DNA from: Camelus dromedarius
Taxonomy: Eukaryota
Direction of reading: 5' to 3'
Length of the DNA: 64,000 nt
NCBI RefSeq assembly: GCF_036321535.1
Contig: NC_087444.1
Coordinates: 71,796,001 to 71,860,000 of the forward strand
Shown here piece after piece: positions 1 to 64,000 of the stretch; position 1 is the first letter of the stretch; each line of letters opens with the position of its first letter. A model generated the notes under the pieces. That model did not search any database, was not told where the DNA came from, and saw only the letters and a list, made by a program, of their open reading frames with translations. Both the position numbers and the translations under genes were made by a program.

Positions 1-184
1 CCAGAGCAAGGGTGAGGCATGCGAAGTGCCCATATTGCAAAATGTAAGGAGGTGCTCACTCACATTTAAGGCCAATCCCGCACTTGCTTGCCCTACCCTA
101 GCCCCCACCCTACTTTAATCTTGTTGGGCCTCAGTTTTCCCATCTCTAAAGTGGGGACAATACTAATTTCCCCTCACAAGGCTG

Positions 185-735
185 TTCATTCATTACTTTC
201 AGCAAAAATTTATTGAACACTTACTATGTACCAAACATGACTCCAGGCTTACTGTGGAGATACCACCAAGGACCAAATGGTCCTACCCTCTAATGGAAGA
301 GACAGATGCTAAAGATGCTAGATAAGTAAAATATACAGAATGTAAGGTAGTGAGATGTGCCTAGAGGAGAAAAAAAAAGTAAGAAAATAGAGGTGATGAG
401 CAGACAAAGAAGAGTGGGATTATAGATGGGGCAATAGGGAAGGCCTTGCCAAGAAGACATTGGAACAGAGACCCAAAGAAGGTGAGGGAACAGGCCAGAA
501 AATACTTGGGGAAAATGTTCCAGGAAGAGAAACACCAAATACAAGATCCCTGAGGTGGGAGAGATGTCATGATGGAGGGAGGCCAACATGCCTGAAGCAG
601 GGGGAGCCAGTGGGAGCAAGGTGGGGATAGGACAGAGGTGAGGTACCAGGGCAGAACCCTGGGCCAAGTGAGGATTTTGGCTTTTCCTCTGAGTGAAGAA
701 GCAAAGGGATATGATCAGAGTTAGATTTTAACAGG
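185..735. mobile_element. Degraded L2 LINE fragment
   Basis: cattcattc...tttattgaacacttactatgt L2 3'-end signature followed by purine-rich L2 body; recognised by eye. Confidence 0.5.
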
Positions 736-1019
736 ATATGTTAAGTAATAATAAGATATCTTAATAATTACTCTTAAAATAATTGTCTTGTATTAATGTG
801 TCTATTCATTGTGAATATTTTATATTTATTTAAATTTATATGTAAATATGTATACATTTACATAAATATAAAACTAATTCTTTATCAAAGTTAATTTGTT
901 GATAATATATAATATTATGTAGTAAGTTATGATAGGATTGAGAAAAAGGTTTAACACCATGCACCAGGCACTACAGCCTCTTGCATATTAAAAAATCTCA
1001 ATTCTCATGACCACCACTC

Positions 1020-1150
1020 TTACTATTCCATTTTCCAGATGAAGAAACTGAGGCACAGAGGGGTTAAGCAGCTTGCCCAAGTGGGGAAGTGGTTATCACA
1101 TCCAAGCAGTCTACCTCCGGGATCACGGATTCTTAACCTCCAGCCCTGAT
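1020..1150. mobile_element. MIR SINE (one of many; other copies near 110-200, 3225-3400, 11200-11560, 14470-14600)
   Basis: ccattttccagatgaagaaactgaggcacagagggg MIR core motif. Confidence 0.6.
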
Positions 1151-1329
1151 TGCTCAGCAAACTGGCAAGGGCAATGGGACAGCAGGGAGCCAGGGAGGTG
1201 GCACCAATAGTCTAGGACCAGGGTTGCAGCAGGCAAAGTGGTTTGGGGCCTGGAAAGGGTCTGAGCTCATTACGGGGTGCTTATAACCCTGTCCCCACTC
1301 CCGATTTAACCCCTCCTCTCCTGTGGCAG

Positions 1330-1371
1330 GGCTTCCTGGTCAGCATCCTCTACTGCTTCATCAACAAGGAG
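1330..1371 (+). CDS. GIPR: GIP receptor, penultimate exon (GFLVSILYCFINKE, TM7)
   Basis: cag|GGC...GAG|gtagg; 42-nt exon typical of class B GPCR TM7; phase 0. Confidence 0.95.
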
Positions 1372-1463
1372 GTAGGAGAGCCACGGCCCTTCGCCCTCGC
1401 CCTCTGGCGGCCGCGCGGGGAACCGCGCGCTCGTCGCCGCCTCTAAGCACCGTCCCCTTGCAG

Positions 1464-1673
1464 GTGCAGTCGGAGATCCGCCGAGGCTGGCACCGCTGCC
1501 GCCTGCGCCACAGCCTCGGCGGCGAGGAGCCACGCCAGCCCCGCGAGCGCGCCTTCCCGACCCTGTCCTCGGGCTCTGGCCCCGGCCAGGTCGTCGCTGG
1601 CCGCGCTCTGTGCTCCAGGGCCCTCCCGGGTAATGGGGATGAGGCCAGCCGTGTCTTGGAAAGTTACTGCTAG
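1464..1673 (+). CDS. GIPR: GIP receptor, last coding exon (VQSEIRRGWHRCRLR...LESYC*)
   Basis: cag|GTG acceptor; C-tail matches GIPR ending ESYC; TAG at 1671-1673. Upstream exons lie outside the window. Confidence 0.95.
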   Translation: MQSEIRRGWHRCRLRHSLGGEEPRQPRERAFPTLSSGSGPGQVVAGRALCSRALPGNGDEASRVLESYC

Positions 1674-2903
1674 GCAGCGGGATTCTTGTGTCCATTCAGT
1701 TAGCATGTATTTATTGACCGCCTGCTGTGTACCAGGCCCGGTGTGGAGGGCGCGGGTGTGGGGGGGGACAGAAAACAAGATCCCTGTTCTCCTAGAGATC
1801 ACAACTGAGGAAAACAGATCATGAAGACAGAAGTTGTACATATGCTGTGGGATGGCTTATGAAGAAAAGTTAGAAGGGGGCTAGTGTGGTCTGGAGCATC
1901 TCTGGGGAGGTGACATTTAAGCCATGCCTGAGATGAAGGAGACAGCATTGGGAGGAATTTATGGATAAGATTCTAGGCAGAAGAGCATCTACAAAGGCCC
2001 AGGGGCAGCAAGGAGCTTGGCCATGTCAGAGGAACAGAGAGGTGGCCTGTGTGGCTGGAATGGGATGAGTCAGACTGCACTCAAGAGTCTTCGGAGCGCC
2101 TCCTAATGGAGTGGGCTAATGTTTTAAACAGATCCCTCTCTGCCCTGTGTGGGAGCCGATTATTGGGAGCACGGGTGGCAGCTGGGAGCCCAGTGAGGAG
2201 GACACTGCAGGTGGGAGGTGGTGTTGGCTGGACCAGGGTGGTGGCCATGTTGGGGTGTGAAACGGTTGGATTCTGGGGCTATTTTAAAGGTAGAACTGAG
2301 AGAATTTGTCCATGGATCGCCTGAGGAAAATGTAGCAAGAAGAGAAATTAGGGAAGACGTCTCAGTTTGGGATGGAGAGAGGAGAGATAGGGAGATTGGG
2401 TTCAGGGTGGGGAGACCCAAGAGTGCTCTTTGGATGTGTGAAGCTGGGAATAAGGGTCTGGAGCTCACAGGAAGGGTTAAAGAAAGAAGTGTGAGCGGCA
2501 CTGGGCTCCAGAGGAGGATTCTGTGTGCAGATATAAACATGGGCAATTCAGGGCAGGCTTCAGAGCTGAGACCTACATCCAGAGAGACCAGGACCACTGC
2601 TAGCTGGAGTGTGGACACATGTCCCCACCCTTCTGGGTGGTCCCTCGGAGCTAGAATTGGGGGTGAAGCCAGCAGTCTCATTGTGCTTGGACCACTTGTA
2701 TACATACAAGACCCTCACTTCTAAATCCTTCCCACAGATATACACTTAGATTCACTTAGTATCTGGGTGTTGTCAATTCTTTTCCCCAACTCCCTGGACA
2801 GTGACCACAGCTGCTGAACTCAGAGTCCCTTGAAGCATGTGGCCCTGCTGGGCCCTTCTTGTGGGTTCTGGGAAGGTGAGGGCCCCAGGGCTGGGCCCTT
2901 GTA

Positions 2904-2909
2904 AATAAA
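2904..2909 (+). terminator. GIPR: Probable GIPR polyadenylation signal
   Basis: AATAAA followed about 15 nt later by GT/T-rich tract (gttgtgggttttttgtgg). Confidence 0.45.
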
Positions 2910-4976
2910 GCATGAGAAACAGTTGTGGGTTTTTTTGTGGGGGAGGAGGGACAGGAGAATCTTCTTGACTAGGCCATAAAATGACAGGCCTACTGTGTGG
3001 CGGGGTGCTGTGTGGCCTTGTACCCTCTGGAAAGCAGTGCCGCTCAACTTTAGTCATGTGTTGCCAAGAGAACACGGACATCATTCGGCCACCATCCTCC
3101 ATGCCTAACCCCCACTGGGAATGTTCATGTGATCTTCTGATATTTAAACTATTTACAATGCGTACAATTAAAATTGTGTGTGTGACATTTTCTGAGGGCT
3201 GCTTCTCTAGAAAGGTAGTATGGGAATGATAAAGCTGCAGCAAACAGCCTGGTTCAAATCTTAGTTTGGCTACTGACTAGCTGTGTGACTTGGAGAAAAT
3301 CCGCAATCTCTGTGCCTCAGTTTCACTTCTGGAAAATGGGGGAAATGATGATACGTGCATCTAGGGTTGTCCGCAATTCTGAGTTACTCTTAGGGGACAG
3401 CCTGGTGCCTGGAGCACACTTCGCCAGACTGCCTAGTGCTTGTCCTACAACCTCTGCTTTCACTTTTGCTCAGTGAAGGAAGAGGGGATTAAAAACCATT
3501 TGGGCAGTGAGGTGGTAAAGAGACGAGGAAATTCAGATTGATACTAAGCAGGGTGCCCTTGGCTAGAATCTTTGCTGCCAGCCTGCAAGACAGGAAAATG
3601 AATACCTATTTCCTGGGGAGGACAGGAGGGACATAGGGCAGGGGTTTAAACCCAGGACTGTGACTCCAGGGCTTGTGGTGTCCCAGCTCCTACACAAGAA
3701 CTAAATCCCCAGAGAAATCTCCTGAGGCAGTGTCCTTCCTCCCACTTTACAGCTGAGGACAGTGTGGCTCCGTCTGCTCCCCAACAGTCAAGATTACTCA
3801 CGAGGGCCTGGCTTCCTTGGTTTGAACTCAGTTTCATCATTTCCTGAGTGATCCTGGGCAAGTCAGTTACCCTCTCAGTTGTCTCATCTGTAAAATGGGA
3901 TGGCTCTAGTATCTACCTCCCAGATGGTTGTTCTAGTCACATGTGAACCGTTCAGTAAATGTGCACCTTTATAACTTCACAGCCATCCGCCCTGCCTGTG
4001 TCAGGCCTTCTCCTGCTGCAGGGTCCTCAGCTCTGTTGCCAGTGGGCTCATGGGGTAACTCAGGATGTGCCTTCCACTGCTCAGTGTGTCTGCTATTTCA
4101 TTTGATCCTGACCTCAGGCCTGCGAACTGCATCAGCCTGGCGTTTGGCCCTACCTGGACAACAGACACAGGTGCAGGCAGACAGGTTAGAGAGAGACACG
4201 AGTTGGGGAGAGCATGATGTTTGTGCGTCAGAGCAAGACAGGGATCTTTCTAAATCTCCTGTAAAATAAGTAAGGCCCCCCTTCACACCTCTATCTCCCT
4301 ACCTTATCAGAGAATTTCTTTCAAGGGCAATTAAGTTGTGATTTGAGGGCAGCAGAGTTCGCCGTTAAGCCACAGGCTCAGGAGCAGCATGGGTTTGAAT
4401 CACAGCATCACCACTTTCTGGCTGGATACCCCTTGGGAGGTGTGATCACCTCTCTATGCCTCAGTTCCCTCCTCTGGAGTTGGAGGGAATAAATAACAGT
4501 GCCTGCTCAGAGTTGTCAGTAAGTCTCAACGGCACGGAGCCTAGCGCCTGCAGGTGTACCACAAATGCTATCAGTATTGGGGTACTAACTGCTTTAACCA
4601 TGGAGCTCCTCCTCTCATCAGTGAGGGCAGGTCGGGGGCTCTCCTAGGCACTGCTGTGTCCCCAGCACTGCAACACAGGGCTGGGCACAGAGGAGGCACT
4701 TGGGGGATTGCTTCTTGACTGAACAAATGGGGAAAGAGAAGACTGACTTACTGAGAGAGAAAGGTGGGGAGGAGGAAGAGAGAAAATGATGAGACGCTGG
4801 GAAAAATTAAAACAAGAGGGAGCAAAAGCTCTCTCTGCCCAACCTATTCACTTCACAGACAGGGGAAGTCACGGAGGATCCCAGGGGCGGACCCCACTCA
4901 CAGCAGCCCCCCTCCCAGGTCTGCCCTCTCTCTAGGCCGTGGGAACAGACAGATACCAATAGAAAAAACAGAGGAC

Positions 4977-4982
4977 TTTATT
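4977..4982 (-). terminator. SNRPD2: SNRPD2 polyadenylation signal
   Basis: AATAAA on minus strand in a short 3' UTR (aataataaagtcctctgttttttcta) resembling the human SNRPD2 3' end. Confidence 0.8.
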
Positions 4983-5045
4983 ATTTCCATCACAAAGGGC
5001 AGGTGTTTGCAAAATGAGAGGACAAGTTCTGCCAGCAAGGAGGCG

Positions 5046-5244
5046 NNNNNNNNNNNNNNNNNNNNNNNNNNNNNNNNNNNNNNNNNNNNNNNNNNNNNNN
5101 NNNNNNNNNNNNNNNNNNNNNNNNNNNNNNNNNNNNNNNNNNNNNNNNNNNNNNNNNNNNNNNNNNNNNNNNNNNNNNNNNNNNNNNNNNNNNNNNNNNN
5201 NNNNNNNNNNNNNNNNNNNNNNNNNNNNNNNNNNNNNNNNNNNN
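5046..5244 (-). CDS. SNRPD2: Sm D2 exon 3, inferred to lie inside the N-gap
   Basis: Not sequenced. 3' UTR and polyA signal flank one side and a pyrimidine tract (ccccccttactcct) the other; about 175 nt of coding sequence expected, gap is 199 nt. Confidence 0.6.
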
Positions 5245-5989
5245 ATCAGGAGTAAGGGGGGTGCCTTCTGACCGGACCCCTCTGCAGGGTACTGCCTTCT
5301 CCTCCCGCAGCACGGCCTGGGGAAAGAGGCAGGCCCCGGGACCAGGACAGCCAGGCTCCAATGCCACCTCTGCAAGTCCTCAGAGTGAGGCTTTGGCAAA
5401 GGACTTCACCCCTCTGTGCCTCTATTGTCTCCTCTCTAAAATGGAGACAAGCATGGTGCCTACCTCCTAGGGCTGCTGTGAAAATTAAATGAATCAATAT
5501 GGCAATCTTGTCAAGTATTTAGTGCCTGGCCCAAGGCAAATATAGACAAAAAATGATTCTGTTTGTGCTTTTTAACTCCAAGTACTTTTGGAGGCATCAG
5601 TAAAGGAACAGCTTCTCTTTGGAGAACCAGAGGTCCCTGGGGCCTTAGGCAGTACGTGATGCTTCCCCTCCAGTCCTGCTTTGTCCTTGTCCTCAGGGTG
5701 CCGGATGGGTACGTGTGACAACAGCATGGATCAGCTTACTCAACAAATGCATGCAATGAATACAGTAATGGATTAAACAGATTCTATCCCCACCCTCATG
5801 AGGTGTGCATTCTAGTGAGGAGAAGAACACGAAGAAAGTAAACAAAGATACCTGTAATACACTGTCAGGTGGTGGTGAGTGCTACGAAGAAAAGATTAAA
5901 GCAAGTAAAGGGACAGGAGGATATAGGGAAATATCACCAAGCATAAGAAAAAGAAAAAAACTGAAGAAGCCTGTTCCTTGCTCAGAAGT

Positions 5990-6560
5990 AACTTCCAGCA
6001 GATACTGCTGAGTGAAAAAGGCAATGTAGTAAGCATGGAAAGTCATCCTCTGTAGGAAAAAAGGGGCAGGAAAAGCATCTATCCCACCACTTGCTTATGC
6101 AATACACAATCCTTGAAAGACATCTAGTGATTGGTGGCAGTGGGGTGACCTAGGTAGACTGGGGACAAACTACATGGAAATTTTTCATTGGACTATTATT
6201 ACTGTTTTTGGAATTATGTGAATATATTATCAATTCAGAGAAAATAAGTTAAAAAAAAAAAGAAGTAACGTGCCAATACGGGAACATTTCCAAGGTATAA
6301 TGTTAAGTGAAGAAGCCAAGGTCTAAAACTGTGTGGTGTGCCATTAGTAGTGATTTAAAAATAAATAAAAAGCACCCTCCTATATCTACATGTATGATGA
6401 TCTGTTCAAGTAAACCTGAGAAGTTAGCCACGATGGGGTCCCTCAGGAGGGCAAGTGGGGCAAAGGGGTTGGGGATTCGACTTGTCCTTCACTGGGTGCC
6501 TCTTGTATTTTTCGAATTTTGCATCCATTGTTCACTCAAGAAAGTAACATAATTAAGTAA
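5990..6560. mobile_element. Old L1 (L1ME-like) 3'-end fragments, two in tandem
   Basis: ctgagtgaaaaagg / aatgttaagtgaagaagccaag motifs followed by A-rich tails. Confidence 0.45.
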
Positions 6561-8051
6561 ATAAAGTGGTTAATTAAGAATGTCTTAGCTGACCTGTGTT
6601 GATGTCCTCAGACCACTGATTTGTGTGAAAAACAGGATGCAACAGAGTACAGAGAAGACTATCTCAAGAACAATTTTATGATACTATGACAAATCAATTA
6701 TGCCTCAAAAAAGCTGCTAACTCCCACCACCAAGGAGCCCCTGAATGTATGCATGTGACTGAAACATTGCAGGAAACGTACTACGGCAATATTCTGGGTG
6801 GGGTGGCAGAGTGAGAGGCTAACATAGGGGCAGAGGAGGAAGCTAGCAGAAAAGGAGAGTCAACTTAAAAAAAAAATGTAAACACTACTGTTCTCTCCAA
6901 CTTCTAGAGCAGGAAACTGATCCCAGTGGGATGAAGTGACTCACCCGAGGTCACACATTTTGGAAGTGGCAGAGCCCGTGTTCAAATCCAGGGCTCCCTG
7001 CCTCCTGGTGCTCGGCCCCTTCTCTTGTCCTCACTCATTTTACTCAAGAGGAAAGTAAGGCTCAGAGCGAAAGACTTGTTCATGGTCACATCAACAGCTA
7101 GTGGTAAAAGCATTCCAGAAGCCTCACCATACCACCGTGAGGAAAGCACGGCCCAAATGCTAACTAAAGGCTGAGAGTCATATGTGTACTGAGCATTTAT
7201 CACCTGTTAGGTACTGAGCCAAGTGCTCTTCCAACAGAGTGTCATTTATCCCTCACAATTGTCCTAAGGAGTATTACTATGATGCACATTTTGCAGATAA
7301 GGAAACTGAAGCCCAGACAGGAAAAATTACTGGCTGCTCCCTCTGGCTGAAACATTCAGACCCTAGTTTGCTCCTTCATTTTATTCAGGTCTGTCCACCA
7401 TTATCTCCTCCTAGGAGGCCTCTTGTATTACCCAGCTAAGACAGGACTCGCTTCCCCGTATTCCAAAGTCTTACCTGGCTTTACTTCTCTGCATAGAATT
7501 TATAATCATTTGTCTTTACAACACATTATTTAGCAACACATTATATGTGTTTGCTATTGGCTTCCCCACCTAAAACTACAAGCATAAGCTCCCCGAGTAT
7601 AGGAACCATGTTTGTTTCGGTCACTGCTGTATCTCTGGAGGGTAAAACTGACATGGGTGGATGCTCTCATCATGCATTAACTGTGAAAACTGATTATGAG
7701 CACTGTGTGCCAGATACTTCTAATGACTTACTATGTTTCTCATATATTAAATGATTGAATCTTTATAACTACAACGATTACTGCCACTGTACAGACGAAA
7801 CAGTCACCTGCCGAAGGTCACGTGACTACTAAGGGGTAGAGCTGCTAAGAACACATGACTGGCTCCCCAAGCACATGGCCATAACCACCGTACTCCACAG
7901 CTGGAGGGACAACGAGAAACAGTCACATCTCAGGGTCTCAAAATGATCGTGCTCCAGGCTTCTGAGAAACCCTGTATTCAAGCTCCTCACATGGAGCTGG
8001 GACTGCTTCTCCAGGCCCAGACGGAACATCTCCTGGGACCCTGGCACTCAC

Positions 8052-8231
8052 CTGTCAAAGGCCTTCACCCGGCCCAGGAGCTTCTTGTTGTTGCGGCAGT
8101 TGATGAGCACTTGAGTGTTGTTCTTGACCGACTGTGTGAGCACAGAGAGTGGACCCGTGTTAAACTCCTCTTCCTCCCGCTTCTGCAGCTCCTCTGGGGT
8201 CATCTCACTCTTGGGCTTATTGAGGAGGCTC
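8052..8231 (-). CDS. SNRPD2: Small nuclear ribonucleoprotein Sm D2, exon 2 ([31 protein letters not shown]...KAFDR)
   Basis: tag|G AGC CTC acceptor, GACAG|gtgag donor, 180 nt; translation matches Sm D2. Confidence 0.96.
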
Positions 8232-9383
8232 CTAAGTGGGCAAGTATGGAACCCATAGGTGAGAGGGCCCGGAAGTGGAGCTGGAGGGTGGTCATAGCCT
8301 CCTGTTCAGTCCTCTGCCTCTAAAATGTATCAGAATCTGACCACTTCTTACCATGGCCTGAACCTCCATCCTCTCCCTTCTAGAGTCTTACTGGCCTCCC
8401 TGCCTCCACCCAGGCTCCATAAGTTTGTTCTCCACAGAGGAGTCTCAGGGGTGAGACTGAGACCTCAATCATATCATCTCACTCTTCAAAACCCTCTCAT
8501 GGTTCCTATCTCAGTGTAAAAAGTAAAATCGAAAGTTTTTACAATGACCTACATCTGCAGCCTTCTCTCACTGTTTTGGCCACAGTGGCCTCCTGAGTGG
8601 TCCTTGAAAATATTAGGCAAAATTTCTTTTTGTGCCTCTGCATTTGCTTTCCCCTCTGTCTGAAGACCTCCTCAGGTATCTCACTTTCTTCAGGTCTTTG
8701 CTCAAGTACGGCCTCCTTAATGTGTCCTGTCCTCCCCATTCTTTCCCCTCTGCTCTACTGCCACTCTACGGCCACTCATCACCTAACACACGATATATTT
8801 TACCTACTTATTACCATTACATTTATTGCCTGCCTCTTCCCATCCCATAAGATGCAGAAGGGGATTTTTTTCCTTGGGGGAGGGGTGGGGGTAGTTCACT
8901 GTTAATGTGTCTAAAGCAGCCTGATACATGATTAGTTAATAAATGATTGTTAAATGAATACGTAAGTAAAATCATACTGGTAACTCGTTAACCGTAAAAA
9001 CCGCGAATTAGGTCGAAAAGCCAACCGTCTCCAGCTCAAATTATCCGAATAAGACGCTTAACTCAAATCGTTATTCCTAAGAGTCCGTACTCTCCTCTCC
9101 CAGGTTCTTTATTTGTAAAATCGCCTCCCCATAAAATTCATTTCAGTAAGATTGATTATTTGGGAAAGCTCAGCCCGTTATCTCATAAAGCTGTCCCCTC
9201 TCCCTTAGTCAGGATCCGTCAAAGGCCCCAGGCCCATTCTCAAACTCATCAGTAGAAAAGTACGCCACTTTACCCCCAAAATGACTGCTTCCGCCCCCGC
9301 TCGGTCCATCCCCTTCCACCGGTAAGTGGCCAAATTTACACCCTCAACCCCACTCCCACCACCTAAGACCAGCCCCGCCTCAC

Positions 9384-9385
9384 AT
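9384..9385 (-). CDS. SNRPD2: SNRPD2 exon 1 coding part (AT of a start codon split by intron 1)
   Basis: gccaccaccaccAT|gtgagg donor; exon 2 supplies the G. Confidence 0.88.
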
Positions 9386-10206
9386 GGTGGTGGTGGCTGC
9401 CGCGCTCTCAAATCACTCCTGCCTCCTCCGCGTTGCTTCAGCTTCTGAAGAGAGAGCGAGAAAGGCGGGACTTCCGCTTCCTGCGGCCCACTTCCGTGGG
9501 AGCCTGCGCAAACCCAACCAGCGGGTGGGGCGTGACCTGTTGCCATAGCGATCTCCGCCAGCCCTACACAGCTGTGGGGTAAAAGTCTAACGTAGTGGTT
9601 TGAGGTCATTCAGATTCAGGACAGTGGGACAGGTGTTCACGACAATGGAGAGGAAATAAAGCGGGTCCGACTCAAACCATTTTGTTGTGGAACCGCACAG
9701 GGTGAAGGAGTGAAAGGACAAGCTGTTTCCAAACTTCCGCCCGCCTTGCCTTCGGGGGCGGGGCCTCCGCGAAGCCAATCCACTCCTCGCTTCAGGGATA
9801 GACTGCTCCCCTTTTTTCTTCGGGGACCATTTGTTGATTTTTTGGACTGCGAATAACCAGTCCTTTGCCTACATCCGTGAGGGGCGTGTACTTACGCCCG
9901 GGAAGTCGAACATTTTCTATGATCTAACGCCTCTCATTGGCTTCCCCTCCTCCGCTGAGGCGGTGCCTATCTCTTTCGCGCTCCCTTTTGGGATGTGCAA
10001 CTCTCAGGGTTACCAACCCTGAAAGCCCCAAGGAGACAGGGAGGCGTGTCCTCAGAACGAAAGTCTCCATTGGCTTTACTGCTCGTTGGAGGGTGGGATG
10101 GTGCAGCTGCTATTGTTGTTCATTGGTCTGGTGATTCCATGGGGTGGGACTTGGCTGGGCCTAAACTCTATCCGCTGTCTCGGGCCGGTTTCAGGGCGAA
10201 GCTGTC
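9386..10206. promoter_or_regulatory. Bidirectional CpG-island promoter SNRPD2/QPCTL
   Basis: Head-to-head start codons about 820 bp apart; several ACTTCCG ETS motifs, GC box near 9755, CCAAT/ATTGG boxes near 9776, 9936, 10070, 10122. Confidence 0.8.
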
Positions 10207-10416
10207 ATGCGTTCCGGGGGCCGCGGGCGGCCCCGGCTACGGCTTGGGGAACGCAGCCTCTTGGAGCCACCCTCACCGCCCAAGCGCCGCCTGCTACCGC
10301 GGGCGCACCTTTTGCCCGTGCTACTGCTGGCGCTGGCGGTGGCCTCGGTGTTCTACACCATTTGGAGCGGCTGGCACCGCCAGACTGAGGAGCTGCCGGT
10401 GGGCCGGGAGCTGCGG
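10207..10416 (+). CDS. QPCTL: Glutaminyl-peptide cyclotransferase-like (isoQC), exon 1 with signal anchor
   Basis: MRSGGRGRPRLRLGER...ELR, donor CGG|gtgagg, 210 nt, phase 0. Confidence 0.96.
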
Positions 10417-10846
10417 GTGAGGCCGGGCGGGGACGTGGGCACTGCGGAAGCCCTCATTCTCCGCCTGCCCTCCCTCAAGGTCTCAGGTTGACGTGGCTTT
10501 ATCGTGTGGCTCTAGCCGCAGGTGTCGCCGTCTCCGTCATTAGAGCGCGTATCTATTTCCGACGGAATGAGGCTTCTGGTTTGCTGTAATAGCGGTTCCC
10601 CCGTAAGAGGAAGGGTTTGAAGGAGTAAGACTGGGAGTTCTGGATTCTAATCCTAAAGTCAGCTATTTGGAAGAGTCCCTTCCTCTCACTGAGCCTCGAT
10701 TTCCCCATCAGGATTGGGGTGGGCTGGGCCGGATGGGCTTGTGGGGACTCTCCCGTGTCTAGGATTTATCCTAGAAACCTCCGATGCTAGAGGCTGAGAT
10801 AGGAAGAGGAACCGAGGCTTCTTAGGGACAACAGCCCCCGGGGTAG

Positions 10847-11077
<231 letters not shown>

Positions 11078-11760
11078 TGACCCCGCAGCCTATCAAGGAA
11101 TGGGAAACAGGTATTTTGCCCTCTGCCTGGAACTAACCTGACTCTAGAGTTCTATCCTGGTAACCACCAGACTGTACTGCCCTCACGGAAGGCTATGAGG
11201 TGGGTACCAATCTGATCTTCATTATGCAGATGGGGAAACTGAGGCCCAGATCTTAGATATTTTGCCCAAATCCTACAGCTAATAAATGGTATGCCTAGGG
11301 TTTCAGCCCAAATGGGTTGATTCCAGAATTGGTGCTGCAACATCTCTATGTTGCCTCATAGAAAGCATTGAGTGTTATCTGATCACTGCCTGAGTTCAGA
11401 TCTACCTCAGCCACTCAGAGTGTGACCTTGGACTAGTTTCTTAACTTCTCTGTGCCTCAGTCTCTTAATCTGCAAAATGGAACCAATGACAGTCCCTACT
11501 CCATAAGGTTCGTAGAACAGAGCTTGGCACAGAGTGAGTGCTATTGAAGGGTGAGCTGTGATTAGTCATGGCATCCAGAGGCAGGGTCCCTCCATATCTG
11601 GCACTTAGTAGTGCTCAGCAGAAATGCATCAAGGGAATGATTAAACCAAAGTAGGATTTGTGAGTCAACCTGACTGCTCTGCCTGGTTCAGGTCATATGG
11701 CTCTTCTACCAACTTCCTCCCCAGTCCCCTCCCACCCTCCCACCTCTCTCTTGCCACTAG

Positions 11761-12675
<915 letters not shown>

Positions 12676-13416
12676 AACACACATCTCCTCACACTCTTCC
12701 CCTGCTCAGATCCTCTCTATGGCTCAAAACCCCCACTGCCACTGCAACAAAGCCCAAACTCCGTGGCCCTTGCTGGCCCCTTGGGCTTCTTCTTAAACCT
12801 CTTTGACCCCTTCTCTGGCCTCAGTCCAGATCTATGTTGCTTCCTCACCTGGGAACTCTCTTCCCTCTCCTCCATTTTGCCAGGCCAGTTCCACTCAGCC
12901 TCAGCATAGACATCCCTTCCCGACGGATCCGACATGCTCCCCAGGCCAAGTTCCCCCGACCCATTTCCTAAACCATTACAGGATCCTGTCATTCTTGGAA
13001 GCATCTGCCCAACTGCATTTCATTATTTGTATAATTTATTTGTGGGTCAGTCTCTTTTGCTAAATGAGCTTAAGGTATGACAATAACAATCAGAGCTTAG
13101 TAACCCTTATTTAGTTACTATATGCCAGGCACTGTCCTAGGACTTGGGTTTGAATCCTACCCTACAATTAGAACTCTGATTAACCCCATTTCTACATAAG
13201 GAAACCAATGCTTTGAGAAGTTAGTAACTTACCTGTGACTGCTCGGCTGCCAAACATCCCAGCCAGGATTTGAACCCAGATGATCTGGCTCAGGGTCTAT
13301 ACTCTTGGCCACTGCACTCTACCAGTGAGCAGGCTGAGTTTGCCCTGTTTGGCTGTGGAAGTTGGCAGGAAATGTGTGTGGCTTGTGGCTGAGGTCTGGC
13401 ACTGAGCTGGCCCTGA

Positions 13417-13611
<195 letters not shown>

Positions 13612-13684
13612 TGAAGTGGGAAGAGGGTGAAATGAGGTTGGCAGCACCCTGCCTGGCCTCTCCAGTCCTGACCTTTCTCCCTAG

Positions 13685-14047
<363 letters not shown>

Positions 14048-14218
14048 TAATGATTATTGGGGTAATCCCTAGACTCAGAGGGATTTAATGAGACTGGGAA
14101 GACAGTAAGCCGGCAGGAAGGAGTAATTAACACTCATCTTTGTTGGGATGACCAGTGCTTTACCCCCAGGCCCCCTGCCCTCCTTTGATTTGTGCATAGG
14201 GGAACCTTTGACCCTTGA

Positions 14219-14530
<312 letters not shown>

Positions 14531-15701
14531 TGAGAGTTGTTGAGGGGATTGAATGTGTTAATATGTAAAAACCTTGGACCAGCACCTGGCACTAGCGAGC
14601 ATTCAGGACGTGTTAGCCCTTGCTGACGGTGTCTCAGTGATCGCAGTTTCTTCTCATTCTTGCCTTTCAAGGCCTTGGCAGCCCAGCATAATCACCTGAG
14701 CTTCAAAAAATACCTAGTCACATTTCAAGCCTACTGAACCACAATCTTGGGCCTCTGCATTATTTTTACAAATCTCCTGGATGATTCTGACGCACAGCCA
14801 GTGTTGAAGACATCTGGTCAAGAGGTTCAGAACATAGGTGTTTAGAATTGGACAGGTCTGGGTTTTAGAAGCTGTGCCTTACCATTGGTGGACCTAGGGC
14901 AAATTGCTTAGTGTCTCTGTGCCCCCATTTCTTCATACATACAAACACATGTGTATGTATATATTCTTAGTCACAGGGTTGGGAGGATTAAATGAGATTA
15001 GGTATATAAAATTCCATTTTACACAGTACTTGGCCAAGCACTAAGTGCCAAAAACTGCTTTTTAAATTTTCACTCTATAATGTATGCATTCAACAAATAG
15101 GCATTTCTTGCAATGCCTTTACTGATTCAGTCAGTGACTACTTCCCAAGGCAGGTTCTGAGCTAGGTGGCAGGGAAACAGGGATGGGCCTGGCTCCTGTA
15201 GTAGGGGGGCAGACATTTACCAAATGTGGACAGAAACAGAGGGAAGCGCTCTGAGGACAGGAACCCACTGCAGTGCAAGGTTTAGGAGCGCACACTTTGG
15301 AGACAGGTGGCCTGGGCTCAAATTCTGACTGTGCTGTTTCCTAGAGGTGGGACCTTAGGCAAATCACTCTGCCTGCCTCTGTGCCTAGTGTCCACATCTG
15401 TAAAATGGGGATATCATAGTACACCTTCTAGGATGATGGTAAGGATAAAATTGCCTGTGTGTGTGGCCTTAGACTCAGACCTGGAATAGGACATAAATGC
15501 TAACTGTTAGTAAAGAAGAGAAAAAGAGCCTAATAGGTATGCCTGGCAAGGAGGGTCAAAGACATCCTTCCCTTCTTCTGGTCTTTCCATAATCCATCAA
15601 GTTTTGAGTTTTTCTAATTTGTTTCATGAAGACAATAAATATACCGGGTCTAAATATACTGGGTCTAGTTTTTAAATGAGCACGTACCTTCACACACTTA
15701 A

Positions 15702-15989
<288 letters not shown>

Positions 15990-16929
15990 CGCCCCCTGCT
16001 GACTCTGAGGGAGAAGCGCCCAGCGGGGGACGTGGCCGGGGCCCTGCAGCCAAGGAGCTTGGGCCAGGCCGGCCTGGGGTGTGCTGGCTGGTCCTTGGTG
16101 ACACCCTTGGCTCTGCTTGTGCTGTGACTGGAAGACCCTCTTTCTTTGACTCTCTCAAGCTGCCACTCTTCAAAGTCATGGAAGAGACAGACCACTGTGG
16201 AGTGAGAGCCAAAGGAATGAACTTGGCCCCTGCCCTGAGGGAAACACTTGGGCTGAAGGTTTACAGGGACCAAGTGCCAGTTCTCAGTTTTGGTTGGCCA
16301 ACTGTGGACTGGCGTCTGGACCAGCAATACCCACAACCAAATGAATTCTCTGTGGCTTATGTTTTTGTGTTGGTTCCTTCTCCAAAATGGCAGCCTTGCT
16401 TCTGCACCAGTCCAAACCCAACTCCCACAAAGATGCGCCACGCGGGGCCCACAGAGGGTGTGCTCGGAAGCAGGAACAGAGGAGATGGAAGCCAAGACTT
16501 GGGAACTCCAGATTCTGCCAGATCCAAGTGGCAGTAAATCGGTGCTTCTGCAAAACATATTCTGCAGAAACTAGCATAAATAGGTGTTGCATGAACGAGG
16601 GGTTTGAAGCAGGGTGAGACATTAAATGAGTTTCTTCATTGCACCATGTGAATTTTCAAAAGTAAGAGAGAATGCAGTGTTCCCCAAAGTATTTCACCAT
16701 GGAACCCCTTTATTGGGAAGCACCTCACAGAACTAGTGTACCTCAAAAGATACTTCGGCAAACGCTGGGTTTTGTTAGTTTGAGGGCACTTATTGTAGGA
16801 ATGGATAAGACATATCTACATTCACTGTAAACTAGTTAAATAATCCTTTTCGTTTCAGCTGTGGGTATGCAAGTGCGAGCTGGTGTGTGTAACTGCCAAC
16901 TCTAGTGATGGCCCCAGGAATTATTTCTC

Positions 16930-17095
16930 TGCCCTATCTGATTTTCAGGCTCAACTGGGGTGCTTATTTTAAAAAAATGCTCTCCCCAGGGTCCCACCCC
17001 AGATCTACTGAGTCAGAACTTCAGAGAGGGGCCGGGACTCTGTAACAAGTCCCCGAGGAAGTCAGATGATTAGCAAACTTTAGGACACGCTGTCC
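16930..17095. mobile_element. MER5A-like hAT MITE (similar copies near 14700-14815, 29030-29150, 46780-46925)
   Basis: ccaccccagatctactgagtcagaa...aacaagtcccc MER5 signature. Confidence 0.55.
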
Positions 17096-18399
17096 TTAAG
17101 GATGCAGGTTTGGTGCACTCACAGCTGCTCAGCAAACCTACCCCAAAGCAACCCATACAGTGGAGGGTGCCTAGAAAGGGAGTCCTGTGCCGGGTTCCGT
17201 ACCTGCTGATTTTGTGACTCTAATAGGCCGCAGGGATGCCAGGCCAGGATGGAGGGTCAAAGAGTAAAGGTGCACATTGGCCTTCCAAGCCAACTCAAGG
17301 CTGGAGAGGACTCAAGAGAACTCATGGGCTGAAACTCAGGCTATCGGATGAGAGAGGATAAACAGGTCCTTGATTCACGTTCTTCTACAGCAGCTGACAG
17401 TTATGGGGCATCAACTGTGTCCCAGGCCCTATAAGCACTTCGCAGATACCAACTCATTTAGTCTCCCCCCAAATCTGGAGGTAGGTACAATTTCGGTTCT
17501 CATTTTGCAAATGAGGTGGCCAGAGCTGAGGATTACCAACCAGTTATTTACAGAGCCCCGATTCTCACCCACAGCTCTGCTCCCAACCCCCATCTCCTAC
17601 CTGCCCTCCAAAAATCACCTGTGCTGGACCTACAGATTGTTGACAAAAAGTAGCTCCCCCTAAGGCTTTTAACTGGGCCCAAGTTAGAGCGGGGTTGGGA
17701 GTGGGGGCCGGGTACCAACAGCCTCCTAGAGATGGAATTGGCAGAAGTCGAGTTCACAAGGGCAATTGACAGACATCAACCAGGGTGGCAAGAGGGTCTC
17801 AATCACAAGGAGAGTTCCTGTCTGTGCATTCCTTGGCTGGCAGGCATGGTGCAACCCCTTAAAAGTGCAGCATGTCCCCGTCAGCCTCACAGCCATCCAG
17901 AAGTAAGTGACACCATCACCTCTGTGTTGAGAGGGGAAGCAGTGTGTTCAGTTACATCCCCGGCCCTTCATACCTCCCTGCAAGCCATCTTGCTGAGTGT
18001 ACTGCACACTAGGCACTGGGCCAGGGGCCTGGGCACATTTTTCACTTGAATTTGGGTTAAGGATCATGAGCCCCATTTTACAGATGAGGCTGCAGACGCC
18101 TGGCAGGGGGATGACTTCCCCAGCTCCCAACCGTCCCCCAAACTTAGGCTGCCCCAGCTTCCTACTATGAAGGGGCCACAAGGTGTATTTGATGAGTACA
18201 ACTGTTGAGGACTGTAGGTGCAACGGCTCACATATCAGCCTTCTGAGGAATTGTCAGTATTCTCATTTGTCAGATTAAGAAACTGAGCTGCAGAGAAATC
18301 AATTACGGACGATCACAGCTGGACACTTTCCCAGCATGTCTAGATTATTTGTCTCTTTATTTATCCTGCCTAGGACTCGCTGGGCTCACTGGACTTTTA

Positions 18400-19380
18400 C
18401 CTGGCTGGAATTTGTAACCATCGTGTCTTTGAATATTGCCATTACACCATTCTCTCTTCGGATTCTAGAACGCCAGTTCAATGTGTTAGACTTCCTCTAT
18501 CCTCCATAAACATTCTTTTTTTTTTCTCTCTCTCTCTCTGTGCTACTTTCCAGACCCAGCTCTAGTTCAATAAATCTTTGTCTCTAATTTGTTGTGTCTA
18601 ATTTGTTGTTTAGCCCAGCACATTGAGTTTTGACTTTGGGCTATTGTCCACCTGTGGGTTTTTTCCTTTCATTTCCGCTAGGCCGTTATTTAGGTCTGGT
18701 TTCCCTGCAGTTATTTCCAAGCTCTTTTTTTCCCCTTCTAATCTGTGGCTGACAGTTCCACCACCTGAAGTCTTTGTGAGTCTGTTTTTGCTCTGTTGCC
18801 TCTGCTGGATCTCGCTCATGCTGCTTTATTTCCATGCGTATTTCGTTATTTGACTGTTACTACTCACTCTCTAAAAAATTATTGGTGGGGATTCGAGATA
18901 ATAGCTCTTTCTACCAGAGGATTTGTTGGTTTCTGCCAGACATCTCAGCTAGAAGTACCCTGGGACACATTGGTGACACAAACCCAAGCCAAGTACCAGC
19001 CTGTGGCCACAAATTCTCAAGGTCCATTTTTTGCTTTCTTTCTCTTAGTTCTGTGCTTCCCTCAGCGTTTAAAACGTCCTCTCTGCAGTCTTCTGGGTCA
19101 GCCTTATCTGAGCGTATAGTTCGGTGGGATCTCAGCTCCTATTAGATTTCTCCCCTTGGACAGGCTTTGGCCTTGACTTCTGCCTGCTTGTCCCAGTAAG
19201 GCTGCAAATAGGAAATCCAAGTTTGTTCACATCAGCAAGTGTCCTCAGATCAGAAGTGGCTTCAGGGCCCCATGGACCTTTCCCTTAAATTTCTGGCTTA
19301 GTATATGTCCTTAACTGTACTTTATTGGCTATTTGATGCTTTTAAGATTTTTTAACTTCCTGTTTTCTGCAGGAGAGTCT
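18400..19380 (-). mobile_element. Ancient L1 fragment between QPCTL and FBXO46 3' ends
   Basis: T-rich plus strand with tctagttcaataaatctt...ctaatttgttgtttagccca, typical of antisense old L1. Confidence 0.5.
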
Positions 19381-19539
19381 AAATAATCTGGCCTTCCCTC
19401 CATAGGAAACTGAAGTCCCACAAAATCAAGCCAAGATTCAAACCTAGGTCTCTTTGATTCTAAAATCTAAGTATTAAGTAACTACCATGATATACCTTTG
19501 TCTCCTTGAAAATTCTGATTCCTTGATAAGAATGTCAGG

Positions 19540-19985
19540 GACTATTAGCCACCACTCAATATCCATTTTCCCCTCTTCTTTTAGTAAATAATTAACTGAA
19601 TATTTTAAAGCTTCAATTACAGGGATCTTTAGTACGAGTTTTTTGTTGGGCATAATGCACCTGGCTAAAAGACTGCGTTTCCCAGTCTCCTTTGCAGCCC
19701 TTCCATGTGCCTAAAGTTCTGACCTGGGAGGTGTGTATAGAAGTATAGGGTAGTACAACTGGAAGGAAGGGAACTTTCTATAAAATGGTGATGGGTGGAG
19801 CTCTAGCAGCCATCTTGGACCATGAGGATGAGGCCACAGCCAAAGAATGATGAAATAACGAGCTAGAAGAAGCTTGGGTTCCCAATGACTTCAGGGCCAC
19901 CATAATGCCCAACACTGGGTTTCTATAGAAATCAAAACTATCTTGTTTAAGCTTCTACTATTTTGAGATTTCCAAATCCAAACTG
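19540..19985. mobile_element. MLT1-type (ERVL-MaLR) solo LTR
   Basis: gcagccatcttggaccatgagg and tttcccagtctcctttgcagc MLT1 motifs. Confidence 0.55.
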
Positions 19986-21221
19986 ACACAGATGAAGAGT
20001 CAAAAATAATCTCAGGCTGAGGGACTTGGCTAAAGATCCTTCTCTCTCGACTTTCTCCATCTCATCATGACTCCCTTCTCTCCCCAACCCCTTCCACGAA
20101 CAACACACAAACCAGTCTGAGCCCAACCTTATAAATATTGATTTTATACAAAGGACCAATTCAAAATTGGCCAGATGCCACATGTTAGAAGCTTTCCAGA
20201 ACCACAAGGATGAAAAACCAAAACCAAAAAAAAAAAACAAAACAAAAACCCCAAACCCCCACCCAAAAAAACCCCAAAAAGAACAAACAAAATGACCCCC
20301 CAATGAAACTGCCTGAAAATCAAGGTCTTGGTTGACCAAAGGATTCTAAAGAAACACCTGTGGCTGAGGGTGGCGGGACCTCCCCCAGCAACACCTGAAC
20401 AAGTATCCAGAGTGGAAGGAAAAACAACCCAGAAATTCAAACCCACGGTCCCTGCCCACCGGCCCCCCCACGCTGTCAAGAGCGAGGCAAAAGGCTTCAC
20501 AGCTTTTTTTGTGGGGCGAGGAGGGGGGTAGTGATGGCAACAGCTTACATATTGGGAGGAGGGGACTTTTTATACTTCAATTTTCAACTTTTTTCTCCCT
20601 CTCCTCCGTTAGGGGAAGCAGAGAGACTGGCAGCTTGAGGTTAAGGAGAAAATGGATTTTTGTTTTCATGGGGGAGACGTCTAGAAGTGACAGGCTGCCA
20701 GGAAAAGTGCCAAATCTGATCCGTGATCTGCCAGCCCCCCGATTCCTAAAGAGGTGAGCCCTGGTGGAGTAGGTTTCAGGAGAAGAACCAACCGTGGGCT
20801 GCAGCCTCTTGGGGAAAAAACAGCTCCTGAGACCAAGAACTGGGAGACGGAATGGAAGGGGGCCAGAATGGGGGAACCCTTAAGTAGTATGAAAATTAGC
20901 TGCCGTCTGCTCCCTGCTGGTGGGTCCCTGGGGCATGGGGAGTGGCAGGGAGGGTGATGGGGCTGAATGGAGAAGAAATTGAGATGCTGATAAAAAAAAA
21001 AAACAACCTACCCTACTTGAGGGTCTCAAGAGTAGAAAACCAGTAGGGGTCAAGCCAAGTGTTTTCCTGGGTCATCGCCCTGAACCCATCTCAGTTCTGG
21101 AGTGGGGCTCAACGCTGCCCGGACTGGGGGTATGGGCTGGCCACCCAGTCCTGACCCTCGGCTCCCAGCGGGAGGGGGTGGGGGTGGGCATGGTGGGCTC
21201 TTCCCCCCCCCTCCCCCGGCT

Positions 21222-23039
21222 TCACCTCCCCTCCTCCCGGCCGGCCCGTCCCCCGCCCCCGCCCGGCCCATTGCAGGGCAGCACCCAGTTGTTATCGTGC
21301 AGCCCCAGGCAGCAGCCGGGCGTCTCGCGATCAGCTCGGCGGCAGCACATCCAGTAGGAACGTCCATAAGGCAGGTCGTGGTGGTAGGGCTTGGGGTGCC
21401 AGCGGCAGAGAGACACATCGCCCTTTTCGTATCTCTTGCGGCACTGCTTGCAAGGGTCATCGCGGTAGAGTGGGTCGCGGCTCCAGCGTGAGTCTGTGGC
21501 CCGCACGCCGAACGCCTCAATGATACCCTTGAAGTGGTGGCAGGTGCACTTGAGGGCCGCCAGGGCCCGCGTGGGCAGGAAACTGAAGATCTTGACCAAC
21601 ACATGCTCAGGCAGCAGCAGCATGTACTGTCGGGGCTCCAGCAACCGCTGGATCTTGAAGCGGATCTCCAGGAAGTCATGCGACACGTGCCGGTACAGGC
21701 GGCACAGGGAGGTGTCCGCCGTCCCCTCAGCATCGTCGGGGCCTGGCGCGGTGGCCGGCGAGTCCGCTGGGGGTGGCTCGGGCGGCCCATCTGGCCCACG
21801 GGACTGGAGGAAGAAGAGCTGGCCAGGTGGGGGTGGCTCCTCGGGGCTGACGGTCAGGCACACCGTCTCCTCCTTCACGTTTTTGGTGCCGTCCTTACCA
21901 AAGAAGATGCACTCGTCCACCACACCCGTTACCACCACGTCCACATGGAAGCCAGATGCTCCGCAGTCCCGGGCAGGGGGTGGAGGGGGCGCCGGGGGAG
22001 TGTCCTCAGGCCTGGCAGGGGCTGGGGTCTCACCCTCGCTGGCTTCATCTGCCCTGGCCAGCAGGAACTCCACGTTGCTGGGGAGGGCATCCCGAGAGGG
22101 GCTGATAAGCTGGTACAGGTCGCAGGTGATCTTGTCCTTGGCCCGGGCCCCAGGACCTGGGCTGCCAGGGTAGGCACAACCCGGCCGGCCCCCGCTCCCA
22201 TTGGGCAAGCTGCCATCTGGTGTCCGGGGCTCTCGGCCGTTGGAGATCCGGAAGGCGATGCGCACTTCCCCGGGGCCTGGCCCAGGCCGCTCCTCCTTGC
22301 GGAGGCCCTTGGCTGGAGGGTTGTCCCGCTGGGCCTCAAAGTGGGCCACCGCCTCAGCTACACGGCTGCAGTCCCCGCCACCAGCCCGCCGCTCCGACCC
22401 CAGCCCCTTGGCAGGTCCACCCTGCTCAGCCGACACAAAGACCACAGGCGCTGGGGTGCTGGGGCGTGGGTAGTTCTGAAGGGCCAGGGCGGCCCGCTGT
22501 TCCACCAGGGCCACCATCTCGGCCACAGAGAGCAGGTCCACATCCTCGCTGGCTGAGGCTGGGGCCCCCTCAGCAGCAGGGGACCCCTCCTGTCCCCCTG
22601 GGTCTGGTGGAGCCTTTGCAGGCTCAAGACAGCGCCTCCTCCGCTTGGCCTTGGAGCTGTCACTGCCCCAGTGCCCCTTGACCTTCATGGAGCTGGCTCG
22701 GCTGCCCCCACCACACTGGTGGGCCACAAAGAAGGCCACCTTCTCCTTTGTATTCCCGGGCTTGATAACATACCATGTGTCCAGCAAGACTCGACCCTCA
22801 TCGCCAGCAGCTGCTGCTGAAAGAAGCGGACCAGGCTGGGAGGCAGGAGCCTCTGTGGCCAAGGCTGGAGGTGTGTTCTCTGAGTGGGCAGGCCCATGGT
22901 CTGGCTCCGCCCCGTTGCCTGGCTCTGGGCAGGCTGACGGCTTGAGGGCTGCGGAAGGTGGGCGAGGCTGGTTCTGGGAGTAGGTGCCAAAGGGCCGGGG
23001 GCACCACAGCTGGAAGGGCAGAAGGCTACCTCGGTCCAT
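21222..23039 (-). CDS. FBXO46: F-box only protein 46 (605 aa, single coding exon)
   Basis: Intact ORF MDRGSLLPFQLWCPRPF...; F-box LLLPEHVLVKIFSFLPTRAL; C-terminal Cys/His motif; exon acceptor ctccag|GTG at 23118. Confidence 0.97.
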   Translation of the reverse strand: MDRGSLLPFQLWCPRPFGTYSQNQPRPPSAALKPSACPEPGNGAEPDHGPAHSENTPPALATEAPASQPGPLLSAAAAGDEGRVLLDTWYVIKPGNTKEKVAFFVAHQCGGGSRASSMKVKGHWGSDSSKAKRRRRCLEPAKAPPDPGGQEGSPAAEGAPASASEDVDLLSVAEMVALVEQRAALALQNYPRPSTPAPVVFVSAEQGGPAKGLGSERRAGGGDCSRVAEAVAHFEAQRDNPPAKGLRKEERPGPGPGEVRIAFRISNGREPRTPDGSLPNGSGGRPGCAYPGSPGPGARAKDKITCDLYQLISPSRDALPSNVEFLLARADEASEGETPAPARPEDTPPAPPPPPARDCGASGFHVDVVVTGVVDECIFFGKDGTKNVKEETVCLTVSPEEPPPPGQLFFLQSRGPDGPPEPPPADSPATAPGPDDAEGTADTSLCRLYRHVSHDFLEIRFKIQRLLEPRQYMLLLPEHVLVKIFSFLPTRALAALKCTCHHFKGIIEAFGVRATDSRWSRDPLYRDDPCKQCRKRYEKGDVSLCRWHPKPYHHDLPYGRSYWMCCRRADRETPGCCLGLHDNNWVLPCNGPGGGGGRAGREEGR

Positions 23040-23200
23040 TCTGGGGAAATGGTGGCAGACAGGCTGTGATTCACCACATCTCAGGACCTAGATGGTGGTG
23101 GGAGAATCCACAGGCCACCTGGAGACAGGGAAGAGGTGGTAGGGGAGCTGGGGAATAGCCTGCCCTCCCTATATCCCCCTCACCTCAACCTCTCCTTCCA

Positions 23201-23300
23201 GGGGGTAGATATACCTCAGTAGTAGAGTTCGTGCTTAGCATGCACGGGGTCTTGGGTTCAATCTCCAGTACCTCCATTAAATTTAAAAAAAAAAACAAAA
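23201..23300 (+). mobile_element. tRNA-derived SINE (camelid Vic-1-like)
   Basis: A box (tatacctcagtagtagag), B box (gggttcaatctcc), A-rich tail. Confidence 0.8.
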
Positions 23301-24169
23301 AACCTAGTCCCACCTCCCTGGCACAATGAGCAAAATGGAAGGCGGCAGAGGGGATGAGACTTGCTCTTGTAAAACCCAGGGTGTGATTGGAGCTGGCAGC
23401 TTGCTCCAACCTCTGCTGCCTGACTGGCTTCACTCACAATCCAGAGGCTTCCTGCTGCCATAACCTTGAAAGAGAAGTGAAAGGATCAAATGACAGATAG
23501 CTCCCCCTTTTTCTATCTGCTCACCCAGTAACAAGTTCCTGAAAAGACAAGAATTCCCAGCCCTGCACACAGCTGTGGCAACCTGAGCCCACAGAGGAAG
23601 GAATGAGGTGGGCTGGGCGGGGAAAGAAAATCTGAGGTCAGAGCCAGACCGGCCCTTAAGAATTCAGTTCTTCATTTTGTCCGGTTCATGAGGTTCTTTG
23701 AGGATCTCTTCAAGCTGTGTATCCTCATCCAGAAAAATGCACACGCTTGCATGAGACTGTGCAGGTAACTTCCTTAAGCACAGCCACAGACCCCTAGTAT
23801 GAGAAGGCCTGTTCTGGTCTAGATACCTCAAGTTGCTCACAACTGGCTGAGTTTGAGGCTCAGAGTGGGGAAAACTTGTATCACACAAAACCAGGCCCTC
23901 AAACTTAGTTTCTAGAGTTTCCAATTTAGGGCCCGTCATAAGGACCATTTTATTTTGCAATGACTTTGTGTACAAGACCTAACCTGGAGGCAGTTCTGCT
24001 AATGAGTCCAACATGACCACGTTCCACCGCAGGACCAACAGTCTCAATCCCACAGTCTCAATCCTTCCCTGGCCCATCTCCCTCAAGACATATTAATACC
24101 AAAATATCCTTCAAACACTGAACCTTCCGCTTGCTTACTGACCAGCAAAAGCAGTTTGCTGTCTCCTGG

Positions 24170-24372
24170 TCATACTACTTTGAGCCATAGGCCAAATCTG
24201 ACCCACTGCCTGTCTCTGCAAATAATATTTTATTGAAACGTGTTCATTTGTATATGACAGCTTTCATGCTACAATGGTAGAGCTGAGTAGTTGCAACAAG
24301 AGGACATACAGGCCTGCAAAGCCTAAAATACTTATCATCTAGCCCTTTATGGAAAAAGTTTGCTGACCCCTG
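24170..24372. mobile_element. MER58A-like hAT MITE
   Basis: ggccaaatctgacccactgcctg...aaagtttgctgacccctg terminal motifs. Confidence 0.65.
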
Positions 24373-25599
24373 CAGTATATACTGTTTCTCTAAATTCAGG
24401 CAATACCACAGACACAACTAAAACCCCTGGAGTTCACTTCATGGCCCTGGAAACACCACTCAAGATCTAGACAGCCTCCAAATACACACAGACACCAGAA
24501 ACAGAGAGTCCTAATCCTAAAAACCCTTGCCCCAACAACCCCTAATCCCACCTACCCCTACTTACAGGCCCTGCTAAAATCCCACTTTCTTGCTAAAAGA
24601 AAAAAAAAAAAATCACCACACAGCCCCTAAAACCTATACATGGCTAAGTTTACCAACCACCAACATATCTTAATGTCCAGGAATAAAAGTTAGCAGAGCA
24701 AAGGCCATTCATTCTCTATAGATGCAAATATATTCAGACCCCAAATACCCCAAATATCCCAAAATATCTAGACCCTTTCAAATGCTATGTTAAACTTGCA
24801 AACCTAAAAATATCCCTTCCAGCACGGAAAGCCTCAATCTCAACGAACCCCTCACAGATCCCATGCCTACCAAGAACTCAACACACAGCAATTTCCCAAC
24901 TTCACAGATGCCCCAAAAGACCAGTTTCCTGAAATACTCTCCTCAAACTCTTTCCAAACCTCCACATGTATTCCCTAATTCCACAGAAGCCCCCCAACCA
25001 CAAAGTAACTCACTAAAACATAAAAGCTCCCTAATACACAAAACTAATCCCAAGCCGTATATTTCTCAAATTCAAAAGAACCTCCCAAATACTCCCAAAG
25101 AAATGTCGCAAATGTTAATAAAGAGGCGAGTGCTTATTGCACGCTCACTGGGCGCTTACTAGGTACTGTTCTAACAATTCCTGCTAATCCTCCTCCCTCT
25201 CTATGAAGCAGGTAGTGTTATTAGCCCCTGTTTCCACGTGAGGCACAGAAGGTTGAATCCCGTCGGGAGTCAGACTGGCAGGAAGTCAACGGAGCCGAAA
25301 GCCCACCACTGGGGGTCCGGATTGGTACCCTTGGACTCTGCTTCTAAGTCTCCGTGACTCCCCAAATCCTATGCCCACCAAACACCCCAAACCACAAAGG
25401 AGACCCCCCTACAACACAACCGAACTTTCCACACTACAAAAGAATCCAAATCCAAGTCCCAAAGTGCCCCCTAAATTCAAGGGAACCCCAAAGTACCCCC
25501 ACACCCACGCAAAAACTTCCCCAAGCCCTCCAAATATCGCTTAAATGCAAAATTTGTAATCCGCCAACCCCTTAGGCGACCCTCGAAACTTAGACACGC

Positions 25600-25880
25600 C
25601 CCCAAAGCACCCCCAACCCCCACTGCGGGCAGTGGGAGAAGGGGGCAGTGCACACGCGTGTGCACGGGAAAAAACGGCCCGCCCCCTCGCTCCTTTCCTC
25701 CTGCAGCCGCGCAGGCGGGCACCCGACTACTTTCCCTCCGCCCCTTTGTTGACAGACGTGCGCGTGACGCCCCCAGCCAATGAGCGGCGGCCGTTCGGGG
25801 CCGTGCCCATATAAGGAAGGCCTTGGCGAAGGGGCCCAACTTCGAAAGAGGGAGAAGTAGGCGGGAGGTGACGAGGTGGG
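25600..25880. promoter_or_regulatory. FBXO46: Intronic CpG-rich promoter-like element in FBXO46 (probable alternative first exon promoter)
   Basis: CpG cluster with CCAAT (near 25777), TGACG half-sites, CArG box CCATATAAGG (25807-25816), MRE palindrome (25648-25665). Confidence 0.6.
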
Positions 25881-26319
25881 TGTGGAAACGGCCTAATGCA
25901 AGGGAGCGTGGAATAATTCCCAACTTCCTGCTAAACGGAGGAACAAGGCCAGGACAGAGGCCCAAGGCCTTACAAAGGAAAGGTTTATTACGACGTTCCC
26001 TCTAAACAGGAACTCTGATTGATAGCCGAGAGTTAAAGGGCCAAGCAATTCAGGGATTGAGGCTGCAGGACGGAAGGAAGGGGGCCGAAAGATCTACAAA
26101 TGCCTAGCTTTGGTAGGGAATCTTGGGAGCCGAGATTTACTGCTGGGGCGGGGTGGGGTGGGTTGGGGATTGAGCAGCGGGATCACCTCACCCTGAAAAA
26201 CAAACGAGCATAACCCTGCAACGGCTCCGGAGGCACTGAGTCTAAGCCTCTGGGCCTGGCATTCAAGGCCCAGGTCGTGTGGCCAAAAGGACCTCTCTGT
26301 CCCGCCCTTCCAACCAGGC

Positions 26320-26700
26320 GCCTCAAATATGACTCAGATTTAGCACAAGATAAGAATATGAAATATCTCCATAATGGTTTTAAAATATTGATTAACTGTT
26401 AAAATGATAATTTTTAGGATATAATTGAGTTAAATTAAAATGTTTAACTTCCTCTCTTTCGGCTTTTTAAATATGACTACTAGATGATTTTATTCATTAA
26501 TTTTTTGGTAGGGGGAAATAATTAGGTTTATTTATTTAGTTATTTTAATGGAGGTGCTGGGGATTGAACCCAGGACCTTATGCATGCTAAGCCTGTACTC
26601 TAACCACTGAGCTATACCCTCCATAGAAGATTTTAAATTACATGTAAAAAATAAATAAATTACATGTAAGGCTCACTTTATATTTCTATTGAACAACACA
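26320..26700. mobile_element. MER33-like hAT MITE interrupted by a SINE
   Basis: AT-rich body ending ttatatttctattgaacaaca; split by SINE at 26500-26622. Confidence 0.5.
26500..26622 (-). mobile_element. tRNA-derived SINE (camelid Vic-1-like)
   Basis: Reverse A/B boxes; near target-site duplication tagatgatttta / tagaagatttta. Confidence 0.85.
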
Positions 26701-27844
26701 GGCCTAGATCCTTCCAGTGCCAAGGGAACTCAAGAGACACCCAAAGATGGCTCCACTGCTGGTATCTGTCCATCTTCAACACCCTGCACCAACCTTGCCT
26801 GCTACCGATCATTATGCACACCATAGCCAGGTCTTCTTAAAGTATAAACCTGACCTTGTCCCTACCTTGCTCAGAACCTGCCATGACTTCCCCGTCCCCT
26901 TGGGAAAAGGCCCAGCTACTCCACCAGTCCAGCTTCCTCCCTTCCCACTGTTCCACACCCACCCTGGGGGCCCAGGGAAGCACCTGATCTGGCATACAGA
27001 GTAGTCAGAATACCAGGGCCCTGTCTCATCCTCAGTAGGAGCTATTACCTCCATTATATAGATGAAGAAACTGAGGCAGGACAGGTTGCCTAACTAGTTC
27101 AAGGTCACACATAACGGGTGTGACTTGGAGTAGGGATATGAACCCAAGGAATCTGATTGTAGATTGCTGCTGAACTATATATTCTCTGGGGTCTCAGCTC
27201 AGCTATCTCCTCCTCCAAGAAGCTAAACAGCCAGGCTGGGTCAGGCTTCACCTCTGGGCTCCCACACTGGCTCCCTTGCTGTCTGTTCCTCAGAGTCACC
27301 AAGCTCTTCCCTTCTGTGGTTTTTGGAATGCTTTTCCCCAGATCTCTATATGGCTCAGTGCCTTATGTTATTTGGGTCTTTGTGCAAATGTAACTTTAAC
27401 AGGCCTATATCTTTAACAGAGAGTTCTTCCCTGAGCTTGCTTCCTGGAAACCTCCCACCTGCCCAGACAGGGGCCTCTGGGTTCCCAAGTCCCAGCCTTG
27501 CCCACTTAAGAGTCATCACTGTCTAGGAATGGATCTGTCTTCTCCAATGGTTAGTGAACCCCTGGGAGGAGGGGAGGGAGGAAGGGCCAGAGCTATCATG
27601 GTCATCACGGTGACCCCAGCAACACTGCCCAGCATGGGACTGAATGGATCAAAGCTCCCTTCCCTGAGGTTCCATGTCCTAAACTCCATGAGGCCTGGCA
27701 GTGTAAACTCTGTTTCACACCCAGCTTTTCCATCTGTGTCCGAGGTCACTGGGGCAGAATTTTCTAACTTCCCACACACTGAGCCCAGCACAAGGCCCGA
27801 CACTAAGTCAGCTTTCAGAGAATGCTCCGTGAAGATCCTTTATT

Positions 27845-28200
27845 GTAAAACATCACAAGCCAGAGAGACTAAAAACTAAAAAATGGAAAAAGACTGACCA
27901 GGCAAATATGAACTATGAGACAAGTAGAGGACTGACACTGCCACTTAAAAAAATAATAACTAGCAAAAGCAAAATGTATTATTAGGGACAGAGATGGTGA
28001 CAAAACAAACTGACCCATTGTACACAAAAATTCTCAACATATGTGCTCCTAATACTGTAGCCTCAAAATAGATAAAGCCAAAAACAACAGAACAACACAG
28101 TTTGGCAAATCTACCACTGTAATGGCAAACCTGAATATATTTCTCCATAATAATTGGTTGAAAAGATAAAATCAGTAAGAACCTGAACCACACAATCAGC
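27845..28200 (+). mobile_element. L1 ORF2 endonuclease-region fragment
   Basis: A-rich; aacatatgtgctcctaa...gcctcaaaatagataaagccaaaa matches the L1 EN NIYAPN region. Confidence 0.6.
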
Positions 28201-29669
28201 ACTCTTGCCGGAATGCCCCCAACAATTAGAGAATCCAGTTTTACATCCCTCATCTGACATTCAGAGGTCCTCCTGTGTGCTGGCCCTGGGTTGGGTGCTG
28301 AGGACACAGAGATGACACTGAGCTCACCAGGAAGAGCTCATGGGAAAGGGGGCAGGCATCCAAATAAACAAGCATGGCCAACATGAATATATTACAGAGA
28401 AAATGAGGATCACAGCAGCAGTTAACACTGGAGCACTCGCTGGGAGCCGGGCTTTGCTCTCAGTGCTTTACAAATATTAACTCATTTCATTCTCACAATG
28501 TTTCACTTCATTTCAAAGATTCAGAAGTGGAGGCAGAGAATGGCTAAGTGATTGTTATTGGACATGGTTCTGGGGCAGGGCTTTGAATCAAAGAGGCTGG
28601 CTGACTCCAAAGAGCAAGCAGCTCATTCACTGAGTCTACGGGGTACTTTTCCTGGATCATCTTGTTCAGTCCTCCAGGCCTTTGCACTCTCTGTTCCCCC
28701 TGCCTAGAATACTCCTCCCCAGGTATCCACAGGGCTCACCCACTCACCTCCTCCAGGTTTTGCTCAGAGATCACCTTCATAAGACCTTCCTTGATCTAAC
28801 ACTGCAGCTTCTGTCACAGACACTCTCCTTCCCTGATTTATTTTGCTCCTTAGCACACATTACTAATACACTATAAACTTTGTTTATAAAGTTTATGGTC
28901 GGCTCCCCTCAGTAAAACAAAAGCTCCCCCAGGGCTGATATTTTTGTCTGTTTTTTTTTTTTTTTCTTTTTCTCACTGCCATATCTCTAACTTTTGGAAC
29001 AACACCTAGCGATTGTTTACTATCAGTGTGGTCCTGGAGCGGCAGCCCCTGGGATTGTGTTAGAAATGCAATCTTGGGTTCTGCGGTACACCTACTGAAT
29101 CAGAACGTGCACTTCAACAAGATCTCTGGGAGATTCGTTTAAGTTTGAGAAGTAAAGCCCTGGCACATCGCAGATGTGCAGTACGTGTTTGCTTGAACAA
29201 ACGCCTAAGGATGCCATGTTGTCTGCCTTCTGCACAGTGGCTACTGGGGACCTCTTGTAAAAAACTAGTTGGCTCCAGCCAAGTCCACTGGTGGAAATCG
29301 TGCTCCTAGGACCAAGGCAGGATGCCTCTTCTCCAGGAGCTGTCCTGGTACCCTCCTAAGCTACATAGGCTCTCTTGCTCCTGAGGCCTCCTCTTGGAGC
29401 ACCTGTCATTACTCAATGACAATGACCTGGGTGTGGGCCTCTCTCCCCTCCATCCTCTGGGCTTCTGGAAGGCTGGGACCTCTCCTCAAAGGCGTAGCTG
29501 CTCCAGCCTCTGCACTTGGCTCACTGGACTGAAGCTCTTCCTGCTTCATCCTTTCTATGGTAGCCAGAGTGATCTTTCCAAACACACATCAGACCATATC
29601 ACTCCCCTGCCTAAAACCCTTCCATGAGAGGTGCAAGTCTGCAAAGCAAAACAAACAAACAAACAAACA

Positions 29670-29940
29670 AAAAAACATGTCCATGAACCCTTAGAAAGCT
29701 ATCAGATCAAGGAAGTAAAATCAAGCCCAGAAGATGGGCAAAAGAAGTCCCCAGATGAAGGCAAGGGGAGCTCCGAGGAGGAGAGCTGTGTAGCAGGTCT
29801 AGGGAGCCCCTGCCCCCATGAATGCGCAGAGAAAGGAGAAAGGCTGACCATGAACAAGCTAAGCATGCAGCTTAAGAAGCTGGAAACAGTATCAACCACA
29901 GAATAAACCAAAGAAAGAAGGAAAAAAATGATAAAAAAAA
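29670..29940 (+). mobile_element. L1 ORF2 fragment
   Basis: Translates to ERLTMNKLSMQLKKLE..., resembling L1 ORF2 ERSQINNLTLHLKELEKEEQTKPK. Confidence 0.6.
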
Positions 29941-30600
29941 AAAAAAAAAAAAGACGATGCCTGACCCCAACGCTGACTCAGGTGATACCCGCCCCTTTCC
30001 CCACCCTGGGGTGCCTCCATCCCTGAGTTGGGGGTCAGGGTCATGCCAGCCCAGGCTGGGCACAGAACAATGCCCAGGGAATGCACCTGCCAACAGTCAC
30101 ACAGGCATCAGTGGCAGGACCCCAGGGCTCTGCTCCTGGTCCTGCCCTTTCTTCCCTCCACTCTCTCCACCCTGCACCCCCCACTACCACTTTTTCCACA
30201 TTCCTGATCCATCTATACTCCTTTATTGGATGGTTGGACTCAGGGTCTGCTGGTTTCTCTCCCCTTCACAAGCTTTCCTTTCCAATTAATAGCTCCTGGA
30301 TGGTAGGACTTATCCAAATCCTCAGGATCTAGAGATCCAGGGCACAAACAGAATTCAGGCAGGGCCTGCGAGCACCCCAGCTTTCCTAGTTTTGGGGTGT
30401 GAGTTACCATAGGCAGGTTCCTTAACCCTCCATGCCTCAGTTTCCCCCACTGTAAAACACAGGTAATAACAGTGCCCATCCATGAGCTGGCTGACAATTC
30501 ACTGAGATCAACCCAGCAGAGCACTCAGTGCCACCTAGGCGCCAAGGAGAGATTCCATACGCAGGTGCTGGGATTATTAAGAAAAGGTGGGACTACTAGC

Positions 30601-30765
30601 GGGAGAGGGTACAGCTCAGTGGTAGAGCGCGTGCCTACCATACACGAGGTCCTGGGTCCAATCCCCAGTACTTCCATTAAAATAAGTAAATAAATAAACC
30701 TAATTACTCCCCCCCCACCAAACAAACAAACAAAACCAGTAAATGAAATTTAAAAAGGAAAAAAA
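30601..30765 (+). mobile_element. tRNA-derived SINE (camelid Vic-1-like)
   Basis: gggagagggtacagctcagtggtagagcg...gggtccaatcccc; tail; TSD-like aaaaggtgggactact / aaataggtgagactact. Confidence 0.88.
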
Positions 30766-33700
30766 TAGGTGAGACTACTGAAGATCACCAGCTGAGCCAA
30801 ATGCTTCTTCCCTCTTTATTTCACATTCTGAAATTAAACCGATCCTAGTCCCTCACAATAATCAATTCTCATTCAACAGTCATTCCTTTGTTATTGTTAG
30901 GTATTAGGTCTCACCTAGTAATTAAACAGAATTTACAGACCAGCTACTATGTGCCAGGCACTGTTCTGGGCATCAGGGATCTGCAGGGTCCAGGAGACAG
31001 AAATTCTTGTCCTCATGGACTAGGGAGAGGGGACAATAAATATATAGTAAATTTCAAGGTGCTACAGGGAAAGACATATAGCAAGAAAGGAATCGGGGTT
31101 TAAGGCAGGGTTTATGATCTTAATTGAGGGGTCAGGACAGCATCACAGAGCAGGTGACAAGCCAAGTGTTTTAGAAAACCTGTGTTTTTAGGAATAATTC
31201 AGCTTTACCAGAGCTGCTAGAAATATATCGTTAGAAATGGTAAAAATATCATTTTGTATGAGTAAGCTTCAGACAAGCACAGGCTGAAAACACATTTAAA
31301 ATTTTAAGAAAAGGCAGAATAACTTGGAAAGCAGATACATTTTCTAAGACAAACAAAGGAAAAGAGGGGAAAAAAGTGTCACATCACCCCAGGGCACCCA
31401 GATGTGACAAACAGGAACAGGGACAAGTAAGAGGTTTGCAACTTTTCCTCAAACCAATAGGTTTTCAGATAATTCCACTGAGAACTGGAGGAAAAATGTT
31501 AAAAATCCAGCAAAGCAATGACAAGCAGGCAAAGCTGGCATGAGCGGCTGAAAGTGAATCAGTGACAGAGAAACCCAAACCAAAAAGTGAGCACAAATGC
31601 CACCAGAGCTGCAAGGCTGCCCCAGTGTTGTGACAACAGAAAGCTTCCCAAGGGCAGGGTGTCAGCCTGCACTTGGTACAAGACCTGGCACATAGAAGGT
31701 GCTCTGTCAACACTGTGGACTACTTAAGGGATGAACCCCCATTTTCCAGAAGAGGAGACTGAGGTCCAGAGGGGTTAAGTGACTTCCCCAAAGTCACACA
31801 GCTGGTGGGTGATGGAGCCAGGATTCAAAACTAGGTGTTCTGTTTCCAGAGCACATGCTCAATATACACTTTTCTTGAAAGAATAAAATTAACCAAAAGA
31901 CCACACACTTATTAAGAGCTTAATATGCACTTGGCATTTTATACATGTTTTCTGATCAACTCCTTACAAGGGTCTCATGTTTGGAAAGTGCACCCATTTC
32001 ACATATGAGAAAACTGAGGCCCAGAGTGGGACTGCAACTTGGCCAAGGAAACACAGCACCTGAGATGGAGATGCGGACCAGCGCCTCTCTGATGCCAGTG
32101 CTTTTAACCAGAAGCTTTCCTATCAGAGTCAGAGAACTTACTGGATAAACTCAGGAGACCTCACAACAAATGAACCAAATTGTTTCAAAATGACTTACAA
32201 AGTTGCCAAACTGCCCAGTGAGGTCCTAATGACCAAAAAGGGGACGGGGGGGGGGGGGGGGACACACAGTTGGTAGAAATATTTCCTATTTGCTGAAACA
32301 CTTGGAGTTGGGCCAGGCTGGGCACTGGCAAGTGAATTATTTATATTTGGCTGGGGATGGGAATGGGAATGGGGACCGATTGAGTTTCTGACCACCCCCT
32401 TGAGGAATAACCCTTGGACTTGGCAGCCCAAAGGGAGAGAGTGGGGGACTAGAAGATTCAGGATGTGGGAGCAACCTGGGAGAGAAGGAAAGGAGGCAGC
32501 CTGGCTGATGTTTCCCTCACTAGTCCTTCACTACTGCCTTTTCCCTCAGGTCTGAGTTTCCCATTTTCCATTCAAAAGAATGACAACTCACATGTATCAA
32601 GCACTTATCCAAGCAGTTTACATGCTTACCTCCCTGAACCCTCTAACCTTCCTATGGTTCCTGCTCCCATTTTATAGTTAAAGAGCGGCAAAAAGACTTG
32701 CCTAAGGTCTCACGGCAGGTACATGGCAGAACTAAAATTCAAACTGAAGACTGCTTCAGTTCTCAAGTCTCCGCCCTACTCATAATATTGTACTTCAGCA
32801 CGAGGAGAGGGGGCTAAATTACCGTGGCGAGAGCACAGATTGAGCTAGGATGCCTCAACTTAAATCCTGAGTCTACCATTTAATGCTGGATGACCTTGGG
32901 AAAGTTGCTGAACTCTGTGCCTCTGCTTCCTTTCTGTGGAATGGAGATAATAACAGCACCTACAACTTAGGGATGTTGTCAGACTTAAATGAGTTAATAC
33001 ATACAAACAGCTGAGAACAGGGCCGGGCACTTTCTAAACAGTAAGTTTTAGCTGGAATTGACTATGGGGAAACCCTGCATGCTTCAGAACTGGGGTGTGC
33101 CAAGTTTTGAGAAAACACCCCTGGGGCTGGACTGAAAAGGAGGGAAACCATTAGCACCTGTGACCTAGTCACATTCCTGGGGTAGGGAACTTCCCACCAA
33201 CAGCTCTGAGACTAAGGACTTACTGCCAGCCAGGATGACGACCTTATAGAGCCTCCTCTCTTCTCAGTGGCATGTTGTTCCCACAATACAGATAAGGGCA
33301 CTCAGTGTCAGAGAGGGGACACTTGCCCAGGTCATAAAGGAGTGGCAGAAGAAAAGATCTGAATGTTGAACGGTCCATGCACATAAACCACTACACTTTT
33401 CTAAATCCCACTGGAGAAATGAAAGTGTAAAAGGTCTCTATGGCCCCTTCTGGCCATATTATCCTACAGTTCTGTGACTGCCCAGTTTATCGGGAGTCTC
33501 TGGCTGGACTAAGCAAACTATTGCCATATGCAGGCCCCTAATCTCTTGCTCCCCACCCTACCCACAGTCCTGGATCCTAACTTACACACCACTCTACCAC
33601 TGATCTCTCTCTTCCATCATCTCAGTTTGCCCTCTTGCCCTCAATCCGACCCAGAGGCTCCAAACCACAGCATCCCACAGCTGGCTTCTCCCTTGGAGCC

Positions 33701-34074
33701 TCTAGACTCCCTCATTCATCTAGCACTGACTCCTATGGCTTTCCACATCCCCCAGGCTATACCTCTCGAAATTGCCCCCTTAAGGGCCTCTGCCTGGACG
33801 TCCAGCCCCTTCTCCAACTCGGGACTCCTTTCCCCAGCTCTGAGCTCCCTTATAATCAATCCCAAAGCTCGACTCTCTCCCCACCTTCAAGACCCATCCC
33901 CAGCCCCCATTCTTCTACTATTCCCTCCGACTCCCATTTCTCCCAATCCCCTCCCCCGAGCGACCTCCCCTCATCCAGCCCCTTCTTTAGCCACTGCCTC
34001 TTCCCTCTCGCCACCAGGTCCCGAACCCCCGCCTCGGTTCTCAAGCGCCCCCGGCCCCCGCTCGGGGTTCTCAC

Positions 34075-34190
34075 CATCTCCGCGCGCTGCAGCTCCCTCG
34101 GCTACGCGGGTTTCCCCCACTCGCTCCTCTCCAGCCTCCCCTTCCGGGTTCCCGCCCCGAAGCCCGCTGGGAATTGGAGTCTGGGCAGCC
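34075..34190 (-). other. FBXO46: FBXO46 non-coding first exon (5' end approximate)
   Basis: CpG island; strong donor GAGATG|gtgaga at 34075/34074; ZNF143 motif immediately upstream. Confidence 0.6.
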
Positions 34191-34194
34191 ATGG

Positions 34195-34211
34195 ACTACA
34201 TCTCCCAGAAG
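34195..34211 (+). promoter_or_regulatory. ZNF143/THAP11 (SBS) motif at the FBXO46 promoter
   Basis: ACTACATCTCCCAGAAG matches ACTAYRnnnCCCAG. Confidence 0.75.
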
Positions 34212-35289
34212 GCAGCACGGTCAAGCTTGGAGGTGGGGAAGGACGCAAACTGGGCGGGCTGAGTCAAAGAACGACTCTAACTCCCAGGGGGCAGAGAGGG
34301 CGCCTGGCAGCGCAGGCGCAGAGAGCGCCCCCGCCAGGCGCGCTGGGAGTTGGAGTCCAGCTTCCTCCATCTTTGTCCGGGGCTCTTGGAAAAGGAATTG
34401 AGAATATTGCAAAGGGGAGTTTGTGAGGGGTGGAGAGTTGGGAAAGAGCAAGTTTATCGATTTACTTAAACTGATTAGCATAGTAATTAACAGTGCCTTG
34501 TACTTTCTCACTTTCCCATCCATTTCCTCCCTGGTTTTCTGACCACCACCCCCTAATTCACAAATAAGGAAATTAAGCCTTAGGAGGGAGGAAATCTCCA
34601 TGCACTAGGAATTTGCAGACATCATAGTTAGACAGATGTTCCACGAGGACAAGCACCTTTGAGTATCTTGTTCAAGCACCCAAAACAGTGTAAATAAGTG
34701 CTTAGTAAATATTTATTGCATGCTAATTATATGCCACTCTGCAGAAAACCAAATTTATAAAAATTAAGGCAGAAAGAGCTTGGGGTTTTCTCCATGGCAA
34801 CACAGCAAGAAAGTGATTTGAACTTAAATGTGTGGGACACCAGGGTCTCTACTCTCCACCAGAATGCTAGATCACCTCTCCTTAAGCTATATTTTCCTGC
34901 ACATCCTCCTCATGGGCCATGAGAATGAACTTTATAAAATGGAGAGTTTGCTACATAAAGGGACATAACAGCTTCACAAGGGGGAACTGCTACTCAGGCC
35001 CAACTCCAATGGCCCTCCTCTTTAAACCTTTTCTCAGTTTATGGCTCTTTAATGCAGCCTCAGCCTCACTGCAGTTCTCACAGCCTATGCACAGGTTAAG
35101 ACTTCGGTTAAATTCCCAACTTCCAGCATGGTGCTTGGCACACATTAGGCCCTCATTAGACATGTGGTAAAGGGAAAATGTGGAAATGAGACACCAGAGG
35201 GCAAATAGGGAAACTGGTCTTTCTCCCTGAGAGTTGGCAGTTAGGGAGACCCCGCCTCCCTTTAGGCTCCTTTGGTCCTGGACCTGGTC

Positions 35290-35900
35290 GCCGGGGGGCG
35301 TGGCCATGTGGGGCGGTGCCTACCGAAAAGGCGGGCAACTGAGTGAGCGCTGATTGGTCGGAACTTTGGCGCGCAACAGCAAAGGCTGTGTCAGGAGGCG
35401 CGAGGCCAGGCTCGCGCTGTGCTAGAAGACAGGGAACATTTCCCGGGCGCGCGTGCGCAGGCCATTGCACCCTGCCGTTTCCCCTCTCCAGTCTCGTGCC
35501 CAGCACACCCTGGCGGGAACTGGTGGGGGCGTGGCCTGGCCTCAAAAGCTCCCTGTTGCTCTCCTCCTCAGGCCTTGGGCAGGAGCCTCGCACCAAAGGG
35601 GATTCGCGCCCACCTCACGCTTGGGTTGGGAACTTAGTGGCCGAGGCCAGCCTGGGCTCACGCGCGGCCATTCTCCCGGGACCAGCGCGAGACGCTGTCT
35701 GATCCGGCTTCGAAGTGTGGGGCTGGCGCAAAACCAGAAAGGGGGCCTCACGCCATTTTGCACTTCCTGAGGCGGGTGCTGGAAGCTGAGGGAAAGGGAG
35801 CGGGGGACTAGCTGACCAGAAGGGAGCCTGGGGTCCACCCAGGAGCAACACTTTGTGGTCGTGGCCACCCTCTGGGAGTTTCAGGGGGACAGGAGGGCGG
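35290..35900 (+). promoter_or_regulatory. MEIOSIN: MEIOSIN CpG-island promoter and probable non-coding exon 1
   Basis: CpG-dense; ATTGG near 35353, E2F TTTGGCGC 35365-35372, NRF1 35449-35459, GGCGGGAA 35512-35519, YY1 cgccattttg 35751-35760; candidate donor CGG|gtatgc at 35901. Confidence 0.6.
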
Positions 35901-37069
35901 GTATGCCTTGGGTGCCGGGGCTGTAGTGGAGGCAGGACCTGGGCAGCAGAGCCGGAGTTTGGGTCTGAGGCAGGGCATAGGTTTTGGAATCCAGACTCAA
36001 GTTTGAAATATGAAGTCTCTGAATAGTGGTGCTGAGGGTCACAAGTTAGGGGCTAGGGTCTTGGGATTTGTGTTTGGACAGAACTAGTTTTGGAAATCTG
36101 AAGGTCTTAGGTTTTGTGACTGGAAGCTTTCCCATTGCAATTGGAGATCCCAGCTTGAAGTCTGGAGTATCATTTTGGGGATCTGAGGTCGAACTGGGGA
36201 GGACTGAAGCCTTAGTATAGATTTAAAGTCTAGAATCTCAATGTAGGGTAGGAGGTATGAGATTTAGGGCCTGGAGTCACAATTTGGAACTTTGAGAATC
36301 AAGTGTTAGGGCCCGGAGTCCCCCATGTTGAGTATGAGGCTTCAGTTTTAGAGTTTGAGTCTCAGAGTGAAACTCACATGTGAGAGCACAGTTTTAGAGT
36401 TGGGGTCACAACTTCAGGGTCTGAAGTGACAGTTTTGGGGTCTAGAGGTCTTTAATTTAGGATCTGAGGTCAATTTAGGGGGCTCAGTTTTGCTTTGAGG
36501 GGCTTAGATTTCTTACTTTAGGAATTGAGTCCTCAGTATTAAGGTTTATGGTCTGTAATCTTGATATGTGGGATTAGGCTTATATTTGAGGATCAGAAGG
36601 TAATAGTTTAGGGGGGTCTAGAGTATCTCAGTATTAGAGTTTAGGGTTTTTAGGTTTGGGAAGGGCTCTTTTTGGGTTCTATGTCCTCACTGGGAGTTTA
36701 AAGTCAGTTTTAGTGTCTTAATATCACAGTTTAGAGATCTCAAGCCATGGTTTTCAGTTCTGGTCCCCATTACAGAGTCTTACATCTCACTGTTAAAACT
36801 GAAGTTCTGAAGTCAAAGTTTGAGAATTTATTGCTTTTAGTTTTAGGTGTGGATCATGACTTAGGGGCCCAAATTTACAATCTGGAATTCATAGAGTTTT
36901 GGTATTTTAATTTGGTCTCTTGGCCTGTATTTATGGGGCCTGGGGACTTATTTTGGGACCTCTGAGTGCTCAAAGGATCACCATGGGGAAAATGAGTCTG
37001 CCGGTCGCACTGCATTCCTCCTGGAATCCCAGAGGTCACTAGTAATTCTTTCTTTTTCCCTCTTTGCAG

Positions 37070-37140
37070 ATGTGGGGTTCCAGCAAATACCTGTGCTCTC
37101 CTGAACGGCCCAGAGCCAGTTCCCTGAGTCTCAGTGACAG
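37070..37140 (+). CDS. MEIOSIN: Meiosis initiator (BHMG1), first coding exon (MWGSSKYLCSPERPRASSLSLSDR)
   Basis: Long pyrimidine tract, gcag|ATG; donor CAG|gtaagc; resembles recalled human N-terminus MFGSSRYLGSSEQPRANSLGPSDR; phase 2. Confidence 0.8.
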
Positions 37141-37789
37141 GTAAGCATTCCCCCTGGCCCATCTTCCTTACATCTCCAGCCACTCTGGTTGAATAATAAT
37201 AACAGTAATGTTTACTGAGCATTTACTAACTTGCCAGGCTTTTTGCTAAGCCTTTTGTTTGTATGACATCCTTTAATCCTTACAACAATTCCACGGAGGA
37301 ACTAAGTTTGAATATTACTGCCATTTCAAGATGAGAGAATTCTGAGGTGGTTGACAAAGATCATCTCTAAGCCCTTGAAGGTTTTGACATTCTGAGTTTC
37401 TTACATGCCCTTCCTTCCTTTCTTTTGTTCACCTATTCATTCCACCATTAAGCAACTACCAAGTGTCAGGAATCTCATAGAGGTGATTTTCCTATCAGAT
37501 TGAGGTTGGATCAGATTTCTCCCTACCTCCAAATTCTGGGTAAAGAAAAGAGCCAGAGTTCATCCTATCCCCCACTGTCTTCCCCAGTGACTTTCCATCC
37601 ACCTATCTCTTCATTCATTAACTCCAAAAATAAGCACCTGCTTTGTTCAGATTCTCTACTTAGGTACTGTGCTCAGAAGGAGCACATGAAGAAAATGAAG
37701 AATGCTTCTCTCACTTGCCTATTCCTTCTGGAATCCCAGAGGTCACCAACAATGCATTCTCTTTCCCCTTTTTCTAGATGTGGGGGTCA

Positions 37790-38300
37790 TTGTATTAATA
37801 AAGACTCTTAATTGTAATTAACATAAACCTAGCTAAAACTGGCTTAAGCATGAAAGGGGATTTACTGGAGCCTTTAAACAAAAAATTCAGGGGCATGAGG
37901 CTTGGTTCGTTCCAGGTGGAGGGTTAAATGAGATGGCCAGGAATCTGCCTCTCTTGCTCTGCTGTTGTCTGTGTTGGCTCTCCATTCGTGAGGGCAAGAT
38001 GGCTTCCAGCAGCTCCAGTTCCATGTCCTGCCAACTTGACCATCCCAGCAGAGAGAGTCTCTTTCCAGGATCCACTGACTCTGATTAGCCAAGCCTGGGT
38101 TATGACCCCAGTCCTGAACCAATCACTTGACTTCTTGGCTAGACCTTGGTTTGGTGCTCCCTAGTGGAAGGGAGGTTGGGATCAGCCTCTCTGAAACATG
38201 GACTGAGAGTGGCGGAGGGGTCATTCCCCAAAGGAAACTATTACCAGAAAAGGAGGGATTGGATGTTGGTCAAACCAAAAACAAGTTTTTATCAACAACA
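37790..38300. mobile_element. MLT1K/J-like LTR in a MEIOSIN intron
   Basis: gattagccaagcctgggttatgaccccagtcctgaaccaatcac and gcaagatggcttccagcagctcc motifs. Confidence 0.5.
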
Positions 38301-38929
38301 GCCATCCAATACAATACCTCCACCCCATTCTCCAACATCCTTTATCCCTAAATCATTCCAGTGAATGACTGTCTACCCTCTGTTTTGAGCTAATACTCCC
38401 TATGTGCTAAACATCTTCTAGACAAGATCAAACTTTCCAGCCACCTCCATTTTATAAATGAATTATAAACAGGCTCAGAGAGATGAAAGCACTTGGCCAA
38501 AGTGACACAGCAAGTGGCAGAGCTGGGATTTCAACCAGATCCGTTTGCTTCAAAAGCTGGAGTTTATAACCAAATACTATGCTGCCTCTTGGGACTGCCC
38601 CCTGCTTTGTCCCACTTTGGGGCAGCTCTACCTCTTAAATTCCTACACCTGTTAAAGCAAATTAAAGTCAAGGCCTTGGTTTTCCCACAGCTAATATGAG
38701 AAATTTGGACTACCCCTTGATTAAGGCTCCTTCCAGCTTATATAAAATAAACAAACTAGCGAGTGTTTAGACTGATTAGCTCAGGGAAGAGGAAACCCAG
38801 GAATCAGAGTCATTTGCCATTTCAAAGACTGCAAGGCCATGATAAGACTGAAGGAGCATTCATTGATTCAAAACAAATTTTTGTTGAGCACCTACTAAGT
38901 GTGGGGCATTATTCTAGGTGGTAAGGATG

Positions 38930-39180
38930 TAGCCAGGGCCACATAATGACTTTCATGGGCCCTAGGCAGTTTTCCTTCTTGGGCTCCTTCCTCCATTAAA
39001 AACATATTAAAAAGGATAGTTTACAACTGCATTGGTATAAAGAGGAATATAATCCAAGTTGGATAATATTAATTTTTTTCTCTTTAGACTCTAAAAGAAA
39101 CTAAAACATTTTCATGAGCCCCTAAAAGTATCACCAGCCCTAGGGACGCTGCTTACTGTGCCTAATAGCTACATCAATCT
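38930..39180. mobile_element. hAT-Tip100-type MITE
   Basis: cagggcc... termini with internal gggccctagg repeats and AT-rich core. Confidence 0.45.
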
Positions 39181-40504
39181 AGGATACAGTCATAAATAAG
39201 AGCGAAAATTCCCTGCCTTTGCTGGTGAATTACATGGGGGTGTGACAAAGGATGTGCTTATTTAGATCAGGTAATCAGGAATGGCCTCTCTGGGGAGGTT
39301 GCCTTTAAGCTAAGCACTAAATGGCAAAGAAGCAACCAACCATGCAAAAATCCGGGCAACAGAACATTCAGGTGGAGGGAATGGTAAAGGCCCTAAGGCA
39401 GAAGTAAACTTGGCAGTTTAGAGAAACAGAATAGGACCCAAGTGGCTGGAGCTGACCTATTCCCCACAGAACCAGAGGGCAGAGCTGGGATTAGTGGGTG
39501 AAAATTACAGAGACTATGAAGAAAGAACTCGGCTGAAACCAGAACCATCTAGCAAGGAAAAGGGGCAACCTTGGGAGCGAGTTCCTGGTTCCCAAAGGCC
39601 GCTGTGAGAAGAGCCCAGGTCACACTTATTCAAGACTGCTGCACAGAAGAGGCCAAGATTTTGCGATTCCTAGTCCCCCCTTGTTCTCCCTCCAGATTTT
39701 TTCCCTGGAACTTCTGTGTTTTCACAGAAGGCTCTGTTAGTGCTTTGCAAAACCCAGAGTAAACCCCCAGGGACTAGTTGATAAGAAACCCTTTTTCTCA
39801 GATATGGTCAAATATCACCTTGAACTTAAATAGACCTGGACCCTTTTTGTTCTTGGCTTTCTTGTTGTTTCTTGCTGGAGCTTCTAGGGGTCCTCTAAAC
39901 AGCAGGAAAGTGGTAGGCCAAAAATAAGTATCTGGGCTAGACAGGATGCTAGAGTTCAACCTACCCAGTTTTACTCCAAGGGTAGAACTCCAACACCCCG
40001 GCCCCTCAAAGTTATGGTTTCTACCAAAGGGGAACTAGAGTCCAATTGGTGATTTTTTTTTCTTTCATTCTTTCATTCAATTGACTGATATGTGTAGTCT
40101 CCTGTATCCATAGTGGTTTTGAGAGGGTGCTTTGATGATGTCATCCCCTGCAGAAAGCCCTTTAATTCCTCCCATTGGTCTTCGGATAAAGGCTAAACTC
40201 CTTCATATGGTGAGCCTATAAGACCCTGCCTCATCTGGCCCCTACCTCCTCCTCCAGCCTCATCTCACCCCACAGGACTCCTCGCTTTCTGTGCTTCAGA
40301 CACTTCAGCTTTATTTCCTTTAAATTCCCCACACTCGCTCTATCTGAAAGGTTCCCTTTCCCTCGTCACCTATACATCTCCACTCATCCTTCAAGCACAG
40401 CTTCTGGCCTGTTTTCCTTCCTCAGGAAAAACCTCAGAGGTTAGATCAAAGCCACCGATCACAATCTTCCATAACACCAAGTAACACCTCTCCTTTGTCC
40501 CCTT

Positions 40505-40855
40505 GAGGGCCAACTTCATGGGTGTGGGACTCAGGCAGTCATAGGGCCCTGAGCTTAGAAGCGCCCAATGCTTGGTTTAATGCTCTGCTTTCACCATCTT
40601 GAAATTCTTTTTCCGTGGGGGGGGGAGGTGTAGGTAAGGTTTAGTTTTGCTTATTTATTAATTTTTAGAGGAGGTACTCGGGATTGAACCCAGGACCTCA
40701 TGCATGCTAGGCATGTACTCTGCCACTGAGCTATAACCTCTCTTTGAAATTTTTAATTTTTGAACAAGGAACCCCACATTTTCTCTTTTTTTTGGAACCC
40801 CACATTTTCTTTTGCGATGCCCCCCACCCCCAGCAAATTTCGTAGCTGGTTCTGT
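40505..40855. mobile_element. MER45A-like MITE interrupted by a SINE
   Basis: gggccaacttcatgggtgtg...gcttggtttaatgctctgct...tttgaacaagg...caaatttcgtagctgg. Confidence 0.6.
40608..40742 (-). mobile_element. tRNA-derived SINE (camelid Vic-1-like)
   Basis: Reverse A/B boxes; flanked by tgaaatt on both sides. Confidence 0.85.
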
Positions 40856-41559
40856 TCCTAGCTGCCATTTTATATTTGTTTGTGGGACAATTTGGTTAAT
40901 GACTTTAGCCCTGATTATACTGGCTCTAGAAGGGGCTGTGTTTCTTTTATAGACTTTGTCCCTGTCACCTGTCGCAGTTCCTGGCACAGAATAGGTGCTC
41001 AATAAGTAACTGCTGAATGAATGAGTGAGGAGGATTCTTTCAGGACTTCAGAGTTTGGTTAGGGAGATCAGTGTGTCTCCCACACTGCTCCCCCATCACC
41101 TCGAGGGCAGTGACACTGATTCCTCTCCCTCTCCATGGTGTCCAGCACAGAGCCTGGCAAAAAGGAGGTATCAGTTCATGGGTGTGAGTAGGAATGATAC
41201 ATGCACCTGTAATCAAGGGAGTGTTTCTGGCACGGCTGTGCTGCAGATGACACGAAGTGTTGTGGACAGACTCGGGGAGGAAGACGGGGAGGTCGGGGGA
41301 GGCTTCCTGGGGCAGGTGGCAATTGAATCAGACCCTGAAGGAAGGTGAGCTAAGGATTGGTGGAGATGAGGTATTTGGGCCTTCCCAGAGGAGTAGCAGG
41401 AGTCGTGGCAGTGGTGTGTGATTTGGGAGAGAGACTCCAATGTCTTGGTGTCTCCATCCGTCAGGAGAGAGGAGTAGAGGTGTGTGTAAATGAGTATATT
41501 ATGAATTATGAATGCAGTGATTCGATCCTGAAAGTTCTCCATCTGCTCAGGAGTCAACC

Positions 41560-42470
41560 TCTTTCATGCCCTTATTTATTTATTCATTTAGCAAATAGGC
41601 AATGAGTTCTCACAGTATGCCAGTCCCTGTTCTGGGTGCTAGCGATCCAGTGGTGCCCCCTAACTCAGCTCTCACTCCAGTACAGGGATCAGAGGAATTC
41701 CTGAGCACAGGAGCAGGGGGACCCTAGCAGAGGTCCCTCACTTACCCTGTGGAGGGAGTTAGGGTCAGCTGATGGGAGAGAACCAAAGGAAGTAAGAAAT
41801 GAGACCAGAATGGTCAGCCAGGCCAGACACTAGGGGATTATAAGCCATGTTAGGGGTTTTAACCTTGATCCTTAATAATGGATGGCATTGGGAGGTTTTT
41901 TTTTTAATTAAAATTTTGTTGCTGTCAGGGGAAAGTAATTAGTTTCACTTATTTATTTATTTATTTTTAGAGGAGGTACTAGGGATTGAACCCATAACTT
42001 CACGCATGCTAAGCACACGCTCTACCACTTGAGCTATACCCTCCCCCAGCATTGGGAGGTTTGAAGCACTTAATGGGCAACTCATGTGTTTAGTTCTCTT
42101 GACAACCCTCTGGGCCTGAATGAATATCCTCATTCCCATTGCACGGATGAGAAAACCATGGTCAGGTCTGTGTTTCAGAAAGATCACCCTGACTCTAGTG
42201 GAGAATGTGGACTGGAGGCGGCCAGATGGGAGGCTGGGAGAACTATGAGGATGTCAGCACATGAGCTATGGCAGAGGCAGGGGATGGAGAAAAGGAAAGG
42301 GAGGAGGAGTGAGCAAGATTGAGTGACTGACTGGGCCAGGGGCTGAGGGAGAGGATGCCCAGGATTCTGTCTCAGGTACCTGGAGTGCAGGGTGGAGCTT
42401 CTCTGAGGTGGGGAACACCAAGACAGGTGGTCTGGGGGCTCAGATACCAGATTCCACTTTGGATGTCTTA
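41560..42470. mobile_element. L2 LINE fragments (interrupted by SINE and MIR) running up to the MEIOSIN bHLH exon
   Basis: atttattcatttagcaaatagg L2 tail; purine-rich L2 body to ...ttccactttggatgtc. Confidence 0.45.
41899..42048 (-). mobile_element. tRNA-derived SINE (camelid Vic-1-like) with a perfect 14-bp TSD
   Basis: gcattgggaggttt at 41885-41898 and 42049-42062. Confidence 0.9.
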
Positions 42471-42589
42471 ACCAAAACCAGCTCTTGTCTCAAAACAGAA
42501 GGCAGAGGAAAAATCACACCAGCAAACTGCAAGAGCTGGCATTGTTGCTACCCGTGGCCCTGAGGACAGGTACCAAGAAACTCACCAAG
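42451..42589 (+). CDS. MEIOSIN: MEIOSIN bHLH basic/helix 1 exon (...NRRQRKNHTSKLQELALLLPVALRTGTKKLTK)
   Basis: Donor AAG|gtaaga is firm; acceptor ccag|A at 42451 is the nearby AG that keeps phase 2 with the first coding exon (5' edge less certain). Confidence 0.85.
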
Positions 42590-43587
42590 GTAAGAGGGCT
42601 GAAGGAGAGGAGGGGGAGCTTGGAGGCAGATCTGAAAATATCAGTAATCGAGTTGACCTCCCTTGTCTTGGGAAACCTAGACAGACCCACCCAGTGACAG
42701 CATTGATGTGGGAATGGTCCTGCTCCGAGTGGGAATTTCCAGGAGCCTGTGATTCCGTGACTACAAGCTTGGGGGATTCTTTCTCGCAAAGGAGGCAGGA
42801 GGAATTGGGAGGGAAAAAACTGGCAAGATGCTGGGGAAAGGTCTTCATTCTGAGAGTCAGACAGCTGTGGATCTGAGTCCTCCAGCTCCACACCTGGAGA
42901 ACTCCAGGCAGCTCACTCAGGTTATCAGCCTCACAGGCCTCAGGTTTCTCAGCTATAAAACAAGGGAAGATAACTCCTCCTACACAGAGATACCGTGAGG
43001 CCAAAATGACGTGATAGTTATGACAGGGCCTGAATAAATGCCGGTTCCCTGTCCGAGTGTCTTCTTTTGTGACCCTGTGGGGACCATCTCCATGAGGTAG
43101 GAATAGATAAAGCTTCTCTGGATGTCCCCAGTGGCTACTCAATAAAGGTTTATAGAGCTGAGCTAACACTTGCTCCCAGGAGGAACAACTTAATATGAGA
43201 CTCAGAGATCGTGAAAGTCTGGTGTGATGTTTTCTTGCTCTCGTTTCTCTCATTCAGTCCCTCATCCATTCACTCAGCGGCCGTGTATGGAAAGACTGTT
43301 GGATGTCAGAAGCTGCTATGCTTCCAACAAGGGGTTGGGGGAGAAATTTGAGACCCAGCCCTCCTCCTCTGGGAACTCAGAATCTGGTCAAGAAGATAAA
43401 GATCTGAATGCAGGAATAACTGATCCCAGCTAGAATGTGCTATTTGCTTTCAGAGAGGTTCAGAGCAGTGGAGGTTTGGAAGAGATTTGCCTGACCCTCT
43501 CCTTAGCCTTCTCCCTGCCTACCCTGGCCCATCCATCACCAGGTCCCGTTGATTCTCTCTGCTAAATCTCTCTCAGTTGTAGGTGCT

Positions 43588-43860
43588 TGTGTTAGTTTCC
43601 TGTTGCTACTGTAACAAATTACTACACACTTAGTGGCTTAAAACAACACAGATTAATTCTCTCAGAGTGCTGGAGATCAGAACTCCAAAATCAGTCCCAT
43701 TGGACTGAAGTCAGAGAATCAGCAGGTTTGGTTCCTCTTGGAGGCTCCAAGGGAGCAGCCACTTCCTCTCCCTTTGCCAACAGAAGAAGCTGCCTGTGGT
43801 CCTCGGCCCATGACCCCTTCAAAGCCTGCAGTGTAGCATCTTCTGATCACTCCTCTACCT
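43588..43860. mobile_element. MLT1-type LTR fragment
   Basis: tgtgttagtttcctgttgctactgtaacaaattac...ggcttaaaacaaca MLT1 terminus. Confidence 0.7.
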
Positions 43861-44792
43861 CTGCTTCCACTTCAGAGGCCTTTCTGGACACCCAGAAAGT
43901 CTAAATTCAGAATCCCCTGTGTTCTACTCTTTTATTCATAATGCTTATCAAAAGGTCAATAATTCCATATAAATTATGAGTTTATTAAGGTCTGTCTCCC
44001 TCCCTGATTATAAATTCCATGAAGGCAAATGGAAGTATGTCTAGTTCACCCCTCCATGTGGCCCTTAGTGGGTAGTACCTTTTTAGCTTGGTATCTCCAA
44101 TACCAACTCAGTCAGTGTTTGGTGGCTGGAAGGGGGCTGCCTGCTGGTGCTGTGGGAGTCATTCCTTCAGCAATTCTTGATTCTGTGTGCTTGGGATCCA
44201 GAAATCAACTAGCTACAGTCTCTACCCTCAACTAGTTCAAGGTCAATGGGGGAGAATGCCACGTAAACAGATAATTATAAAACAGTGTAGCAAGTGCCTG
44301 GGTGGAAACAGGCCCGGGTGTTACAAGAGTGCTGAGGAGGGATATCTGACCCAGCCTGGGGAAGAGGGGGGCAGGAGAAGCTTCTGGAAGAGGAAAGCAC
44401 TGTGCTGAGGCTGAAAGGAGGAGAAGTCAGACAGGGAGTCTGTGGGGAGAAGAAGAGGGCTTTGCATATAGAGAATTCACCATATGCCAAGGACCAGGGG
44501 TGGGAAGTCAAACATTGTGTGTGCAACAACCAGACCAGGAGGCAGGCAGGCCTGGGTTCAGATCCCAACTCTGCTGCTTCCTCTCTGTAATCCTACCACA
44601 TTCCTTAAGTACCCTGAGCTTCAATTTCCTTAGCTGGAACCACCATGTTCCTGGGCCCCACTGAGGACTAAACAGCAGAACAGAAACATTTCTGCCAGTG
44701 AGGGGATTTCTGGGCTGGGGCACAGGGTCCTGGAGCCCACCCATTTTGAGCCCCTGCTCTTGGGCTCAAACCTGTCTGTCTTCCGGGGACAG

Positions 44793-44904
44793 AAGGAGAT
44801 TCTGCTGCACGTCCTGCACTACATTCAGTACCTCCAGAGAAGCATCGATGTGGCCAAGGCCTTGCTCAAATTCCACACCACCAATGGGGAAGGTGGACTT
44901 GGGG
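44793..44904 (+). CDS. MEIOSIN: MEIOSIN bHLH helix 2 exon ([22 protein letters not shown]...GGLG)
   Basis: cag|AAG ... G|gtgagt; 112 nt. Confidence 0.92.
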
Positions 44905-46125
44905 GTGAGTAAGTTCAGCCAGCATTTCCCAGGGCCTGCTGTGTGCCAAGGATGGTCCCGGCTGTCAGGGACACTGAGTGACTTAGCCGGGTCCAGGCCC
45001 TCCGGGAAATCACAGCCCAGGGCATGGGACAAAGCCAGAGGGATGTGCAGGGTGCTGTGACTTTGGAGGAGGGTGTCTGGGAAGACTGTGGTGGGAGGGG
45101 CCCTGGAGCGGGGCTTTTGAGGACAGGGAAGAGGAAACTGTGCCAGGCAGAAGAAACAGTGTGAGCAAGAGCCTGTAGGCTTGAGAGGACACGTGTGGAG
45201 TATCTGGGGGCGGGCTAGAAGCTGGGTATGACCACAGGAGCTCTGTAGCACCCAGGTGACAGGTGCAGACTCTTGAGCCAGATCCTGAATCAGGCACACT
45301 TCCTGTGACCTAAACCTCTCTGTGCCTCTGTTCCCTCAGCTGCAAAATAGACTAATACTTGTACTTCCTTTCTGGGTTTGTTGTGAGGATGAGATGAGTT
45401 AATACACATCAAGAGTGTAACACAGCGCCTGGGACATGCCAGTCGTCTAATGCTTGTGTGCCAGCTGCTGTTGTCATTGGTATGATAAGCACAGGGCAAG
45501 ACGGGCCAGAGATGTGGCAGGGATGAGATTCTGAAGGGCTTTTGAGTGCCCAGCTAAGGAAGGAGAAGAAGATAAGAATTACTGAAGGACTTGAAGCCAG
45601 AGGAAAGCCACATTCAGTTGGGGAGTTCAGTGAATATGCTTTTAGGAAAGATCTGGACAGCAGAAGACAAGGCTAGTCTAACACTGTAGCTGAGAATATG
45701 GACAGAAGTGGTTAAACTTGGGAGATGTTAATGAGGAAGAATTGAGAGGCCTGAGGGAGAGGCCCTGGGCCTCCCAAGGAGACACCCCACTGTCTTGAGG
45801 AAGGTAGGAGGAAGAATTGGTTTGGGAGAGGAAGACAGGGATGCATTTGAGAAGGGCTGAGTCTGTCTTCCTTCTCATTCAGCCGAGGCCTGTAATGGAT
45901 CTGGGGAAATCTGAGTTTTCGCCCTGTACTTCTGCTGCCTGGGTATGCAACCTCAGACAAGTCCCATCTCCTCCTGGGACCTCAGTTTCAACATTTGTAA
46001 AGTCAGTCTGGGGACTGTGGCAGACCCCCGGCCCCCAACTCCAATGGGAAGCATTGTCTGGAGGCAGGATTTGGGTCGGAGGAGGGTGAAGGCATCTGAC
46101 CTGTCTCCCGCTCTGTCTTGTGCAG

Positions 46126-46260
46126 GGCTGGGCCGGAAGCCCGCCGCAGGCCCAGCAGGGCGGAGACACTCCACCCCATCTAGCTCTCCACGCTCTTATA
46201 AGTCCCATCTTCAGGGAGCCTGCCGGAAACCTCGGAAGAAGAAGGCAGCCCGAGTGTCAG
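46126..46260 (+). CDS. MEIOSIN: MEIOSIN exon (GLGRKPAAGPAGRRHSTPSSSP...KPRKKKAARVS)
   Basis: cag|GG ... G|gtacaa; 135 nt; phase 1 to 1. Confidence 0.9.
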
Positions 46261-47122
46261 GTACAAGCTGTCAGTGGAGGCAGGACAGGAAGCAGGGGTC
46301 AGACAGGAGGGAGGCCCAGTAGGCAATCCTGACTGAGCCCTTCATGAGAGTTTAGATTCAGATGTGCCTGGGTTCGACTCCTGCCTCGTCCTCTTCCTAG
46401 CTCTGAGGCCTGGGGTGGTCCCTCTCCTTCTCTGAGTCTCAGCTTCCTGGTCTGGAAATTAGAGTATTTTTGAACTGCCACAGGGTGGTCTTCAGGACTG
46501 GGAGCCCATGTACGCACCCCTCAAGCAATGCTTAAAGGAGGGGCACATGGCAAGAGCCCAGCAAATGGAAGCTGCTGTCAGCATTTATCGTCTTTCTGCC
46601 CAGTTATCCATCGCTGGGCCAGGGCTCGGGGAGTGTGGGGCAGTGGAAGGACCTCAGTATGGGAGGCAAGTGTCGCAGGTCCCACCTCAGCCTCACTACC
46701 AACTCACCCCATGTCCCTTCCCCTTCGCGGGACTCTGTTTCCATGCCTTTAAAATGGGAGTTGGACCTAATCAATGATTTCCAGCCCTGGCTGCACATCT
46801 GAATCATTGGGGTACTTTCCAAAATGCCTGTGCCTAGGCTTCACACCTGAAAGTCAGGCTTCAGTGATCTGGGTGGAGCCTGGGCAGCGGGATATTTTCA
46901 GAGCCTGCAAAGTGATTCTAACGTGCGGACAGGGGAAGGGGGTGTCTGACTAGGTGATCTCTAACAGATCCTGGGCTTGCCCAGGAAGGGCTGCGGAGTG
47001 ACCAGACCAGGCAAAGCTTTGAAATGGCTTGTCGGGCCCACCGCAAAGGAGACCCCCACCTGAACCACCTTCTGGTAACAGTCAGGTCCCACCCCTGTCT
47101 GACGCTGTCTCTGCTCTCCCAG

Positions 47123-47368
47123 AAGGCCAGACCCAGGCCCAGAACCCTCGTCGCTGTCTGGCCTTGGACAAGCCTGAGAAGGAGGTGACCCCATCCCCAG
47201 ACCAGAAAGAAAGAAACGTGGTGGGAACCACCACCCCTCCAAGATGCCCCGACTCCTACAGTCACCCCAAGGCTGCGTCATCCCCGTCTCAAGGTGACAG
47301 AAAGGGAGGATGATTCCAGTTGACATTGCTGGATATGGCTGAGAACAGCGTCCACTGTGACATCTCAA
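47123..47368 (+). CDS. MEIOSIN: MEIOSIN exon containing an in-frame TGA at 47311-47313 (alternative end at 47293)
   Basis: cccag|AA; EGQTQAQNPRRCLALDKPEK...GDRKGG*FQLTLLDMAENSVHCDIS; donor A|gttggt at 47368. Confidence 0.85.
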
Positions 47369-48329
47369 GTTGGTCTCTTTCCCCTCTGCTAACTTAGCCG
47401 GTGGTTTATACACGGCTTATCAGGCACTTGCGACATCTGGGTACAGTCCTAGTAGCCGCAGACTCTATGGGGGACAGAGAGACACTGTTCACAGCCTCTG
47501 TCTCAGTTTTCTTTTCCCTTCAGGCTCTGCGGTGGGTGTTAAGGGTGGGGTGGGGGGACAGGATCACAGAACTGGGAATAAGAGCAGGGCCTCCCTGGGA
47601 AACTTCCTTCCCTTGAAGCAGCCAGATAATCGCTCCTGTGGGTCCCCGTCCCTGCACCAGCTTGAAAAGGTGTGACACACCCAGCAGATCTGGGTAGGTG
47701 AGAACTGGAAGGCGAGGCCCCGGGTCATCCCATTCCTCTGTCCATTCATTAGCCCTCACTCGCTGGGCATCTCCTCTGTGCTAGGCCGCATGCCCCGTGC
47801 GGCTGACGGTCCAGTGAAGGAACCGCACACACTCGCTTCCTGGGGTCGCCCAGGAGGCTGTGGGAGCTCAGAGGAGGTACCTAACCCACCTGGTGAGGGA
47901 GGGTGTCCCAGGTCTTCTGCTGTGTGACCTTGGGCAAGTTACTCAATATACTTCAGTTTACTTAACTGAAAATGGGTATTATAATAACCATACCCTTTGG
48001 AAAAGGGTTACTGAATAGTGAGTAAAGTGATTAAAACCGAGCTGGTGTGGCAAGCACCACAGACTTGTTTACTATCATCACCTTCATCATCATTATTCCA
48101 CTTAAAGCTTTTATCTTCCTTATAGCTTCTGAAAGGGACAGGGATTCCAGAACCCTGGGGGTGATTCAGGGTACCCTTGAGCCTCACACAGAGACCCCAC
48201 AGCCTGAGGTTTTGGCTAGCATGGGGAAGGGAGAGGCCATGGCAGACCCTGGCGCTTCCCTGTCCCTGCCTCTGTGCATCCTGGGATTTGGTCCTGTCAC
48301 AGGAGTGATCATCCTGACTTGTCTCGTAG

Positions 48330-48438
48330 GCTGCTGGGGCAAAAACAGTGCCCAGGACGTGCAGCCTTACCCTGCCTTCAAGGGCCAGCAAGGGGTTGAG
48401 AGGACCCATTTTCTCAACAGGACACAGAATTGCCCCAG
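48330..48438 (+). CDS. MEIOSIN: MEIOSIN exon (CWGKNSAQD...THFLNRTQNCPR)
   Basis: tag|GC ... AG|gtaagg; 109 nt; phase 1 to 2. Confidence 0.85.
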
Positions 48439-48804
48439 GTAAGGGAAGCCCAAGGGCTGTGAGTTGGAGAATCGGAGGTGTCTGGCCAGGAATGGCTAAG
48501 GCTTAGAGAGCAATGCGATCAGTTTCTACTCTCTGCTGGTGTCTGTGGAGTGAGGACCTCCGTGGGCCCAGCTTTGGGCCAGCTATCATAAGCTTGAGGG
48601 AAAGCCTTGCTTCCTGTGTGCTGACCAGGGCCGCAGCCCCTCGCCAGCCTCTCTCACCCTTCCAGCCCGTCCCCACCAGTCACCTGAGGGGCTTTTCTAA
48701 CCCAGAGACCATGTCAGTTTTCGGCTTTAAGCTACTCCTTTCTGTTGGGTAGAGCCCAAATATCTTAATTGGCATTTGAGACTCTCTCTGGTCCCAGGTG
48801 ACCT

Positions 48805-48970
48805 TTTTTTTTTTTTCCATTTTTTAATTATTTTTTTGAGGGGGAGGTAGTTAGGGTTATTTATTTATTTTTGGAGGAGGTACCAGGGATTGAACCCAGG
48901 ACCTTGTGTATGCTAAGCATGCGCTCTACAACTTGAGCTGCACTCTACCACCTGAGCTACACCCTCCCCC
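48805..48970 (-). mobile_element. tRNA-derived SINE (camelid Vic-1-like) with an internal 19-bp duplication
   Basis: Reverse B box ggattgaaccc; A-box segment present twice. Confidence 0.85.
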
Positions 48971-49428
48971 TCCCAAATCTTACCCTTAACATCACCAAAT
49001 ATTTGCCACTCCCCATGGGAGCCAAGCCCTGGTCTCCTCTGGGCTTCTCACCTTTGTTCCCTCTTCTTGGAAGCCTGTTCTCCTCATCCACCTGGAAGAC
49101 CACCCATCCTCTAGGCCGAGCTCAGCACACTCCTCCCTCCTGCCCGCCTTTTCTGTCCTCCTCAACCCCCCATCACAGCTCTGCTCCCCAAGTCATCAGC
49201 TCTGGTTACAGCTGGCCTCTCCTAACAAGCCCTGAGGCTCTGGGTAGGTGCCTCCACTGACTGAGCTTTCCGCCCCCAGTGCTCCCGTCGCAGCCAGCAC
49301 AAAGAGATCCCTGTCCAACTCCACAGTGGGTGACACTGAGACACCCAAAGGGGAAGCAGCTCACCTTCGGGCCCAGCGCAGTTTCCAGCTCAGGGCTTCA
49401 GGTCTTTCTTGCATTTCACCTCTTGCAG

Positions 49429-49529
49429 GCAGACGCTGGTATTCTACGACTCCAGTGAGGAGGTGGACAAGGAGTCCGTAGATGCCGACCCTTGGCTTCC
49501 TGCCTGGATCCCGGAGAGCAGCCCCCATG
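49429..49529 (+). CDS. MEIOSIN: MEIOSIN exon (QTLVFYDSSEEVDKESVDADPWLPAWIPESSPH)
   Basis: cag|G ... G|gtgact; 101 nt. Confidence 0.88.
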
Positions 49530-49829
49530 GTGACTGACACTCTATCTCCCCTCCTTGTAGGCTAGTGTGGGGCCTTCTTGGTACCTTTCTTCTGGGGATT
49601 TCTGTGGAAGTGGGGAAGGTGGGAAAGGGAATGGACATCCACTAAGACCTGAGCCATTGGTTGCCGTGGCAGACGTTGCTAATCTTCTGTTGATCCCAGA
49701 CACTACCTCAGAATCTTTCTTAACATTGTCCTTTCTCCAGCATCCGGCACCATCTCCTCCAAGATGGCAGCTGTGCTGAGGGGGAGGGCAACCTCTGACA
49801 CACCCCCAACCCCGATACTTCCTTTTCAG

Positions 49830-49985
49830 GGAGCCCACTGGCCTTGGGGCCTCCACAGATGGAGACCTGGAGTGTGACAGGCCACCCGAGCGAGATCCTA
49901 GGGCTCAGCCCCTCCCTCTTCAGCTCGCCAGGGAAACTGCTGCCAGAACAGATCTTGGAGGACGGCACTGAGTACCTGACCCAAG
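49830..49985 (+). CDS. MEIOSIN: MEIOSIN exon ([10 protein letters not shown]...[30 protein letters not shown])
   Basis: cag|GG ... G|gtgagc; 156 nt. Confidence 0.9.
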
Positions 49986-50400
49986 GTGAGCACCCAGGGC
50001 TATACCTGATGCTTGGTTCATTCAGGAAAAAAAAAACCTATTCATGCCTGCCAAGTGTGCAGCCCTGTGCTTGGCAGGGCTGGACACCCAGGGGTGAATC
50101 CCACCCAGGATGAATCCTATCCCATCCCTCAAGGAGCCCAAAGCCTGGTAGGGAGCAGCCCCTGGCCAGTGAGATGCGTGGAAAGCTCCAGGAGCCCACA
50201 GCAGGAACCCACTTGCTCTGCCCAGGTTGGAGGCTTCCCAGGGGACCTGGCCTGTGAGCTGGATTTGGACTTGGGACAGGAGATCCCAAAGCTAAAAGCC
50301 AGAGATGGGCACTCTGGCTAGGGGGTGTGGCAGGACAGAGGCACAGTGCCCTGAGAGAGGTGTTTCTGGCCCAGTCACCCTTCTGGTCTCCCGCCAACAG

Positions 50401-50474
50401 CTCTCTTTGAAGAAGCATTCTTAAATCCTGAGTCTCCACCTTCTGCCTGCATGCTCGAGGTACCACAGGAGAAG
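50401..50474 (+). CDS. MEIOSIN: MEIOSIN exon (ALFEEAFLNPESPPSACMLEVPQEK)
   Basis: cag|CT ... AAG|gtaggt; 74 nt. Confidence 0.85.
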
Positions 50475-51435
50475 GTAGGTGTCTGTCCACCCATCTGTCC
50501 ACAGATCCATCCATCCTTTCCACCTGCTCGATTCACTCATCCATCCCCTTGACCTTTCAGCCACCTCCCCCAGCCATCACCTGTCCATCCATCATGCTTC
50601 CCCTCATCCTTCCAGGGACTCATCCACCATCTGTGCCTTCACCTGCCCATCCTTTGAACACTCCCTGCTGGCCACCAGGCGCCCTGCTCTGTGCTGGGCC
50701 CTTGGAATGAAGTAGACACAAAGGATAAAAGCTAAAAACTACCAGGTGCCCAGAAAAGACCCCACATAATTTTATGACTGCTCTATGAGGCAGGATCTCT
50801 TGTGACCCCACTTGAAAAATGACAAAACTGAAAACAGCAGGCAACCCCTGGGATCCTCAGTTGGAAAAAGCCTCCCTCCCAGGCCCCCAGGCTTACCTCC
50901 TGAGCCACTGTTGGCTCTCATAGCTCAATATCCTGTTGACAGAGGGGCAGCCACAGCTCTGGTCCCCAAATGATTCTCCTTCCAGTGTTGTGTAGGGGCG
51001 GCCTCCTGCTTCAATGAGTAGCTGAATTGGCAGTAGAAAAAAAACTCTTAGCAAAGCTCTAGTAAGTGCAGGCATTGCCCCAGGTGCCTCTCAGCCTTGC
51101 AGGGAGTGTGTAGTGACCACCACTCATGGATAAAATTGATGCTCAGAGGAGTTAAGACTTGTCCAGGGCGACAGGGCTACTTCCCAAGGTGGTAAACTGA
51201 TGGGATTAAGATACAGTACCCCAAAATAGAAGGCAGAAGACCCCTGTCCAGCTTCTCTCTGACCCCCGTGGGAACACTTGCTTGACCATCTGAGGGAGTG
51301 TCTGGATAAGACCGTTTTGAACCTGAGCTATTTGTGATAATCCTGTTATATCCTAGGAAAGCAGTGAGTGGAGGCCATGAAGAGACACCACCATCCCCCT
51401 CATATCTGCTCCTGTCTTTCTCCTTCACCCCCCAG

Positions 51436-51600
51436 GACACACCCCCTGAGGCTTGGGAAGACCTTCCTGACTCCCATAGCCTGTGTCAGTCCTCGATCTC
51501 AATGGACCGCTGCTACCTCTCGCTGAGTGAGAACAGCAAGGAGCCATCTAGCCCCAGCTCGGAGGACAGAGACTCAGATTTGGGGTGGAGGCAGCAGGAG
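51436..51600 (+). CDS. MEIOSIN: MEIOSIN exon (DTPPEAWEDLPDSHSL...CYLSLSENSK...RQQE)
   Basis: cag|GAC ... GAG|gtgagg; 165 nt. Confidence 0.88.
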
Positions 51601-51673
51601 GTGAGGAGGACAGCCATCTGCCAGGTCGGTCCCACGTCTCCTGCCCACCCTCACCTCTCTGTCCCCCACCCAG

Positions 51674-51918
51674 GACACTCAAGCTGACCTCAAGGGCCTG
51701 CAGTCCTCCAGTGAAGAGGACGGGGACTACACGTGGACCCCAACCCGGAGGGCCTCAACTCTGCCTGCAGCTGGAAGGAAGGCCAGGAAGGGCCGGGTGG
51801 GCAGGGGCCCTGTGAAGCCCAAGGAAAGCAAGAAAGCCCCCTGCCTCACCCAGACGAAGAAGAAGTGTGTCAATGGCTTCATCATGTTCTGCAGGATGAA
51901 CCGGAAGCAGTACATCCG
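51674..51918 (+). CDS. MEIOSIN: MEIOSIN exon entering the HMG box (...KKKCVNGFIMFCRMNRKQYIR)
   Basis: cag|GAC ... CG|gtgggt; 245 nt. Confidence 0.92.
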
Positions 51919-52034
51919 GTGGGTAGGCGTCCTCTTTGGCCCTGACTGGGGCCCTCAGAGCCTGCTGCCCACTGCTGGCGACACATCCTCAGCCACACTT
52001 TCCCCAGGCGTCCCTCAGGCCCCGCTGCACTGTA

Positions 52035-52480
52035 AGCAGTAAAATGCAACTCAGACTTATGAAACAAGACAATTAATTGGCTTATATCACCTGAGAAAAA
52101 GGGGAGGGGTGGATTGCCTTCAGATGTGGTCGGTCCTAGGCCTCAAATGACCTCTGTCCGGGATCTCTGTCCCTCTCTCTGCTCCGCTCTCCAGGTTGGC
52201 TGTGCTCAAAAGCGCTGGGCCAGGCTATTCCCCAGTTTCAGAGTCCTATCTCCCACCCCAGCCACCCTATGGGAAGGAGCTTCTCATTTCTAAGGTTTCT
52301 AGTGAAAGTCTTTGGGGCTGACTTGATAGACCAGGCACCCAGCCCTGAAGTGATCACTGCCGTCCTGAAGCCGCGGGTTGTGGGGAGGCCCCCAAGCCTC
52401 AGAGAAGAGCTGGTGCTGGCATCGGAGCAAGCAGATGCAGGTCCTGGGACACTTGGTGGCCCATTTCCAAGCAGCATTTA
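52035..52480. mobile_element. MLT1-type LTR fragment
   Basis: gcagtaaaatgcaactcagactt...aattaattggctta MLT1K-like motifs. Confidence 0.4.
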
Positions 52481-52687
52481 GTCCAGCTGCCTTCTTTGCC
52501 ACCTCTGCTCCAGAGGGCACAAAAGGTAGGCCTCTCAAGGCAACACAATAAAGATCTGAGTTCTCAGATGGGAAAGCTGCGGCTCTGAGCAGGCAAGGGA
52601 CCCTCTCGTATAGTCAGATCACTGGCCTTCGCCCAAGCCAGGCAAGACTGCAGGCCTCTCCTCACCTTCTCCTCCCCCCTTCCCCAG

Positions 52688-52777
52688 AGCCTGCCCTGGG
52701 ACTGCATCCACCACTGCCACCAAGGAGCTGGCCCAACTCTGGCGGGTGATGACCCTGCAGGAGCGGAGACCATACTG
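52688..52777 (+). CDS. MEIOSIN: MEIOSIN HMG-box exon ([30 protein letters not shown])
   Basis: cag|A ... TG|gtgaga; 90 nt. Confidence 0.92.
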
Positions 52778-53410
52778 GTGAGAAGCCCCCACCCAGAAGG
52801 CACGGTTGGTGGAGGAGAGAGGCCTCCCTGCTCCTTCTCCAGCTCTGATTTTCCGAGCCTTGAACTTTGTGATATTAGAAACAAGTTGGGAGTTTCCTAA
52901 GGTGGGAGATTTGGATGTCACAATGACAAAAGTAGAGCGATGCTCTAACGCTGTAACTTAGAAGTTCAAATAGATCAGTCGTGTATTTGGACCCCACTGC
53001 CCTAAACTTCCTTTGCCCTCTCTGCCACAGGGAGTTTCTCAGGGCAGGAAACTAGGTCTCACTTCCCAGTCACTTGGCCTCCTTTTCTTCTCCCCTTTGA
53101 TCCTTCCTCCCTCCTGAAACCCCCTCCTCTCCACCAACTTCAAAGAGCTGCCACCTGTCCAGTTCTCAGTTGGTTCTGGAAACACACATGCGTGCGCACA
53201 GATTGTAACGGGTCTCACAGGGGCCTGCGGCTCCAGCAAAGGGCCCTGAACCAAATCCCAGCCTGTAGACTTGGACCTGGGAGCCCAGAGATTCCCCTAG
53301 CTGGGCCAGATAAGGCGGTCATGCTGGTGCCAGAGCGCTAGGGGTAGGACAGAGTTGCCCGGGAGGCAGGCTAGGAACCCTGCTCATCCATCCTCCCACC
53401 TCTCTCCCAG

Positions 53411-53579
53411 CATCAAAGCACGCAGGTTCAGCCGCCAGCACAACCGCATCGTGAAGCAAGACAGCTCCAGCAGCGATGATGAGGACTGGGGGACCCCCAA
53501 GCCCTTCTACCAGCTGCTGGCCGAGAAGGCCCGCTGCTCCTCAGACCCTGCCTCTCTGCTGCCTCCTCACCACACATGA
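53411..53579 (+). CDS. MEIOSIN: MEIOSIN last coding exon ([17 protein letters not shown]...[10 protein letters not shown]...*)
   Basis: cccag|C; TGA at 53577-53579. Confidence 0.92.
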
Positions 53580-54017
53580 GGGCGACCCCACTGTGGTCTC
53601 CCGCTCACCCCTACCTCCTGCAGCTCTCCTTTGAAAACAGGAGCCAGTGATAAAGAGGTTGTCCTATCCTGGGCCTCAGCCCCACTAATGCAGTTCTCCT
53701 TGGTGAGGTCCCCCAGGGCTAGGGGTGGCATATTTATTGACCCCAATGCTTTGTGCATTTGCCTTACACGGGGGCAGCCTGAACTTCACCTGCCTGCCTT
53801 CTGCCAACCTTCTCACAACCCCTTTCTACCTCAGGGGCCTCTCCCAGGAGCTGCAGGGTGGAGGCAGGAGCCCTGAACGAAATGCAGGGAGATGAAGTTT
53901 TTCCCCTGCCCTTCCTCTGCCCACCCCAGAATCAAATGGTTTCAATCCTGTTCAGTCTCACCTCACTCTACTCCTCCCAGACTGTTCTATTTATAGATTA
54001 TCTATTGTTTTCAACAA

Positions 54018-54023
54018 AATAAA
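54018..54023 (+). terminator. MEIOSIN: MEIOSIN polyadenylation signal
   Basis: AATAAA about 440 nt after the stop, followed by ctttgtt. Confidence 0.65.
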
Positions 54024-54292
54024 GTAGAAACTTTGTTACCAGCAAGAGACAAGGCAAGCTCCCAGGTGCCCTGCTTCCTCAGCCCTGGGAAGCACTCCTT
54101 CCAGGCCCATCAGTTTGAAAGAAACCCCACTGTGGGAACCTTCTCTAGCAGCACCGCAGATCTAACCTCCAAACCCCCTTCCCCCTCAGGGAGTAGTGAT
54201 CAGAAAGCCAGAATCTCGAGGTGCACTTTTTGGTGGTTCAATTTTCCCTTGGGCAAGTCGTTGGAAGGTAGAGGTACTAATTGTCTGTTAAC

Positions 54293-54298
54293 TTTATT
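54293..54298 (-). terminator. SIX5: SIX5 polyadenylation signal
   Basis: AATAAA on minus strand about 690 nt after the stop. Confidence 0.65.
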
Positions 54299-54981
54299 TT
54301 AATTGAAACGGAGGCATTACATGTCCTAGAAAAATAAAGATTTAGGATACAAACTAGACACAGGGGTCAGGGTTGCCCTGGGGGTGAGGGGATCTTTGGT
54401 CTGGGGCTGGACATGATACCGAGAGCTCTGCTCCAGGAGGAGCTAAGGGAGGACCCTGGCCTGTGCCCCCTACACCTGCATCCCTTGTCTTGTCAGCAGG
54501 AAGGGCTGGGCTGGGAGGATCTGTTGGTCTCTGGGCACAGGACTGCCTGTCCGCCACGCTCAGATTCCAAGCAGTCTTGGGAACACTGGATGTCAGTGGA
54601 GCTATTAATAGTGTTGTAGGGAGTGATAGGGAGAGGGCTCCAAAGAGGGTGGAAATCCAGCCATTCAGTAGGGCTTTTAGCTCACACTTAGTACCAGGTT
54701 GAGGGGGACAGAGCCCCTGAGTCAGGACCCCCAGATCTCCCCTTATGTATCAGGGGGCAGAGCAAGGACAGGGCTGTAACAGAGGAGGTATCCCGTCCAG
54801 AGGACGGTGCCCCTGGACAGGAGTGGACCTCCAGGGCGCGGAGAGGTTGAGTGGCGATGGGGGCGGGTGTAGTGTGTGGCATCTTCAGATGGCAGCCATC
54901 CTGTTTATGAGAGGCTCCCTCCTCCCGGGCCATCCTGGATCTTGAGCACCATTGTCAGGGGAGGCTGTAGGGCCTACTGGG

Positions 54982-55598
54982 TCACAGTTCCAAGGGCTCT
55001 TCCACAGGCACTGACTGTAGCTGGGTCAGCACCTTGGTCTCTGCTTCTAGCCCCTCGTCAACCTCACCCCCCGCAGTGGCCCCCAGGAGCAGCCCCTCGG
55101 GGTCGGGGTCAGGCAGCCTCAGCACGGTGTGGGGGGCTTGTGTCCCCAGCCCCTTCTCTGCCTCAAGCAGCCCCTCGGTGCCTGTGCTCAGTTCCAGCCC
55201 TGCTGGCCAGATGGGCACGGCCGCGGGCGACAGCAGGAGCCCCTCGGGTGGGGGCGCTGGGAAACCAGGCAGGAGGCTGGAGGAGTCTGGGGAGAATGGC
55301 AGGCTGGCGGTGGTGGTGGCAGGGGCAGGCGGCGGCTGCGGTGGTTGCTGTGCAGAAAGTGTCCCCAAGGTGTGGGCCTCGGGGAGAGCAGGGCTGGGGG
55401 CCACTGGGAGGGCCCCTTCAGGCACTGAGAGGGCTGTGTCTGGCTTCAAGGGCAGGGCCAGGCTGGGGGCAGGCGGCAGGACCTGGGAGACCAGCATACT
55501 GGTGGGGAAGGTGGCGGTAAGGATGATCTTGCCCTGCTGTACGGCCACACCTGTCACGATGGGGCTGCCAGACACAGGGTTGGCCAGCAGGAAGTTTC
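54982..55598 (-). CDS. SIX5: SIX homeobox 5, exon 3 (GNFLLANPVSGSPIVTG...VEEPLEL*)
   Basis: tacag|GA acceptor; TGA at 54982-54984. Confidence 0.95.
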
Positions 55599-55871
55599 CT
55601 GTAGGGAGAGGAGCAGGGCCAGGCAAGGAGGTGAGGATTTAAGCCACTGGAGAGCAGGCAGGTAGATTAGCCAGAGGGAAAAGGAGCCCCTTCTTGGTGA
55701 GGTTGGGCTTGTGTGGCTTGAGCCGAAGGGTACTATCTGGCACAGGAGGGTTTGGGACCCGCCAGGAATGAACTCCCCTTCCTGCCCCTGACCACCCTAG
55801 GAAACCCACCCACAGCACCATCCTTCCCTAAGATAGCTGCACCCCCCCACCCAGCCACCAGAAGCGGGTAC

Positions 55872-56674
55872 CTGGGGCAGTGGCTGAAGGCAGCTGCAGG
55901 GCAGTCACGCCCACCCCGGAGTTTATCAGGTGCACGTTGGCAGGGCCTGTAGCAGCTGCCACCTTCACGGGGCTGCCTGGCCCTGCTGCCAACAGCTGCA
56001 GTGGCCCCACAGCCTGGGGCAGGGTTACCACCTGTGAGGTGGGCACCACCTGGGGCAGGTTCAACAGTGGGGAGGTGGGGCCCAGGCCAGCAGGGTAGCC
56101 AGGGGGTGGGGAGAGTGGCACCACTTGTGGGGCAGCCACGGAGGTCACTGGTCCTGGGGGCAGAGGGAAGGTGGCAGCTGGTGGGGGGCCAGGCACCACT
56201 TGGGGCAGAGGCCCTGGGACCTCCTCTCCAGATGGCCCTGAGGCAGCCACCTGGGTCCCCTTGGTCTCCAGGGCTGCTGGCTGAGCCTCCTCCAGTCGAA
56301 CCTCCCCAGTCTGAGGGTCCAGGACCAGGGAGGTCTTGCCCTCGCTGGCCCCCTGGGGACTGGGCTGTGGGGCAGGGGTGCCCCCACCCCCGGTGAGCAG
56401 CAGGGGGCCCAGGCTAGAGGCCTCGCCTAGAGCCAGGCTGTTGATGATGACCGGGCTCCCATTGAGAAGCACGGCTGGAGAGCTGCCAGTGGCCAGGAAG
56501 CTCCCATTCACCAGGATGGAGGAGGAGGCAGGGCATGGTGCAGGAGGGGCGGCCCCGGCCAGGAAAATGGAGCCCTGGGCAGGGGCTTCAGCAGCCACTG
56601 GAGGCACACCCCTCTCCAGATCCTCAGGACTGCAGCTGGACTCGTCCTCAGTAGTGGGGTTCCCATCAGACTCG
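55872..56674 (-). CDS. SIX5: SIX5 exon 2 (SESDGNPTTEDESS...LPSATAP)
   Basis: ccag|C ... G|gtaccc; 803 nt. Confidence 0.95.
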
Positions 56675-57655
56675 CTGGCCAGAAAAAAGGATTGTGAGTT
56701 GTGCTTGCCCACTGGCCAGCCCTATTCCTACAGAGCCGATGCAAACTGCTCTGGGGGAGCACAAGCTGACCACTGCCTCCCCACCTTTCTCCAGCCCTAA
56801 GTTTCGTGGACAATTCCTGGGGAGTTATGGAATCCCCTCTCTGAGGCCATCCAAGGACCCCAAGAGCAGAATCTCTGCAAGCCCTGCATTGCTACCACGG
56901 CCTAAGAGCTCAAGATGGCAGAATGGGTATTGAGGCGGCCCTCCTCTCCCAACTCCTCGGCCTCAGGGCCCAGGAGGCTGAGCACTCAGGCTGCCCGAAG
57001 TCTCCGGGTCGGCCTCAAAGCAGTCAAAGCAGCCGAGTGGCTTTGGAGAGAGTAAGGAGGTACTCGCAGGCTCAGTTCCCGGTGCCCTGCCCTCGGGCGT
57101 CAGAGTAGGGAGTGTGAGGCCGGCGCTCAGGGTGGGAGGGGAAGGGCTTGGATTACAGGGAAACTGGAGCTGGGGAAGGTTCACGTTTCACAACAAAGAC
57201 AGACGACAGACCACGCTGTTTGGGCCCTGCGGCGGGGCGGGGTGCGGGCGGGAGTGGGTGAGACGGAGCTACGGTCTGAAGGCCAGGTAGCGAAGGGGCC
57301 TGAGCAAAACCCTACGCCGGCGGGTGGACAAAGGCCCCTCCTCCTTTCTCGCAGCCCCTCATTTTCTCACTGCCTCCCCCGGGTCTAGCCACGGGCAGCG
57401 ACGGCATCCGCGATGGAGCCTTGAGTGGAGCAGAGGGAAGCGGTCTCCCAGCCTCCGCGAGAGAAGCATTGGTGTCGGGGAGATGGCTGGGGCGCGCGCC
57501 CGTTCCGTCCACACGGATTCACTGAGCTTGACGGGCGCCTGAGGGTGTGAGTCTGGGGTGTCCGAGGACTTCGGCGCCCTGACTCCAGCACCGGGCATGG
57601 GGAAAGAGGGCACGTCCCCTGGGAAGCGGGACTGGCGCCGCACGGGTCCCCTCAC

Positions 57656-58372
57656 CTCTTGCAGGGCGCGCCGCCGCCGCCCCCAGTCCGGTCGCGCTGT
57701 CGTCGGTTCTTGAACCAGTTGCTGACCTGCGTGAGCGAGAGGCCGGTGAGCGTGGCCAGGCGGCGCTTCTCGTCCGGCGTGGGGTAGCGGTTGCCGCGAT
57801 AGCAGGCCTTGAGCGCCGCGCGGGAGCGCTCCTTGAAGCAGTAGACAGTCTCTTCGCCGTCCCAGATGGTCTTGGGCAGCGGGAACTTCTTGCGCAGACG
57901 GTACTTGTCCACGGCGCCCAGCGCGCGGCCGCGGGCCCGCTCGGCCTCGTGGTAGCGCGCGCGCAGGTAGAGGTCCTGCAGGAAGGCGTGATGGGCAGCG
58001 GGGAAGGGGCGGCTCTCGAGCAGCCGATAGAGCTCGGCGTACTCGCCCCGCTGGAAGGCCACCAGGGCCCGAGCGCGCAACACCGGATCGCTGCCACGTA
58101 GGCGCTCGGCTGGGGGCAGTGCGCCCAGGAAGCGGCTCAAGCGGCCGGCGTGGCCCGCCTGTAGCAACGCCTCGCAGACGCACGCCACCTGCTCCGGCGA
58201 GAAGCGGAGGCCCGTGGGCGGCTCGGCAGCGGCCTCGGGGGACGACCCGGGGACGACCGGGGATCCCGGGCTCTCCGCTCCCGCCGCCGCTTCGCCCGCC
58301 CCGGCCCCGGCCGCCGCCGCCGCCTCACCCTCGGCTGCCTGCAAAGTCTGCAGGAGCTGGCGCGCTTCCTCC
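57656..58372 (-). CDS. SIX5: SIX5 exon 1, SIX domain and homeodomain (start codon lies in the N-gap 58373-58536)
   Basis: [13 protein letters not shown]...[15 protein letters not shown]...[13 protein letters not shown]; donor AG|gtgagg. Confidence 0.96.
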
Positions 58373-58999
58373 NNNNNNNNNNNNNNNNNNNNNNNNNNNN
58401 NNNNNNNNNNNNNNNNNNNNNNNNNNNNNNNNNNNNNNNNNNNNNNNNNNNNNNNNNNNNNNNNNNNNNNNNNNNNNNNNNNNNNNNNNNNNNNNNNNNN
58501 NNNNNNNNNNNNNNNNNNNNNNNNNNNNNNNNNNNNTCCCCGCCCCCCACCACTTCGCGCTCCCCGATCTCCTCCGGCCGACCCCGCGTTTCCTCGCTTC
58601 ACCACCGACGCCAGGCCCAGCTCTCTACTAGGGTCTCTGTCCCAGTGTCTGTGTGTGTGCCCGTCCCCCTCCCCGTCTGTGCAGGATTCTCCCTTTGTTT
58701 TCCCTCCGCCTCAGGCCGCGCTTTTTGCCTCCCCCCGCGTGTGCCTCTGGCTCAGGGCCTCAGTTTCCCCATCGGGGCAACGGAGAAGGTAACGGGCCGT
58801 CCGGGAGGGCTAGGGGCGCGAAGCCACCTCCGCCCCGAGACTGAGCTTCTGCACGCCTCCGTCTCCAGGGTCCTCCGAGGGCCCCCCTCACTCCCCATCT
58901 CGGCGCGCGCTCCGCCCCTCGGAATTCCCGGCTCCGCAGGGGGGCGGGTCTGGCAGGGAGAAGGGGCGGGGGAAACGGGCTAGAAAGTTTGCTGCAACT

Positions 59000-59300
59000 T
59001 TTTCTTGAGCTAAGTCTCTGGAACGGATGCGCGTGGCCCGCGCAGGCGCAGTAGTAGGAGGAGGTCCGCGCCCGCGTTGCTGGCCCAGCCCCCTTCTTCC
59101 CGGAGGCCGAGTGGCACAGCTGGGCTACAGCTGGACAAGGGGCGGTACCTCCCAGCGGCCCGCTATTGGCCGGATGTCCATGCCACGCCCCTCAGCCCTA
59201 CCCCCTACCCCTGATTCGTCTGCTTCGCCTCCCGCTAGCTTCCTGCCAGGCCATTGGCCACCTCCACCCGCCTTCTGATTGGCCTGGTGTGCATCCTCCT
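59000..59300 (-). promoter_or_regulatory. SIX5: SIX5 promoter abutting the DMPK 3' end
   Basis: CpG island; three CCAAT boxes (ATTGG at 59165, 59253, 59278). Confidence 0.6.
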
Positions 59301-59363
59301 GCCCTCAACGCAAACACAGGGGACACCAAGGAGTTTCAAAGCTTTGGGCAGACGAGAGGGCCT

Positions 59364-59369
59364 TTTATT
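59364..59369 (-). terminator. DMPK: DMPK polyadenylation signal
   Basis: cgcgAATAAAaggccctc context as in human DMPK. Confidence 0.85.
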
Positions 59370-59855
59370 CGCGAGGATCGGGGGTGGGGATCCTAGGTGG
59401 GGAAAGACAATAAATATCGAGGAATGTCGGGGTCTCAGTGCATCCAAAACGTGGATTAGGGTGCTGGGGTCCTGGAGCCTGTCAGCGGGTCGGAGGACAG
59501 GTCAATAAATACCCAAACCGCCAAGGCGGGCGGAGCCGGCTGTGGCTCCGAGAGCAGCGCACGTGAGGAGGGCCCGAGAGTCCCCGAAAAAGCGGGGCTG
59601 TCAAAAGCAAAATGTTCCCGAGAGAGTAGGCAGAACTCGCGCTAGACGTTCGCCGCGTAAAGATAAGTCTTCCCGGGAGGGAAGGGCCTCATGCACAAGG
59701 AAGAGTTGTGGTTTGCGAGCCGATGTGGTGGGGGTGCATGGAGAGTGAAAAATGGATGCCAAGCCCTGGCCCTGCTGCCTTCTCTAGGTCGCAGTTTGCC
59801 CATCCACGTCGGGGCCTCAGCCAGGCTGGAGGAAGAAAGAGGTTCGCGATTCCCC

Positions 59856-59870
59856 CAGCAGCAGCAGCAG
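59856..59870 (-). repeat. DMPK: (CTG)5, orthologue of the DM1 trinucleotide repeat in the DMPK 3' UTR
   Basis: Minus strand gccgggattg(CTG)5gggggaatc matches the human flanks gccgggaatg(CTG)n ggggggatc. Confidence 0.92.
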
Positions 59871-59921
59871 CAATCCCGGCTAAAATCCTCCCTTGCGCCG
59901 CGGCCCTGGCTCCTCCCTCCC

Positions 59922-59940
59922 CGGCCGCCAGGGGGCTGGC
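59922..59940 (+). promoter_or_regulatory. CTCF site upstream of the CTG repeat
   Basis: cggccgccagggggctggc fits the CTCF core CCGCCAGGGGGC; a CTCF site is known at this position in human. Confidence 0.7.
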
Positions 59941-60085
59941 CCGGATCACAGGGCTGGAGTTGGGGCGCAGACCCACGCTTGAAGTGCGGAGAATCGCCAG
60001 CCGGTGGGTGTGGCTTCTGGGCCGTGCCCGGGTCACCCAACCCTCCAGTAGAGCCCGAGTGGAGGACAGGCTCGGGTTCTAGGGT

Positions 60086-60241
60086 TCAGGGGGCGAAGAA
60101 GGCTCCCGGGCGGGGACAGACCCGGGCGAGATGGCCGGCGCAGGACACCAACCCAATGCAGCAGCCCAAGGCTGCCGCACCAGCCAGAGCAGCGGCGAAC
60201 AGGAGCAAGGAACGCGCCTCCGATAGGCCAGGCCTAGGGAC
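60086..60241 (-). CDS. DMPK: DMPK exon 15 coding part (VPRPGLSEARSLLLFAAALAGAAALGCCIGLV...FAP*, membrane anchor)
   Basis: cgcag|GTC; TGA at 60086-60088. Confidence 0.93.
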   Translation of the reverse strand, partial: VPRPGLSEARSLLLFAAALAGAAALGCCIGLVSCAGHLARVCPRPGAFFAP

Positions 60242-60553
60242 CTGCGGGGAGAGGGCGGGATCAGCGCCCGGCGACACGGGCCTCTGATTGGCTCCTGGGA
60301 CTTGCCCTGCCTGCGCCCATAGGAGAGTCCACAATCCTCCCTGCATCCCCCGCCCCGTTCCACACAGCGCGGGCAGCTATGGTTGGTCGGCTCGCAAGCC
60401 TAAGTCTTGTCCGGACTCATCATTGGCTGCTTCCTAGCGACCTGTGTTGATTGGCTGGCCGAGCATCCTCCCCCCGCTGCGGGCCCAGCCCAGCAAAGGC
60501 ACAGCTAAGCAGAAGCGGCCTGGGGTACGCGTGGAGATAGGCAGGGGCGCGCG

Positions 60554-60709
60554 NNNNNNNNNNNNNNNNNNNNNNNNNNNNNNNNNNNNNNNNNNNNNNN
60601 NNNNNNNNNNNNNNNNNNNNNNNNNNNNNNNNNNNNNNNNNNNNNNNNNNNNNNNNNNNNNNNNNNNNNNNNNNNNNNNNNNNNNNNNNNNNNNNNNNNN
60701 NNNNNNNNN
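60554..60709 (-). CDS. DMPK: DMPK exon 14, inferred inside the N-gap
   Basis: Not sequenced; flanks resemble human introns 13 and 14; 90-nt exon expected. Confidence 0.55.
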
Positions 60710-60976
60710 GCTCGGCCCGGCCGCCCTCGGCGGGAGCGAGAGACAGCGAAGGGAGTCTAGATCTGGGAGGGCATCTGGGGAGATCTCGAATGGGATCTGG
60801 TGAGAGGCCTGAACCGAGGGAGCTCTGGTACATGTGGGCTGAATGGAGAGTGTGTGCTGAGTGGAACCTCTAAGAGGTAAGGTGAGCCCTAAATCTGGAT
60901 GGGGGTACGGGGAGATGGGGACGGGGTCTGCAATGGGGGCAGCAGGCTTTACGCAGGGGAAAGAGAGGAGTCTTAC

Positions 60977-61023
60977 ATGGGAAGGTGGTTCCGTGGCCCG
61001 GGGACTGGGGACCCCCGTGACAG
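60977..61023 (-). CDS. DMPK: DMPK exon 13 (AVTGVPSPRATEPPSH)
   Basis: cag|CTG ... CAT|gtaaga; 47 nt. Confidence 0.95.
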
Positions 61024-61188
61024 CTGGAAGGAGAAGAGAAAGGCGTAGGGCGCGTGGAGGGCCGGAGGAGGGCGGTGGCGCGCGGCGTGCCCCAGCCTGG
61101 GCCCCTCGCCCTCCCCTAGGTGTCCACACACGCCGCGGGCCCACCTCCCCCGGGCGCCCTCAGGAAAAGGGATGGATGAGGGACTCGC

Positions 61189-61286
61189 CTGTGGCTCCCT
61201 GGACCTGCAGCAACTCCATCCGGTCTTGCAACTGCCGAACTTGAGCCTCCAGGTCTCGGTTCCGGATCTGGGCCTCGCGGAGCTGA
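61189..61286 (-). CDS. DMPK: DMPK exon 12 (SQLREAQIRNRDLEAQVRQLQDRMELLQVQGAT), coiled coil, GC donor
   Basis: cag|T ... CAG|gcgagt; 98 nt. Confidence 0.92.
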
Positions 61287-61375
61287 CTGCGGGGAGGAAA
61301 GGAACGTGAGCCCTTCGGCATTTCGGCAAGAGAGGCTGCTAAAGGTAGTGACTGTCCCCGCGTCCTGACCCCGAC

Positions 61376-61584
61376 CTGGCGAAGTTCTGGTTGGCCATGC
61401 GGATGGCCTCCAGCTCCTGGCTCAGGCTCTGCCGGGCAAGCACCTCCTCCTCCAGGGCTTCCTGGAGCTCCCTCAGTGTCACCTCTGCCTCTGCCACGGC
61501 CTCCTCTGGCACCGCCTCGGGAAAGGCCTCCACCACCGCCTCCGGAACGGCCTCCAGAACTGCCTCCAGAACTGCCGCTTCAGC
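61376..61584 (-). CDS. DMPK: DMPK exon 11 (AEAAVLEAV...VTLRELQEALEEEVLARQSL...NQNFA)
   Basis: cag|GCT ... AG|gtcggg; 209 nt. Confidence 0.94.
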
Positions 61585-62347
61585 CTGGGTATGGGAACCA
61601 GTCTTCGGGCAGCCTGGCTCCTGTAACACCCGAGACTTGGGCATAGGTTCCAGGCCTAGAATCCTCCCTTGACCTCTACTTGCCTACCCCTTAGATCTTC
61701 CTGGAATCCCCACAACTTCTGCAGGGATCCAAGCCCCCTACATCCCTAATCCCAGCCCCAGCCCTCATCTCTAGCCTTTCATCTGATCCCCTCCGATCAA
61801 CTTTCCACACTGGAACCAAAGAGTTGATCTTACAACACTAACTCAACTTGACTATGCCCTCCCCTGCTCAGAATTTCTCCAGCCCTTCAGTGCCCTCAGG
61901 AGAAGGCCCACCACACCTTGGTGTTTGGTGTCTTTCTGCTGGCCTCTTCAGCCTCCCCTCCCCTCACTCCTCACCCTCCTTTCTCCTGGAACAATTTGGC
62001 CTTACTACCCTTCTTTCACATTTAAGAGCAAACCAGCTGGTTCCCACCTCAGAGCTCTTACCCTTGAAACTCTGCTGACCAATGGGTGCTTTTCTTCCCA
62101 CGGGTGGCCCTTCTCCTTCCCCAGGGCTTCCCCTCCACAGAGAGTCCCCCGCCACGCACACTCAATGATCTGTGTTAATTTCATGGTAGGGATCATTTCT
62201 GACTGAAGTTACTTGCCTCTAGTTTGTTTTCCATCTCTGTCAAGTAAGCTCCAGAGGACTTAGCACAATACAGCACACACTATCTCCAAAGACCTTCCCT
62301 TTCCTCTCAGATTCGTTTCTCACTGACCCTCTCCTCTAAAGACTTAC

Positions 62348-62459
62348 TGTGTCCTCTGGTGGGGGCACCGTGGGTTCCAGGCTGGGCTCTTGCACAGGTG
62401 GCTCAGGCAATGGCTCGGCCTCCAGTTCCATGGGCATAAAGCCCGGGATCTCATCGTCC
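62348..62459 (-). CDS. DMPK: DMPK exon 10 (DDEIPGFMPMELEAEPL...PEDT)
   Basis: cag|G ... ACA|gtaagt; 112 nt. Confidence 0.92.
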
Positions 62460-63742
62460 CTGGGGAGAGGAAGAGGGCAAGGGGAGGAAGAGCTGGCCTC
62501 ACCCTAGAGGCTGCTGAGCCCCTGGGTTGGGAGCCAGGACTCCTGAGCCGGGGGTTGGGGGGGCAGGGCAGACTTGAAGCCCCCACATTTGAGAAGGGGG
62601 AGGGACAGAGTGAAGGGAACAAATTGCCAGGCTGGTGGGACAGGTCTGCCTCTTGTTAGGGAAAAACCTGCCCTTCACATGGCCTCGGGCCCTTGGGAGC
62701 TGGCCTCCCTGCACCTTCTTTGGGACCCTGGGGTCCAGACACCCATGTTCTAGGATCTGTTCATCTCCTCTGTCTCCATGTGGCTTTTGTAGACCTTAGG
62801 GCCCCAGGAAGCAAGGGGAACCCTGCCCAGCTCTGGCCACCTCCAAAGAGGTGGTCTTAAGACTGGATGTGGGATCCCAAGACTGTACTCCAGACAGCAG
62901 ACCTCCCCCTCAGACCCAGACCCTCCTGAGGAAAATGAAATTGCAGTGAAAGTGATGTCCTGTCCAATCCAGCAGTCCCTCTTGTAGAAATACATTTCAA
63001 GGACCCAGTGATCATGGACACACGCCAAGACCAACCTGCAGCTGTTCTTCCAGCCTGAGTCATGACAGGATGGTTCACTGAGTCCTGAACCACCCAGACA
63101 GGGGGACACTTCCCAGCAGGTCAGGACTGTGTCGTAGTTCGTTCATGGTAAGAAATGGCATTGGCAGTACACTGTCCAGTAACAAAATGGATGAGAACAG
63201 AGCATGTTCTCCCATCTGGTAAGTGAGTGTGCGTGCGGGAGCCAGGGGCTGTTGCTGATGGTGGCCTTCCTTTTTCTCATCCATATTTTCTAACAGACTT
63301 GTGATAAGCAATGTATTATTTGTATAATTAATGTTTCAAAAAGGCTTTGTGGTTATGTGAGTAATTCAATGAGTTTTTGTTCTTTTAAGATTGACTTAAA
63401 AGGTATAAACTTATTTTCTAAGATTCTGAGGTACAATGACTATATACTAGAAATCTCAAAGTGGAAAGTTGGAAAGTTCTGGAAGGCTAAGCCTGTGACT
63501 CTGAGGTTTTACAATTGAATCTAAAATTTCAAAATACTTATGGTCTGAGAATTTAAGGTCCTACAGCTGTGGGCTCCTAAAAGTCCTTAGTCTCAGGGCA
63601 ATAAGGTTCCAAGACTGATCCTGCAATTCTCCTGGACGCCAATGGGCCAGTATATAATAACCCCGAGTGGCCTCCTGGGGCTTCTGGAGGCGGGCGCCCC
63701 CAGCCCACCACACCTCTCAGGCTGCACAGGGGAAGCACTTAC

Positions 63743-63828
63743 CTGAGGGCCATGCAGGAGTAGGAGTAGCCCACGAAAGGCAGGTGGACCCCCAGCGGCA
63801 TGCTTTCCCGCATGTCCGACAGTGTCTC
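63743..63828 (-). CDS. DMPK: DMPK exon 9 (ETLSDMRESMPLGVHLPFVGYSYSCMALR, AGC hydrophobic motif); kinase exons lie beyond the window
   Basis: tag|GAG ... AG|gtaagt; 86 nt. Confidence 0.95.
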
Positions 63829-64000
63829 CTATCCAAAAGGAAGACCAGTATGAGGTGACCAGCAGCTGTCAGGGCTGGCCCCCCAGCCTTTCCTAGCCTT
63901 GGTTTAAGTGCCCCCTATCTAAAGTGGCCCCTACTAATTTTCTTTTATTACATCCTGCTGTTTCCCTCAGGGCCCTCGCCACAGGATAATTATATAATCA

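Follow-up and report, generated by a model that had tools for sequence, protein, structure and literature searches.

Does the dromedary carry a broken copy of a gene for meiotic entry? The question is raised by an in-frame TGA codon in MEIOSIN (BHMG1), which the preliminary description of this locus, made from the DNA alone, had presented as a premature stop, with a base-call error, a segregating null allele and a fixed change bypassed by splicing as the options. We analysed the gene in a window of 64,000 nucleotides of Camelus dromedarius DNA (contig NC_087444.1, positions 71,796,001 to 71,860,000, forward strand), to which all coordinates below refer, together with camel transcripts, other camelid assemblies and orthologs from other vertebrates. 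The explanation that we favor, with a probability of roughly 90%, is that camel mRNA splices the TGA out via an old upstream donor and that an intact MEIOSIN of 562 amino acids, minus 25 linker residues, is made.

The dromedary MEIOSIN gene

The gene in the window is the dromedary ortholog of MEIOSIN (BHMG1), as attested by the bHLH domain, the HMG box, orthology and genomic position. A phmmer search with the HMG-box exon retrieves MEIOSIN/BHMG1 proteins, and a word-index search yields 261 homologs from many mammals, under the names 'meiosis initiator protein' or 'basic helix-loop-helix and HMG box domain-containing protein 1'. Alignment of the squirrel, elephant and pangolin orthologs to the window (tblastn) delineates 13 coding exons on the plus strand between 37.07 and 53.58 kb, the sequence of exons 11-13 being 75-93% identical to the squirrel and elephant orthologs. 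Exon 1 (37070..37140) contains the start codon (MWGSSKY...), exon 2 (42499..42589) encodes the bHLH basic region and helix 1, and exon 3 (44793..44904) encodes helix 2; exon 4 (46126..46260), exon 7 (49429..49529), exon 8 (49830..49985), exon 9 (50401..50474) and exon 10 (51436..51600) are defined by transcripts and the spliced reading frame. Exon 6 (48330..48438) begins with (G)CWGKNSAQD..., and the HMG box starts in exon 11 (51674..51918), continues in exon 12 (52688..52777) and ends in exon 13 (53411..53579), which also encodes the C-terminus and the stop codon, with the 3'UTR located further downstream. Exon 5 is discussed in the next section.

The spliced product of the window is 1689 nt long, with GT-AG at 12 of 12 introns and a single open frame of 562 codons, and its translation is 100% identical to the dromedary protein XP_064346084.1 (meiosis initiator protein) from the MWGSS methionine onward. 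In P0171, which is identical to this product, the HLH (PF00010) scores 23.8 bits against a cut-off of 20.7 and the HMG box (PF00505) 30.9 bits against a cut-off of 25.4; translations of single exons give no Pfam match, both domains being split over exons. Downstream of the gene, SIX5-like and DMPK-like reading frames are present on the minus strand (55-58.7 kb and 61.1-61.7 kb, respectively), which matches the human DMPK-SIX5-BHMG1 neighborhood (PMC4863877).

The stop codon is intronic in camel transcripts

The TGA occupies positions 47311-47313 and is in frame with the exon that starts at 47123, behind the acceptor ...ctcccag; in the frame from 47125, the window sequence translates as ...SPSQGDRKGG-stop-FQLTLLDMAENSVHCDIS. 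Both the letters and the frame agree with the preliminary description, and the exon start at 47123 is confirmed by transcripts. The other 12 coding exons, including those of the bHLH and the HMG box, are intact as had been stated, and the human sequence quoted there is in line with the primate orthologs, which read GGQSQLTLLDLAEDTIHCDIS. What does not hold is the location of the TGA within an exon. Two contigs assembled from public sequencing runs, L001 (4268 nt, SRR33129662) and L002 (2084 nt, SRR33129663), are spliced cDNAs that align to the window exon by exon with 99-100% identity. In both, the alignment to 47120-47294 is followed by that to 48328-48439, with base 47293 joined directly to 48330 and the junction reading ...ccgtctcaag/gctgctgggg.

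As used in camels, coding exon 5 thus extends over 47123..47293 (plus strand, 171 nt) and ends at the donor CAAG/GTGACA, with the GT at 47294-47295; intron 5 extends over 47294..48329 (1036 nt, GT...AG) and ends at the acceptor ...ctcgtag/G at 48329/48330. Because camel mRNA uses this upstream donor, the T at 47311 is removed with intron 5. The transcripts end exon 5 at 47293, 18 nt before the TGA, which falls on bases 18-20 of the camelid intron and is in the frame of the ancestral long-form coding exon 5. With 47293 joined to 48330, the mature mRNA contains no stop upstream of the normal one, as a premature termination or null allele would require; the label of a premature stop in MEIOSIN misleads, because no such stop occurs in the mRNA that camels make. 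Among the options initially listed, bypass by splicing is seen directly in the spliced transcripts.

The 75-nt segment at 47294..47368, encoding GDRKGG-stop-FQLTLLDMAENSVHCDIS, belongs to the exon in the long form of other mammals and to the intron in camelids; at its end, the ancestral downstream donor CAA/GTTGGT (47366..47374; exon end 47368, phase 1) is intact in camelids. These 25 codons are missing from every camelid database protein (...SQG/CWGKNSAQD) and from L001 and L002, where assembled contigs display the dominant isoform only and minor use of the downstream donor could go unseen. The skipping is present in seven camelid gene models from four species, namely Camelus ferus (EPY84971.1), C. 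dromedarius (KAB1274467.1 and XP_064346084.1), C. bactrianus (XP_010945391.1) and the alpaca, Vicugna pacos (isoforms XP_072822933, XP_072822935 and XP_072822936), and in one protein called on the Logan contigs L001/L002. The two contigs come from adjacent run accessions, that is, from two libraries that probably belong to one project, and carry the Bactrian-type allele, with Ala in exon 11 where the dromedary has Val. For the dromedary itself, we infer splicing at 47293 from the identical local sequence, with one difference in 401 nt around exon 5 that falls in the upstream intron, and from the identical RefSeq model.

Two other arrangements of this region were considered and dropped. A micro-intron at 47294-47319 (27 nt, ending ...ttccag) falls short of the length of mammalian introns and does not occur in the transcripts. 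A phase-2 donor at 47372, which would join exon 5 to exon 7, was abandoned when the orthologs revealed exon 6 at 48330-48438.

Other features of the locus

Several features of the window lie apart from exon 5. The exon 6 acceptor may be alternative as well: in the C. ferus protein EPY84971.1, an upstream acceptor (48293-48329) places nine extra residues, VIILTCLVG, ahead of exon 6; squirrel isoform X1 is extended in a similar way at this place, and in the whale and hippo models 12 residues are inserted at this junction. In some camelid and elephant models (P0175, P0109 and P0008, as well as XP_064346084.1 with its MDYISQKAARSSLE start), the N-terminus is extended, and these extensions align to exons further upstream, at 23688-23765, 33992-34231 and 34146-34340, which suggests alternative first exons or start codons.

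At the 3' end of the gene, L001:1445-4268 continues from MEIOSIN into the SIX5 region (window 53580-56676), with a gap at about 55602-55870, the borders of which are consistent with an intron on the minus strand (CT...AC). The 3' ends of the convergent MEIOSIN and SIX5 transcripts may overlap, or the two may have been merged in an unstranded assembly. A masked run of N at 60554-60709 separates SIX5 from the DMPK-like 3' coding exon (minus strand, 61.1-61.7 kb), at about the place expected for the DMPK 3'UTR. Five tRNA-like Rfam matches (34-44 bits), intronic or upstream of MEIOSIN, are located at 23205-23276, 26549-26621, 30605-30676, 40670-40740 and 41971-42043 and are probably copies of tRNA-derived SINEs rather than tRNA genes.

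Two exon 5 donors in mammals

The upstream donor (exon end 47293) and the downstream donor (exon end 47368) are both in phase 1 and are separated by 75 nt. The GGTGAC of the upstream donor is kept in whale, zebu, ibex, pig, rhino and Hipposideros and is missing in cheetah (GATGAC); the downstream donor is kept in all aligned species except pig (AATTGG). The upstream donor scores 2.7 bits, with a U1 duplex of -6.6 kcal/mol, and resembles another donor used in the gene, ATG/GTGACT, compared to about -1.2 bits and -2.6 kcal/mol for the downstream donor, which is weaker than all 12 used donors; the position weight matrix is approximate, such that these numbers give the direction of the difference only.

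Annotated short-form proteins are found beyond camelids in goat and sheep, white-tailed deer (X2), banteng (X2) and seven bats. At the transcript level, the caprine contig L013 (SRR35241953) uses the upstream donor (...tttcaag/gctgctg), the long frame being open in the ibex genome, and P0073 (from a 2245-nt contig, in a 90%-identity cluster that otherwise consists of Equus proteins) uses the downstream one. The two sites form a pair of alternative 5' splice sites: both are GT donors of equal phase, and across species each of them is used in transcripts. Thus, the donor pair is an old alternative splicing event, one outcome of which persists in camelids while the other is closed.

Changes in the same segment or at its downstream donor are observed in other mammals. 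The genome of the bat Hipposideros larvatus (GCA_031876335.1, L011:24027-24140) carries an independent in-frame TGA after the first two codons of the segment (GD-stop-KGG) and an additional 6-nt deletion inside the LTLLD motif, and its RefSeq model is the short form via the upstream donor. In pig (NC_010448.4, L007:~9685-9695, aligned to 47366-47374), the sequence is AATTGG compared to AAGTTGG elsewhere, with loss of the GT of the long-form donor; the pig models in this region (P0129, P0159 and P0169) are mutually inconsistent. Several phyllostomid and related bats are represented by short-form gene models only.

Origin of the TGA in the camelid stem

Comparison with other camelid genomes, which had been proposed at the outset, finds the TGA and both donors unchanged in C. 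ferus (GCA_000311805.2) and in V. pacos (GCA_048564905.1), with whole-gene identities to the window of 99.6% and 97.6%, respectively. Being common to the dromedary, C. ferus and the alpaca, the TGA predates the split between Old World camels and the llama lineage (Camelini and Lamini), which occurred well over ten million years ago, at odds with the recent event envisaged in the preliminary description. In outgroup DNA, sperm whale, zebu, ibex, pig and cheetah have AGA at this codon and black rhinoceros has CGA; the ortholog proteins read GG-R-SQLTLLD in squirrel, RG-R-AQLTVLD in elephant, GG-R-SQLTLLE in rhino and GG-Q-SQLTLLD in primates. Because four artiodactyl outgroups and the cheetah have AGA, and only the rhino CGA, the camelid change would most parsimoniously be AGA>TGA, an A>T transversion from the artiodactyl ancestral codon, and the CpG transition CGA>TGA that had earlier seemed plausible is rejected.

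The skipped segment accumulated three substitutions on the camelid stem, at 47311 (A>T), 47315 (C>T) and 47320 (C>T), all inside 10 nt, and these could be a single multi-base event. They amount to 3/67 comparable sites, versus 6/43 in the adjacent intron, all small counts, and versus 9/154 in the kept part of the exon (Fisher P=1). So few stem changes would fit either a TGA that arose late on the stem or a splicing-related constraint; the segment may have been constrained through much of the stem lineage or may have another role.

Taken together, the history is very probably as follows. Exon 5 has two in-phase 5' splice sites, both old and both predating the camelid TGA; between them, the codon AGA for Arg turned into TGA in an ancestor of the camelids, and, with camel mRNA taking the upstream donor, the TGA leaves with intron 5 and both DNA-binding domains are retained. 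The long isoform would then have been permanently lost in camelids, and the short isoform would be enough for camelid fertility. Either order of origin of the donor preference and the TGA is compatible with the data.

Selection and alternative explanations

Between dromedary and alpaca, the short-form coding sequences differ by 9.5 synonymous and 10.5 non-synonymous changes, with a dS of 0.025 that equals the genomic divergence, a dN of 0.008 and a dN/dS ratio of 0.33; the synonymous excess compared to neutrality is significant (binomial P=0.008). These values indicate that purifying selection acts on camelid MEIOSIN and that the gene is not in decay. The only point in favor of a pseudogene is the stop itself, which is in frame in the main annotated exon form of most mammals; against decay stand not only the selection but also a short-form reading frame free of other lesions in four species, the existence of correctly spliced polyexonic transcripts and the scores of both domains above the Pfam cut-offs, so that this explanation is very unlikely. 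Likewise, the locus does not qualify as a unitary pseudogene, given that the 562-codon frame is intact in dromedary and alpaca DNA and the models are intact in four species. Even less likely, to the point of being negligible, is a base-call or assembly error at 47311 that would conceal a true Arg codon: single-base errors do occur in assemblies, and this prior is all that speaks for it, but the identical T is found in two further assemblies of two other species, that is, in three independent assemblies from three species, and the gene models of five camelid annotations leave the segment out without exception. In mice, the loss of MEIOSIN is recessive, and a heterozygous carrier of a null allele segregating in dromedaries would be viable and could have been sequenced; but a TGA shared by the C. 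dromedarius window and the C. ferus and V. pacos assemblies has to be fixed or ancestral, and it is absent from the mRNA, which leaves the null allele with a vanishingly small probability.

Two further explanations concern the fate of the long form. TGA is the leakiest stop codon and also the selenocysteine codon, and the long form might, in principle, still be made by readthrough or recoding. However, a search of the whole window at the Rfam gathering thresholds yielded the five tRNA-like matches only and no SECIS or other recoding element, the TGA lies outside the observed mRNA, and the base that follows it is U, the favorable one being C; this scenario is hardly credible. Distinctly less improbable, albeit still unlikely, is that both donors remain in use and that the downstream product, with its stop, is directed to nonsense-mediated decay as a form of dosage control (unproductive splicing), which would add to the favored explanation. 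Camelids show no change in the downstream donor or in the invariant intron bases that follow it (GTTGGTCTCTTTCC), and the segment changed little on the camelid stem, as would fit such a role, but the segment is in neither L001 nor L002, and no donor of the gene is weaker than the downstream one. Removal of the TGA via the old upstream donor, with an intact short form as the product, remains the explanation that we favor.

The 25 residues lost from the linker

The segment removed in camelids contains the motif LTLL[D/E]MAE, recognizable versions of which are present in MEIOSIN of koala, newt, caecilian and skate; the tortoise version has diverged further. In a 42-sequence alignment, two leucines of the motif are at least 90% conserved, and the overall conservation of the segment is similar to that of other linker islands. 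In an AlphaFold2 model of the rhino long form based on the same alignment, the bHLH helices occupy residues 30-83 and the HMG box residues 485-541, and the segment belongs to the long region between them, with a pLDDT of about 30. The 25-residue linker segment is accordingly predicted to be disordered, and this model, at a pLDDT of about 30, assigns no structure to it and gives no structural hint to the role of the motif.

MEIOSIN is reported to interact with STRA8 and TIP60/NuA4 components, and its disordered regions have been suggested to fold on binding (PMC13637641, 2026 Genes Dev); this paper does not mention isoforms or the 25-residue segment and gives no residue ranges. A literature search for MEIOSIN and camel returned nothing relevant, and we found no paper on the camelid stop or on loss of the motif.

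It is an even bet, in our judgment, that camelids irreversibly lost the long isoform, that Hipposideros larvatus did so independently and perhaps also pig and several bat lineages with the short form only, and that the motif is dispensable for meiotic entry or the short form is the general working form.

Comparison with known systems and implications

The mechanism is ordinary, an alternative donor, with a modest evolutionary twist. As in other pairs of alternative 5' splice sites, the same-phase GT donors of MEIOSIN, 75 nt apart, give rise to long and short isoforms, both used in nature; the difference is that, in camelids, a fixed nonsense codon closes one of the outcomes and the event is effectively constitutive. 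The case also resembles nonsense-associated altered splicing and exon skipping, known for instance from disease genes, in that a frame-preserving splice choice excludes a nonsense codon, but the upstream donor of MEIOSIN is older than the TGA and is used in species without the stop, and there is no sign that the camelid nonsense codon caused the splice choice. Gene-loss screens encounter false inactivations in alternatively spliced parts of exons when, as here, a stop appears under the exon model of another species; in contrast to such cases, retention of camelid MEIOSIN is shown directly by transcripts and selection.

Variants of MEIOSIN that lack whole domains offer another comparison. Zebrafish and hagfish MEIOSIN have no bHLH, and Meiosin-delta-bHLH mice are sterile (PMC13637641). 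Like the camelid protein, these variants lack part of the mammalian architecture and inform on which parts are needed; unlike them, camelids retain the bHLH and the HMG box and miss only 25 linker residues, and, unlike the delta-bHLH mice, camelids are fertile.

The practical effect on annotation is nil, since camelid annotations already model the short form. A false alarm is nevertheless removed: camels do not carry a broken copy of this meiotic-entry gene, and the case illustrates how apparent gene-killing mutations arise when the genome of one species is read with the exon model of another. Beyond that, camelids and one bat are natural experiments in which a stop closes a segment of MEIOSIN whose motif is conserved throughout the jawed vertebrates, and the 25-residue segment is a cheap target for deletion in mouse. 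If the loss of the long isoform is real, the lineages concerned would be natural knock-outs that bear on the dispensability of an ancient motif.
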